NCBI GenBank assembly: GCA_045837725.1
Contig: JBEWZL010000109.1
Location: 1 to 64,000, forward strand
Direction: 5' to 3'
DNA length: 64,000 nucleotides
DNA from: Vermamoeba vermiformis
Lineage: Eukaryota
The translations under genes and the position numbers were made by a program. Under the pieces are notes generated by a model. That model did no database searches and was not told the origin of the DNA. It saw only the letters and a program-made list of their open reading frames with translations. Within the stretch, counting starts at the first letter, position 1, and each line of letters opens with the position of its first letter. Below, piece after piece: positions 1 to 64,000 of the stretch.

Positions 1-150
1 TAACAAAACTCGTGTTTATTGCCACGTAGGCAATAAATCACGTGACTCAGCGCACAAAACCGATTCGAACGCTGTTTTATTCGTTCTTTTATTATTTTAC
101 TACAATAAACACATATTTTACCCCTTAACCAAACTCTTGGTTTTGTTACA
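1..150 (+). repeat. 5' LTR (initial TG lies outside the window)
   Basis: Exact match to 1185-1334; ends in TTTTGTTACA. Confidence 0.95.
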
Positions 151-151
151 T

Positions 152-169
152 TGGTTCCGATAACCGGAT
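152..169 (+). promoter_or_regulatory. Primer-binding site complementary to a tRNA 3' end
   Basis: TGGTTCCGATAACCGGAT lies 1 nt after the LTR. Its reverse complement AT-CCGGT-TATCGGA-A-CCA has the layout T-loop end, T-stem, acceptor stem, discriminator, CCA. Confidence 0.85.
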
Positions 170-199
170 CGAATGCTAACGAGCAGCTCTTCGAACTAA

Positions 200-1147
200 A
201 TGGCTTACAGTTTGGACTTGCGCCTTTTAGATATTCTGCACAACGCCCTTCAACAGTGCCGCTCCCTCTTGGAAACGGATCTCTTATTTTTGGCCCGAGA
301 TGCGAATCCAAAAACGCGAAAAGTTTACTCCAACGCTCTCAACGAGGTAAACTTTTTGGCCGCTGATTTAAGCAACTTGCAGAGTCTTGAGTACGAGGAT
401 TTTAAGCACCTCATTCTCATGATCCACTGCGAAGTTATTTGGATCAACGAAATTTATCGTCTCTCTTTTGGCAAACGCTCTAGCCTTGCTCTACCATCCA
501 TGGCTTATTTATTGGACTTAACTTGGACCTCAGATCCAGCGGAACACGAAAGTGAACTCACTCCTGCATCTGATGACGTCACCATCAAGAACGCGGATTC
601 AGGAGAATCCTCTTCTCTCGTAGAGGAGGAAGAGAGTTGCTTGTTGCCTTCGACGTTGCCTTCCATCGACAACAGCCCGGATCTTGGATCAAAACAAATC
701 CGCACCTCACTTCAATTTTCCTTGGGTTCCAGCCATTCCGCCACCGCCACGAACTCCTCAAGTCCCGTCATACCTTCGCAGGTATATGCCCTCGATTGCT
801 CTGCACATGGAGATAGAAACGGATTTGGATCTTCGACAAATCCACTTCTTGCTGACTACGATCTCGTCACAACTCCACGAAATAGGCCTCCAGCTCCCCA
901 GAGCCATTCTTTGTCAACAACCAAACAGGTGTTCAACGTCTGGTCGCCTCACAGCTTACGAAATGGTGCTCCGATCCAAAGCGGAACAGATCCACCGCCC
1001 GCAACCCCGCATAAAGAGTCATTATATCGCTCCTGCTACTCCCTGCTCTCCTGTAATCAGCACACGACCCTGGTTGCTGACACTGCTCTACATCGCCTTC
1101 TAGCGACGATCGAGCCTCCCGAACCGCCAGATCCTGCAATGTTATGA
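200..1147 (+). CDS. Orphan 315-aa ORF of the LTR element (helical N-terminus, Ser/Pro-rich remainder)
   Basis: Intronless open frame filling the internal domain from just after the PBS to just before the PPT; no recognisable Gag zinc knuckle or Pol motifs. Confidence 0.7.
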   Translation: MAYSLDLRLLDILHNALQQCRSLLETDLLFLARDANPKTRKVYSNALNEVNFLAADLSNLQSLEYEDFKHLILMIHCEVIWINEIYRLSFGKRSSLALPSMAYLLDLTWTSDPAEHESELTPASDDVTIKNADSGESSSLVEEEESCLLPSTLPSIDNSPDLGSKQIRTSLQFSLGSSHSATATNSSSPVIPSQVYALDCSAHGDRNGFGSSTNPLLADYDLVTTPRNRPPAPQSHSLSTTKQVFNVWSPHSLRNGAPIQSGTDPPPATPHKESLYRSCYSLLSCNQHTTLVADTALHRLLATIEPPEPPDPAML

Positions 1148-1170
1148 GTCAGGAGACTCATCTTCTCATT

Positions 1171-1180
1171 AGGGGGAAGA
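1171..1180 (+). promoter_or_regulatory. Polypurine tract
   Basis: AGGGGGAAGA ends 2 nt before the TG of the 3' LTR. Confidence 0.85.
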
Positions 1181-1182
1181 TA

Positions 1183-1334
1183 TGTAACAAAACTCGTGTT
1201 TATTGCCACGTAGGCAATAAATCACGTGACTCAGCGCACAAAACCGATTCGAACGCTGTTTTATTCGTTCTTTTATTATTTTACTACAATAAACACATAT
1301 TTTACCCCTTAACCAAACTCTTGGTTTTGTTACA
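1183..1334 (+). repeat. 3' LTR, 152 bp
   Basis: TG...CA termini with a 10-bp terminal inverted repeat; contains AATAAA, CACGTG and TGACTCA. Confidence 0.95.
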
Positions 1335-1447
1335 GGTCATATTTGTTATTGTGTCACGGAAGACAGAAAAGACAACAAAGGATCGACAGTTGTTGCAGAT
1401 CGAGCTTTGTGGATTTCAGAAGATCTTGTCTCAGTTGATTGTCCACC

Positions 1448-4400
1448 ATGAGTTCGGCGCACGATCAACTAAAAATTATATTAAAAAAGAATGTGTGGCT
1501 TCAAAAGCGCAGCCCTTGCGGCCTGGTCTGCAACTTGTTGCTTCCCATCATTTTGGTATGTAATTATTGATGAGTAATCCTTAAAATATTATTTAATTTC
1601 CAATTTGGCATGGAAGCGTCATACTATGCATTAATAATTTTATCTTATTATTGATAAAAAATCTTCGTGATACCAATGACAGATCTGATCGTGTTGCTAT
1701 TTAGGGAGCTTTAGCCGGTGTTATTTTCCGATTTGGCTTTATGATGATTTACGACGTTAGTAATCCAGCAATTTCTGCAAGCAACCCTTCAAAGCTAACC
1801 GGATTCTCTACTTCCATGGGCTTCGCCAACTGCATGCTTCAATATAACACCTCAAGTTGTTTTATTGGAGCTACTATTGCAAATGGCTCAACAATAACAA
1901 ATCTAAATGCGATTGTCAATCAAACTACTCAGAATCTGGTTCTCAACGATCCCATTAGCGTTTTCTTTGGGTCTGCAAACTATAAGCTCTACGCAAGTCC
2001 AGAGGAGCTACAAAAAGATTATTTAGCTGTTCAAGGAAGAATGTGGAGCGGTAAGAACCCCTGAGCTATCGTTTCTTTTTGCCACATCCACTAATTTATT
2101 GACAGCCATCGAGTTCTCCGGCACTGACAACCAGCTTCAATACACTATTCGCTTCAATGATAGTGTGCTGCCGTCTGAGTACAAGCCCTGCACTATTAGC
2201 CTTCAAACGGGCGAGTATTATGATAGGTCAGGTTATTTGGCAGTTCAGATCGCTGTCGAACAAGCACTTATGAAACATTATGTGGAATCTCATGGCTTGA
2301 CCTTTGTCAAACCTAAGCTTGATTTGCATTATTCGGCTATTACAAGCATTTCTAGCGATACAAATAACATCGTGATCTGCTTCTTGCCAAGTTCAGCAGC
2401 ATTTTTCATGACCTTCGCATTTTTGTCTATTGCCATCGTTACCACGAATCGTAAGTACTAGGCTCCTCCTACAAAATATTAGACCTCGACGAGTACTAAC
2501 GTATGATGTTGTAGAGTTGCTTCGTGAGAAACAGTCGCGCATGAAAGAATTCATGAAAATGATGGGCTTGCGCGAGTCAATTTACTGGCTTAGTTGGTTG
2601 ATCACTTACCTCGTGCCAATTACTCTCGCGTCCATTATGATCACAGTGATCATCTACAGCATCAACGCCAAGTATTTCCTCTCGAACCCGATCATGCTGT
2701 TCTTATTGGTCTTCTTGTTTGGCACATCCATCACGACTTTTGGATTTTTCCTCGCATCAGTGCTCAAGTCTACTAAAGTCGCCACGACATTCACCGTGCT
2801 CTACTTCTACCTGATCAGTCAGGTCTCGTACTTCTTGAAAGACACTCCTCGGTGGATCCGCATTTTGAGCTCACTGCTGTCACCTTTGGCCTATCAATTC
2901 GGCATTAACGAGTATGGTGCCGCAGAGTTCAGAGGGTCTGGTGTCTCACCTTCAAACGCATTCGAAACTGGCGACTTCAGCTTCGGCGCTGCTCTTATCA
3001 TGCTTGCTGTTGACACGTTGTTTTACTCGTTCTTGGCTTGGTACTTCAGCAATGTTTTGCCGGGTGACTTTGGCATTAGAAAGCCCGCGCACTTCTTGTT
3101 CACTCGCTCCTACTGGGCTCCTAAACACGACCGAGAGCTCTTGCACGATGAAGATGCTTCAAACTTGATGGCCTCGGCTGAAGACCACGACTCTGCCAAC
3201 TTCGAAGCGGTCTCTGCTGACATGCAAGACAGAGTTGGTGTCTCGATTCACGGCTTGACAAAATTGTTCCGTGATCCCAACGAGAAGACTATCACTGCCG
3301 CTGTCAACAACATGTCACTCGATATGTATAAGGGTCAGATTTTGTCGCTCTTGGGGTAAGTCTACTGATCGTAGTGTTACCTTAGTACTAACTTATTGTA
3401 GTCACAACGGAGCTGGTAAGAGTACTACTGTGTCAATCTTGACTGGTCTCTATCCTCCTACTTCTGGTCACGCCTACATCAACGGTCTCGACATCTCGCA
3501 GAAGATGGATGAAATTAGACGTCACATGGGCTTGTGTCCTCAACAAGACTTGCTCTTTGATGAACTTACCGGCAAAGAACATTTATTGATCTTCGGTCGA
3601 TTGCGCGGTATTCCTGCTCGTCAATTGGAACGCGATGTTGCTGAGGCTTTAAGAGTACGTTAATTTTTGATATTATTCGTGAAAGCAATTGCTAATCAAA
3701 CATAGGACGTCGAATTGGAGGACAAACAAAACACTCTCGTCAAGAACTACAGCGGTGGTATGAAGCGAAGACTCAACGTAGCTATTTCGTTGTTAGGTGA
3801 TGCTCGAGGTACGTCAATTCTACGCATTATTTCAACGAGCCTATTGAACTAACGCGATATAATTAGTCGTCTTCTTGGACGAGCCGACATCTGGTCTCGA
3901 TCCTGTGTCTCGCCGTGGCTTGTGGAACTTGTTGAAGCAAAAGAAAGAAGGCCGAACTATCATCCTCACAACGCACTTTATGGAAGAAGCTGACATCTTA
4001 GGTGATCGTATTGCGATTATGGCTAATGGTAAAGTCAAGTGCTGTGGCAGTCCTTTGTTCTTGAAGAACAGATTTGGCATTGGCTATTACTTGACCCTCG
4101 CTAAGAACGAGACTGCACACGACGACAAGGCGATTGAAAGCCTCGTACAAGGTACGTTAAATATATCTTAGATTACACTAGGAGGCACCTATAATGTTAT
4201 TACTTTACAGAGGTTATCACCGACGCTACTGTGGCTAGCGAGACAGACAACGAAATCGTCATGCTTTTGCCCTTGCACACCGTCAAGTTGTTCCCTACTT
4301 TGTTGCGCCGCATTGAAGAAGAAATCAACACAGGGTATGTATTATTCATAAGGTCGCCTAGTGTATCTTCTAACACGAGTTAATTAGCAAAACTCTTGGT

Positions 4401-7400
4401 ATTGAAGGCTACGGCATTTCGATGACTTCACTCGAGGACGTGTTTTTGAAGATCACGCACGAAGACTACGAAGCACGCCACGAAGGCAAGAAGAAAGGAA
4501 CATTCACATTGCACGTCCGTGACGCAGAAAAAGAAGAGGAAGAGCGCCGCAAAGAGTTCAATCAAAAGCTTGGTGTCGTCGAGTTGTCCGCGTACAGACC
4601 TAAAGACGCTGAGATGTCGGAGTTGTTGCATCGATCTGCCCCTAAGACTAAGCAATTCAAAGTCTTGTTGAAGAAGCGCGTCATCAACGACAAACGTAAC
4701 TGGAAAGCATCGCTGTTGTTCATTTTGTTGCCTTCGTTGTTCATCACCATTACTCTAGGCTTGAGCAAGGTACCAAAAAACATAATGACCATTAGTTATA
4801 GTAGTACTAATTGGTATTATTTAGATGCAAGCTCAAACTAACGTCATCAATACCGCAACTGCTGGATCCAACTTTGCGAAAGTGCCCATTAATTACCAGT
4901 CATGGTTTCCTTTCTCCGTTCCTTACACTACTTACGTCAATAACAATGCTCCCGATGGCAACAACCTTCAACCGTAAGCCAACTAAAATATTTTTATTTT
5001 TTGGATTCGCTAACAGATCTTCCTCCTAGTTTGTCTGTATCACTCGATCCCTTATGGAGTCAGTTCAAAGATATTCCTAAAGATGATTTAGAGTTTATTG
5101 AATACCCCAACGCTACTGCAATGGAAGAACATATGATGTAGTGGACTCAGAGTCGTTCGTTAGATTTTGCCACGTGGCGCCAACACCGTGGAGGCTTTGA
5201 ATTCTACAATGTGAATTACACGACAAATTCATACGGATTCTACTTGCCCGTTAATATGACGGAAACTACTTCCCTTCCTACTTTAGTCAATTTATTCAAC
5301 AACGCTTTGTTGTCCAAAATGCTCGCTGATGGCGGAGTTCAAGGCAATGTGGCACTACTGAATATGTCTAGTCACCCCTTAGACTCAACTGGCTACGTTG
5401 GTTGGGGCATCAACATCTCGGATCCGACTCAAAGTATCGGCAACACCCTCTATTTCATCGTCGCGTTCTTCTTTGGTTTTTGCATTATTGGCGGCATCTT
5501 AGGCAAAGCTGTAGTAGTCGACAAGGAGTTCCAAATCCGCTTGCAGATGAACTTGATGGGTGTCGACAAGCCGACTTACTGGTTCAGCACTTACCTCGTG
5601 GACTTCATCATGATTTTCATTGCTGGTTCAGTGATGGCCGGCATTGCTGCTGCATTCCAAGGTAGCTATTCGATCATACACAAGCTATTTAATAACCACA
5701 CTAACACCTCCTATTAGTTCCCATGTTCATTACTCCTGTCGGTTTGCAAGCCTACTTTGTGTTGTTGCTTTTGTTGTCTTTGTCATTTGCCGTGTCAAAC
5801 TACATTATTGGCTCGTGGTTCAGCAAATCAGAAGATTGTCTCAGTACGTTATATTATTACTATGACACGTGTCAATTGTCGAGATACTAACCCTTAATTC
5901 TTAGAATGGATTATCATTTTGAACTTTGCTTCAGTTGCCTTGCCAATCATGTTGCGATTGATCATTCAAATTATCGCCGGAAGAGTCAGTCCTAACGCCT
6001 ACGACTTCGTTAACAATATCACGAGCTACCTTCCCGACTTGTTCCCGCTCTCTAGCTTGTCTTTGTTGTTATACGACATTTTGTCTATTAAGACCAAGGA
6101 CTGGGCCACGACCACTTGGGATAACCTTTTGGATCCGACCGTGGCTGACACGAAGAAGAAATTTATCGCGTTGGGAATCCAAACTGTTGTCTTCTGGGTC
6201 ATTTTATTCGTCATTGATTACTTCGTAAGAATACTACTCTGATTTTGACATTTGACACGTGTCACTAATTGTACGACAGGCAATGAAAATCAGACGCCAT
6301 TCCCGTCCTCCAGCCCAACCTCAATACTACGAGCCTGAAGATAACGACGTTACTCGCGAGAAGCAACGTATGGCCAATCACCACGAGCTCAGCGATCCTA
6401 TCAAGGCTGTTGATGTCTACAAGAGCTTCGGCAAAAATCAACACGCCGTGCGTGGCATTAGCTTCGGAGTTACAAAGGGAGAATGCTTCGGCTTGTTGGG
6501 TCCTAACGGTGCTGGCAAAACAACGACAATGTCAATGTTGACAGCACAATTGGGTCCGAGCTTTGGTGAAATCTTATTGGCTGAAAACTCAATCTACAAC
6601 AGTGACCTGCACACATTGTACCGCAAAGCCCAGATCGGCTACTGTTTGCAATCCAATCAAGCGCTGTCACCCTACTTGACCGTGCGCGAACACTTGGAGC
6701 TCTACTTGGGTCTGCGCAGCAACTTCACTGAACACCAAATGAAGGCCAAGATTGACGAGATGATCGAGCGCATGGACTTGGAGCAGTACACGAACAGAAT
6801 GGCAAAGAATTTGAGCGGTGGTAACAAGCGAAAACTGTCGGTGGCCGTGGCTATGTTGACTGGCTACAAGATTGTCTTCATGGACGAACCCAGCACTGGT
6901 ATGGACCCTGGTGCTCGTCGATCCTTGTGGAGTGTCATCACCGAGGCTAAAGGCGACACCGTCGAGCCTAAATGCATTGTCTTGACCACGCACTCTATGG
7001 AGGAAGCCGAGGCCGTTTGCAACAGAATTGGTAAGGGTGAAATTTCATTTGACACGTGTCACTCGACTAATTGGGTTTTCAGGTATTATGGTTAAAGGCA
7101 AGATGCGCTGCTTGGGATCCAATCAACACTTGAAGAACAAGTTCGGCAGCGGCTACAGATTAGTTTTGAACATTAAGGAAGAGTTTGCTGGTCACGTGCA
7201 ATCATTTGTTGCACAGCTCTTCCCTGGATCCGTCTTGCTCGAAGCAGGTAAGCAATCGAACTAGTACCATCTTACGATCAATTTAATTTACTAGGGACCT
7301 GTGTGTAGCATATACTAATGCGGTTAATTTTTAGTTGAAGGATTCCGTACTTATGACGTCGGAAGAATCGAAGGCAGATTGTCAATGTTCTTCGAAGAAA

Positions 7401-7501
7401 TTGAAAAGTACAAGGACTCAGTTGGCATTAATAACTACTCAATGTCTCAGACGAGCTTGGAACAAGTTTTCTTGCACTTAGCTAAGCAGCAAGACAACTA
7501 A
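1448..7501 (+). CDS. ABC transporter subfamily A, full-size (2 TMD + 2 NBD), multi-exon; contains an in-frame TAG at 5139-5141
   Basis: N-terminus [30 protein letters not shown]; Walker [10 protein letters not shown] and GPNGAGKTT; signatures YSGGMKRRL and [18 protein letters not shown] and [10 protein letters not shown]-terminal QTSLEQVF. Confidence 0.93.
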
Positions 7502-7571
7502 CTTTAGAAATAAACAGCTGTCTTATTTTCAATGATTTATTGAAAAAATTGCACTTCGATATTGATTTAAA

Positions 7572-9016
7572 TTAGGAAGCGATGAAGTTGAGTGACCAGA
7601 TCCAGAACATATTTTCAGCTGCGCCTAAAACCTGAGCCAACTTGTTGATGTTGGCATTAACAACAGCATTGCCAGTAGCACTTCAAATACAATAGCGTTA
7701 ATATCAAATATCATACCTTTAAACTTACGTGTTCAAAATGAGCAATTGAGAATTGCCTTCAGCATCACCAGAAGCAGTTGCCAAAGTAGATCCATCGAGC
7801 GAAAAGCTGCTGCACCAAGGCGCCTCCTAGTGACACGTTAAGATATGATAGATATTATACTAGGCAAGTACTTACGTGAATGATAATGTTTTGAGCCAAA
7901 CAAGCTGAGACAGTGGCAGTAGCGGTGTTGAGATTGACGGATCCAAACAGGAAGTTGTTGTCAGGGCCAGTGTGACACATCTGCTCTGTGCCCTCCATGA
8001 ATGTCAGCACGTTGTTGCCATTGCCGAGAGGTCCGTAACGGTAAGCAGTCCAATCTGGTGTGTACACTGCACTGCGCAAGGCACCCGTGGTAGCATCGAT
8101 GTTGAGCAGACACAGATCTGCCTCACTAGGACCACATGTCTCGTTAATAGGTCTCAAATCAAATGAAACTTGTGCCCAGAATGTGTTGGTCTTAGGGTCA
8201 TATACGTGACTGTCATCCATCACAGCCTGAAAAATAGATCCGTTAGATCCAGCAGATCTCGGGATCTAAAATTCAATGAGATTACCTTAAATGGCAACAG
8301 ATTTAACACCTTCGAATTGCCAGTGGCAAGGTCTAGCTCGGCCAACTCAAAGCAGCCATAGCTGCACCATTGGGGAGTGTTGGCCACGGTGCCAGAGAGG
8401 CCGCGAACACGGCTCTTACCAACATAAGCCATATTGTAAAAGCCAGTAAAGAACGGATCTGTTGGCGTAATGTAACTCGTTGATGCATCAGTGAGCGATA
8501 ATGTAACAAGTCCGCCGAATAATTCAGTGAAGTCAAGCAATAATTCCTAAGTGGACCGTTAGCAGGTCGGATGGGACCGTAGTTTAAGTCAATAGGCACT
8601 ACGTACTGATTTTTGATAATTAAATGCGAGCGTTGGGTCGTCTAGAGCAATGCAGCCTTGCGATGAAACTTCTTGCGGCCAATCGAACACTTGCAATACT
8701 GTAAGGCCTCCAGTTTTCGGATCAACCTAAAATAATAATTAAAATTATTCCGCAACGATAATCATGCAATAGAAAGCATTTGATATTCCATGGGCTTCTG
8801 GTAAAGATAGATCCACCTTATAAATTTTTTTGGCTTACCTGAACGAGAGCGCCTTTGCTAGAGAAGTCTGTAGGGCAAAATGCAACAGTCATAATTAACT
8901 ATATTAAATTTTAAGGTTAATGTTTGATTACGGGATCCCTGACCGTTTTATTTTACCTTCTCGCATTGGATGGCGCCAATAATGGCTAACAATGCCATGC
9001 AGACCAGCTTGTGCAT
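7572..9016 (-). CDS. Secreted protein of unknown function, probably beta-rich, multi-exon
   Basis: Signal peptide MHKLVCMALLAIIGAIQC; consecutive minus-strand exons (ORFs 8220-8540 and 7855-8223) ending MFWIWSLNFIAS-stop. Confidence 0.7.
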
Positions 9017-9125
9017 TGTGTTAGATATCAAAGTGCTTTGGGTAGTGGTCGTTAGTGGATGGAGAAAAAGATAAATAGTGGTACTTCGATCAGTTGTAGA
9101 ATGCAAAATGCTGATTATCGGGTAT

Positions 9126-9166
9126 AATGTACAATCAGAATGTACAATCAGAATGTACAATCAGAA
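9126..9166. repeat. Tandem repeat, 3 x AATGTACAATCAG
   Basis: Perfect 13-bp copies at 9126, 9139 and 9152. Confidence 0.9.
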
Positions 9167-9508
9167 GTGGAAGCTCGCACGGAAGTTACCTACGAAAGTT
9201 CCCGCTGCAGTGCAACTTTGAAATAGCAAAAAAACACCTCCGTTCGAGCTAGAACAAGTGGATAGTAGTGTACACTGTACCCCTCCACTGCTAGTGGATC
9301 CACTTGTTTCAGCTGCGAAGAAGTGCGAGGAAGCTCGGCGGAACAAGTCGGTAACAACTTGCTACCAACTTGGTACCAAAAATAGCAACTTCGCAAAAAA
9401 GTAAATTTTTTAAATTACCATAGAGCACTTTAATTTTTTTATTTTATTCAATACGACGCAGGTTGACACCAATAAGTGTATTCCATTAATTAGTATTATT
9501 CATTTAAT

Positions 9509-10049
9509 TTAAGCGCTCTTCTTCTTGGCGCTAGCAGTGCGAGAGAAAAGAGCTCCGAGAAGGAAAAGCACGGCGAGAAGAGTGTGAGCGCCGAGGACGG
9601 GACCTACTTCTTGGAGGATCTTAGGATTGGCTTGCGCCTTAAGACCCAAAGTAATGGCTACGGGGACGTGATAGGCCAACAAAGCCAAACCGAGGGCCTT
9701 CTTGGAGCCGGTGGATGTACCAAACAGCAAGGCGAGAAGAGACGAGGCACCTATACATTATCAATGTATTATGTAGTGCATCAGGAATATTTGTCAGATT
9801 ATTTTAATTAATTAATTTAGGCATCCAAAAATTGACATCTTTCGAAACCTGACAGATCCAACCGAGTTAGGGACAGGATTACATACCGATAGCAAGAACA
9901 CCGAAGGCGAGGATGGAGATTATCTCGAGAAAAGCGGCATTACCAGCAGCTAAAGGAAATAACGCCGCGGGCTGGGTCAAAAACATTGCACCAGCGCCGA
10001 TTTCAACGACAGCGTTCAAGAAGTGAGCCAATCCGATAATAGAGACCAT
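9509..10049 (-). CDS. Small 4-TM membrane protein, 2 exons
   Basis: MVSIIGLAHFLNAVVEIGAGAMF joined to the hydrophobic exon ending ASAKKKSA; KKxx-like tail. Confidence 0.75.
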
Positions 10050-10242
10050 TGTGGTTATTTGAAAGTTATATACTGGTAAATACACAAACGGAAACAATAA
10101 TTTTACGACGGAGACACCTGTCTTCCGTGCCTGTCAAAGTGTAACGTTGTAGATCTACTTCTGCCGTTATGCGTGCGAATTATCGCTCGTTGAGTAGTAT
10201 TTATTTACATAGTATTATTAAGGTATTCAAACATTATATTCG

Positions 10243-11171
10243 TTAGAGCTTGGCCAGGAATTTGTTGATTTCCTCCAGCAATCGTTCTGGCTGATCCACT
10301 GGCGTTACATGGCCCGAATTCTCCATAATTAAGAATTCTATCTTATCCAAACCTTCTACTAACCCGCGAATAAGCTTCGCTGGGGCAATATTATCCGCAG
10401 ATCCGGCTATGAAAAGCGAAGGAACTTGGATTGAGGCTAAAGACTCGCTAACGTCTTCTCGATCGATTAAAACGCATTCAGCAGCTTTAACCATATCATT
10501 GTGGCTATTGAAATCGAGAATAGAGTCTACTAGTTGAGTTTTTAGCTCCGGATGTGCCTTGACGGTTTGCGGGCCAAGTAACGCTTGAACATTCTGACGC
10601 ACGAGGAATTTCGCAGCGCCAAATAACTTGTATAGATTGATTACGGTCTTGTACTTCATTCGATCGGTGCCTGAGTATGGCTTTATTGGCGGATTGCTAA
10701 TGATCTAAATAAGAAATTATTAATAATATAATCTCGAGCACATTTCGCAATACTAGAAAAAGAATGGAAATAAATGATTGTTTTTTTTTTTTGATTTTAG
10801 CGTACCATGGCTTCGATGTAAGTAGGGTGGTAGCGAGCTAACTGGATCGCAGCAAGACCGCCCCAAGAAGTACCGATAAGGATGCATTTCTTCTCCTCTA
10901 ACGTATCCAAAATTTCTTTGACTGCAACTGCGCTATCGGCCATTGAAAATTTCTTCGAGAAAGTGCTTTTGCCATGGCCTGGCGGATCGACCAAGATCAG
11001 TAAAGCGTTCTTATCGGATTGGCCCATTTCTTCTGCTACCTTGAGGTACATAGAATGATCGGTAAAGAGACTTGGCCAAAACAAAAAGCATCGATGCTGA
11101 TCTTTCGGATTAGCTCGTCGGATCTTGACGAAGAGCTTGCCGATAGACGTGTCGATGATTTGTTCTTCCAT
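10243..11171 (-). CDS. Alpha/beta hydrolase (3-oxoadipate enol-lactonase-like), 2 exons
   Basis: DPPGHGKS, nucleophile elbow GTSWGG, IAGSAD and catalytic His in SGH. Confidence 0.88.
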
Positions 11172-11509
11172 TTGAGGTATTGTGATCTTAAGTAACTATT
11201 GATAGTGCTAGCACATTTATAGGCGCCTTTGGTGTTCCGCTGAAGCTTCCGTTCCGCAAATCTGTTTCCGCGCAACACGAGTAACCGCTCCGTTAATTTA
11301 ACCAAAAATAGTAACAAGAGTATATTACCGTTGACAATATTGATTATTATACGATAAAACATTATTATTAGGCAGATCTTCAAAAGGTCGTTGATTAACA
11401 AAGTACTGTACATTTTTTTTTCGGTAGATCTAATTTGTAAAGAGAAAAATACTATTTACCGCTAAGTCAAAGAGCATTGTATATGTACATTATAGAACGA
11501 GACTCATCT

Positions 11510-13189
11510 CTATTGTTGAGCCACGCGTCGTCTCTTGTCGATCAGACCAGCTTTTCTCAACTCATCACACTGAGCCCAGTCTTTGATGCTATACTTGTCT
11601 TTAGGATCGTAGCTTTGAGGAGCATCAACTCCTTGCTTAGTAGTATGCTAAATGAAAAATCAGCGACTACGAACTAATTTCAAAAATCGAAGCGTGGATG
11701 TGGATCGCGACTTACCGATTGCGAAGTGTGCTTGAATAATAACGGTCCCTGGAACGCCTTCTTCTTAATAACGTTGGCTATGTAATGTCCAATGAGCCAA
11801 TCGAGCGGCATTTTGTCGTAGTTCTCGTACAGATAGTCGACCATTGCACCCATGTCCTTGGTCTTGTAAACCAATCCAAATGAATAGGGCATTTGATTAT
11901 CAATCTTAAACTACATATATAACTTATATTAGAACCTATGACATTATAAATAAGCGTATTTAACGTACTTCAACCAACTTGTTTGGTTGTCGAGTTCCGT
12001 CTTGATAAAATCTGAGCATGAACCATTTATCGCTTTTATCATGTTGACCTATTTAAATGTTAATATTAATCCTATGGTATAAGCAGAGTCAAATCGTACC
12101 GAATTGCTCCCATTCCAAAGATCGGATTTGAGCTGACCAATCCGGGACATTTGGTGGATTATCATCTTCAAGTTCCAAATACCAATCGCCGAGATCTTTA
12201 GCAACGCTCATCAAATATACACTATCAATGACCTATTTGACAAATTAAAATAAAATAAGAAAATTGCCACACGAATTATTTTCATTATTATTAGCTACTT
12301 ACTTGTTTGCTTCGCCAAATAACTCGCATTAATTTATCGTTGAATTCTTTAGCCATTTTGCAAGGCGTAAATACCAAGTTCTCTGGATAATAATTGACGT
12401 CGATCGGGATCAGCTTTATGAGACCAGATTCAATTTCGGGTCCAAAAGCGTCTGTCAGCTCTTTGTTGACTATACGTGCTCTGAAGACATCGCGCTCAGC
12501 ATTTAGCAATGCAAATACGTGGTATTGACGTTCCTCTTGGCTCAAATTATTGATCATTTGGCGCAACGTGTCTCGCACTAGAAAAATTCATAATTAGCTC
12601 AGTAAATTGTAAATATAATTATCGATGCATTTATATGCCATAATTATATTAAACTAAGCGATTATAGCGAGGTTGTTGGGTAATATTTCGATTAATTTTT
12701 AACTTACGGATGGAGGTTCCTTTCTGAGTTCTCAATGTTGTAGGAATACCAATGACCATCTTAAGCTTCTTATTTTCACTTTGTGTATCAACGATATTGT
12801 CCTCTTCCTCTTTGTCTTTAGGAATAATAATTTGTGGTCGTGGCTGAAAGATATCACGTTAAAAAAATAATTATAATTGCACAAAATTGTTGGTGTTAAT
12901 ATTATTACTGATATTAGCTGATATTTAAATTACTATCAAAATTTCGAAAATAGTAACGTGGATTTATTTTAAATCATACCGGTTGTTTAACAGGCCTATC
13001 ATCGGACGGCTTAACAGTAGGTGCAACTACGTAATATTATTGGTGTTAATTATATGGCAGAATCTTGTGAAGAGTTGAAGGGTTGATCTCCTTACCTGCG
13101 CCACTGCTTAGCGATTGTAGAATAAATAATAACGGAAATAATATTAATAACGCTAGGTTAAATATCAAAAATTTCTTTAACCGTGTCAT
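11510..13189 (-). CDS. GT54 / MGAT4-like N-acetylglucosaminyltransferase, multi-exon
   Basis: Type II signal-anchor; VIGIPT, WRSKQ and WYLELEDD motifs; final exon ends RRRVAQQ-stop. Confidence 0.8.
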
Positions 13190-13558
13190 TTTCAACGTGA
13201 ATGTAATTGCAATTACAACCAAAATAAAAATGATTTTTTGTGCGAACGATCTGACGTCAGTATTGCGACAACCGGCCTTCTTAACAATACTCCGTCTCCG
13301 TAGTGCCACCTGTTGGTGCATAACTGTTTGTGCTTTTCAGGTCGAAGTTGGAGTTGAACAGGAGAATAGTTTAGAACATAAATCGAACTGATCTTCTTTA
13401 AGGAGGTTTCGCGTTTGAGGGATATTTTTAAAAATGGAACAATATTGGTCGTTTTACATTACTCGTCGCTTAAAGAATCTTTTATCGTCATTGAACGGCT
13501 AAGTTTACAAATTTGCATGTTATCATGTACAAAAAACCGCGGGCCCATTGGGTTTCAA

Positions 13559-13995
13559 CTAAATGATCGAATTCTCATGACTATCACCTTTTTTCTCGGC
13601 GAGTTGTAATCTGTATTGAAAGTGCCTGTTGTATGCTTTCAGCGCCTGTTGGATAAACTTTTGTTGTTTTTTTGTGAGCTTGTAGTCAGGCTCAATCACT
13701 TTAATACCGTGCCAATTATCATTTACTGCCTCTTTCAACTTTTTTAGCCTTCGGTAGTGCTAATAAAATTAATTTAATACATACGTAATTGGACTTACTA
13801 CTTATTAGTATTTAATACCTTTCTGTGAGCCTCTCGTCTATTCTCGAACTCGAATAATCGCGTAACAGCCTCAATGTAATTATTTTGCAGCTCTTCATGC
13901 TTTGTTGGATCCAGATTACATAGAAAAGCCTGAGTTGCGTCAATTTCCCGATCCAGTACTTTCATATACTCCTCTTCTTGTTGTGCGTAATCCAT
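13559..13995 (-). CDS. Small hypothetical helical protein; 3' exon frame uncertain
   Basis: 65-aa first exon with a GTAAGT donor. The obvious splice gives an early stop (NKYTTEG*); another frame runs to 13559. Confidence 0.4.
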
Positions 13996-14110
13996 TCGTA
14001 ACCAAGGTTATTTATTCATTTGTGTTCTCATCGTTTTTGTAACAAACTCAAATTTTTGTCTTCGTTCGCAAGTTTTCTCGATCCTACCCGGCAGTTTTGA
14101 TTTATGTTTA

Positions 14111-16555
14111 ATGACTGCAATGTCGAACACTAACAACAATAACAATCAAAACACGCCTATAACTGGTGATACTGATGTGCACGATCCATCCGTGCCCAAG
14201 CCAGTCAAAGTGACCGCTCCGCCTGCTTGGCCCAAGAAATCAACAAATTTGGACGCGTTGAATAATAGCTTATCAAAAGTATCTATTAGCCAAAAGCCTG
14301 AGACTAAATTGGTTGTGGATACAGGTGCTTTTATTGCAAAAGTCAGGATCGATAACTTAGGTAATTAGCTAAACAATTCAAAAAATCATTAAATTGATGT
14401 GCATAATATTAATGATCGTTTGTACGTAGCCCAAGAATTTTGGACCGTCCCTGAAGTTTTAAGCGAAATCAAGGATTCAAGCGCAAAGGAATGGCTTGCG
14501 TTTTTAACTGCCTTGAACGTTAAATTAAAGACTAGACAGCCTTCACCGGAGGCTTTTAATCAAGGTAAGACTGAAACATTTAATTGGCCGTAATAGTTTC
14601 GATCCAAATATTTTTGATGCGATCTGCGAAATAAAAAAGAACAAAAATCCGCGAGATACTTACATCTTAATTACAATCATTAATTATAAATGATATTCAT
14701 ATTATAAAATCGCAATACTATGAAGTAACTGACAGATCGCATCTTGATCGAGATCGTGTTGCCGAAAATTCGATTTAAAAGATAGCGGCTAATAATATCT
14801 GCAGTGGTTGCATTTTCTAAGAAGACAGGAGATTACGCCTCGCTCTCAGCAGTCGATCTTAAAGTAATTGCCTTGACTTTGACTTTGGAAGCTGAAGTCC
14901 ACGGTACTGGCAGCCACATCCGCTCAGAACCCGTGCAAACTCAAGTAAGACATTCCTTAATTTCATATAATATTATTATCGTGCTAATATCGTAATAGCC
15001 TCGTGCAGAAAAGAAAAAGAAGAACGATCTGAATATGTTTGTGCCCAAGTCTAAAATCAAGATGGCTCAAGAGAGTGCGCAACAAATTAACAACGCTAAT
15101 AATACTGAAAATAATGCCGATGACCACTACTACGAACAACACTAGCGAAGAAAAAGATCAGCAAGCAAATCCGCAAAATGAAAACACAGAAACAACAACT
15201 GGCACTGAAGAAAAGAAAGAACAAGCTGCAAGTGATGTTACTTCAGAGACTTCAGATTTGAAGGATATTGAAATTGATAGCGATGAAGAGAGTAGCGAGA
15301 GTGATGATGAAAATGTTGGATTTGGTGACTTTGAAGACAACGATGACGCTGGCTGGATCACTCCTGACAACGTAGATGCATATACTAAGTAAGTATTATC
15401 GACTGATTTGCTCTAATTGTCTGTCTAAGCCCGTGTAACGGCTGATCTTCGATCTTGAATTATTTTTTGACCACGGACTAGCAGAGGAGCTACTATCATA
15501 ATGTTATGCAATATAATCGACACACTCCATAATGAGTTCGTTTTAATCACCTTTTTACTCGCAGAGTTTTGCTGGGCACTCAGCTCGTCGGAGAACAAGA
15601 AGAAGCAGATCGAATGAAACAACTCAACTTGGCAAATCCTCACGTTAAAGTCGCTTGCTTAACGACCGATTTTGCTATTCAAGTAAGTCTTTCGAGGTGG
15701 TACCATAATTAAGCGCATCCAAATTCGCATCTAGTAATTTATTCAAAACTGACTTATTAAGTCACTGTTTTGTTACAATTACGTTGAAAATACGTTACGA
15801 CGTAATACGATCCTGATGATTGAAAATATATACGCTATAATGAATAGAAAACCCTGATTAAAGTTTTCATTTGTTGAAGGATCCATTACAAATCTTTTTA
15901 ACTCCTATTATAATCGATTTTTATATACTCACTACATCTCGTTTTAGAACGTTTTGCTCCAAATGGGCCTGTCTTTGTTCTCTATCGATGGATTTTCGAT
16001 CCGATCAGTTCAACGATGGGTCTTGCAATGCTGGGCTTGTCACAAGATTTGCAAAGACGTTACCAGAGTGTTCTGCCCTATGTGTGGCAACAACACCTTG
16101 CGTCGAGTGGCTTATACAGTCGATAAAGACGGAAACGTTACTTACCACATCCCGCGAAGGAAGATCAACATGAGAGGAACAAGAGTAAGTCTCGTCTCCG
16201 TTATGAACATATATCAAATATCAAAAGATCATCATATTAATTTTTTACCCGTAGTATTCTATTCCTAAGCCAAAGGGAGGTCGAAACAACAAAGATCTGA
16301 TCTTGTCTGAAGCCCAATTGCCGCGCCGTTATTATGGTCAAAAGAAGAAAGGAGAAGTTGACGGATTTGAGAGCTCTACTTTGCTCAACAGCAAGAACGC
16401 ACCTCGCGATCCGATTGTCGTTGGTTATGGCCGCAGAAATCCTAATGAGCCTCGCAAACGATACGGTACGTATAAAAGCGAATAATCCTATGTATATAAT
16501 TCTAATTCTTATGATTATAGGCAAGAAAAACAAAAGCAAGCGACCTGGCTACTAA
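14111..16555 (+). CDS. NOB1: Nob1 PIN-domain 20S pre-rRNA endonuclease, multi-exon
   Basis: VVDTGAFI, TVPEVLSEIKD, FSKKTGDYASLSAVD, GWITPDN, TTDFAIQNVLLQMGL and a CWAC...CPMCGN zinc ribbon. Confidence 0.96.
15809..15883 (+). ncRNA. Intronic box C/D snoRNA candidate (U54/SNORD54-like guide)
   Basis: GATCC/GGATC terminal stem, C box TGATGA, guide ATATACGCTAT followed by D' ATGA, C' TGATTA and D-like TTGA, inside a NOB1 intron. Confidence 0.7.
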
Positions 16556-16743
16556 AAACATTACTCGTGTACAGGAATAAATAACTAACTTTATTGCGGA
16601 TCTAAATGCACACGTACAGTTCTTAACTTGCTACATTATCTTATTTGAAGCCCGGATCTCAGCTAGGCCCGAACTAGTAGACGTCGCACAAGTTAAAATA
16701 AACGCCAAGCAAGATCTGAGACAATTATTATTTCGTCGACAAA

Positions 16744-18582
16744 ATGAACCCCACAAGGCTGTTATTATCAAAATGCAAGTCGTCCATTTACGGCGGGTAT
16801 AGGTCAAACACAAGGAATATATTTAATCCAATCACGAGAAGATCCGATCGAATTGGATCCGTGAGTTTAATCCAACGAAGATCCGCCTGTAGTGATCCCA
16901 ACACATCTAATACAAGCACAAACGATACAAGAATGAATATTATTGGTATTACACGAGAAGAACTCGCAAGAGATTTCGAACGATTTGGATTAGAAAAATA
17001 CAGAGCTGATCAGGTTCAATTATGGCTGTATAATAAAGGTAAAATTCGTAAATGCAATTTATCATTCAAATATTATATCGGTATCAATGTACATTAATTA
17101 TAACGATTTTTAAAAATATAATAACAAATTTCTTTTATTGACTCGATCTTGTATTGCACAGGCGTAACAGAATTCGATCAGATGATCAATTTACCAAAGG
17201 AATTACGAAAGAAATTAAATGAAAAATATATTATAAGCACTGGTGAAGTGGTTAAAGACACCCTGTCAAACGATGGCACGCGCAAATGGTTAATTAACTT
17301 TGGAGGCCAAGAAGTCGAAAGTACGCAATAATATTCCACTATACACGATATTAACAACTAAATATAGCTGTATTTATTCCTGAAAGCAATAGAGGCACAC
17401 TTTGCGTGAGCTCGCAAGTTGGATGTACGTAACTATTTTTTCTCTGACCATGATACTAATATAACATCAAACATAGGCTCCATGTCATGTACATTTTGCC
17501 ATACTGGCACTCAGCCATTAGTAAGTTCGATCTGAAGTATTAACATTAGATCTTCATAAACGTTACTTACGAGCCGTTACACTAGGTTAGAAATTTAAAA
17601 GCCGGAGAAATTATTGGTCAATTAATGACTGCTAAACGAGCACTATTTGATTTCCCAACGGCACAAGATAGAGTTGTCTCTAATATCGTCTTCATGGGTC
17701 AAGGAGAACCGGTAAGGCCCGATCCAACTACCTGATTTATTTTGAATACTTTTACTAATACCCTCGTAGTTTTATAATTATAGAAATGTATCAAATGCTA
17801 TTCGTGTGATGACGGATCCAAATTGCTTTTCAATGTCCAAGAGAAGACTGACAGTATCAACATCGGGCATTGTACCTAATATTATGAAGTTAGGCGAAGA
17901 TTTCCACGGCATAAACTTAGCGATATCACTTCACGCCGTAAGAGATGATTTAAGGTACGCTTTACTTCCTTCTTTGGCCAACAAAATAATACGCGGATCC
18001 ACTAACTTGATCCAGATCTGAAATCGTTCCAGCGAACAAACAATGGCCTATTGCAGGTAATTTATATTTTAGATATCAACTTGTGTAACAAAATATAATA
18101 ACCTATATTATAGAGGTTATTGAGGCTTGTAGAAAGTTCCCTGGATCACACGACTCGCAGCGTAAAATTACTTTCGAATACGTCATGCTGAAAGGCGTAA
18201 ATGATAGTGACGAAGAAGCACGAGAGCTAGTTAGGCTAATTAAAGAGTTCAGCTGCATAGTTAATTTAATGTAAGTCAGATCTAACTGTCGGCAAGTGGC
18301 TGGATCTGTCCCTAACCTATTCTTTGTAGCCCTTTTAACCCATGGCCTGGATCTAAATATGAGAGCTCTAGCAAAGAGCGAATTATAAAGTTCGCTAAAA
18401 TCATTGAAGATGCTGGTACGTTGCGACATCCAAGACTTTAGTGATCTGTCCAGTTGAACTAATCTTGCCTTGTAGGTATTGGCGCTCCTATTCGATGGCC
18501 TCGTGGTCGAGATATATTAGCTGCTTGCGGACAATTAAAAACAGCAACCATAAAAGAACGGCAGCAACAAGCAACGCAATAA
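16744..18582 (+). CDS. rlmN: Dual-specificity radical-SAM RNA methyltransferase RlmN, probably mitochondrial, multi-exon
   Basis: DGTRKW, VSSQVGCSMSCTFC (CxxxCxxC), VFMGQGEP, ISLHA, FEYVMLKGVND and GRDILAACGQL; Arg/Ser-rich N-terminal extension. Confidence 0.95.
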
Positions 18583-19287
18583 AGATCTAATCCAAATGTT
18601 GCAAAGTTTATTCTGTTCTGTACTAGTCCGCTCCACCCATTTTCTTCGAGACTAGAATTCTAGCCAAAATGGTAGACCAGTCGACGGCGTGCAGGTTTGT
18701 GGGAATCTAACCTTGCGAGCGATTTGCTGACTAATTTTATTGCACAACTTCTCGTCACCACAACCCAATGCCCACAAAGACAACCTAGAAATACCAAGCG
18801 TCTAAGGGAATACGAAGCAGGGAGAGAAGAAGAAGGACAGATATCGAGTGATTGGAACCTGACCACTGAAGATATCGAAGAAAGACTACGCTGCGTTAAG
18901 TGTATAAAGATGACAGCCGGGGAACAGCCTTCAAATAGCAAGTAACTGATTATCGTCTCTTTCTTTTCTCTTTCCTTTTGTATTTAACTTTTCTCGATTT
19001 TTCTGTTTTTTTTCTAAATAAAATGATTAGGATTATCCGAAAGCAGTTTTAGGTCTCTGTGTACTCTCCGCACCAATCTTGTACAAAAACAAAGGTTACC
19101 GGTTAATTTTCGATCATAAGAATCTTGGATACTCTACTTTGTGTTTTGTTCTAGAACGGGACCGAAATGTCGTGCGCAAGGTCGACCTGGAAACGAACAC
19201 TGAAAAACTTAAACCATAAACTTAAATTTAATAATAACTGAATGTCCACAACACCTCCAGCAGCTACGCATATTCGTTAAATACAAA

Positions 19288-21263
19288 ATGGGTCGGCGAT
19301 TATCTTTAATGAGGTAACTACTGTGATCACACGACCCGAAACTCAAATCTCCGTTTGGATGCAATTCTTGGTGCTATATTTATGTTAAAATTACTGGAAA
19401 ATATGCCATAACATTCTAACTTGTATTATTTAGTATTGCAGTAGCCAATCTGCTGGGGGCGGTTGAATATTCCATTGTGATGCCCAGCTTGTATTTGTAT
19501 TTAAATACCTTTGGTGCTACGCAAGACTGGTTCTTTGGTCTTGTATTATCATCGTTTCAACTGTCACAATTATTAACTTCTTCATTATTTGGGTAAGATC
19601 CGTAAAATCGAAAAGCAATTATTTTAGTTAAATATCAACAACCGTAATAATTTTATCACTAAATATTAATACACGATTATTTTATGATATTTTCACGGTG
19701 ATTATAGTTTAGTGTAAGGGCACACGACTAGCCGTTATGTAATTTCCTTTTTTGTGTTTTTGGATCGCACACTAATTAATCTTGCAGCATGTGGCTGGAT
19801 AAGAGGCCGATGCGAGAAGTAATTATTGCCGCCATCGCTTTCAGCATTATCGGCAATTTACTTTATGTTTTCTCGTGGAATCACTGGATGGTGCTTGTAA
19901 GTACTCCTTGAACCCAAGCCAAAAATTAATTCGTTAATTAATTTAATATGAAGGTATCACGTGCTATCTCTGGTATTGGAGGCAACGTCGTGGTCGCAAG
20001 TAATACTTATGTAATTAGAGCAACTCCGCCAGGTAAAGATTTTGCGCTGCTTATCTATAATTATAGCAGGCCATTTAACCTTATTAATATAGAACGGAGG
20101 TCTGCTGTCGCCGCAAAAGTATTTTCTTTCTCGAATTTGGGTTTATTAGCCGGCCCTGCTTTCAATTTTGTTCTTGGTAAGATCTAACCTTACTATTACT
20201 GCATTAATATAGTAATACTCACGTATCTATTCCTAAGCGTTCTTCGACTGGAAAATCGGGCCTATTGAGATCACGCCTTTGAACGGTGCTGGTTTATTGA
20301 TGGCGATGTTGCTCGTTGCTGGTTTAATCTTCATTTTGTCTTGTTTCGAAGGTACAAAATATTCGTGTGCATCATTAAAGAGCAGTGTAATAATATTATA
20401 TGTATAGAGCCTAGCAAAACGAACGAAGAGCACGACGGAGAAACTAAGAAAGAATTGACCAAATCGGAGAAATATCAAGAATTGATCAAGCCAGCCGTGA
20501 TTACAATCTACGTCGCTGATTTCATCTTAGCATTCAATCAAACGTGCTTAGAGACCTTTTTAACGCCGTTGACGAAGAAATATTGGGGCTGGGAACAATT
20601 TGAAAACAGTTTGTTGTACAGCGGTTTGACGATATTGTTCGTCTTTTGGTTCGTCAGCATTACCTTCCTTAGTCGTGTATTACAAGACCGCGCGTTGATT
20701 ATGATAGGTACGTGCTATTCTAACTATAAGCGCTCTATTAAGGGAATTAACCTGGATCCGCTTTAGGTCACGTCTTCACAGGAGCAGCTTTAGCCTACTA
20801 TTTGACCTTTGCATTCGTGATGCCAATTGATTGGACGTTCCCGTTGTACTTATTCTTAATCGGCCTTGGTGTTTTGGCTTCAGGCATGCCGTTCTTTGGT
20901 GCATCCGTTGGATCTCTGCTGTCTAAACACATCCACAACCCGGCAATTCAAGGCACTTCTCAAGGTATTTAACTTTATCAATCGAAAACGCTTTGTACTA
21001 ACTATGGTATAGGAATTTTGACTACCGTCACGTCTGTTGGTAACATTACTGGTCCTTTATGGGCCGGATTTAGTCTCGACCAAGGGCAAGGTTTGAGATT
21101 GCCACTGATACCTATCGGAGCGATGTGGGTAGTATTGTCCATATTGCTTGGTAGTAACTGGAGGCGACTTAAGGTGGCTATAAAGAAACCACTGACCGAT
21201 AGCACGAGCATGATCGAACCAGAACCAGATGAGAAAACACCCCTCGTTACTGTCATCCAGTAA
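19288..21263 (+). CDS. Major facilitator superfamily transporter (MFSD8/CLN7-like), multi-exon
   Basis: EYSIVMPSLYLYL, WLDKRPMR, SRAISGIGG and GNITGPLWAG; about 12 hydrophobic segments; C-terminal DEKTPLV dileucine-like motif. Confidence 0.85.
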
Positions 21264-21562
21264 ACAATTAATGTACAAATAAACACTAATATTTAGATGC
21301 TATTCGCAATGCGCGATTTCCTGGCCGAAAAATTGTACAATCAGTTAAAGAAAGATCGGGTTGGCAAATCTGGAGCTCTTTAGTAATATTTAGGAAAATA
21401 CCAACCTGATCATACTCTCGTATTGCTCGTGCAAGAATTTTGATACGCTGTGTAGATTTCTAGACTTTACCTACCTTTTATCAATTTTATTGGCGGTTGT
21501 ATTTTTTTTGTACCAACTTTAATTATTTAATTTTCAGTCTCTTATACGCAACAAGTAACGAC

Positions 21563-23143
21563 ATGTGGAAAGTTAATTCCATCCTGGTCGTAGGTTTGGT
21601 ATTTTTTGCCTGGACCTGCTCTGTTGCTACCGCAGATGCGGGCTTGTACAGCAACTACAAAAAATTATTTCCTTTCAATGTAGAGCAGGAAAATAATTTT
21701 GGTATGGCTACTTCCAGAGAGCTGACTGCCTTAGATAATGTTAGACTTTGTAATTTACAACCTGGCCAACAAGTTACTTTGGATGCGACCGGTTACGTTA
21801 ACTGCGACTTCTTGGGCTATGGTAAAGCTATAATTATTTTAATTATTGCGCCCATAATTTTGTGCGCTCTCTCCTTGGTTGGTTGCGTCCTCTACATGTT
21901 CTGCGCCTGCTGCTCTTGCTGCAACTGCTGCATGTGCTGCTGCTGCACTAAGGAACGAAGTCTGCTGTCCAAGTGCATCATGATCATCGTCAAGATTCTT
22001 ATTGCCGTTGCCGCCGCTATTGCCGCCGTAGGCTTTGCCTTTATGCTCACTGGTAGTGCTACAGTTGGTACTGGCATTTTGGAGATTGAACAAACCGGTC
22101 TTGATTTGTTGGACGTCTTCCAAGAGCGCGTGGACAACATCACTTCGCTCGTCAGTCAAATCCCTTCAGATCTCTTCAGCGCCGATATCAGCGTTGCTCT
22201 TGCACGTATCCAAACATTCCCTAAAGAGTTCAAGGACGAGACACAAAAGGTCTTTGATCTAATCAATCAATTTGATAAAGGCCGTCAAGCTGCTATTCTC
22301 ATCGCTGGCATTGGCTGCGTGCTGCTCGTTGCTCTCGGCTTCGTGCTCGCCTTCTTCAAATTGCGCACACTCATGATCTGGTTGTGCGTCTTGCTCTTCC
22401 TCGCACTCTTCGTGCTGTGGCTCAGTTTGGGCGTGCACATCTTTGCCTCGGAAGTCGTTGATGACATGTGCGTGGAAGTGGATATCTTGAAGGCTCAAAT
22501 TGACAATGGTACTGCCAGCGGCTCTGGTCCGCTCGGTTTCTTCGTCAAGTGCAAGAACAACGATCCCAACACTATTGGCATGGTCGGTCAAATCATTGAA
22601 GGTCGTCAGAGTGCCTTAGCCGTTGCTTGCCAAGGTCTGAACAACACGTGCTCTTATCCTGGCGTTTACTGCGTTGGCTACGATCCCGCCAACTGCACCA
22701 TGGACTACATCAAGACGGCTGATGGCAGAGTGCTCATTGCTGATACCGTTGTTAACTGCGACACTGGCGGTGGTAATTTCCAAGATGTGAACAATCCTTC
22801 GCAGTGCGCTACTGTTGTCGGAGCCTCGTACAAGAGCACGAACAGAACCATCAGCGAATGCGCTGCTAGTTGTGACAACACCGACTTGAAGGGCTACTCA
22901 ACGACTGTCCTCGATTACGTCGCGTACATCAGACTCTTTGACTCGCTCTACGACGAGTTCTTGGAAGTGCTCAACTGCCGCTTCGTGTACGACGCGTTCG
23001 TTAGCTTGAGGGACATTATTTGTGGTACTTTCTTGCAAGCTATCAACTACATTGCCGCTGGATCTGGTATCATGGCCGGTGGTGTTTCATTGGGCGTTAT
23101 TTTGATCACATACGTCTTCACTCATTTGCCGTATAAGAAATAA
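21563..23143 (+). CDS. Multi-pass membrane protein with Tweety/prominin-like topology, intronless
   Basis: Signal peptide, five TM segments, a Cys cluster after TM1 and two large helical/Cys-rich extracellular loops. Confidence 0.65.
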   Translation: MWKVNSILVVGLVFFAWTCSVATADAGLYSNYKKLFPFNVEQENNFGMATSRELTALDNVRLCNLQPGQQVTLDATGYVNCDFLGYGKAIIILIIAPIILCALSLVGCVLYMFCACCSCCNCCMCCCCTKERSLLSKCIMIIVKILIAVAAAIAAVGFAFMLTGSATVGTGILEIEQTGLDLLDVFQERVDNITSLVSQIPSDLFSADISVALARIQTFPKEFKDETQKVFDLINQFDKGRQAAILIAGIGCVLLVALGFVLAFFKLRTLMIWLCVLLFLALFVLWLSLGVHIFASEVVDDMCVEVDILKAQIDNGTASGSGPLGFFVKCKNNDPNTIGMVGQIIEGRQSALAVACQGLNNTCSYPGVYCVGYDPANCTMDYIKTADGRVLIADTVVNCDTGGGNFQDVNNPSQCATVVGASYKSTNRTISECAASCDNTDLKGYSTTVLDYVAYIRLFDSLYDEFLEVLNCRFVYDAFVSLRDIICGTFLQAINYIAAGSGIMAGGVSLGVILITYVFTHLPYKK

Positions 23144-23333
23144 TAGGATCATTTTGTATCGCTTAATGGTGTGTTATTAATAAATTTGCTAGCTTTTATC
23201 TAGTTGTCTCTTCGTCCTCGCAAACAGTTTTTATAAATGCGCATTGGAGGCACGAAATTATCTGATTGTAAATATACTCGCCGAATGTAATGGTATCATA
23301 ATGTTTTATCTACAGCAGATCGCATTCTTAAGA

Positions 23334-24210
23334 CTATTTTTGAATGAATTTTCCTAATTGTTCTGCATCCAACAAAACCGACTTAATGGCGTCTTCAGAA
23401 AGACTGAAAGATGGAGTGTTATTAAAAATGGCTATTAGACGAGAACAGGGCACGTACCTGTACGAGAAAAAATCGCTTTTTGTTTTGGTGTCTTGGATTT
23501 GCACAAATTTGACGCCTTCATCGCTCAGTAATTTGATTTTCTTTTGCGTTTTCTCGCCCGATACTTGACCACTAAATCCACCCAATTTACCTTCCGCTGC
23601 TACCACACGGTGGCTTGAAAATGCAAAGTCAACCCACTATAGAATCCGTTGTACCGTACTTACCAGGGCACGATTGGCGCGAACGGGTTGTTTCTTAACG
23701 CCTAATCATGTATATTAACATTTAAATGCCATGTACAATTATATTTTACCTGTCCAACAGCACGAGGGCTCGATCCAAGTGCTTTCGCGAGCGCTCCATA
23801 AGTTGTAATTTTTCCTGGAAATTATGAGTCAGATTCTAGAAGGTTCTAGTAGTAAAGCATAATTATGCGTGTATAATCTCTTGATCTACACGTGGCATAA
23901 AATCGAGAAGTAGATCAAATGGCAACCAAACATAATTATTTTCAGAAATTTATCATTAGCTCAATATGCATAAACTGTGTATTATAAATATTATAGCGAT
24001 ATCTGTACTAAAGTATGTGGCGATTTATTGCCTACCTTTGGGAATTTTTTGGATGGCAGCATAGACACGCATCTGGAAATCTGTTCGTGGGTTCTTCGCA
24101 ATTGCCTCTTTGGCTACATTGACGAGAACGACGTTAAGAGGAACTTTTTTGATAACTTTTGTTGTCATTGTCTGCAGCATTATTGTAAAAAAAGGCAGGT
24201 CCGTCGTCAT
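23334..24210 (-). CDS. MGMT: O6-methylguanine-DNA methyltransferase (start may be the later ATG at 24180 or 24168)
   Basis: FQMRVYAAIQKIPKGKITTYGALA, RAVGQAL and active site IVPCHRVV assembled across an intron. Confidence 0.92.
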
Positions 24211-24246
24211 CTTTTATTTTACGTAAGCAGGAGTAGTACAAGCACA

Positions 24247-26193
24247 ATGTCTATAGATTTCATATCACCGCCCCTTGAAATTAATCCTGAACCAGAGGCT
24301 GATTGGCCTACGTATTGGAATACGAGAGAAAAGTCACATTACTTGGAGATTGGATTGGATCGACTCAAAGTAAAATATACAGGCAAAGGCCTTCATCCAT
24401 ATGATGTCGGAGTAAGTATCATAGTTTATTTCGATATTTCATTTGCGAGACTCTTCATCTAAGCAAGTTTTCATTGCACATCCGGACAAACGCAAAACAA
24501 TTTCGTTTATTTTTTTATAAATATTCGTAATAATTCGTAATATACTATTCCTTAATATTTATGTTATATTTATTCGCGTATTTCAAATTTCTGAATTACT
24601 GACGTAATTTTTCAAAAAGACAATCCGTACCGCAAAGCCATTACCTTCAAATGTTCCAATAGCCTATTTTGAAATTACAATTATTGATGCTGGTGCACGA
24701 GGGTATGTAATTTACCAACACTTATCCAATGTTATTCATACACTAAAAATTTCAGATCCGTTCAAAATAATTTATTTGGGTATTCATTTAACTTTAAAAT
24801 ATAGGTCTATTGGCATTGGATTATCAACCGAAGGCTTCATTTTGAATAAAAAACCAGGCTGGGACGACAGGTAATTTAAAGGAAAAATTTTTCGTAATTG
24901 CGGATCTAGATCTTGCTAACATTGGTTCTAAATATAGCTCGTGGGGGTATCACTCTGACGGAAAAAAATGTAATGACAATGTCAGGGGCGAGGCTTATGG
25001 CCAACCATTTACAGCCGGGGATATTGTAGGATGTGGCGTCAATTACGCAAAACAAGAGGTCTTCTTCACTTTGAACGGCGTGCATTTAGGCACAGCTTTT
25101 CGACGAATCGGCGAGACAGTGTATCCGACTATAGGCCTGCATAGTCCTGGTGAAATTGTCATTGCAAACTTTGGACAAAATGTTTTCAGGTTTGACGTGC
25201 AACAAATGATCGCCGTAAGTTCTTCCAACAATTTCCTAATTAGGAAATAACAGCTGCCCTTTGTCGTTATATGTTTTTTTCTCAAGCCCTAACCCTCGAT
25301 CTTTGCAGCAAGAAAAGTTTCAGCAAGAAAAAGAAATCAATGAAATGTCGGTCTCTGTGCGCACGATGCACGAGCTCGTAAGAAAATATTTGCTGCACCA
25401 CGGCTACGGCGACACACTGCACGCCTTTGACAAGACGAGCAAGCCAGATGATGTTCATGAACGCGCATTGTATGATAGTTTGGACAATAGGAAACGTGAG
25501 CACAACACGAATTTTTTGACTCGAATTTAATTTTCACTGAACCATTCGTTCATGAAAACTTATTTGGCGCTATTTTTAGGTCTACGTGAGTTGATTATGC
25601 ACGGAGATGTCAAATCAGCGATTGAATTGACGAGCAAATTATATAACGGATTACTGCAGCACCACACTGAAGTTTATTTCTATTTATGTGCGCAACAATT
25701 CCTCGAATTAATTAGGCAATTGAAGTTTGATGAAGCTGTGGTATACGCACAACAGCATTTAGGACCATTTATGGACAGCGAGCACGTGTTTTTGTCGCAG
25801 CACTTGAAGGTACCCCAAATGAAGTCTTTGCAAAAATTTTATGAATTTTATTAACGCCGGTGTTTGCAGGACTGTTGTGCGTTGTTATGTTACACGGAGC
25901 CCATGAAATCTCCGATGAGTCATTTATTATCTGTGACGCAAAGAGAATTCGTCGCGGATAAATTGAACGCAGCCATCGTCCGTAAGTCCGAACACTTTTA
26001 ATCTTTGCAAGAGTTTCGCTAATTGTTGTCTGTTTTTCCTTTTATAGAAATAAGTAATCTCAAGCAATCGCAGTTGGAGTATTTATGTAAATATTTGATT
26101 ATCGCTCAACGAAAACTCCGAGAACAAAACGGATCGAAAGGCGAAGTGTTTAATATGGACGAGATTGTTAATACTGATCAGAAACAATGGTGA
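24247..26193 (+). CDS. RanBP9/RanBP10 (RanBPM/GID1-like) SPRY-LisH-CTLH-CRA protein
   Basis: YFEITIIDAG, PGWDD, WGYHSDG, YPTIGLHSPGE, LisH LVRKYLLHHGYGDT and CTLH/CRA segments. Confidence 0.92.
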
Positions 26194-26305
26194 TCGAGGG
26201 TTCGTTTTGACACGTGTCATTTTTTGTGACACTTGCTCACGTAAATAATCGCAACTTTGTACAAAATGTAAAAAAAAACCTTTTTAGCAATAAACAAATT
26301 ACAAT

Positions 26306-28151
26306 CTACATAAAAGGCCCTGGATTATTGTGCCAAATGATATCATCTCCATTTTGGTTAAAATTTGGCAGTTCGACTTGAGCAAAGAGCCTCTGGGCTT
26401 TAATAATAGCCTTGAGGTCAATATCAATCTCCATGCCAAGTTTTTTCAACAAATCAATCTTTGCTTGAATTTGTTTGGAATGCAATTTGATCATCGAATA
26501 TTTTTTGAGTTCTTCTTTGAGTACGGCTGGATCGAGTGGACAGCCCTCTTGTACCAAATATTGTACCTGTTCTTCGGTGCCCTGTAATATGGCTCTTACA
26601 AATGCGTTAGTACTCCACGGGCCTATCAAAAATATATCATTATCAACCATATTAAATAATTACTAGTATAGTATTTTGTACGTACATCCATGCTCGCGCA
26701 AGTACTTCAAACATTGCATTCGATTACAGACCAATGCTTCAATCAGCACCGATTCGTCCAACGCACCACCATGCTCGCACACATAAATCAAGCAATCCAA
26801 TTTGTCATATCGTGCTGCTAACTTCGCGGAAGTGCTAAACAACTGGGCTCCGTGCTCGTGTGCAAATTTCAAACAACTCAAACGTCCTTATTCAAAGCCG
26901 GTGGTGGTGAATTAATTGAATTTGACATGTTCCAATAAAGTCCACCCAAAATTACATTGCAAATGTCATCAGGCATTGGACATCCTGCGTCATCGGTTAG
27001 TCCTCAGATTTTTTCCCATTTAACCAAAGCGTCACACGTACCGTTTTCAATCGCGTATTTCATGCATTTGAAGTGTCTGTGGGCAGCTGCTATTTTGACA
27101 GTCTCGCTCGTCCATTCAGCACCGTTCTCGTGCGAGTACTTCAAAGTCTCGTAATTTCCAGTCTCAGCTGCACGGTAACAGGTCGTGGATTGAAACGACC
27201 AGCCTAATGAACGCAAGTACTTCATGCAGTCCACGTGACAATCGTACGAGTACAAAAGACTCCTATGGTTAACATTTACAATCTTCTCAACTTCAACGAG
27301 GTACTTTAAGAACTCCACATTGCCCGTCGCAAAAACAGCGCTGAGTACCGCAGTAATATTTTCTGGGCCATCTGCGTGAAAAAATTGGTGAGTAGATTGA
27401 TGCTAGAGTGACACTTGGACACGTCGGTGACACGTGCACTTACATCCGATAGACCGGAGATATTTATACATGTCTAGGTGGCCGTACTTTGCAGCTTTAT
27501 CACATGCATCTGAGCTGATTAAACAGTTGTGCTCTCGTAGGTATTGCAGGACTTCTACATTGCCGCTCATTATGGCATTGATGCTCATACTTTTGTACAT
27601 TGTTGAAACGTTCCAAACACATCCATTATCTCTCGCGTATTTGAGTACTTCCAAGTGACCTCCTCGTGCAGCCATTTCGCACGTTCCTAGCAAATTAAAG
27701 GTTGGAAAATTTTGAAAGATCCCGATCAAAACTTAGAATGGCTTACCTTCGCTAAATCTAACGCCATGTCCTCGCATTAATTTGATACATGATAAAGCAC
27801 CCCACTCTGCTAATACAGGCATCGTAGCAATGCGAAGGTTGTGAGATTTCTCTTTGATCTTGTTTGCAATCGCGTAATCTTTCACTGCTTGATAGAATCG
27901 CTTGCAAACTAATTTTAAAAATGGTAAAATAAATTCTATTTCGTTAACCACTGGATAATATCTTCTTTCAACGCTCAGATGGCATAAAATTAAATTCCAC
28001 AGCTCTTTAGGGACTCTATCTGGATCCTAATTGATATTTTGTATGTCAGATTACTCAAATTAATATCTAAAAATGCTAAAAGCTTTAAACTTGAGTAATT
28101 CGCTGCACTTACAAAGACCAACTGATCCTCAACGGTTATTGTGGCTTCCAT
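26306..28151 (-). CDS. F-box-like plus ankyrin-repeat protein, multi-exon
   Basis: VPKELWNLIL...LVCKRF at the N-terminus; repeats of type CEMAARGGHLEVLKYARDNGCVW. Confidence 0.85.
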
Positions 28152-28551
28152 TTCCTTGTGCGCTGTGATAATTATATCCCCAGTGTCGTAGTATTATCAA
28201 ATTGTTGGATGAAAATAATAGTTGGCGTTTCTGACATTCTGATTTTTCAAGTGATTCAAAATTGCTCGTTAGAATTTGGTTCTTCTAGGCACACTATGCT
28301 AATTAATGCTATAATAATAAACTATAGTTCATATATTCATTTTACAATCGCTTTTATTGCGTCTAATCGTACATTACACTTCGGCTATTTGATTTTTGTT
28401 TTTTGTTTTTTGACAACAATCGATTGAAGTGCCGCATTAAATATGGTGAATAATAATACAAGAGGTAACAATACCATATAAATAATCGCTACGGCAACAA
28501 CAAAGTATTATCGTTATTGTAACCGTTTTCAAATCCGGATGTGGATCCGCA

Positions 28552-31500
28552 TTATTTCTTCTGTGGCTCTATCTTCAATGAAATTTGATAGAGTTCTTCT
28601 TCCGCCATTGTATTATCTAACTTTTCCAAGAACATTTCCAATTCTGGCTCAACTTGATGCAAGTAATCGTGTCCTTGATACTTCTTGATCTCCTTCACGA
28701 TTGCGTACAACATGCGCAGCTTTTCAAAGTTGATCATATCGCCAGGCAATATACTCATATTGGTCTCTTCGATCGCAAATAAAAATTTGGTAAACAAGCC
28801 TGGAAATTTGGGATCAGATCGTGCCGTCAAAGTTGGATCTTCAAGACCATTTACTTACCTATATAAGGTACTACGGGCAAGTGTGCTTGTGCTAAAGCAT
28901 CACGATAATTCTTATAATTGAATCGCATGCTGAATAGCTCGTCGATCTGTTCCAAGATCTTGATCGACTTTTTGTGCACTTTCTGTACGATGAATAAGAG
29001 CATGAGATAGTGTCACAATAACAATAAGTACATGAGTAATAACGTACCACCCACGTGCTCTTCAGACGTGAAATAGAGACAGCGTTCATGGCCGTGAAGA
29101 TTGCCAGGGCCGTGTTGAAGTTGTTCTCTTCAATGCACGCAGCAGCAATGTCCAAGAAGTGCGAGATCGCTTGTGCTCGTTGTTTTGAATTAGCACTGCC
29201 CAGAACAATCGATTGAACCCATCGTCCCAACTACATTGCACGTTAGTAATTGGCTCTGAACTAACTCAATGACTATAACTCACAGTATTGAAACGAACTG
29301 TCATCTTGACAAAGTTGACGCCATTGACTGGATCCACGAAAGACTGCATGAAAAGGGTCAGTAACTCAGCCACATATGACAGCTAATCCGACGTACCTTA
29401 TTCAAACACTCACGAGGAGTGATCGCTTTAAACAATCGATGATCAATGGCGCTCAATGCATTGGCAATCTTGCGTGCATCAATCGTTAAAATATCAATCT
29501 TGCTCTTGCTCTTGCTGGCCTCGATCTTCTTTTGCTGTTCCTTTTGCTAAACACGCCTTTGTTAGACAACCCCGTAGTACAGTAAATAAGCTACACGTAC
29601 CAAAAAGTTGGATTTGATTTGGTTCAGTGTTGCAGGCAAGAACATGTCGTTCAAGAACTGCGACACGATCGTCTCTTCTTCTTTCGTTTTGAACGTGTCA
29701 CGTGTCGTGCTGCGAATGAACTGCTTGAACTTGTCGACAAAGACTGGCTTCTTTTGAAATTCTTCACGTTGTGTTTTCACCCACATCTTGAGCAATTGCA
29801 GAATTCTACAAAAATGTTAGTTCCAGTGCGCTTTAAACCAAGAATGAACGTACCTGACTCTGTTGTTCAACTGCCACTTCTTCAAGTCCGTGCCACTCAT
29901 CTTGTGGAAAACAGCGACGAGCTTATCGAGCAGATCTTGTGGCTCGATGAAGTAATAATACGCAATCAAGAACAAGTCAATAAAGTCTCGGTCTGTGGAG
30001 GAGTTAGAATATGCAAACTCGACGTGTCATTGCAGTACGTACCATTGTAATTCGTGTCTAACAGCTTGGCAACCAAATTATCAATCTTCGATGACTGAAT
30101 AATCAAGTGACCTTCTTTCATTTGATACGCGATATCAGGGAATGATTTCTGGGAATTAATCTGTTAGCCAGGGCACGATTTAAGTGCACCTAGGACTTAC
30201 GCTAAATATATATTTTCGCTCAGCAATCAAAACCTTCATCAAGTTGGTGACTTTTTGGTCCATTTCTTTGTCGTCCTGGCTGAAATTAAGAATGCACTTT
30301 TCACGAGGAATAGGTTCGACGGCATTATCCTTCTCGGCCTCGGCAGCATTAGTGTCGCTCTTGCTCGGTGAAGCCTTCTTGCTCTTTAATGTGTTGTTCT
30401 TGCTGCGTGTCGCTGGTGACTTTGTGCCAATGCTTTCATCAGAGGTGTTCAGTGACCGGACAAACACGCCAGCCGAACTTCTCAGCATGTTATTCACGTT
30501 CAGCAAAGCTGTGTCGCTTTGAGATTGTTCAGGTCGTCTTGGTTCGACTTCAGTCTCTTCATTGGCCTCGGGAATAGCCGCTGCCTTCTCTGGTGTCTTG
30601 TTCAATTGCCCAGACTCGGACAGCTCGCTCTCAGACTCTTCAGTCTTGGGCACCGAAGCGGGGCCAGTCCACGACATGCGCTTCTCGAGCGTACGTCTCG
30701 GTGAGGCCTCATTGGAGTCTTCGATGTTGGCAAGGGTTAAAGCGTTGGGTGGTGTACTGGATGGGGTATGTGACTGCGAAATGTTGTCCTTGAACGAGGA
30801 TCTCTTTCGGATCTTCGACCTAGAACTTGCTTTTGATTGGTCGACGATATTATCCGTGGATTTACTCTCGATTATTTCTTTCTTTGGCTTAGGAGATTGC
30901 TTGTTCTTTTCTTTCTCCTGCAGAACGGTCCGTTAATCTCCGCATTAATCTCGCGAAGATTCAAATTTTTCCGATATTACGTACCTTTTGCTTCTCCTTC
31001 TCTTTGTTCTTTTGTCCCTTGTTCTTCTTAGTGGTGACTTTCGGCGAATCGACTGTTTCTTTTCGTTCTTCACTTTCTTCCTTTTTATCCTTCTTGTCCT
31101 CGTCTTTGTCTTTCTTCTCCTTCTCGGGTGTCTCTCGTGTACTATCTTTTGGTGCCTCTTCCACGGGCTTTTCCTCCGTTCTGCCGGTCTCAGGTCGAGG
31201 TGTAGTTCCCGGCAAGTCCGTCAACGACGGCTGCGGTGAGAGCGAATTGATGGGCTTGATGACTTCAAAGCGACTTGACAACAAGGAGTGTCGCTTGGCC
31301 AATGCAGCACCAAAGCAAAGCAACAACTCTTCAGTCTCGCGCTTGCTCCAGGCAACTGTCTTAGCCTCGAGTTCTTCTTTCGTCAATTCGACTTCATTGC
31401 TCGTAGACGACTCTGCTTGTGGATCTTCGGCTTGTTGTTCGCCGCTGCTTTGATCTTTCTTGTCGTCCTTATCGTGCTTCAAGTTAAATGACTTGGATAC

Positions 31501-34192
31501 GAGATGGTCCAAGAAAATTAAAATCTTTTTCAATAACTGACGGTGTAATATCGGCAAAGAATAAATTAGTGAATGGAGGGTGATTCGTCGCTGTTCTGCA
31601 TCCTCGATAGCTACAAATAACACGTAAGCAACTCTGTTCGTGCCTGAGATAGATATTAGGCCTTACCTTGTGCTTCGATAAAATAGTAAAATTTATCACT
31701 GAGCACGGGATCGCCAGCCAAATCGGTTAAAAATGTCAAGAGCAAACTCGTCACAATCTTCGTGTCACGAATATCTTTCACTTGTTTCGCGCCTATGCTC
31801 ACAGTTAGAGCCGCATAACCATAATAGTATTGCACGTACCAGCTTCAATGGATTGCTTGTTGAACTCAACGACGTCCAAAGGGATGGGATGTCGATAAGA
31901 AAAGCTCAATTGGAAGTCCTCTTGTGTGGACGCTTTCATAATTTGATCGACGCACTCGTCCACGAACAACGGCGTCTTTCTACCGCCAGAACATAAATTA
32001 TCCAAACTATCAGCGAAGATTTTCTCTATGAAAATAGATGACGATTAAAAAAAATTGTTATTTCGAATTGCAACTTACTTTTCAAAATCTTCTTGGATAG
32101 AAATTCGTTCTGGCCAGTACGCGCTGACAACCAATTGTCCAGCTTTGAGCTAAAAGTAAACTTTTGCGAGACTTTTGTAATGAGTGCTAAAAAACGGTGA
32201 AATTAATATTAGCCGTTGCAATAATATCAATGAAATTTCTTACGAGGTCTGAATTTGCCAGACATAGCTCTCGGAGTTGTCGGGTTCGATGGAGCACTGC
32301 TCGAACGATTTGAAATTGCACCGTCTGAAGTCTCGGTGATAGTTTCCAACGAAGCAGCCGTTGGCAATGCAACTGGAGGAATTTCTGGCTTGCTTATTGA
32401 CGCGACAATTTCTAACGTCGTTGGTGGAGGTTCACTGCCACTCTCACTGTCATCCAAAATATCTTCCGACTCGCTCTTCAACGGGACCTCCGTGACTGCC
32501 TTAACTTCAGTGGGTTGTGTTTCCTTGTTGGTATTATTAGCCTGAGTCTCGACGGCTGTATTATTGTTCTGAGTCCCGGCTACTACTGCATTATTGGTGG
32601 TTTGTTCGGGTTCTTTAGGTACGGGCAGAAGTTCCGCACTCGCCGCAGCGTTTGCAACCGCGACTGTCACGACATCAGTTGGTGAATGAACAGCCGTGTC
32701 AATCGTGTCAACTGTCGCTGTGACGACTTTGCGCGGTGAAGATGGTGCGCTTGGTGGCTTTTCACGGCGTGGTGAAACAATACGTAATGCTGCTTGACCC
32801 AGTCTTTCGAGCGACTTTTGAGATTTCATTTTCTTTTTTAACTTCTTTCTCTTCCTTTATAATAATAAATCAAGTATTAATATATGACAGGTGAGCTGAT
32901 TTGTTTCGTGTTGCAAGCCGAATTTTGGTTATTTTTAGTGCCGTAAGACAAGTTTGACGTATATTTAATAAATAGGATAGTCATAATGATATACTTATTT
33001 AGTATTATTAAGTGCATAAGATTATAAATTATCAATCGTGTGAACGGTTTCGAAATAAAATTTAAACGACTACGAAATTCAACAAGTATCTAACAGCGTA
33101 TTTTACTCAATTTAATTTTTGTATGTGACTTAGTAAGCGGAATAATTGCACCGAGAGCAATCTCGGAATTGAATGGATAAAAATTTAATTGAGGATGTGG
33201 TCAAAAAAAATTAAATTGGCTTACTTTTTAATCCATTTGACGACGCTGCCTGCCTCTTCTTTTTCCACATTATTGTCATCATCTTCATCGTCTGAACTTT
33301 CCGAACTGAGCACACTTTCGGCGGGTGGACTTTGCCCATCTGATTTGGGTGACGTTGGCGGAGTAGTATCGTAACTTCGGCTCCTTGAGCTTCTATCAGT
33401 ATTTGCAGTGCTTTTAGGTGATATTGAATGAGTTGGAGAGAGCAAGGAAGGGTCTGTTTGCGAGAGTTTGAGCTGATCGAGTTGCAATTCCATTCGTGAT
33501 GAAGCTGATGTTGCGCGCTGATGCTCGAGGGCAGTAGCCTCAGTGGTATTATTATTTGTAGAGTGCACTCTCATCGAAACAACGCGATGCTTTCGACTTT
33601 TAGAATGGCTGGATTGACTTTGTTGCTCGCCGGTTGTATCTGTATCCTCCGTTTTGCTATCAGCTGCATGTTTATTTACATCTTTTTTAGTCTTCGATTT
33701 TCCTTCGCTAACTCCTCTTTTTCTTTTGGTTTTAGGGCTGGCCGGAGTGCGCAGATCTGCTGGTAAATCTGCTTTGCTTCCACTAGGCTGATCACTCTGG
33801 CCTACAGTCGAGCTACGTGTTCTTGATAATTTTGCTGCGGTACTTGGTGATGGTGGAGGAGTTCCTTCGGGAGAAAGGTCACGAGGAGAGGGATCTCCGT
33901 TACTGTTTAAATTTTCGAAAGAGCGAGACTCGTGTAATGTCCTCCTATTAACTTCGTCTTGTTTTTTCCAGAACTGAAAGACATGCTTGATTTTAGTGCC
34001 TAATCCAACAGTTTTCTTTTTTTGTTTTGGAGATACGGGACTCTCTTCTGTAACCGTCTTCGCTTTAATTTCAAACTCCTTGGCTAGCTCTATTACTCTC
34101 TTTGAATCAACACGCGGAAGGGCAGGTTTTTCACTTGTAACTCTCTCTTCGGATGTTGAGCTTTGGTCTATTTTTGCGTTATTCTCCGTCAT
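28552..34192 (-). CDS. Large RhoGAP-like + REM + RasGEF (CDC25) protein, multi-exon
   Basis: Exons join in frame from ORF 33221-34192. RhoGAP-like PLFVDEC and LPILHRQLLKKIL; REM KIDNLVAKLL and FIDLFL; CDC25 NNFNTALAI, ISRLKSTW and INFEKLR. Confidence 0.85.
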
Positions 34193-34475
34193 TATAGAAG
34201 AATATTATGGCTGTAAATAATCTATTTCATTAATTGGCTGATTAACAGTGCCCTTGTCGATTCATGGTCAACAGTAACAACTCTGAATAGAATTTAAAAA
34301 AATCAATTTTCTTTTTGGGACACACAATCTCGCCGACAAAAATCTGGCACGTTTAAGTCCATAATACAGATATTACAATCATAGGGTCGTCCTTTACCAT
34401 ACCAGACGCGAGTATAAATTTCATTCTGTCCCAAACTAGATCGAAAATCAATTTATTTAATTTAAAAATATTGTG

Positions 34476-36249
34476 TTACAAAGCTTGGTATTGAACGGCT
34501 CTGCTCTTACGGTAAAAGTAGTAACCGATAAGTCCAGCTTCAAGGCCAGCAAAACAACCTAAAATAATTGCAAACACACCACCGATACCGATCGAGCTGT
34601 TACTGATTTGTTGGCCAGTAGGAGTAGCGATGCTAGGAGTGTGGATGACGCTAGTAGGACTGCTACTTGAAGGCTGAGTTTGATGGACAGGACCAATACA
34701 TCGGGCCTAGAAAAAAGATTAGTTTCTCGATCTAGATCTTTTACCGTTATTAGCACTTACCAAATCAATTCTGTAATTATCAGCAAGTTGTTTAGGGAAC
34801 GCCGCAACCTGCTTTTCTGTAATAGAAAGAATTTGCTGACACATCCATGCGCTATAGGACCCACCAATGGTGCCTGTCGTGAGAGATGTCATGTGCGCAG
34901 GATCGATGTTAGGAATAACTTCAACGGGAATAAAAGAGACCACGTTGTATAGATACGCTTGGGTTAACTGGTGTGAATTAACACCGTTCCATTGAGCAGC
35001 GGTCATATTGCCAATTTGATCGGGGGTCAATAGCCTAAGGCCCTCCGAGCGGAAAGCAGCAAACGCAGCAGGATCGATTTTACCAAAGATAACGCCACGA
35101 ATGCCCATGATGTTGAGAAGTTGCATTTCTTGCAACACAGAACGCGTGAAGTGCTGTGCGAAGTCTTGCTCGTGCTCGTCGAGCAGCAAGATCTTGACCC
35201 AATTGACGTAGTGCAGTTCTTCTTTGACCATATCCCAAGAGTACATGTTACTACCACCCTTGATGAAGTGATTGTATATATTTTCTTTGAGTTCAAGCAT
35301 TTTGTAACCCCAAATGTTAGACAATTGCTGAGCGGTCAACGAATCGACCAAAATCTTGCCGTGGAGGAACAACAGCTTATCGAACAGATTGCTATCAGCA
35401 AGTGCTTCCCAGGCACCAGCTCCAAGGTTGATCAGCTGATCGAGAGAAAGGTGCATCCACAGAGTAGCATTTCCATCGATTACTTTCCAATAAGATATCC
35501 CGTGGATTGCGTCAAGCGTCAGTTGACTGAATTGAGGCGATGTGATATTTTGGAAGGCGTCATAATTAAGATTCTGGATGCAGTGCGCCTCCATTGCATG
35601 CAACGTCTCGTCCTTCATAGTATGCATTCGATAATCAATAAAGCAGCAGCCATCACTCGCAAAGCCACTAATTTGCGCAGGACTGATAATTGGGAAGATT
35701 TCTGAGCGAACCTTGCCAAGCTGGTAGCACTCGAATCCGATCAAACTCTCGGGAGACAGAAAGGCGAACTGAGCAGCAGTAATCTCTGCAACAAGGTCTT
35801 CCGTCAACGCTGATATGCAGTGAGAGTCAAAGCCTGCGAAGGAAGCAGGCGGAATATCACCGAAGCATTTGCGTGGATTGAAGTTATTGCACAGATCTCC
35901 TGGAAGCTTCATTTGGTCGACTGTAAATCCTGCGCATGCTTTTTTCTCGAATGAGTGCAATTGTGTGGGCTTGATTTGATGAAAGACGTCGGCAGGAATT
36001 TTTTGAACTTGATCAGTTTGCCACCCGTGAAAGGCCTAGTAATATTTTAAAATTATACGAAGCTAAAAAAATATTAGCACATGATCTTACGTGAGTAGGA
36101 ATCGATACGAGTTGCGCAGCAGTAATATTGGTAAATACTTCGGGGCTTAACTGCTCAAGTTCATGAGCGGTGAGGTGCGCCCAATCGATCTGGCATCGAA
36201 CGGCTCCAATAATTAATGCCAATACTAATAAGGCCGTGTAGAGCTTCAT
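34476..36249 (-). CDS. Type I membrane protein with short helical repeats, 3 exons
   Basis: Signal peptide; recurrent ITAAQL/LSPE/ISPAQI/LTAQQL units; S/T/P stalk; TM GIGVFAIILGCFAGL...; tail ends YQAL. Confidence 0.75.
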
Positions 36250-37102
36250 GGCCTTAATAATGAACAAAGTTAGCGAAGTAGATTCGGTACAATAAAATAA
36301 TAGTGTTCTTATTTGAGCGCTTATTAATATTAGAATTAACCAAACGAGAAAAATAATACAACGATAGCATACCAACGACTGCTTTTGCTCTGCTTGGAAG
36401 TAGAACAAATATATTGCTCTCCATTTTCGCATTTTTGGCTGGGTGGGCTCCCGCAAACCGAGTAGGCGATGCTTAGTCCTTCGACTTCAAGGCTCAAACT
36501 GCTAGCAAGAATAATCGCGATAAGAGCAGTTTAAGCCATCACGCAAACGTCAGTCAAGGATTCGATGCGATCTGTCGCACGCAGCCGATTCTTGCCAAAA
36601 ACACGTCAGATAAAAACAATTAAAATGAACTTTAGTTGGGAAGCGACTATCGTAGTACTAACGAAAGCTATGAACTGCCGTAGACATTATACGAATCTTC
36701 AAGATTGAGTTTAAACAATAGAGAAATATAAAACAAAGAATTTGAAAATACAATGGACCACAATTACTACATAATGATTAATAAATTTAGGTGAAGTAAA
36801 TTTCGCCAAGTAATTTTACCGCAACGGTCAAATCCGGATTTGCAATTTCGCTTTCCAGCACGAGTTATTAAAATTAGATTAAATCTATCAGTTGCAAGCA
36901 CGACTAGTTCAAAATAATACAAACCAATATAGAGACGAGGAAAAGGGATGCAGCGGACCTTCGAAATGCATACTGAGTACGGATCTTGCCTTGCCCAGCG
37001 GATGCTGCTCTTGCGGCTCGTTCGTGAGGCTAGCTGGAGCATCGCTCGAAGTTGAACGGAGAATCACGTATCTTTCCTTATATAGAACGACCCGATGAGT
37101 AA

Positions 37103-38371
<1,269 letters not shown>

Positions 38372-38631
38372 ATTATTTGATCGCCTACGAGCATCTTGTA
38401 ATATTAAAAACCCATAAAAATACACAAATTAAAAAAAATATCGAGTCCTTTATTCATTTCGATTGCTATCGTTACGCGCGCTATTGCCTTCATTTTTGTG
38501 CAATAGAGCAATGCGGATTTTGTGAAAATAGGATTTTGGGGCCGATAAGGCTGGTCGGTAAGTTCGCAATTGTTCATTTTTGTGCAAACACTAGTTTCAA
38601 TTTCAACGCCACAACAAGACCATAACCTTTC

Positions 38632-39805
38632 ATGAGCGACAACTCTAGCGTTCTATTCGAGCAACTCCCTTTGGAGCTTAACGTACTTATCATCAACTTA
38701 CTCGACGCTTACACTTTACTAGCGTAAGAAGTTAATTTCAAAAATTATTTATTTTAAAATTCAATAATTAATGTAGGGCATCTGCAACGTGCAAACGATG
38801 GCTAAATAATACCAAATATGTCGTAGATTTAGATATTTGCCTGTGCAAATCAAGACAAGTTGATACTGACCTAGATGCTGCAACGTACTCACCGTCAACA
38901 GAGCATTTTGCATGGAATGTTATCGAGCGTGCGTTAGCGAATTTTTTGCCGGAGAATCTTCGCTCTTTAACTATCAAACCGTACCTTAACGGTGAGAATA
39001 CGGTAACGGCAAGTAAGCTCGATTGTTAACCTAATCACCTAATGATCCTCTTTATTTATTATTATTATTATTACTAGGCTTTGTTTCAAAATTAACGCGC
39101 TTAGAGTCCTTGACGATTTACGACAGTGTCTTGTCACCAGCAGTGTACCAGCTAACGCAGCTGAAACATCTGAATATAGTTCGAAGGCTAGTGTGGGGCA
39201 ACAGATTAGGAAAGTGTATTGCTAATTGTACTAATTTGGAAACACTCTCTTTTCGTTGTGGACGCACTTCTTACCAATCGTACTCGTTTGAAGGTGTCAA
39301 ATCTGGAGCGCTGAAGAATTGCACGCGGCTCCAAATATATGATGCTAATAGCAGGTTAATACGGTTCGATTGTCTTGGAGAATTAACGCAATTGAAGCAA
39401 TTACATTTGGAACACGCCTACATTGACGACGAAATGTTTGATCACCTTGCGAAATTGACTAATTTGGAAGTATTGAACTTGGCTGGACTGCGAGCAGATG
39501 TGCCTGTTAACGATACTCTATTTGAATCGATGGAAATGCCAGAACCACTTGGAAACCCAAATCCGATCCGTAGTTTGCGGTACTTGACCAGCTTACACAA
39601 TTTGACTTATTTGGATATATCAGGGGTAGTTAAGCCCTTTATAGACGATTTTAACCTATTTAGCTCTGAATTTGACGTGGCTGAGCTTGTAACGAGTCAT
39701 TTGACAAAATTGAAGACGCTCAAGATTGCAGGGACTAATATTGGCGAGTTGAATGCTGCCAAATTGAAAAGTATTGGTGGATGGGCGGTAGAAAATATTT
39801 GTTGA
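38632..39805 (+). CDS. F-box / leucine-rich repeat protein, 3 exons
   Basis: FEQLPLELNVLII...ASATCKRW; LRRs such as LTNLEVLNL and LHNLTYLDIS. Confidence 0.85.
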
Positions 39806-39948
39806 ACATATTGTTCCAGCATGGCAAGCCGTGAAATGGTTTTTTCCGGACGGATAATGCGATCCACATTTACTCGAAGAATAAATAATTATTTCATAAG
39901 CAGTCTATTAATTTTGTAATACCTTACTGAAACGCTGATAGAATCTTG

Positions 39949-42527
39949 ATGACTGACAAAACGTTGGATGTTCAGTACGGCGATAAAAATCCTTTTTTAA
40001 GCGTCAGCCTAGTGTGGAACATGAAGTAACCACAATTTTTATTTATTATTAATAAAATATTTGTATCATATACGAGCCATAGTCGTAATCATCGCTGCAC
40101 TACAGAACTCCTTCGATCCAGATGAGGCACGCGACATTATTAATTACGCTTGGCTTAATATTCCTGGCATTACCATGGCATGTACACAGCGAAGAGCATA
40201 CAGGTATTGTTAATTTAAGGATAAAATACTAAATAATTTCGAAAATCAGTAAAAATACGAAAATTAATGAATAAATTCAATAAGGCTTAAGAATATATAC
40301 TGAAGCTAATCATATTATATTGTAGACGATTGCAGTTTTTATAGCGGCAAAGGATGCGTATTGTGTCTGTCAGGTCAATATTCAAGAAATAATTTTGATT
40401 GTGGTACGTCAAAATTGTCTAAAATTATGATTATATTGATGTATAATAACACGATAATACGATTTTTATAGAATATTGCCCGGAGACGAAAGTCTGCTTT
40501 AACAAAACAATTTCAACCTCGCGGATGTGTCATTCAAATTCGACAGATTCTAGCAAAGATATTATTATAAGCAATTATGAACAGTGCCCTAGCATCAATC
40601 AATGCATTTTGCAATATTTTTCGTTCAGCCCATTCGCATGTCAAGTTCCAGCTATTATTGGTTTCAAGTACGTTATTTAGATCAACAGCACATCAATTCT
40701 AATATCATATATTGACATATATATATTGTTAGTATTATGTGCATGGCAACCATTGTATTTATTATTGAAATCTTGTTGGCCTGGCGATTAGAAAAGAATA
40801 TTCAAAGGCGAACAAAACACGCATCATTTATACACGGTAATTTGACTCTTTATTAATATCACATTTGTTTTATGTATTAATAATATGTCATATAGGCGAG
40901 GTAGATGCAGACGACAAAAATATAGCGTTTTGTACGCGGTGTGGACACATTTTGTACAAGCAAGAAATGATGACGGATGCGCGATTGAATCCGACTTCGC
41001 GACTTGATTTCGACCCTGAGACGAATCAACTCGTTGTTAATTATGCATCTAATGAGCAAGATATTTACAAATGCAATTTGTGCAGGTATGAACACGTGCT
41101 GGAGAGTATTGTGCGCCGGTGTCGAAATTGACATTATTTTTCGTAGAACTGTCGAGAATTTAGAACGAGACTTGACTGCATATTCAGTCTACTTGCCTAT
41201 CGCATGGATATTTTGGCTATTTTGCTTCGAGAGCGTAAGTCCAAACAGTTCTATTTCGAGCATAACATACTGTCTGACACGTGTATCTTAGAGCGGATTT
41301 GTCGTATTCTTTACGTGCGGCTTCACGATGCACTTGATGATCTTGTCATTCATCCACATTGGTATGGGCATCAAAGACAAAATGTTCTTGAGTTTCTTGA
41401 CAATGGGCGGTGATGTTGAGCTGAAGTACTTGGACCAACAATCAAATTCCATTCTCGTTGAGAGCATTCAATCACAGAAGTTCCGTCAGAAAATATCTTA
41501 CGAGATGAAAGTTGGCGAGAAGGTAAAATTTAACGTCGGATGCGAATGTTAAAGGTGAGACTTTCTAATGTTGTGTTATAGTTACTATGGGCTGAAGAGA
41601 CAAGCTATCTACAAACAGCCAATGTAAAGGGCTTCTTAATCGGGTTATTATGTTTTATGACGTTGTTGTTCTTGATGTGTAAGTGCAATTGATGCTGGAA
41701 AGTAGCGGATCTAACCTTCTCCCTTAGGCATTGCCTATGCGATCTTTATTCAATGGTCACCAAACTCACGATTGGTACTGGCGATATCCATCTATTTATT
41801 GATAGTATCGGTGCTCGTTATGCGACAATTATTTAAACGACGCGCACACATCATCACGAACACTCGGTTCTTGTCGCTGTCGTTCACACCTTTCAACACA
41901 ATATTAGCAGCTGTCGTACCATTAGAACAGATCCAGGACGTGGCTTTATCGTCTATTCAAAGCAGCTTTGCATTTGGAACACTAGAAATCTTCCCACCGT
42001 TGACTGAAGTTGAACTATCGAGCTTGAAAGAGTTGCACCAAGAACAAGATTTCATCGGAGATATGCACGAGAAGTCAGTCTCGATCATCACACGCAAATC
42101 TAAGCGAGCATTGCTTAGTTTCAGTCCAGTGAAGGATACCGTTGGCTTGACTAAGACCCTCGTGGATCGATTGAAGTTCGAACACAGACCTGAACCAGAT
42201 CGCGAAGAGTCGTACAAGAAAATTACCAAATGGGGCAACTTGGTTATAGTAGCATTGGCTATTATAGTTTCAGGACTTTACGGCGCGTTGTTCGTATTCG
42301 CTGGATTAGAAAACATCGTGGTGCTATTTTTAGGAGGATTTTTATTGCTGATGATTAGCTTCATTGGATTTTGGTTCTATTTATCATTTATCCAATCGTT
42401 CATCAAGTTCAAATATTTTAATCCTTCAGTCGGCGAAAGGAAGATCAAGAAGAAAAAATCAAATGTAAATAACAGCAATCCTCTCGCCATCGATTTATCG
42501 CAGCAGTTAGTTGATATGGACATGTAA
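39949..42527 (+). CDS. Hypothetical multi-pass membrane protein with Cys-rich segments; start uncertain
   Basis: Series of GT-AG-bounded exons; CTRC and CNLC pairs; several TM helices; final ORF 41772-42527. Confidence 0.6.
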
Positions 42528-42611
42528 AATCGACTAATACCATTGTAAATAAAGCAACAGCATTCTAACTAAAAATTTGTAACGAGATCTGCTCATGAAA
42601 ATTTTTATATT

Positions 42612-44058
42612 CTAATTCGAGATATTAACAGCTTTCTTCTTACTAATACCCTTAACAGTAACATCCATCATTTTAACCACATTAGTACCTTCATATGTCA
42701 CACTGATGGCATTGAGTGGTGGAGGTCGTGGATGTTGCGCGTTGAAAACAACCAATCTGTCTTGCGGCTCAATAACCACCTCTTCAGGCCAATTATCCGT
42801 AAACGAATTATTTTTGAACGGCACTTCGATCGTATTAAAGTGGTGCGACACAAAGTGATAGAATTCCGTTCTTTTCCATTTGTTGTAATCGTGATGCTGC
42901 TTGGCAAAATGAATGTTCTTAAAACGATCACTAGGAGCACCAACCACATCGTATATTTTTTGTATATAAGGTGCTTCTCTTTTTGGAAAATGTTTAGTCC
43001 AATCATCGCCATCGCTAATGATGAGCAACGGCTTGGGAGCGATGTTAGCCGCGATCTCAGCATTGTTCGTTTTAATGCCAGGAGTCTCGTGGACTGGCAT
43101 GCCATCCTCGCACATCTCATCACCTGTGTAGTCTGAAGCTACCATCACCACTGGCGCACTCAACTGGATGCGTTGATCAGCGATCGAGACAAAAATACTC
43201 TATTAAAGAAATCTCGGTTAGAAGTGGTCTAAAAGTATTAAGTAATGTATTTAGTATAGTTTTTAAGGCTCTTACTTGAGTTCCACCACCAGATGCGCCA
43301 GTAACTCCGATTCTATTCGGATCGACCTCAGGCAAGGACTGTAAGAAGTCAATTACGCGCATGCTGTCCCAAGTCTGCAACATCAACACGTTCCAAGCAT
43401 CGTGATCGATTTGAGTGCTGTCTCCCCAGCCCACCATATCATAAGCAAACACCACTATACCCATCCGAGCCAATTGAGCACTTAGCGCTTGGCTGTCCGG
43501 TCTAGTGCGAGCATACCACCCTAATGAACAATTAATATGATGCTATAAAATACTCGTTACATTGAATTTGTACTGAACGGAGATGCTCAATTTCGAAATT
43601 TTGATAGAAATGTGCGTATGTAGATCTTTTTATAAAAATATTATTATAATTATAATGATATTATTGTGGGCATATATGGATGGCGTACCTTTTTCAGGGA
43701 AGTGGCCGTGCGGATGTAAAATTCCAGGGACAGGTCCAGAAGCGTTCAAAGGCATATACAAATTACCAGTAACATAGAATTTAGGAAAAGATTCGAAATA
43801 AACATTTTCCACTGAATAATCGTAATAAGTTCTGCGACTGTGACGTACCACATTCAAAGGACATCTCTGAGGCAACGGATCCAGCAACGCTGCTTCGAGG
43901 AAATGATGTCTTACAGTTGCAGCGCGTGAATTCCATATTACATCATTTACTACGAATTGACTAAGCACGCGCAAGTCTGATTCGGATTCATCTGCTCGTC
44001 CGTTTTGCACCAAGAATAAGCACAATAGCGCACTTACAAGCACTATATTGCGCACCAT
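42612..44058 (-). CDS. Secreted acetyl-xylan-esterase-like alpha/beta hydrolase, 3 exons
   Basis: Signal peptide; YSVENVYFES, VTGNLYMP, HPHGH, YDMVGWGD and nucleophile GVTGASGGGTQ. Confidence 0.88.
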
Positions 44059-44543
44059 TATGGTCCTCTGTAGTTGATTTAGATTGATTAATATTTGTTC
44101 CCAAAGCGAAAAAAACGGTTTTTTCAGGCACGTGCCTTCAACCACCAAAATATCTTGACGTCTTTTGCGCTCATTTATTAGTTGTTGTAATTAGTAGTAT
44201 AGGCAATACTCTAACTCCTCCATAATATTCAAAGATCGTCCTGGTAAATGATAAACTAATTACTTGAATTTATTGCGACGGATCTTCGCTATTGACTTAT
44301 TAAATGTAAATCATTTCTATAGTATCAAGTATATATTTTGGCATCGTATAATGCAGGTTCTTATTGTTTATATTGCGGATCATGCATTTATTGTTTAATT
44401 TCGAACTTTGCTAAATTATTTATTAATTTAAAAATAAATAATTTAAGGATAATTTTACTTTACCATTCACGATTATTGGTCGTGTTATTATCGAATTAAG
44501 GTAATTAATTACATTTATTTTTTTGGACAGGTCGATAAAAGCA

Positions 44544-46745
44544 ATGGAGAACAATACTACGGAGGTGCAAAATGATAACGAGCAAAAAATCGTATCAGAA
44601 ATAATTAACGAGATGGTCGAGGACTATAATATCAGCAAAAATTATTCAACCGAACCATTGACAGAAAACGTCGATCCGGATCTGCCTCCAAGCTACGACC
44701 CAACAGCTCCAAATAACAATACAAATCAATCTATTATCGGAGGGCTAAATAATACTCAAGTGGATATTAATAGCGCTAACGGAACTGGATCTGGATTGTT
44801 AGTGCCTCAGAACAGACCCTTGCCTCGCTTCAAATTATTTAGAATTATTGGAAGCTATCGAAAAGGCGTACTTCAATTTGTGGTCGAAGAATTACGCAGA
44901 TTAGGATTCAGATTGGCTCACCCTTCTGTTCCGTTCGAGCAAATCCACGTATTTTGGAGCAGATCTTTTGCGCCGCACTTGACAAACTTGCGAAGCCACC
45001 AAAAAGTTAATTTCTTGCCTGCTATGGCTGAAGTATGCCGTAAGGACTTCCTCAATAGTAAGTTTCGGATGCAGTTCCATGCTTTTTTTGTACAAACAAT
45101 TATTTCCATTTCTTGAAATTTAAATCGTTCAAAAAGATTGTAACTCACTTAATAATATATAGGAAATATTCGCAAGGCTAGAGCGAAATATCCAGACCAC
45201 GCTGAAGTGAGATCTAGATCCTAACTATTTTACTCTCAGTACTTACGTGCTCGCTTGTAGGTTTATAATTTCTGGCCTATTGGATTCAATCTGCCGCACG
45301 AGATCGAAGACATGCGAGCATTTGTGGACGAACAGAAGCAGAAAGGAAATCTCGATATGACTGGTCCGTTCATTTTAAAGCCGCCTCTTGCTGCTCGTGG
45401 AGAAGGTATTATCCACAGTAATTAAATAAGCGAATTAATATTAATATTTTGTTCAGGTATTCGCTTAGTAGCTAATGTTGACGAAGTGGATCTGAACGAT
45501 GAGTGGTACGCACAAAAAATTCCGTTGGCTCAACTGTAAGTGCTATTATGACACATTATATGAGCTAATTAGATTTTAGATATGTCAAAGACCCATTGCT
45601 TATTGAAGGCTTCAAAATCACTTTCCGAATTTACGCTGCTTTGACCTCGCTGGATCCAACAGTCGTGTATGTTTATCCTGGAGGACTCGGAAGAATATGT
45701 TCAGAGAAGTAAGTAATAGGTGGCGGCTATATTATATTTATAGAGTATTAATACATTTTGAAGGTACAAGTTGGAGCTTGATTCGTTGAAAAACCTCGAG
45801 ATCCACTTGACTAACTACGACTTGAACGTGCACAACGAACAAAATTTTAACGATCTAGTCGGTGATTCGATACAACATGACGGCCTTAGAGTGTACGTAT
45901 TATGAGAGTAGTAGATACTTCGTTAGGTTTGTTAATTAACGGATCCAAACAGTGACTTGGAATATTTCTTCGATTACTTGAAAGAACGAAACAGAATTAC
46001 CGATCAACAAATTGAATACGTGTGGCAACAGATCAAATCGTTGGTAGGCAAGACCTTTATTTCGTCCGAGTCTACCATTTCATTGTGGGTCCATAGAAAA
46101 GTTCCTAAACGGTACTGCAAAAGCGATAAATTGTTATTTCCAAATTTAGTAATATTTTTTCTTTTGCAGATCCAACAGCTTTGAGTTGACAGGTTTTGAT
46201 ATCCTTATTGATTCTAGCTTCAAAGTATGGTTGTTAGAAGTCAATCATACTCCTTCGCTGTCACCGCACACAGAACTCGAGAACAAATTGAAGCGCATGA
46301 TGATTCGTGATTTATTGCAATTAGTTGATATTGAGAATAAGACTCAAAGGCAGATCTCGCAAGAAGCCGACAGAAAATACGCTTACGTCTGCAAGTACGT
46401 CTTTATTTTATATAAATTAAAAGGTACAATTATTTATGGGCTATTTATAGGCTCAATGAAGAATCTCCGGCCGCTGAAACAGATCCGCTGATTAACGAAG
46501 ACGGCACGGTCAATATTAAGAAATTGACGCGCATGGACATTGTTACTATTGTCTCGACTGAGATACAAGATCAACACAAAGGTCTGTGGCAACGAGCATT
46601 CCCTATTGCCGAGTCACTGGACTACGTTTCAGTCGTTGAAAATCGCAGATCGCGCTTGCTCGTACATTGGTTCGCGAATAATATGGACTCGAACGAATGC
46701 TTACTGCCGCCTGAAGAGAGACCTGTCAAATCTCAAGACGAATAA
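44544..46745 (+). CDS. Tubulin-tyrosine-ligase-like (TTLL) ATP-grasp enzyme; further 5' exons likely
   Basis: QKVNFLP, FILKPPLAARGEGI, YVKDPLLIEG, HLTNYDLN and FELTGFDILID...WLLEVNHTPSL. Confidence 0.9.
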
Positions 46746-46901
46746 GCATATCAATAAATAAGCTGTTTCATTACAAGTTAATTTTTTCAGCTGCATCCGG
46801 AAAAACTTTTCGGTCAAACAAAGTCAAATCAACGGACACTTGGCTGTCAAATTGCTCCGCGAAGTAATTCAGTTATAAGTCAATATCAGTACCATATTAA
46901 A

Positions 46902-48503
46902 ATGCAAGAAGCAATCTTCCATCAGATCAAACAGCTGATCCCTAAGTTGAGCAGACACGCTCATAAGGGTAAATACTATAGAGCTGTCAAATTAATTTCC
47001 ATACTGTAATAACCATGTATATTTATGTTTAGGACAAGGAGGTAAAGTTGGAGTATTGGGCGGCTCTTTTGAATATACTGGTGCTCCTTACTACGTCGGC
47101 ATCTCCGCTCTAAAAACTGTAAGAATTTTAATTCTTATTTTCATTAATGTGTTATGATGTGCTGAAGCTTGTCGTATGATAGAATTATCTATAATTCATG
47201 CACGAGCTTTTTAAAAATAAATATCCAAGTTGCAAAGGTTTTTTTCATGAAATTGCCAAAAATCGTACACCTTTACTGCTATACTAATAATATGAATATT
47301 TAGGGTGCTGATCTTACATACGTCTTTTGCACAAAAAGCGCAGGTACTGCGATCAAGTCGTACAATCCAGAACTGATCGTCCTTCCTGCCCTCAAAACTG
47401 CAGACGAGTAAGAATAAATACATTTCGAAAAAATTCTTATGGTTTGTTAACGGTAATTTTACTCAAGATGGAAGGAGGACTCGCGTTCTGTCGAAGAAGT
47501 CGCTGCGAGTGTCAACAAGTGGCTGGATGCAGTGCAGTCTTTAGTCATCGGACCTGGTCTCAGTCGCGATGAGAAAATACAAGTACGTAGTACATTTGTA
47601 TATGATCATTTAGGAGAAAGGAACTTCAAACCGGATCTGGATCTGATCCTTTGCCTAATTAGGAAACAGCAGCATTGATCTTAAAAGAAGCGAAGAAAAA
47701 ACATTTGCCCATTGTGATTGACGGCGATGGCTTGTGGCTCGTGAAAAATCAGCCCGACATTATTCGTGGTTACGATTTGGCTTTGTTGACCCCAAATACT
47801 GTTGAATACGCGTAAGTCACTCATTCATCCTCTTATACTAATTATTATTAATACTAATGTTATGACGTTATAGGCGATTATGTGAGGCTATTTTGAATGT
47901 CAAAGCTGACGAAGCTAAAGCCAATCAAAAAGAATATTTGACGAAGTTAGCTCAAAAGTACGTTCCATAATACATTTAAATATTTATATATCATTCTATA
48001 ATTATTTAACTTAATCTAACGTGCCGTGCTGTAGTTTGAAGGTGACGATCTTGGCGAAAGGTGAAAAGGACATGGTCTCGGACGGCGACACAGTGCTCGA
48101 ATGTGACGTGAAAGGTGGTCTGAAGCGCAGTGGTGGTCAAGGTGATTTGTTGGCTGGTGCCGTGGCTACTTTCAGCAACTGGTTCAACAGCGAACAAGGC
48201 AAAAAAATCGACGTGTGAGTGTCACTTACGATATTTGCGGCACCGTTGTATAATATCAATATGACTCATATTGTTATATTATATAGTAAGCCTCTCGAGG
48301 GCTCTAATACCAAGGCTTACTCAAGGTTAGTTCTCGCAGCCTATGCTGGATCCGCTTTGATCAAAACATGCTCACACGAGGCTTTTGTGAAGTACGGCCG
48401 TTCAACGACTAACACGAATTTGATTGAATATATTGGCGATTCATTCGACCATTTATTTGAGCACGAGGAGTTCTCGAGTGCTAAGAACAGATCTAGCTTG
48501 TAA
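46902..48503 (+). CDS. NAXD: ATP-dependent NAD(P)H-hydrate dehydratase
   Basis: [41 protein letters not shown] and [12 protein letters not shown]. Confidence 0.95.
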
Positions 48504-48733
48504 ATATTGACTGCGAATTCCGTTCAAATAAATGATACTAGGACTATATTGTTATTGAATAGTCCCCTTTGCACTGTCTTTTATCTAGTATCTATCTACT
48601 ATAAAACGTCTTGCGGTGATCAGAAGTTGAATTAGATCCGGGTTTGAAAAAGTATTGAAGGGTGCTTTTCTTCTGACCTCGGTGCTTCAATTGAATAGCT
48701 CAAGTAAGCAGTTGATCAGATCCACCTAGTATA

Positions 48734-49903
48734 TTATAGGATATTCTTCTTATTCGTTGGTGATAGTTTCCAAGTTTGTCGAATGAAATTTGGGATCTGC
48801 AGATCTGCTCGAGGCTGTAATGATTGGTCGTAGAATTGTGATACGTATTTGAGTGTTTTAGGATCTGATGGGTATCCTATTAAATAAATAGGTAAATAAA
48901 TGAGATGCAGAATACGAATATAACGGAGTTTTTTCCGTACCGGATCCAAGTTCTACATTATGAATCTGTTCTAATTCTTTAATAGCCCTATCTCGCTCTA
49001 CTTTAGCTATTATAGATGCGGCAGATACTACAGTCTATTATTATATCGTTAATAATGCCGTTTAATTGGATCTGAAACTTACGTATTTCGAATCTGCTCC
49101 GTGCTGGCAAATAACTTCTGTTCTTTGATCAGTAGCGTCTATACTTAGCATATTTTCGAAGTGTGCACCATATCTCGCTGGTTTAATGTCAACTGAGTCG
49201 ATATACAACGATTTTAAAGTTGATAATTGCTGCGTTTGAAGCTTTTGGCGGATCTGACGAATGACTTCGAGCATCATTTCTAGCTCTATTTGATTTAGTG
49301 ATACTCCACTCTAATAATATAGTAATTAGCAAATGAAAATAAATGTTGTTGAGTAGATTTGGCTGATCTTAAAATTTTAGCGGCTTACTCGTCGTTTGGC
49401 ATCGATTTCATGAGCTTGAATAGGCAAAGATACTATAGCCACTGCATTGTCTTTAATCCAATCATATAACATGGCTCGTTTCTTGGGTACTAAGCAATAA
49501 ATATTTTAGCTATCATAAACATGGTTCTGGATGTCGCTTGAGCTTCGCGTAAATATGCTTTGAGGAATATAAGTACTTACAAATAGCCTTAGAATCTTTA
49601 ATACCTATTTCTTTGAATTTATTCTCTTGTCTTTCGTCCAAAACAATTCCCGCCACGATCTGCGTAATATTTTGAATAATAAATAAATTGTAATATTAAA
49701 TTGATACTACATACCATTGGGCCAATTAAAGGACCACGTCCTGCTTCATCAATACCTGCAATTAAAAATCGCTGTGCCGTGCAGTAACGACGACTAGATT
49801 TGCATCCATTGTTGCTTAGTTTCAAAACTAGATTATCGTGCTTGCTTTGTATAAATAGCCTTCTATTAAATACAGTAATGTAGCGTGTTGTGTTTGATAA
49901 CAT
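48734..49903 (-). CDS. Ribonuclease HII with N-terminal extension, 6 exons
   Basis: IAGIDEAGRGPLIGPM, DSK, YIDSVD, ADSKYTVVSAASIIAKVERD, GSGYPSDPKT and FIRQTW; all introns join in frame. Confidence 0.93.
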
Positions 49904-50173
49904 GATTCTTTCGAAATAGTTCGGATGGGTGGATCCAAAAATATCCGAAGAAAAGTCGGTGGCAAATTCAATGAAGAAACTCTATGAAAGTCGTGTATAA
50001 GTGCTACAGTGTTATGAATATAAACTGCACACCGTTTTTTAACAATTTTTTCTTATCAGGACCTGTCGTCCCGTCAATCGATTTTGCGCAACCAATTGAT
50101 TCTGTTGAAATTATTATTTTCTAGCACAAGAGCACACTACCTTCTTATTTATTTTATTATAAGTGCTCGCAAC

Positions 50174-50983
50174 ATGTTTAAAATAAGACTGAAATCGCTG
50201 TTAGCCATCAGTTTGTGCTTCGTAGCTTGCATTCAGTTTGTAACTGCTATAGATCACGTTAAATGCAGCAATATTACAACAGGCATGAAAATTAATGGTC
50301 AATTAAGCTTTACACATCAAACAGACTGCTTTATTGTGCAAAAACACGATGCGACATCTGATCGACTTCGAGTTATTACAAGAGGCGAAGTTAGCCAAGA
50401 AGAATATTATATATGCACATATGTAACTCAAGATAATCACGGACTTGGTGGCGGATGCGCTGCGCAATATAGAAAGCAAAATTATAACATCTGCCCTCAA
50501 ACCTATTCTCCAGGTAAAATCACCGACCCTTCACAGTAATACTATTTATTTAAGACATTATTACGTATTTTAATTATAATAATAGAGCTTTATTTTCGTT
50601 CCCCAAATTATGTCGTAAAATTATCATTAATTTTCTGATCAGTCGGAAGCTCCGTCGTAATTACGATTTCATGCGCAACGAAGCCTCACGGATGTGAATA
50701 TATGCTCGATGGGTCTTATACTATGACAGCCACTTGGGGTAAGCACAGTCAATAGATTATACTTCTAGATTTCACATGATTTTTATTCCGAATTAAAAAT
50801 CGCCGTTACACCTTGTAATAGGCATCCATATAATATACAATATGACTACTAAGATTACTAACGGTATATTTAATATTTATAGTGCAAACTGAAGCTCAAT
50901 GTGTCTCACGGGCAGAAAGTTCAGCAGATGGGTTAAAATTCGGGCTTAGTTTCCTTTTAGCGATGCTGCTTTTATCATTCTAA
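50174..50983 (+). CDS. Small Cys-rich secreted, probably GPI-anchored protein, 3 exons
   Basis: Signal peptide; C-terminal SSADGLKFGLSFLLAMLLLSF hydrophobic tail. Confidence 0.7.
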
Positions 50984-51311
50984 TATTAGAATTGGAATGA
51001 TATTATTGTAAATTTGATAATTTTTGGAATGTATTATACTTGGCAGTAAAGCTAGCTCAATTTAAACCAGATCGCGCTCGGGAAACAGATCCGCCCCTGA
51101 TCTGCTTAGATTTATTATAGAACGATGTGACATTAGTTTTATATTACATTCTGATCTTATTCGAGCGTTATTGAACCGCCGGATCTCACAAGGATGGTTC
51201 AGTGAAAAAAATTTCAGAATTTCTTGTGTTTTGAGTTGGGACAGCTGTTAATTCACTTATTTGTCGCGCTACGAAGTACCACTAGTGCTAAATTAATATA
51301 TAAACTAAGCA

Positions 51312-52692
51312 ATGAGTGCCCACGATCAAGTCGAGCTCGTTCCTGAAGAGGAGATCGCAGCAGTAATGCGCGAGATTCAGGATCACATCTGCAACTGGCT
51401 TGTAAAGAATTTTGGACAGACTTATCACGAAGATAAATGGAACTATGCTCCGAAAGGTGAAGGAGGTGGCATTACTCGTGTTTGGGAAAATGATATTACG
51501 GATGGAGCTGAAATTGGCGACAAATTGCTAGAGAAGGGCGGAGTTAATTTCAGCGCTATCTATGGCCCTGATTTGCCTAAGTAAGTACTACTATACTAAT
51601 ATTATTGATAATTAACAATATAGAGCTGTGTCCGAGCCATCAATTTGAAATGTCTAAAAAAACCAAAAAAAAAAATCTGAAATTAATATTGCAATCGATT
51701 TTGCCTATTATTTAGTTATAAATACGATAATTAATTGCACAAAATTCGTATTGAATATGACTAACAATGTCAAAAATACATCCAGACCTGCTTTGGCCCA
51801 AATATCAGCCTTATTTAAGAACGCACCTCCCACACAAGGTGACAAGCCTTTATCAGCTCCCTTCTTCGCTACAGGCATTTCTCTCGTGCTACATCCGTTC
51901 AACCCGCACGTGCCCACGATCCACATGAACGTGCGATATTTCCAGGTCACAATCCCAGACCACACAGCACCCAATGGCAAGAGAGTGCAATGGTGGTTCG
52001 GCGGCGGCATTGACTTGACGCCTTACTACCCCAAGATCGAACAAGTCATCGGCTTTCATCAGGGCCTCGCGCAAGTTTGTGCCCGTCACGGCGAAGATTT
52101 CAACAAACACAAAGCTGTGTGCGACACTTACTTCACGATAACGCATCGCAAAGAGATGCGCGGTGTGGGTGGCATATTCTTCGATCATATGCATCACAAA
52201 TCTCCGAAGTGAGTTCATTCTACAAAAAATTTTGTTTGATCCGCATCCAAATCCACCTTATTCATTCTGAAAATACTTTCTAAATATTATTAATAGCACG
52301 TACTAATTAATATTAATATTTTTAGAGAGATTTTGGCGTTTATTCGAGATCTTGGTATCTCCTTCACAGATTTGTACGCACCTTTCGCGCTGAACAACAG
52401 AACCTTGCCCTACACTCCCCGACAACGAAATTTCCAACTAATTCGTCGTGGCCGTTACGTCGAGTTTAACTTGTGCTACGATCGAGGCACGAAATTTGGT
52501 TTGGAATCAGAAGGCCGCACCGAATCCATTTTAATGTCACTGCCCGTCACGGCAAAATGGCGCTATAATTGGCAACCGGACGATGACGGTCCCGAAAAGG
52601 AAATTTCGAGCTGGTATTACCAACCGCAGGATTACGTCGGATTAGATCTGAAGAAATTTGCAGCCGAACATCCCGCACTTTCAGCACTGTAA
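51312..52692 (+). CDS. CPOX: Oxygen-dependent coproporphyrinogen III oxidase, 3 exons
   Basis: EKGGVNFS, HPFNPHVPTIHMNVRYF, WFGGGIDLTP, RGVGGIFFD and RRGRYVEFNLCYDRGTKFGL. Confidence 0.97.
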
Positions 52693-52876
52693 GAAAAAAC
52701 AATTTTATTTATATAAATAAAACAGCATTTTACAAATAATATTATTTAATTTGCCCGGCGAGACTTGACTTGTCACTGGTCAGTTATACTAAACTACTTT
52801 CTTTATGTATAAACCTACAACTACCTTACAAGTATTTGTTGCGTAAAGCAATCGCTCGAACTGAGCTCATGAGATC

Positions 52877-54478
52877 TTATGCGATGTACACCCTGAAAAG
52901 ATTATCTTTGTACAACTCCAATAATCTGGTGAATTTGTGTTCAGCTAGCCAAGCAGCTAAATCACGGTCCCAGACCTTTGCGTGACCGGCAAGCAGATAG
53001 GCCGCACGAATGGGGCACTGGTAATACGCTTCAAGAAATCGCACACGCAGGTCGAGTTGCTTGCATTTTTTAAACAGTCTGGTATCGTCATGTGCGATCG
53101 GGCTTGTGGTTACCTCGGCGACAATTACACAATTCGCCTTATCCTATTTAAAGTCCGTAGTGAGTAACTGTATGTATACATATAATATTGTAGTGTAATC
53201 CAGTTCTTACACCGATTAACCGCGGTACTGGATTGGGTCGTGAAGGGCACGAGCCAAAGGCCATCAAGTCGATCTCTAATTCGACCATGTTGTCAACTGC
53301 AATAATAATCTCCATTAGTATTATCATTGCAAAAGGTACATTGAACCTCACCTAATGAACAAGCCGTCGCAAAGTGCGGATCCTTTTCGGTATATAGGCG
53401 GCGAGTCGGGATTTCATGGAGCACTAAGTGCGGGAAGTCGCGACTAACAATTGATTGTAGCTTTTGCTCCATAGTAAGCTCGAACAGCAATCCAATCTTG
53501 TTCTCGGAGCTTGAGCGGTGAGATTCACCCATCGAGATCACATTGTTGAGAGCGTTGATGTACGCCTTACGCTCTTTAGCTTGTTGTTCTGCAAACACCT
53601 CTCTGTCTTTCGCAAACAACTCTCTGTCTTTCGCAAGCATCTCTCCTGCATCGTGTGCTTAGTAAGTAATGAATTGCTACAAATAATTTGAGGGCTGCGA
53701 ACATACTCAGGGTCTGAATAAAGTTCGAGTCAGCGGGTTGACGTTTATCAACTTCGCTAGGGGCTTGTGCGGGTACTGGTTCAGCTACTAACAAGTAAAA
53801 TTAATTCTCGTTGCCCAGTAGATGCGGATCAGAAGCTCTTACCCTCCACGTTGCTCTGCGGCTTGTCATTAGTATTCGACAGGGCTTTAAACGCTATGTT
53901 GGGGCTATGTTGTTTCATTGTAGACCCTTCAATAAATGTAAATGTAAGTGTTTGTCAAGTAAAGACGCAGATTTGAGTCGATCAACTGGAAGTAGTAGAG
54001 GCTCGATCTCCATTTAGAAAGAGTAGCGTCAAATTTACCTTTGCTTGGAGATATACTTGGCGAAGCCTCTTTTTCAGCTTCTGGAATTGTAAGAAGTTAG
54101 TGACGCTGAATCTGGCGGCCAGATTCGAGATAATTGAGTTCAAGAGTTCAACGATAGTTTGCTTACCTTTGAGCGGACTCTGCTTAGGGGACTTTTCTTC
54201 TCGCTTTTGAGCTCTATTTTTCTGGTTTCTATGACCGCCCTTGGGAGTCGCAGGCTTGCCCTGTCCAGCCTAGGTGTCAACAAAGGTTAGACCAGCAATG
54301 TTCTAATATATAAAATATTTATATACATAATTTAAGTATTTCTAGAACTTCTTTCAGCTAACTGGAATGTCAGTACGCGAACGGTTCAATTTCGAAATAA
54401 ATTCGACAAATTATGCAAAATTTCAAACGATTTGAAGTGTTGATCATAGAATTGGTTTTGAGTTACCTGGTCGTTCAT
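52877..54478 (-). CDS. Orphan protein: disordered N-terminus, short coiled coil, PD-(D/E)XK restriction-endonuclease-like C-terminus
   Basis: GT-AG exons join in frame from MNDQ to FRVYIA-stop; motif order IGLLFE...ELEIDLMAF...VIVAEVT...KKCKQL. Confidence 0.6.
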
Positions 54479-55319
54479 GGTATTAAGATAATAGAAATAA
54501 ATTTGCTCGCGTACTGGAGCCAAAAAAAATTCTTTGTTTTGACCAAACGTTGACCAGGTAAAGGCTCTTTCCGTTTGATAATTTGAAAGCCAAAATAATA
54601 TTAATATAGCTTACTAATTTTACCGGACGATACGATGTTTGCAAATAGATGGTGGAAGTTGCTTTAAGATTCGGCGGATTGTTCGATCGGGTTGTATTTC
54701 GTCCACCTTTGTGCCGAGGCTGGGTCTGTTTTAAAGAAATTTTGATGCTGAAATGATACTCTGAATTTCGTCCCGATAGGGCAGCCGAACATCCGTCCAT
54801 TTCGTGCAGTGGTTCCTTGCTTTAAAAAATTGTTAAAATAAATTTTCGTACATTACTGACCAAAATACAATTTTTCCTTCGCATATATTTGCATGTTTGC
54901 GTGTTAAATAAAAATTTTGCTTTAAATCTGATCTTTAGATTCACGGCCTCACCAAGAACTTTAACTCGTATTATGGGCCCATTATGTATGCATTGCAAGG
55001 GTTTGTGTCCCTTGTTAGCGGTGCTCACTGAATTGAACTTGCAAAAAATTTGCGATTTTGCCCTGAATTGCGAAAACACAAATTATTTACCCGAACAGTA
55101 GAAAATCTGGTTTGTGATTTCTACCTCGCGTACGGTATAACGCAGTTTAAAAGTTGTAGTATTGCGTTCATGATAGTTGAAATGTTTACAAAACCTAATT
55201 CCATTTTAAGGCATTACTTGTAATTATTGTTGTTGGTACCAGGTAACTAACATACGCAAGCGAAGCATCTAATGACTTCCCGTTCCTTGTCTTAGCGCTT
55301 AGATTGCGCAGTTGTATTG

Positions 55320-56540
55320 TCACTGTTTATCAGTGTCTCGTTCCCGATTGCGAAGGCCATTGTTCTGAGCCAGGAGGGCACGGGTCTCCGCTATGAGGTC
55401 AGAGGTCTGTGCTATCAAGTCATCGTGTTGTGTTGGGCGGGCACCGGTCTCCAATTTGTGGGGATCTTCTTCAAGTGCGTTGGTGTTGTTGTGCTCACTC
55501 GAAGATGACGCGATCGCACCTTGTGCTTGTTTTTCACGAGTGTCGTTTGAAGTGCCATCTAACAGAAGTTTGTGAGTGCAACCAATGGCAAGCCAGTAAC
55601 TCACCTTCCGCGAGAGTATTGTTTGGTTCCAACCGTTTCTTTTGGGCGAGGCGCCTTGCCCTCTTTTTAGCCTTTTTTCGCTGCTGTTCGGCCAAAGAGG
55701 CCAACTCCGTCGAGGATCTGAGGAGAAAGTAGTTAGATAATGAATTTGCGTCGAACCCAATTGGTTCCGCTTACTTCGGTTGTACTGGTACAACAGGGTT
55801 ACTAAGCAAAGAGGTGACAAATAGAACATTTTTGCAATCGTCTGTATCTTCTGCTGGCGCATAGAACTCGATATGCGACACGAGTTCAGGGCCGATGGTG
55901 TTGTTGGTGACCAATGAGCTAAATATACTGGGCGCCAATCGCTGGATTTCCGTTTGCAGATCTTTCTTAATTGAGCGCGCCTTTATGGTTAAAGAGAGCG
56001 GTAACTGGCCCAAAGATGAGCATATAATTGGAACGACAACTTCACCGTCGCCTGTCGGACTCATGTTAGCGAATCTGAATCTCATCTGATCACAACCTAC
56101 CTTTATCCGTAGCCGCAGCTTTCTCTATGTTATCGCCTAAACCAGGTCATTAGTTTGATAATTAATTGAGGCAATAGACTGACCACCAAAGCAGACAAAA
56201 TCAACAATTCGGCTGTAGCGCTCAAGATCGAAGGTAGCAATGACATGATCGTATCGACTGAGGTCCACGTCTCTTGGAATCTTCTTTATCGGATAAATGA
56301 AGCCCAAATTCTTACCCCATTTGCCTTTGAAAAACTCGGCGGCTGTTGATCGAGCTAACTCCTTTATGTCATGTACCTTAGCAGTCGACTGGCATCTTAT
56401 AGAAGCATTCAACGACTTCTCTAGGTGGTTTTTATAAACCACCAAAACGCTGATTGCTACAAGACGAATGATTAGTTAAAGTAACTGGAGATCTTAAAAA
56501 GAGATCGCATACTTTGATAATTGATGTTGTAACGTTCCAT
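55320..56540 (-). CDS. Orphan protein with two possible ubiquitin-like segments and a C-terminal coiled coil
   Basis: Exons join in frame from MERYNINYQ to RDTDKQ-stop. Confidence 0.6.
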
Positions 56541-56722
56541 TTAGTAGCTCGGCGTATTGTAGCGACTGCAGTTGTTACAAATAGACTAAAGAAACTTACT
56601 TTTTAGACTTTTTTGCCGGCCAAAAAGGATTTTGAGCATAAGCAAAATTGCTCCAAAAGGCGATTGGTATTTTAACGGTTTCTGTACATTCTTATTATTG
56701 ATTTAGCTATTTGTACATTGAA

Positions 56723-59700
56723 TTAGTAGTTCTTAGTAAAAATTTGATCGAAATTCTCGACGCATTTCTGCGCGAAAGTATTTCCGACGGCTGTAGCCGC
56801 AACCATCTCTTCTAATGTCGTCTTATCTGTTCGTAATAGCGCGGGGCCGAATACTATACTCAAGTTCTTAGCGTCCATCTTATTCTTTTCTTTTTGCTCG
56901 TCCACTCGATGCAAGAACTCTGAAATGGATCTTCGTTACAAAAGTACCGAAAATTGCTTAATTTCAGAAAGTACGTACCAAATAGCCTTGCTAATATAGT
57001 ATAACAATCCGGTGGTAGTATATCCATCAAGGACTTCAATTCTGCATTCATAGTCTCCTCATCAGCAATTTCTGTTTTGGTCGTTAGATCTGACGGACTT
57101 CAAGAAATTTCGCTTCGTGCTTACTCAATGCAGCTGCTATTTTGTCGAATAATATCGTAGGAACAATAGGATCGTTCAAGTCTCGGAGATACAGCTTCAG
57201 AGCAGCCGCAACTACAGTATGATTTTCTCCGCTCATATCAGCAGCTTTAAAAATAGAATATTAACGTCAATATTAATGCAATACTTATAATTGTAGCTTA
57301 ATACCTGGATTACTAGTGTATTTTTTGCATGCTTCGCTGACTTGATCCGCATTAGCACCAACGCGGAAAATTCCTTCAGTTTCAATGTCTACGCATGGCA
57401 TAAGTAAGACTAGAAATATTACCAAATATGGAAATACTTACAGCTCTCCAAGAACTTCAAGCACTTGTCGACAAAAGGCACGCTAATCGCAAATGTCTGC
57501 GCGCGTTGAGGAGGCACAAAAGGAATGTTGAAAATTGTTTGACGACGCGGCGAGTTACTTTGCGTGATTTCATCGGACCCTGAAGAGGTCTCAAAGTACG
57601 TCGATGTGCCGCGCTTCTTTAAGCCACTCGAGAACTTGGGACTCGTGCTATAGACACATGTCAACACGAGTATCTAACTGTGAAAAGATGGTTCAAACTT
57701 ACATTCGCAGCGAGCCTCGTTCAGAGCTCGGAGGTGACTGCGTTGAAGAAGAGGCTGAAGAACCTTTAAGCTTCTTGTCCTTGTCTTTGTCTTTCTTTTC
57801 TTTTTTGTCCTTTGGTTTCTTTTTGTCTGAAGTTGATGCAGATATTGACGACGAAGATGAGCCTGAAAGTGGCGTCGAAGGAGAGCGGAGACGGTTGCTG
57901 CTCTGTAATCAAATAATTCGTTAGTGACCTCGCATCATTACAACATGATTGCAGTCGACGTACCTTTCCAAACGGATCACGCGGTGGTGTGTTAACGTCA
58001 GGACGAGGTGTGCTGGCAATGGGCGGAAGTGCGCCTTGCACTGGTGTAATGTTGTTGGTCTTGAGTGACATGGAGCTCGATCCACTCAACGAAGCCGTAG
58101 AGTTCATCAGCGAGCCAGTGGGTGTTGTGGCCGTTGAGGACGTGGCCGAGGATGATTCAGACGGGTAGTTCGGGATGACGAGATTATGCTCCTCAGCACT
58201 GCTTCCTCGTGTGAATAACGAACCAATCTCTTCAATCTTGCGTTGAATCATCTTCTCCGAGGCTGAAATTAACTTGTTCAACTCATCGCGTTGCTTGACG
58301 TATTGTTCGTGCCTCTTCCACAAGAATGTCAAGTCCATCATTAAGCTCTTGCTCTCGGTGCTGTCACCGCCAATTGAAGCACTAAAGACGAGGTCATGAG
58401 TATGTCCCCGTAGATTATAATCCTTCACTTACTCATCGCCTCGTAGAAGGGCAATCTTTTTACGCAAAAACTCCAATTCCATCTCGCGCTCTTGCAATTG
58501 TCTCATCATTGCTTCAGGGCTTTGATGTGGACCTGCAAATTAATTAGCAACAAAGTTCAAAGCAACCATCGATTCCACGCACCACTCTGCAGACTTTCCA
58601 CCTTGTTTTCAACGAGTGCGAGCTTGGTCTGGTATTTCATTCTCTCGTCTTTTTCTTGCTCGTACAATTCTCGCCAAGTGACAGCGGGACTACTGTTTCC
58701 AGGTCCACGGGCTGAATGAACAGCGGTGATCTCGGGTACGTTCAGATCGGATTGATTTGGTATGTTGAGTCCTAGCGGCAGTGATATTGACTGCACGAGT
58801 CCAGAGGCAGGTGTGAGAGTGTTTGGCGGTGGCACAGCGCCGCTTGAATTCAAGTGCACGACGCGTGGACTTGTGGAACCGCTGCGAGGCGTGGTTGGTT
58901 TGGGGACTAGGCCACTCGTGCTGAGCGACATTGACACATCTTTGTGCGTGTCGTCACCAACTGAGACCATGCTCGAGTTCATGCTTTGTGTGTTGGTTCT
59001 CGGTGAACTTAACGGTGACTTGGACTGCTCTGTTGGAAGCGACAGTTCAATCTTTGTTTCTTGCTCGATTGATTCTAGCACGAAGAACACGGGCACAACA
59101 TCTTCAGCAGTACAGTCATGTGCCTGTTTGCACACTTGTTTCGCTGAGAAGGCAAGTGTGGTTGATGGCGGCGTGACCCAATTGCTGTTGTATCCGCCTA
59201 ATATTATCACTCGATCACGCGTTTGTACCAATGAACAGGCTGCACGAGGCAAAGCCGCTGCGCCAGTTGGGTACCACCGCTGCCAAACTTCACGTGCTAC
59301 AAAACGTGTTAATTAACATGGGCACGTGTGATTACAATCAACCGCCTTACTTAAATCAAATAAAAAGAAGTCGTTCAGAAATCCTTCGCTAGCAAGTCCA
59401 CCGTGAATCAACATCTTCGGACCATCTTCCGCGTCAATCATAATAGCCCCATGCTCCGATCTAGCCACAGGTCTGATATCAGTTTTAATCTCCCGCCATT
59501 CTTTCTTCTCTGTAGCAATAACACGGTTAGTAAAGCACTACCAAGGGAATTTGAATGGCTGTCATACCCGTATCAAAGACGTGCAAATCATTGAAATATT
59601 CTGATCCGTTAGTACCACCTAATAAGAATAATCATTAATATAGAGGAGATTGATAAGAATTATTATTTGACGTACCAAATATGTACAGTTTGTGACCGTG

Positions 59701-60725
59701 AACTACGGCTGAATGCTGATACCGCGGACTAGGTGCAGCAGGAACAGATACTTCGTGCCACTCTAGGTCATCTATATATATCATATTTAGTACTTGATTT
59801 TTAATTGACCATAATGTAAAACTGACCTGTGTTGAGAACGAAGTAATCGTTGAATATTTCGGAATCGTCTCGACCGCCGAATAAATGTAAAGTAGTGTTG
59901 ATCGCTACCATTGTATGTCCATATCTATATTATAGTGAGTATTAGCATATGAATATCGATAGCGCTAATAGCGGAGTTTCTGAAGCTCGCGTAACGAATT
60001 TACCTGGCCTTAGGCTTAGCTGTGTCGATACGAGGCTTGTACCACCATAAAAATGCATCTTAATAGTGTTGTTAGAGCGCTGTCATTTTAATAGGTAATG
60101 TGCAGATATGACCGAGATTTACCTTGATTGAGTACATAGATCTCGTTTGATAGCGCTTGATTACGCTCTCCTAAGCCACCAAACACGTACATTTTGTTAT
60201 TAATAAATGTAGATGAATGGTAACTTGTTGGTAATGGCGTAGCACCCGATGTGCGGGCAACTTTCTTCCAAGTCAATTGCTCATCTACAAATAAAACAAG
60301 AAAAAATTATTTTATAAAGTGAATTATTGCATTATTTCAAGTATACAATGTTGCTTCTTTTAATAACGACCGAATCGAAATTTAATGAAAAAAAAATCAA
60401 AAAATCTTTTTGGCTTCGACAATTAAATTTCAAATATGAATCAAATAATCACCATCAAAATTTGAATTCAGCAATGCCAATGAGTATAAAATATATATCC
60501 AAATTTATATTCGATTTAAATAATTTGTCGATCAACCGTTACGAATTAGATGCCCTTACCTGCGCTTAAAACATTAATAGCTCCAGAAAATATCGTCCCC
60601 TCCTCATTAACTTGAGTCTGTCCTCCATATACATAAATATGATTGCTGCCAGGCTTCAAACAAGCTGAATGGCCGTGTAAAGGGAACGGACTTCCCTCAA
60701 TCTCGAGTGGCAACAGCGTCGCCAT
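56723..60725 (-). CDS. Kelch-repeat + coiled-coil + RhoGAP protein, multi-exon
   Basis: Repeated H(S/T)...YVFGG Kelch units; Rho[26 protein letters not shown] and [17 protein letters not shown]. Confidence 0.9.
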
Positions 60726-60911
60726 CTAAATTATAAGGATGAGGTCAAATATAATTACCTCTAGTGTTATAATACAAATAAATACTATCGAAAATGTCCG
60801 GTGGTGACAAATTGAAATTATAAATTTTATCTAACACGTGACTTTTGTGACATCGGTATATCGATCTCTGACAGAAATAGCTGTCGTAATTAAAGCTAGT
60901 ATACTATTTTA

Positions 60912-62192
60912 TTATTTATCAGTCTTTTGTTTTTTCTTCTTTGGTTTTTCGGCCTGATCTTGCTTCTTTTCAGGAGTCTTCTTAGCCTCAGCTTGCTTAG
61001 CAGGCGAGGATTCTTCTTTGTTACTGCCGCTTCTCTTTCTCTTCTTGTCGTTCTTATTTTCTTGAGCTGGTTGTTCCTTCTTCTCTTCAGTTTTAGAGCG
61101 TCAGATCCCTTCTTCTTATCGGCACCATTCTCATTCTTTTTGTTATTTCCCTCTTTAGGTGTCTTTTCCTTCTTAGCAGGGGCATTTTCTGCCTTTTCTT
61201 CTATCTTTTCCTCCTTAGGAGCCTCAGTTACAGCAGGAGCTTCATCTGCTCGATCGACGATATTAGATCTGCCTCTAACATTACAGAATGGTAATAATCA
61301 TATGCATACCCTTCTTCGCTTCGACTGGAGTGTTCAACCACTTGTCAATCTTCGGATCGCTCTTGGCAAAGCGTTCTTTACATTCGGCGATTGAAGACTT
61401 GGCTGTTAATTCAATAGTCAACATATTAGGCTTAGGATTGACCTTCTCGTCTTGGAAATCGACGGCAATTGCGTCCTTCCAGTTTGTAGTACGCTCCTAT
61501 AGCATTAAAGTTAGATAGGTGATGATAACTCGATCTAGGCCACAAACTTACTCCTCGAGCATTCTCGCCTCGCTCTCCGATTTCAAAAGGTGTAGGAAGG
61601 TGTGTTAAAATCATAATGGTGTTCTTGGCCTCATCGATCTGCATCCATTTGAGATCGCCATACTTGATCTTAGTTCGCAGCTTATTTTCAGTTCCTTTTT
61701 TCTTTTCTTCAATTGACACTTGAATTTCTTTAGGATTTTTTGTGAATAAAGCCTTGACCATCAGCTTTGTAAATGCAGTGTCGTTGGCAGAGGCAACCCA
61801 TTTTTTATTCTCGCCGATCTGAATTGATTGAACGAGCAAATCTAATTTATCCTTTGGTTTTTCTTTTTTGGGAATTAGTTTGGGTCTGTCTTCGGCATTA
61901 TCTGAATTAAATAAATTAGTGATTTATTTAGGATCCGATCTGATCTAGCCGTTGCGTGGAATTACTGGAGGATTATAAGTATTCGTATAAATATCATTGC
62001 ATTATATTATTTAACGTTAATTTAAAATTATATTTGAGATAAATATTATTCAGATCGCGATCAAGCCGTACCTTCACGCTCGCCACGACCACCTCTGCCT
62101 CCGCGGCCACCAAAGCCACCTCGACCTCCACGACCACGATCACCGAAGCCACCACGACCTCCGCGGCCTCCTCGACCTCCTCTTCCTGACAT
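60912..62192 (-). CDS. RGG-box protein with a globular core and Lys/Glu-rich tail
   Basis: MSGRGGRGGRGGRGGFGDRGRGG first exon; K/E-rich last exon ending KKKKQKTDK-stop. Confidence 0.75.
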
Positions 62193-62368
62193 TCTTCAGT
62201 GTTGTTGTTCTGTTGATTTTCAAAATAAGTTTTGGATGTCCAACAACGCACCAATACATATGCTGAGTTCGGGTGAACCGGTGAGTTTTTATTATACAGG
62301 CGCACTAAGTATTCAGATGTAACTGAGAAAAATCCGAATAATTAATAATGCGGATGCTGACTCGTCCG

Positions 62369-64000
62369 TCAAACCAGCTTCTTTTGGGCTCTTGCCTTGG
62401 GCTTCTTCAAACCCTTCGGTCTGAACTTGCACGCTTGTTTCAAGATCAAGTTGCCAGTGATGTACTCCATGCAGTACATGCACGGTGAGTTGACGTCGCA
62501 CCAGCTCAAACGCTTGATGCCAGCTTTAGTCTTGCGCGAGGGCATGCCATTAGTGCCGAGCATGTCTGCAATGTTGACGTCGCTCGAAACAGCCTCGTTG
62601 AGGTTGACGATGTTTTCTTTGTCGTCCACCGCGCCGTTACTGCGCAGAGACCGCTTGACGCGCTTGTTAGGCTCGTAGCTGCCGTCAACGTCATCTTCTT
62701 CACGCTTTCGACGACGACCAGGACCGGTAGCCGCGCGAGGTGCAAGAGGCGTAGCAGGCAACGAGACAGACATCTTGAGCGGTGTTGGGACTGCCAATGA
62801 GTTCGAAGTCTTTGAAATGGTGTGATCCTGCACAGCTCCTGAGTGAGCAAAGTCGGACTCGGGACCGCCTCGGAAGTACCGAGTTTCGATCTTAGTTGTG
62901 CCGATCTTCGTCTTGTTCTCAATCTGAACTGTGATGGTCACCAACTTCTCGATCATGTCCTCATCAGCAGGCTCCAAGTCAACTTCCATGTCTGACTCGC
63001 TGCTGGAAGGAATGTTCGGCACAGGCTTGGACAAGCCATCTTCAGGCAATTTCTCGTCAGTGGCGAGCAAGGACGAAGTCGAACTATCCTTGAGCTCCTC
63101 TGTCTTGATCTTGACGTCGGTGGCATCGCTCGAAGACTCGCTGACCTCACTAGTAGCGTTCAAGTCGATCTTGCTAATGTCCACCAACAATTGTGCTTCT
63201 TCAGGCTTTGCCTTGCTCAACTTGGCACGCATCTTAAAAGGCAAGCGGCGAAGGTTACCGTGTTCGATGAACGAAAGGGATCCGTCATTTTCGCTAGTGC
63301 TGTTTTCAGTGTTGTTATTTACATTGCTGTCGATACTGCAGTTGCTGTTGCTGTTCTCGATCTCCATCTCGTTTGATAGAACAGTAACTGTGTTACTCAA
63401 ACGAGTGGGCTCGATCTTGATTGGAGTGGCAGGCAACGACCAAGGCTCTTGCTTCGGAGGGACACGTGACTTTTGAAGCAGTTTTCTTCTGGTCTCAAAC
63501 TTTAGGGAAGCTAAAAATAGGTCGTAAGATTCTGATAAACTAAAATTAGTAAAATCGTTTGAAAACTTACGATAAGTGACGTGGATCTTGAGAGTCAAAG
63601 TGGTGTTGCCTTCAGAATCTGTCTCTTCATTGTAGTGGTGCGGATCATCTTCAGGAACGCAGAAGATGTTGTCCTCTTCGACAGGCTCATTGCTGTTATT
63701 ATTTACAACGATCGATTCGGGTTCTTCGACCGGTTGCAAAGGCAGTAAGTCACCAGAGCTGTTCAGATCCAGGGAATCGCTATTTACAAGTGAATCTTCT
63801 TTCTTTGGCGACGAACTGCCTTCGCAAGTCGAGAGCGGGGTGGTCATTGCATCGGAGGGGCGAGTAGCACTTTCAGAAGTGGTTGTCGGACGCACTTCCG
63901 AAGCGTTGCTGTTCTCAGATTTTACAATCTCTGATGCAGGGGTATGTACAGGGGTAGGGGATGGGAGTGTAGTGGTTTCGGTAATAAGGAGGGTGTTGTC
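62369..64000 (-). CDS. Large low-complexity, probably nuclear protein; 5' end outside the window
   Basis: Open frame of more than 500 aa, S/E/N-rich, with basic NLS-like clusters and a C-terminal Cys motif. Confidence 0.7.
   Translation of the reverse strand, partial: DNTLLITETTTLPSPTPVHTPASEIVKSENSNASEVRPTTTSESATRPSDAMTTPLSTCEGSSSPKKEDSLVNSDSLDLNSSGDLLPLQPVEEPESIVVNNNSNEPVEEDNIFCVPEDDPHHYNEETDSEGNTTLTLKIHVTYRKFSNDFTNFSLSESYDLFLASLKFETRRKLLQKSRVPPKQEPWSLPATPIKIEPTRLSNTVTVLSNEMEIENSNSNCSIDSNVNNNTENSTSENDGSLSFIEHGNLRRLPFKMRAKLSKAKPEEAQLLVDISKIDLNATSEVSESSSDATDVKIKTEELKDSSTSSLLATDEKLPEDGLSKPVPNIPSSSESDMEVDLEPADEDMIEKLVTITVQIENKTKIGTTKIETRYFRGGPESDFAHSGAVQDHTISKTSNSLAVPTPLKMSVSLPATPLAPRAATGPGRRRKREEDDVDGSYEPNKRVKRSLRSNGAVDDKENIVNLNEAVSSDVNIADMLGTNGMPSRKTKAGIKRLSWCDVNSPCMYCMEYITGNLILKQACKFRPKGLKKPKARAQKKLV

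Follow-up and report, generated by a model that had tools for sequence, protein, structure and literature searches.

A nuclear, intron-bearing gene of Vermamoeba vermiformis encoding an archaeal-type RNase HII that is probably mitochondrial

Introduction

The locus described here raises the question of whether a eukaryote can use a nucleus-encoded, archaeal-type RNase HII that acts alone in its mitochondria. In yeast and human, RNase H2 is reported not to act on mitochondrial DNA (mtDNA), and the ribonucleotides there to be left unrepaired (PMC7809514). The gene lies on the minus strand of a window of 64,000 nt from Vermamoeba vermiformis (positions 1 to 64,000 of contig JBEWZL010000109.1), which is the whole stretch of DNA that was analysed. 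In a preliminary description, its product was proposed to be a monomeric, archaeal-style RNase HII with a mitochondrial-like presequence. Our analysis points to a real gene whose product is probably a mitochondrial RNase HII of archaeal type.

A literature search covering sources outside most subscription journals found no paper naming a mitochondrial or organellar RNase HII/H2 of this kind, and within the same scope the Dictyostelium homologue discussed below, DDB_G0277705, is named in no main text. A 2026 review on RNase HII and excision repair mentions mitochondria in its reference list only, in which a title by Wanrooij et al. 2017 is cited (PMC13492167).

Gene structure and expression

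The coding region consists of six exons separated by five introns, with the following features.

48734..49903, minus strand: RNase HII coding region from start to stop codon; 6 exons, 5 introns, 277 aa; all junctions match the homologue P0001
49904..49965, minus strand: 5' untranslated region of at least 62 nt without an upstream ATG; covered by a public contig piece of run X1 at 49715-49965
49715..49903, minus strand: exon 1, aa 1-63, with the N-terminal tail and the first strand carrying D-E-A-G-R-G; PF01351 positions 1-15 correspond to aa 49-63
49581..49659, minus strand: exon 2, ending in phase 1; PF01351 positions 16-40
49389..49489, minus strand: exon 3; loose RNA read ends of a relative show its junction with exon 4
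49083..49310, minus strand: exon 4, 76 aa, with SLNQIE, LYIDSVD and HGADSKY; 84% identity with P0001
48941..49034, minus strand: exon 5, with the AKVERDRAIKEL helix; PF01351 positions 137-161
48734..48876, minus strand: exon 6, with G-Y-P-S-D-P, IRQTW, an 11-residue tail and TAA in the spliced sequence; no PIP-like motif in the tail

Splicing by these coordinates yields 834 nt, or 277 codons plus TAA. The introns measure 55, 91, 78, 48, and 64 nt in gene order, and GT..AG borders are present in all five. Every motif quoted in the preliminary description (IAGIDEAGRGPLIGPMIVAG, SLNQIE, LYIDSVD, HGADSKY, AKVERDRAIKEL, and GSGYPSDPKT) was recovered in the spliced product, which indeed ends shortly past IRQTW, with 11 residues remaining.

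P0001 is a 278-aa uninterrupted ORF on public transcript-like contigs of 1.1-1.8 kb and is continuous over all five junctions. Three more 278-aa members of its cluster are likewise found on uninterrupted contigs of 1.1-1.8 kb, and genomic-looking fragments of relatives (P0137) run through intron 5. RNA-seq reads from a relative that is 90-95% alike fall on exons 1, 2, 4, and 5 (17-26 reads per run), with the peak read depth of the gene in exon 4; the relative's runs gave no formal splice joints and no exon 6 reads. At the joint of exons 3 and 4, four reads of run X3 and three of run X4 leave the alignment at 49301 with loose ends coding E-I-D-S-K-R-R-S-G-V (reverse complement, read by hand). 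The splice model is therefore independently supported, both by the uninterrupted P0001 reading frame over all junctions and by the RNA reads at exons 3 and 4.

A 254-nt public contig aligns without a difference to 49715-49965 and stops exactly at the edge of exon 1, although the kind of run it comes from is uncertain. Downstream of the stop codon at 49982-49984, no in-frame ATG precedes the start codon at 49903. Because the next in-frame methionine is residue 63, which lies beyond the catalytic D52 and E53, the N-terminal tail is necessarily translated in any active product. The Pfam search of 62 long ORFs of the window returned general eukaryotic families only, and the neighboring genes encode a RasGEF, an ABCA transporter, actin, and a member of the tubulin-tyrosine-ligase family. 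The RNase HII gene is a bona fide nuclear, intron-bearing gene.

Family, active site, and predicted fold

Family assignment was made mainly with P0001, whose core is 90% identical to the RNase HII protein. The RNase HII profile PF01351 matches P0001 over residues 50-268 with 144.5 bits (cut-off 25.8; E 4.8e-42), and exons 1, 2, and 5 of the window gene match it piecewise at 18-24 bits each, singly under the cut-off. The archaeal RNase HII model TIGR00729 scores 188.7 bits on P0001 against an equivalog cut-off of 123.3; the bacterial RNase HII models of NCBIfam all remain under their own cut-offs. The active-site residues are encoded as follows.

49733..49750, minus strand: D-E-A-G-R-G, codons 52-57, with the first two catalytic carboxylates and the GRG motif; D and G are invariant in 80 of 80 aligned sequences
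49197-49199, minus strand: third catalytic Asp, D161 (LYIDSVD), exon 4
49092-49094, minus strand: fourth catalytic Asp, D196 (HGADSKY), exon 4
48872-48874, minus strand: conserved Tyr, Y232 (G-S-G-Y-P), exon 6

D52, E53, D161, D196, G55-R56-G57, and Y232 are thus all present, and their columns are invariant or nearly so among the 80 aligned sequences. We take their roles to be those known for type 2 RNase H enzymes. With these residues in place, the gene encodes a complete type 2 RNase H whose active site is intact.

The AlphaFold2 model of P0001 has a pLDDT of 83.9, and the means of 10-residue blocks in the core are mostly 85-98. Foldseek with this model returned 34 PDB matches at E <= 0.001, and those listed are all type 2 RNases H. 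Ranks 1-12 are held by archaeal RNase HII only (TMt 0.78-0.89, 32-36% identity), and human and mouse RNASEH2A (H2A) follow from rank 13 (TMt 0.62-0.69, 24-27% identity). Sequence searches gave the same order: with phmmer, P0001 scored 93-134 bits against nine archaeal chains in PDB, 52-59 against four H2A chains, and at most 45-49 against bacterial chains. The spliced RNase HII protein itself reached about 150-160 bits against archaeal sequences, 120-136 against amoebozoan homologues, 37-57 against bacterial-type sequences, and 44 against P0311, a true microsporidian H2A. In a reverse control, P0311 showed the opposite preference, with 90-98 bits against H2A and 47-74 against archaeal sequences. 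Profile, PDB sequence, fold, and pairwise comparisons agree with the earlier proposal that the protein is archaeal in style rather than RNASEH2A-like; its sequence and predicted fold place it with the monomeric archaeal RNase HII.

An alignment-free view, not used as evidence, came from the ESM Atlas, in which the 30 nearest clusters all belong to PF01351; the closest of them is largely eukaryotic (Streptophyta), followed by two archaeal ones.

The N-terminal extension and localization

Ahead of the conserved core, exon 1 encodes an extension that lies outside the fold.

49763..49903, minus strand: presequence-like N-terminal extension, codons 1-47; 9 basic residues and 1 acidic residue; disordered in the model

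The preliminary description of an acid-poor N-terminus rich in Arg, Ser, and Thr with an RRYC motif holds for the spliced protein: residues 1-47 include 6 R, 3 K, 5 S, 4 T, 1 D, and 0 E, giving a net charge of +8 and 9 Ser/Thr. At the acidic frequency of the core (0.126), one or no acidic residue in 47 has a binomial P of 0.014. In the P0001 model, residues 1-42 have pLDDT < 50, and the Pfam domain begins at residue 50. Between P0001 and the RNase HII protein, 28 of 48 N-terminal columns are identical, compared to 207 of 230 in the core; the tail thus changes more quickly but keeps its composition. Its amphiphilicity is not distinctive, since the peak 11-residue hydrophobic moment of 0.68 does not exceed that found elsewhere in the protein (maximum 0.72).

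An extension of this kind also occurs in homologues from other protists. Among the best 150 representatives, the catalytic Asp lies at most 15 residues from the start in 104, 16-25 residues in 7, and more than 25 residues in 17, and the motif pattern had no match in 22. N-extended homologues were found in Dictyostelium, Tieghemostelium, Polysphondylium, Heterostelium, Acytostelium, Balamuthia, Ceratiomyxa, Phalansterium, and Paulinella. An archaeal-type enzyme with a presequence-like tail was correctly described at this locus, but it is less singular than had been implied, since such homologues occur in several protist lineages.

Proteomic data are available for one of these homologues. In the supplements of PMC9118663, Dictyostelium DDB_G0277705 (Q54ZA4) is given a pure-mitochondria/lysate ratio of 0.82 (cut-off 0.392) and a mitochondrial-cluster probability of 1, and it is entered under 'Proteomics' in the final mitochondrial compendium of 936 proteins. 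The same source gives an adjusted P of 0.055 for the pure/lysate comparison, which comes from one proteomics experiment; the protein is absent from the microscopy table and is not discussed in the main text (PMC9118663). The supplements of a 2026 Dictyostelium spatial-proteomics preprint contain DDB_G0277705 in the FASTA file only, with no localization row. In other protists, the supplements of two Acanthamoeba mitochondrial proteome papers, together with the main text of one study, contain no RNase H or RNase HII names, and the Andalucia mitochondrial proteome paper names RNase H1 as its only RNase H. Proteomics of the Dictyostelium homologue lends the mitochondrial reading independent, though indirect, support.

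A basic, unstructured tail also suits non-organellar roles, and the protein might instead be a stand-alone RNase HII paralogue of the nucleus or cytosol whose disordered segment serves in nucleic-acid binding or nuclear import. We consider this unlikely. TargetP-2.0 does assign the Dictyostelium homologue to 'OTHER' in the table of PMC9118663, but the protein is enriched in purified mitochondria. Similarly, three of the 20 eukaryote-like N-termini are not presequence-like (P0123 is acidic, P0167 is acidic at its start, and P0169 has a ubiquitin domain), but the first 30 residues are basic and acid-poor (at least 3 basic, at most 1 acidic) in the other 17. By inspection of the sequence, residues 1-47 contain no visible classical K/R cluster. 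The C-terminus argues in the same direction. Archaeal RNase HII carries a PIP-box (PMC13492167). A PCNA-interacting tail of this sort is usual among archaeal members but does not strictly define them. A [LIMV]xx[FYW] pattern lies within the final 12 residues in 77 of 132 prokaryote-like representatives and in 3 of 20 eukaryote-like ones (interior background, 417 of 3334 windows). Neither this pattern nor Q-x-x-h-x-x-a-a is found in the last 12 residues of the RNase HII protein, and a missing PCNA-box-like tail would be odd for a nuclear enzyme of replication or repair.

Relation to RNASEH2A

The protein could also be the catalytic subunit of the organism's own RNase H2, that is, a slowly evolving or secondarily simplified RNASEH2A and possibly the sole type 2 RNase H of the amoeba. 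PANTHER places the Dictyostelium homologue in 'RIBONUCLEASE H2 SUBUNIT A', and a clade of the window protein, P0001, and H2A survives the AU test (p 0.367, ΔlnL 5.0), with H2A represented by the single long-branch sequence P0311. In the free tree, P0311 (end branch 2.33) stands away from the window pair. It was the only one of 45 matches named H2A in the length-restricted search with the Dictyostelium core; P0305 had also been considered as an H2A and was rejected as bacterial-type by its motifs.

We regard an RNASEH2A identity as quite unlikely. Similarity is to archaeal enzymes by a wide margin, and the true H2A control behaves in the opposite way. As the preliminary description had noted, the RNASEH2A motifs and C-terminal extension are absent: S-L-N-Q and D-S-V-D stand in place of the H2A motifs, and only 11 residues follow R-x-T-W, compared to about 56 beyond the core in human H2A. 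From the absence of this extension, the enzyme would be expected to act as a monomer. Dictyostelium also has an RNASEH2B (PMC2615623), so the archaeal-type enzyme there sits beside a canonical complex.

Phylogeny and origin

The free tree sets the window protein and P0001 apart from the amoebozoan homologues and adjoining Asgard sequences (Hod, Kari), with 27 of 61 inner branches open. In the AU test, a single clade of all 19 eukaryote-like rows has a p-AU of 0.309. Neither orthology with the Dictyostelium protein nor an origin shared with the amoebozoan and Paulinella homologues apart from archaea follows from these trees, since the free tree keeps the pair apart and a single eukaryote-like clade is no more than not rejected. 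A root on the bacterial-type sequences falls among eukaryote-like rows; it was flagged as a meeting of long branches, and no polarity was drawn from it.

The position beside Asgard sequences and the distance to the closest non-self sequences (42-47% identity) would fit a lineage-specific acquisition from an archaeon or giant virus, with introns and tail gained later, no relation to the mitochondrial proteins of Amoebozoa, and possibly a different destination, such as a plastid, but this is improbable: the all-eukaryote-like clade is not rejected, a recent transfer is hard to reconcile with five spliceosomal introns and with an orthologue whose core is 90% identical, a viral-contig scan with P0001 (which detects close relatives only) gave no relative, and the neighboring genes hint at no plastid-bearing host.

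Discussion

The reading that we favor, with moderate confidence, is a stand-alone RNase HII of the archaeal kind with a presequence of about 40-47 residues, most likely directed to the mitochondrial matrix. The basic, acid-poor, unstructured N-terminus would direct import into the matrix and would then be removed, possibly by a cut after R-R-Y (residues 38-40), leaving an enzyme of about 230 residues working alone. The mature enzyme may nick mtDNA at RNA-DNA junctions and on the 5' side of embedded ribonucleotides. Such nicking would start ribonucleotide excision, clear replication primers and R-loop RNA, or both, and a mitochondrial polymerase, flap nuclease, and ligase would complete the repair.

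As for origin, it is possible, and we propose it tentatively, that these proteins form an old eukaryotic family that has mostly gone unnoticed. A host-derived (Asgard-like) RNase HII would have been kept beside RNASEH2A/B/C, would have lost its PCNA tail and gained a presequence, and would have become the mitochondrial nuclease for ribonucleotide excision and primer removal. It would have survived in scattered protist lineages (Amoebozoa, Paulinella, and the organism studied here) and been lost in animals and fungi. If so, the ribonucleotides left unrepaired in yeast and human mtDNA would be a derived condition.

If the mitochondrial reading is true, organellar ribonucleotide removal or primer processing exists beyond animals and fungi, in protists, and it uses an archaeal-type enzyme, unlike the bacterial-type enzyme described for red algae and plants (PMC3914683). 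An organellar RNase HII need not imply efficient excision repair. In Chlamydomonas, organelle DNA is ribonucleotide-rich (PMC7809514) despite a gene on record for an organelle-predicted bacterial-type RNase HII (PMC4166229). The question is directly testable, since a homologue exists in the tractable Dictyostelium and has already been detected in its mitochondria.

Comparison with known systems

Archaeal RNase HII enzymes provide the best sequence and fold matches (Pyrococcus horikoshii 1uax, Methanocaldococcus 1eke, Thermococcus kodakarensis 1io2, and Archaeoglobus 1i39/3p83). The window protein has in common with them the catalytic residues, the GRG motif, the conserved Tyr, and a D-S/A-x-D motif. 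Unlike them, it is encoded by a nuclear, intron-bearing gene and has a 47-residue N-terminal tail, and its C-terminal tail of 11 residues is without a PIP-like motif.

The homologues of dictyostelids, Balamuthia, Ceratiomyxa, Phalansterium, and Paulinella resemble the window protein in having an archaeal-type core and a mostly basic, acid-poor N-extension. One of them, P0133, scores 124 bits against 1eke and 43-55 against H2A. As a group, they are only 31-38% identical to P0001. Dictyostelid N-extensions are 100-270 residues long, compared to 47 in the window protein, and the low-complexity or coiled C-extensions of 90-210 residues that five of the six dictyostelid proteins carry, by a measure of the tail, are absent from the window protein.

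RNASEH2A (human 3puf_A, mouse 3kio_A) shares superfamily, fold, and catalytic residues with the window protein, whereas similarity reaches only 52-59 bits and 24-27% identity. Human and Nematocida H2A, the two sequences by which the H2A motifs were defined, have Y-N-L-N and D-(T/A)-x-G in common; the window protein has S-L-N-Q and D-S-V-D. The last place of D-S-V-D is D or E in 51 of 59 prokaryote-like and 20 of 21 eukaryote-like aligned rows. The C-terminal part of RNASEH2A holds the B and C subunits; in human H2A the aligned core ends at residue 246 of 302, leaving about 56 residues, whereas the window protein has 11 after R-x-T-W. In yeast and human, H2A is absent from mitochondria (PMC7809514).

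A precedent for the proposed arrangement is CMT626C of the red alga Cyanidioschyzon merolae, a nucleus-encoded, stand-alone RNase HII that is mitochondrial by GFP fusion (PMC3914683, PMC4166229). Enzymes of the CMT626C type in red algae and green plants are bacterial in type, and CMT626C itself is of bacterial origin, whereas the window protein is not of the bacterial RnhB type (at most 45-49 bits against PDB chains) and would represent the same arrangement built on an archaeal-type enzyme.

Gene Structure and Genomic Context

The RNase HII gene of the window is real, and it encodes an intact enzyme of archaeal character. We consider it fairly probable that this nuclear gene supplies mitochondria with a stand-alone RNase HII of archaeal type, which would nick DNA there. 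In such a pathway, the window protein would be imported and processed, would work as a monomer, and would nick mitochondrial DNA where ribonucleotides are embedded and where RNA meets DNA, possibly as part of repair.

Read and spliced by coordinates, the gene has six exons on the minus strand (48734-49903) and five introns of 55, 91, 78, 48, and 64 nt, all GT..AG. The spliced coding sequence is 834 nt (277 codons plus TAA). All motifs quoted in the preliminary description are present in the spliced product, and the protein end that it placed shortly past I-R-Q-T-W lies 11 residues further. Downstream of a stop at 49982-49984, an ATG first occurs in frame at 49903. No other in-frame Met follows until residue 63, C-terminal to the first two catalytic residues, so an active protein must carry the N-terminal tail. 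On one side lies a convergent gene whose end is at 48503, and on the other a divergent gene that begins at about 50175; the 271-bp spacer to the latter is too short for an additional upstream exon. This divergent neighbor (50175-50539, plus strand) has a signal-peptide-like hydrophobic start and no Pfam match, and RNA reads from a relative cover it from about 50192.

Other genes of the window
about 2400-7100, plus: ABCA-type transporter, multi-exon; ABC2_membrane_3 and ABC_tran pieces across several ORFs
21563-23140, plus: multi-pass membrane protein, long single ORF with a Cys-rich stretch
28895-29230, minus: RasGEF exon
37244-38368, plus: conventional actin, 375 aa, intronless; 90% cluster of 12,508 members including animal actins
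46153-46488, plus: tubulin-tyrosine-ligase family exon
51658-52689, plus: coproporphyrinogen III oxidase, two ORF pieces (profile positions 75-189 and 191-295)

The neighbors are ordinary eukaryotic genes, encoding an ABCA-type transporter, coproporphyrinogen oxidase, and an actin without introns, together with a member of the tubulin-tyrosine-ligase family and proteins of the RasGEF, SPRY, ankyrin, and LRR kinds. The RNase HII gene is nuclear, and prokaryotic contamination was rejected. Taken with the ABCA and actin genes, the tubulin-tyrosine-ligase and RasGEF exons hint, without pointing to a firm taxon, at a host that is a heterotrophic, possibly flagellated protist or is early-branching and fungus-like. 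The profile positions of the two coproporphyrinogen III oxidase pieces imply a short intron between them. A protein identical to the actin is found on 21 public contigs, the longest 667 kb. The ORF at 21563-23140 has a weak Tweety match (E 5e-5, under the cut-off), and its exact sequence was not found in the protein collection.

The splicing has independent support. With exon 4 as sole query, we found P0001, an uninterrupted 278-aa ORF on a 1786-nt public contig, whose 90% cluster also contains three further 278-aa proteins, from contigs of 1.1-1.8 kb, and short fragments from longer contigs. P0001 and the window protein align end to end with one single-residue gap, continuously over all five junctions; they share the same residue in 207 of the 230 columns of the core and in 28 of the 48 of the N-terminal part. 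Because at least two of the five introns are not multiples of three, such an ORF can have only two sources, RNA that was spliced or a copy free of introns. P0137, a 93-aa piece from a relative, reads through the site of intron 5. In three RNA-seq runs, from an organism 90-95% alike, 17-26 reads per run fell on the stretch, on exons 1, 2, 4, and 5. Reads running off at 49301 (four in run X3, three in X4) have loose letters that, reverse-complemented and read by eye, code E-I-D-S-K-R-R-S-G-V, which is the exon 3 end joined to the exon 4 start. A 254-nt contig from a separate run, which we guess to be RNA, has no differences over 49715-49965, has an end that coincides with the edge of exon 1, and would give a 62-nt leader without ATG.

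Archaeal Character of the Enzyme

Profile, sequence, and structure searches place the enzyme in the RNase HII family. The Pfam RNase_HII profile aligns to residues 50-268 of P0001 (E 4.8e-42), and NCBIfam TIGR00729 scores this protein at 188.7 bits (cut-off 123.3); the bacterial RNase HII and HIII NCBIfam models all scored under their cut-offs for it.

Similarity scores (bits)
P0001 against solved structures, nine archaeal monomeric RNase HII chains: 93-134
P0001 against solved structures, four human/mouse RNASEH2A chains: 52-59
P0001 against solved structures, bacterial RNase HII chains: 45-49 or less
Spliced window protein against fetched archaeal sequences (local search): about 150-160
Spliced window protein against fetched amoebozoan homologues (local search): 120-136
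Spliced window protein against P0311 (local search): 44
Spliced window protein against fetched bacterial-type sequences (local search): 37-57

The Dictyostelium homologue patterns like the window protein (124 bits archaeal versus 43-55 for RNASEH2A), whereas the control P0311, a genuine but very divergent microsporidian RNASEH2A, reversed the order (90-98 bits for RNASEH2A chains, 47-74 for archaeal). Modeling P0001 with AlphaFold2 on 80 aligned sequences gave a mean pLDDT of 83.9 and a confident core. For this model, Foldseek ranks 1-12 were all archaeal RNase HII (TMt 0.78-0.89, 32-36% identity), and RNASEH2A chains started at rank 13 (TMt 0.62-0.69, 24-27% identity). TIGR00729, the structure-chain scores, the Foldseek ranks, and the reversed control thus uphold the archaeal style first proposed for this protein.

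The window protein has all active-site residues (D52, E53, D161, D196, G55-R56-G57, and Y232), which presumably serve in metal binding and RNA-DNA junction recognition. Since these residues are in place and their columns are invariant or almost so among the 80 sequences, the enzyme looks catalytically competent. Four other members of the family, each about 290-310 aa long (P0282, P0284, P0286, and P0213), have a conserved extra C-terminal domain; a TBP-domain superfamily paper (PMC3597702) brings up archaeal RNase HII, and may refer to this fusion.

Relation to RNASEH2A

The C-terminal part of RNASEH2A holds subunits B and C. The window protein has just 11 residues past R-Q-T-W, whereas the alignment with human RNASEH2A runs no further than position 246 in a chain of 302 residues. 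By a motif definition resting on two sequences, human and Nematocida, RNASEH2A has Y-N-L-N and, after the third catalytic Asp, D-(T/A)-x-G, whereas the window protein has S-L-N-Q and D-S-V-D. D or E fills the last place of D-S-V-D in 51 of the 59 prokaryote-like rows of the alignment and in 20 of the 21 eukaryote-like ones. The protein was previously described as devoid of RNASEH2A motifs and C-terminal extension, and both points hold; judged by the sequence features tested, it is not an RNASEH2A.

In a tree of 64 rows and 230 columns, the window protein and P0001 paired with full support (100/100), and 27 of the 61 inner branches were open. The pair lay near Hod-/Kari-type Asgard sequences, between loose eukaryote-like rows and the remaining archaea. 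Grouping the 19 eukaryote-like rows in one clade was not rejected by the AU test (ΔlnL 10.6, p 0.309). Nor was a clade of the pair with RNASEH2A (ΔlnL 5.0, p 0.367), represented by P0311 alone on an end branch of 2.33.

N-Terminal Tail and Related Proteins

The N-terminal tail is presequence-like. Residues 1-47, N-terminal to the Pfam domain, include nine basic residues, nine Ser/Thr, and one acidic residue, in agreement with the Arg/Ser/Thr-rich, acid-poor start reported earlier; were acidic residues as frequent here as in the core, finding no more than one among 47 would have P = 0.014. The AlphaFold2 model gives residues 1-42 a pLDDT <50 and shows them without secondary structure. Between the two orthologues the tail diverges faster than the core, and its composition is kept, with one acidic residue in each. 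The top 11-residue hydrophobic moment of the tail (0.68) does not exceed the maximum elsewhere in the protein (0.72), so amphiphilicity was not counted as evidence. R-R-Y at residues 38-40 would be compatible with R-3 type processing.

Position of the catalytic Asp in the 150 best representatives at 50% clustering
Within 15 residues of the start: 104
At 16-25: 7
Beyond 25: 17
No motif matched by the pattern used: 22

This tail-plus-archaeal-core architecture recurs in protists. Long-headed relatives include Dictyostelium, Tieghemostelium, Polysphondylium, Heterostelium, Acytostelium, Balamuthia, Ceratiomyxa, Phalansterium, and Paulinella. The first 30 residues have at least three basic and at most one acidic residue in 17 of 20 eukaryote-like sequences, the window protein counted (exceptions P0169, P0167, and P0123). 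P0169 (Heterostelium) has an N-terminal ubiquitin domain (PF00240), possibly from a fused gene model, and P0224 (Paulinella) has an insert of about 150 residues within the core. By eye, the N-extended archaeal-type proteins P0128 and P0162 have a presequence-like start, a Cys/His pattern resembling a SWIM-type zinc finger, and then the catalytic core.

Archaeal RNase HII binds PCNA via a PIP box (PMC13492167). Of the prokaryote-like representatives, 77 of 132 have a PIP-like [LIMV]xx[FYW] within their final 12 residues, versus 3 of 20 eukaryote-like ones (interior background 13%); it was not found there in the window protein. Its loss would fit work in a PCNA-free compartment.

Comparison with Known Organellar Enzymes

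Our literature search, with most subscription journals outside its scope, found no paper naming such an enzyme. The mitochondrial location of one homologue comes from a published supplement and not from this analysis. In the available files of the Dictyostelium mitochondrial compendium (PMC9118663), DDB_G0277705 (Q54ZA4) has a pure-mitochondria/lysate ratio of 0.82 (cut-off 0.392), probability 1 for the mitochondrial cluster, and the tag "Proteomics" in the final 936-protein list, with yeast Rnh201 and human RNASEH2A given as non-mitochondrial homologues. Some points call for caution: the adjusted P for this ratio is 0.055, TargetP gives "OTHER", the protein was not found in the microscopy table, and the available main text passes over it. 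An RNASEH2B bearing a PCNA box is present in Dictyostelium as well (Fig. 6 legend, PMC2615623), and on this basis its archaeal-type RNase HII coexists with a canonical complex.

Chlamydomonas is a warning, as it is reported to have ribonucleotide-rich organelle DNA (PMC7809514) despite an organelle-predicted RNase HII gene (PMC4166229). PMC3914683 and PMC4166229 report that CMT626C of Cyanidioschyzon, a bacterial-type RNase HII with homologues in most plants and algae, is mitochondrial by GFP. CMT626C is thus a precedent for a mitochondrial RNase HII, yet of another origin, being bacterial-type where the window protein is archaeal-type.
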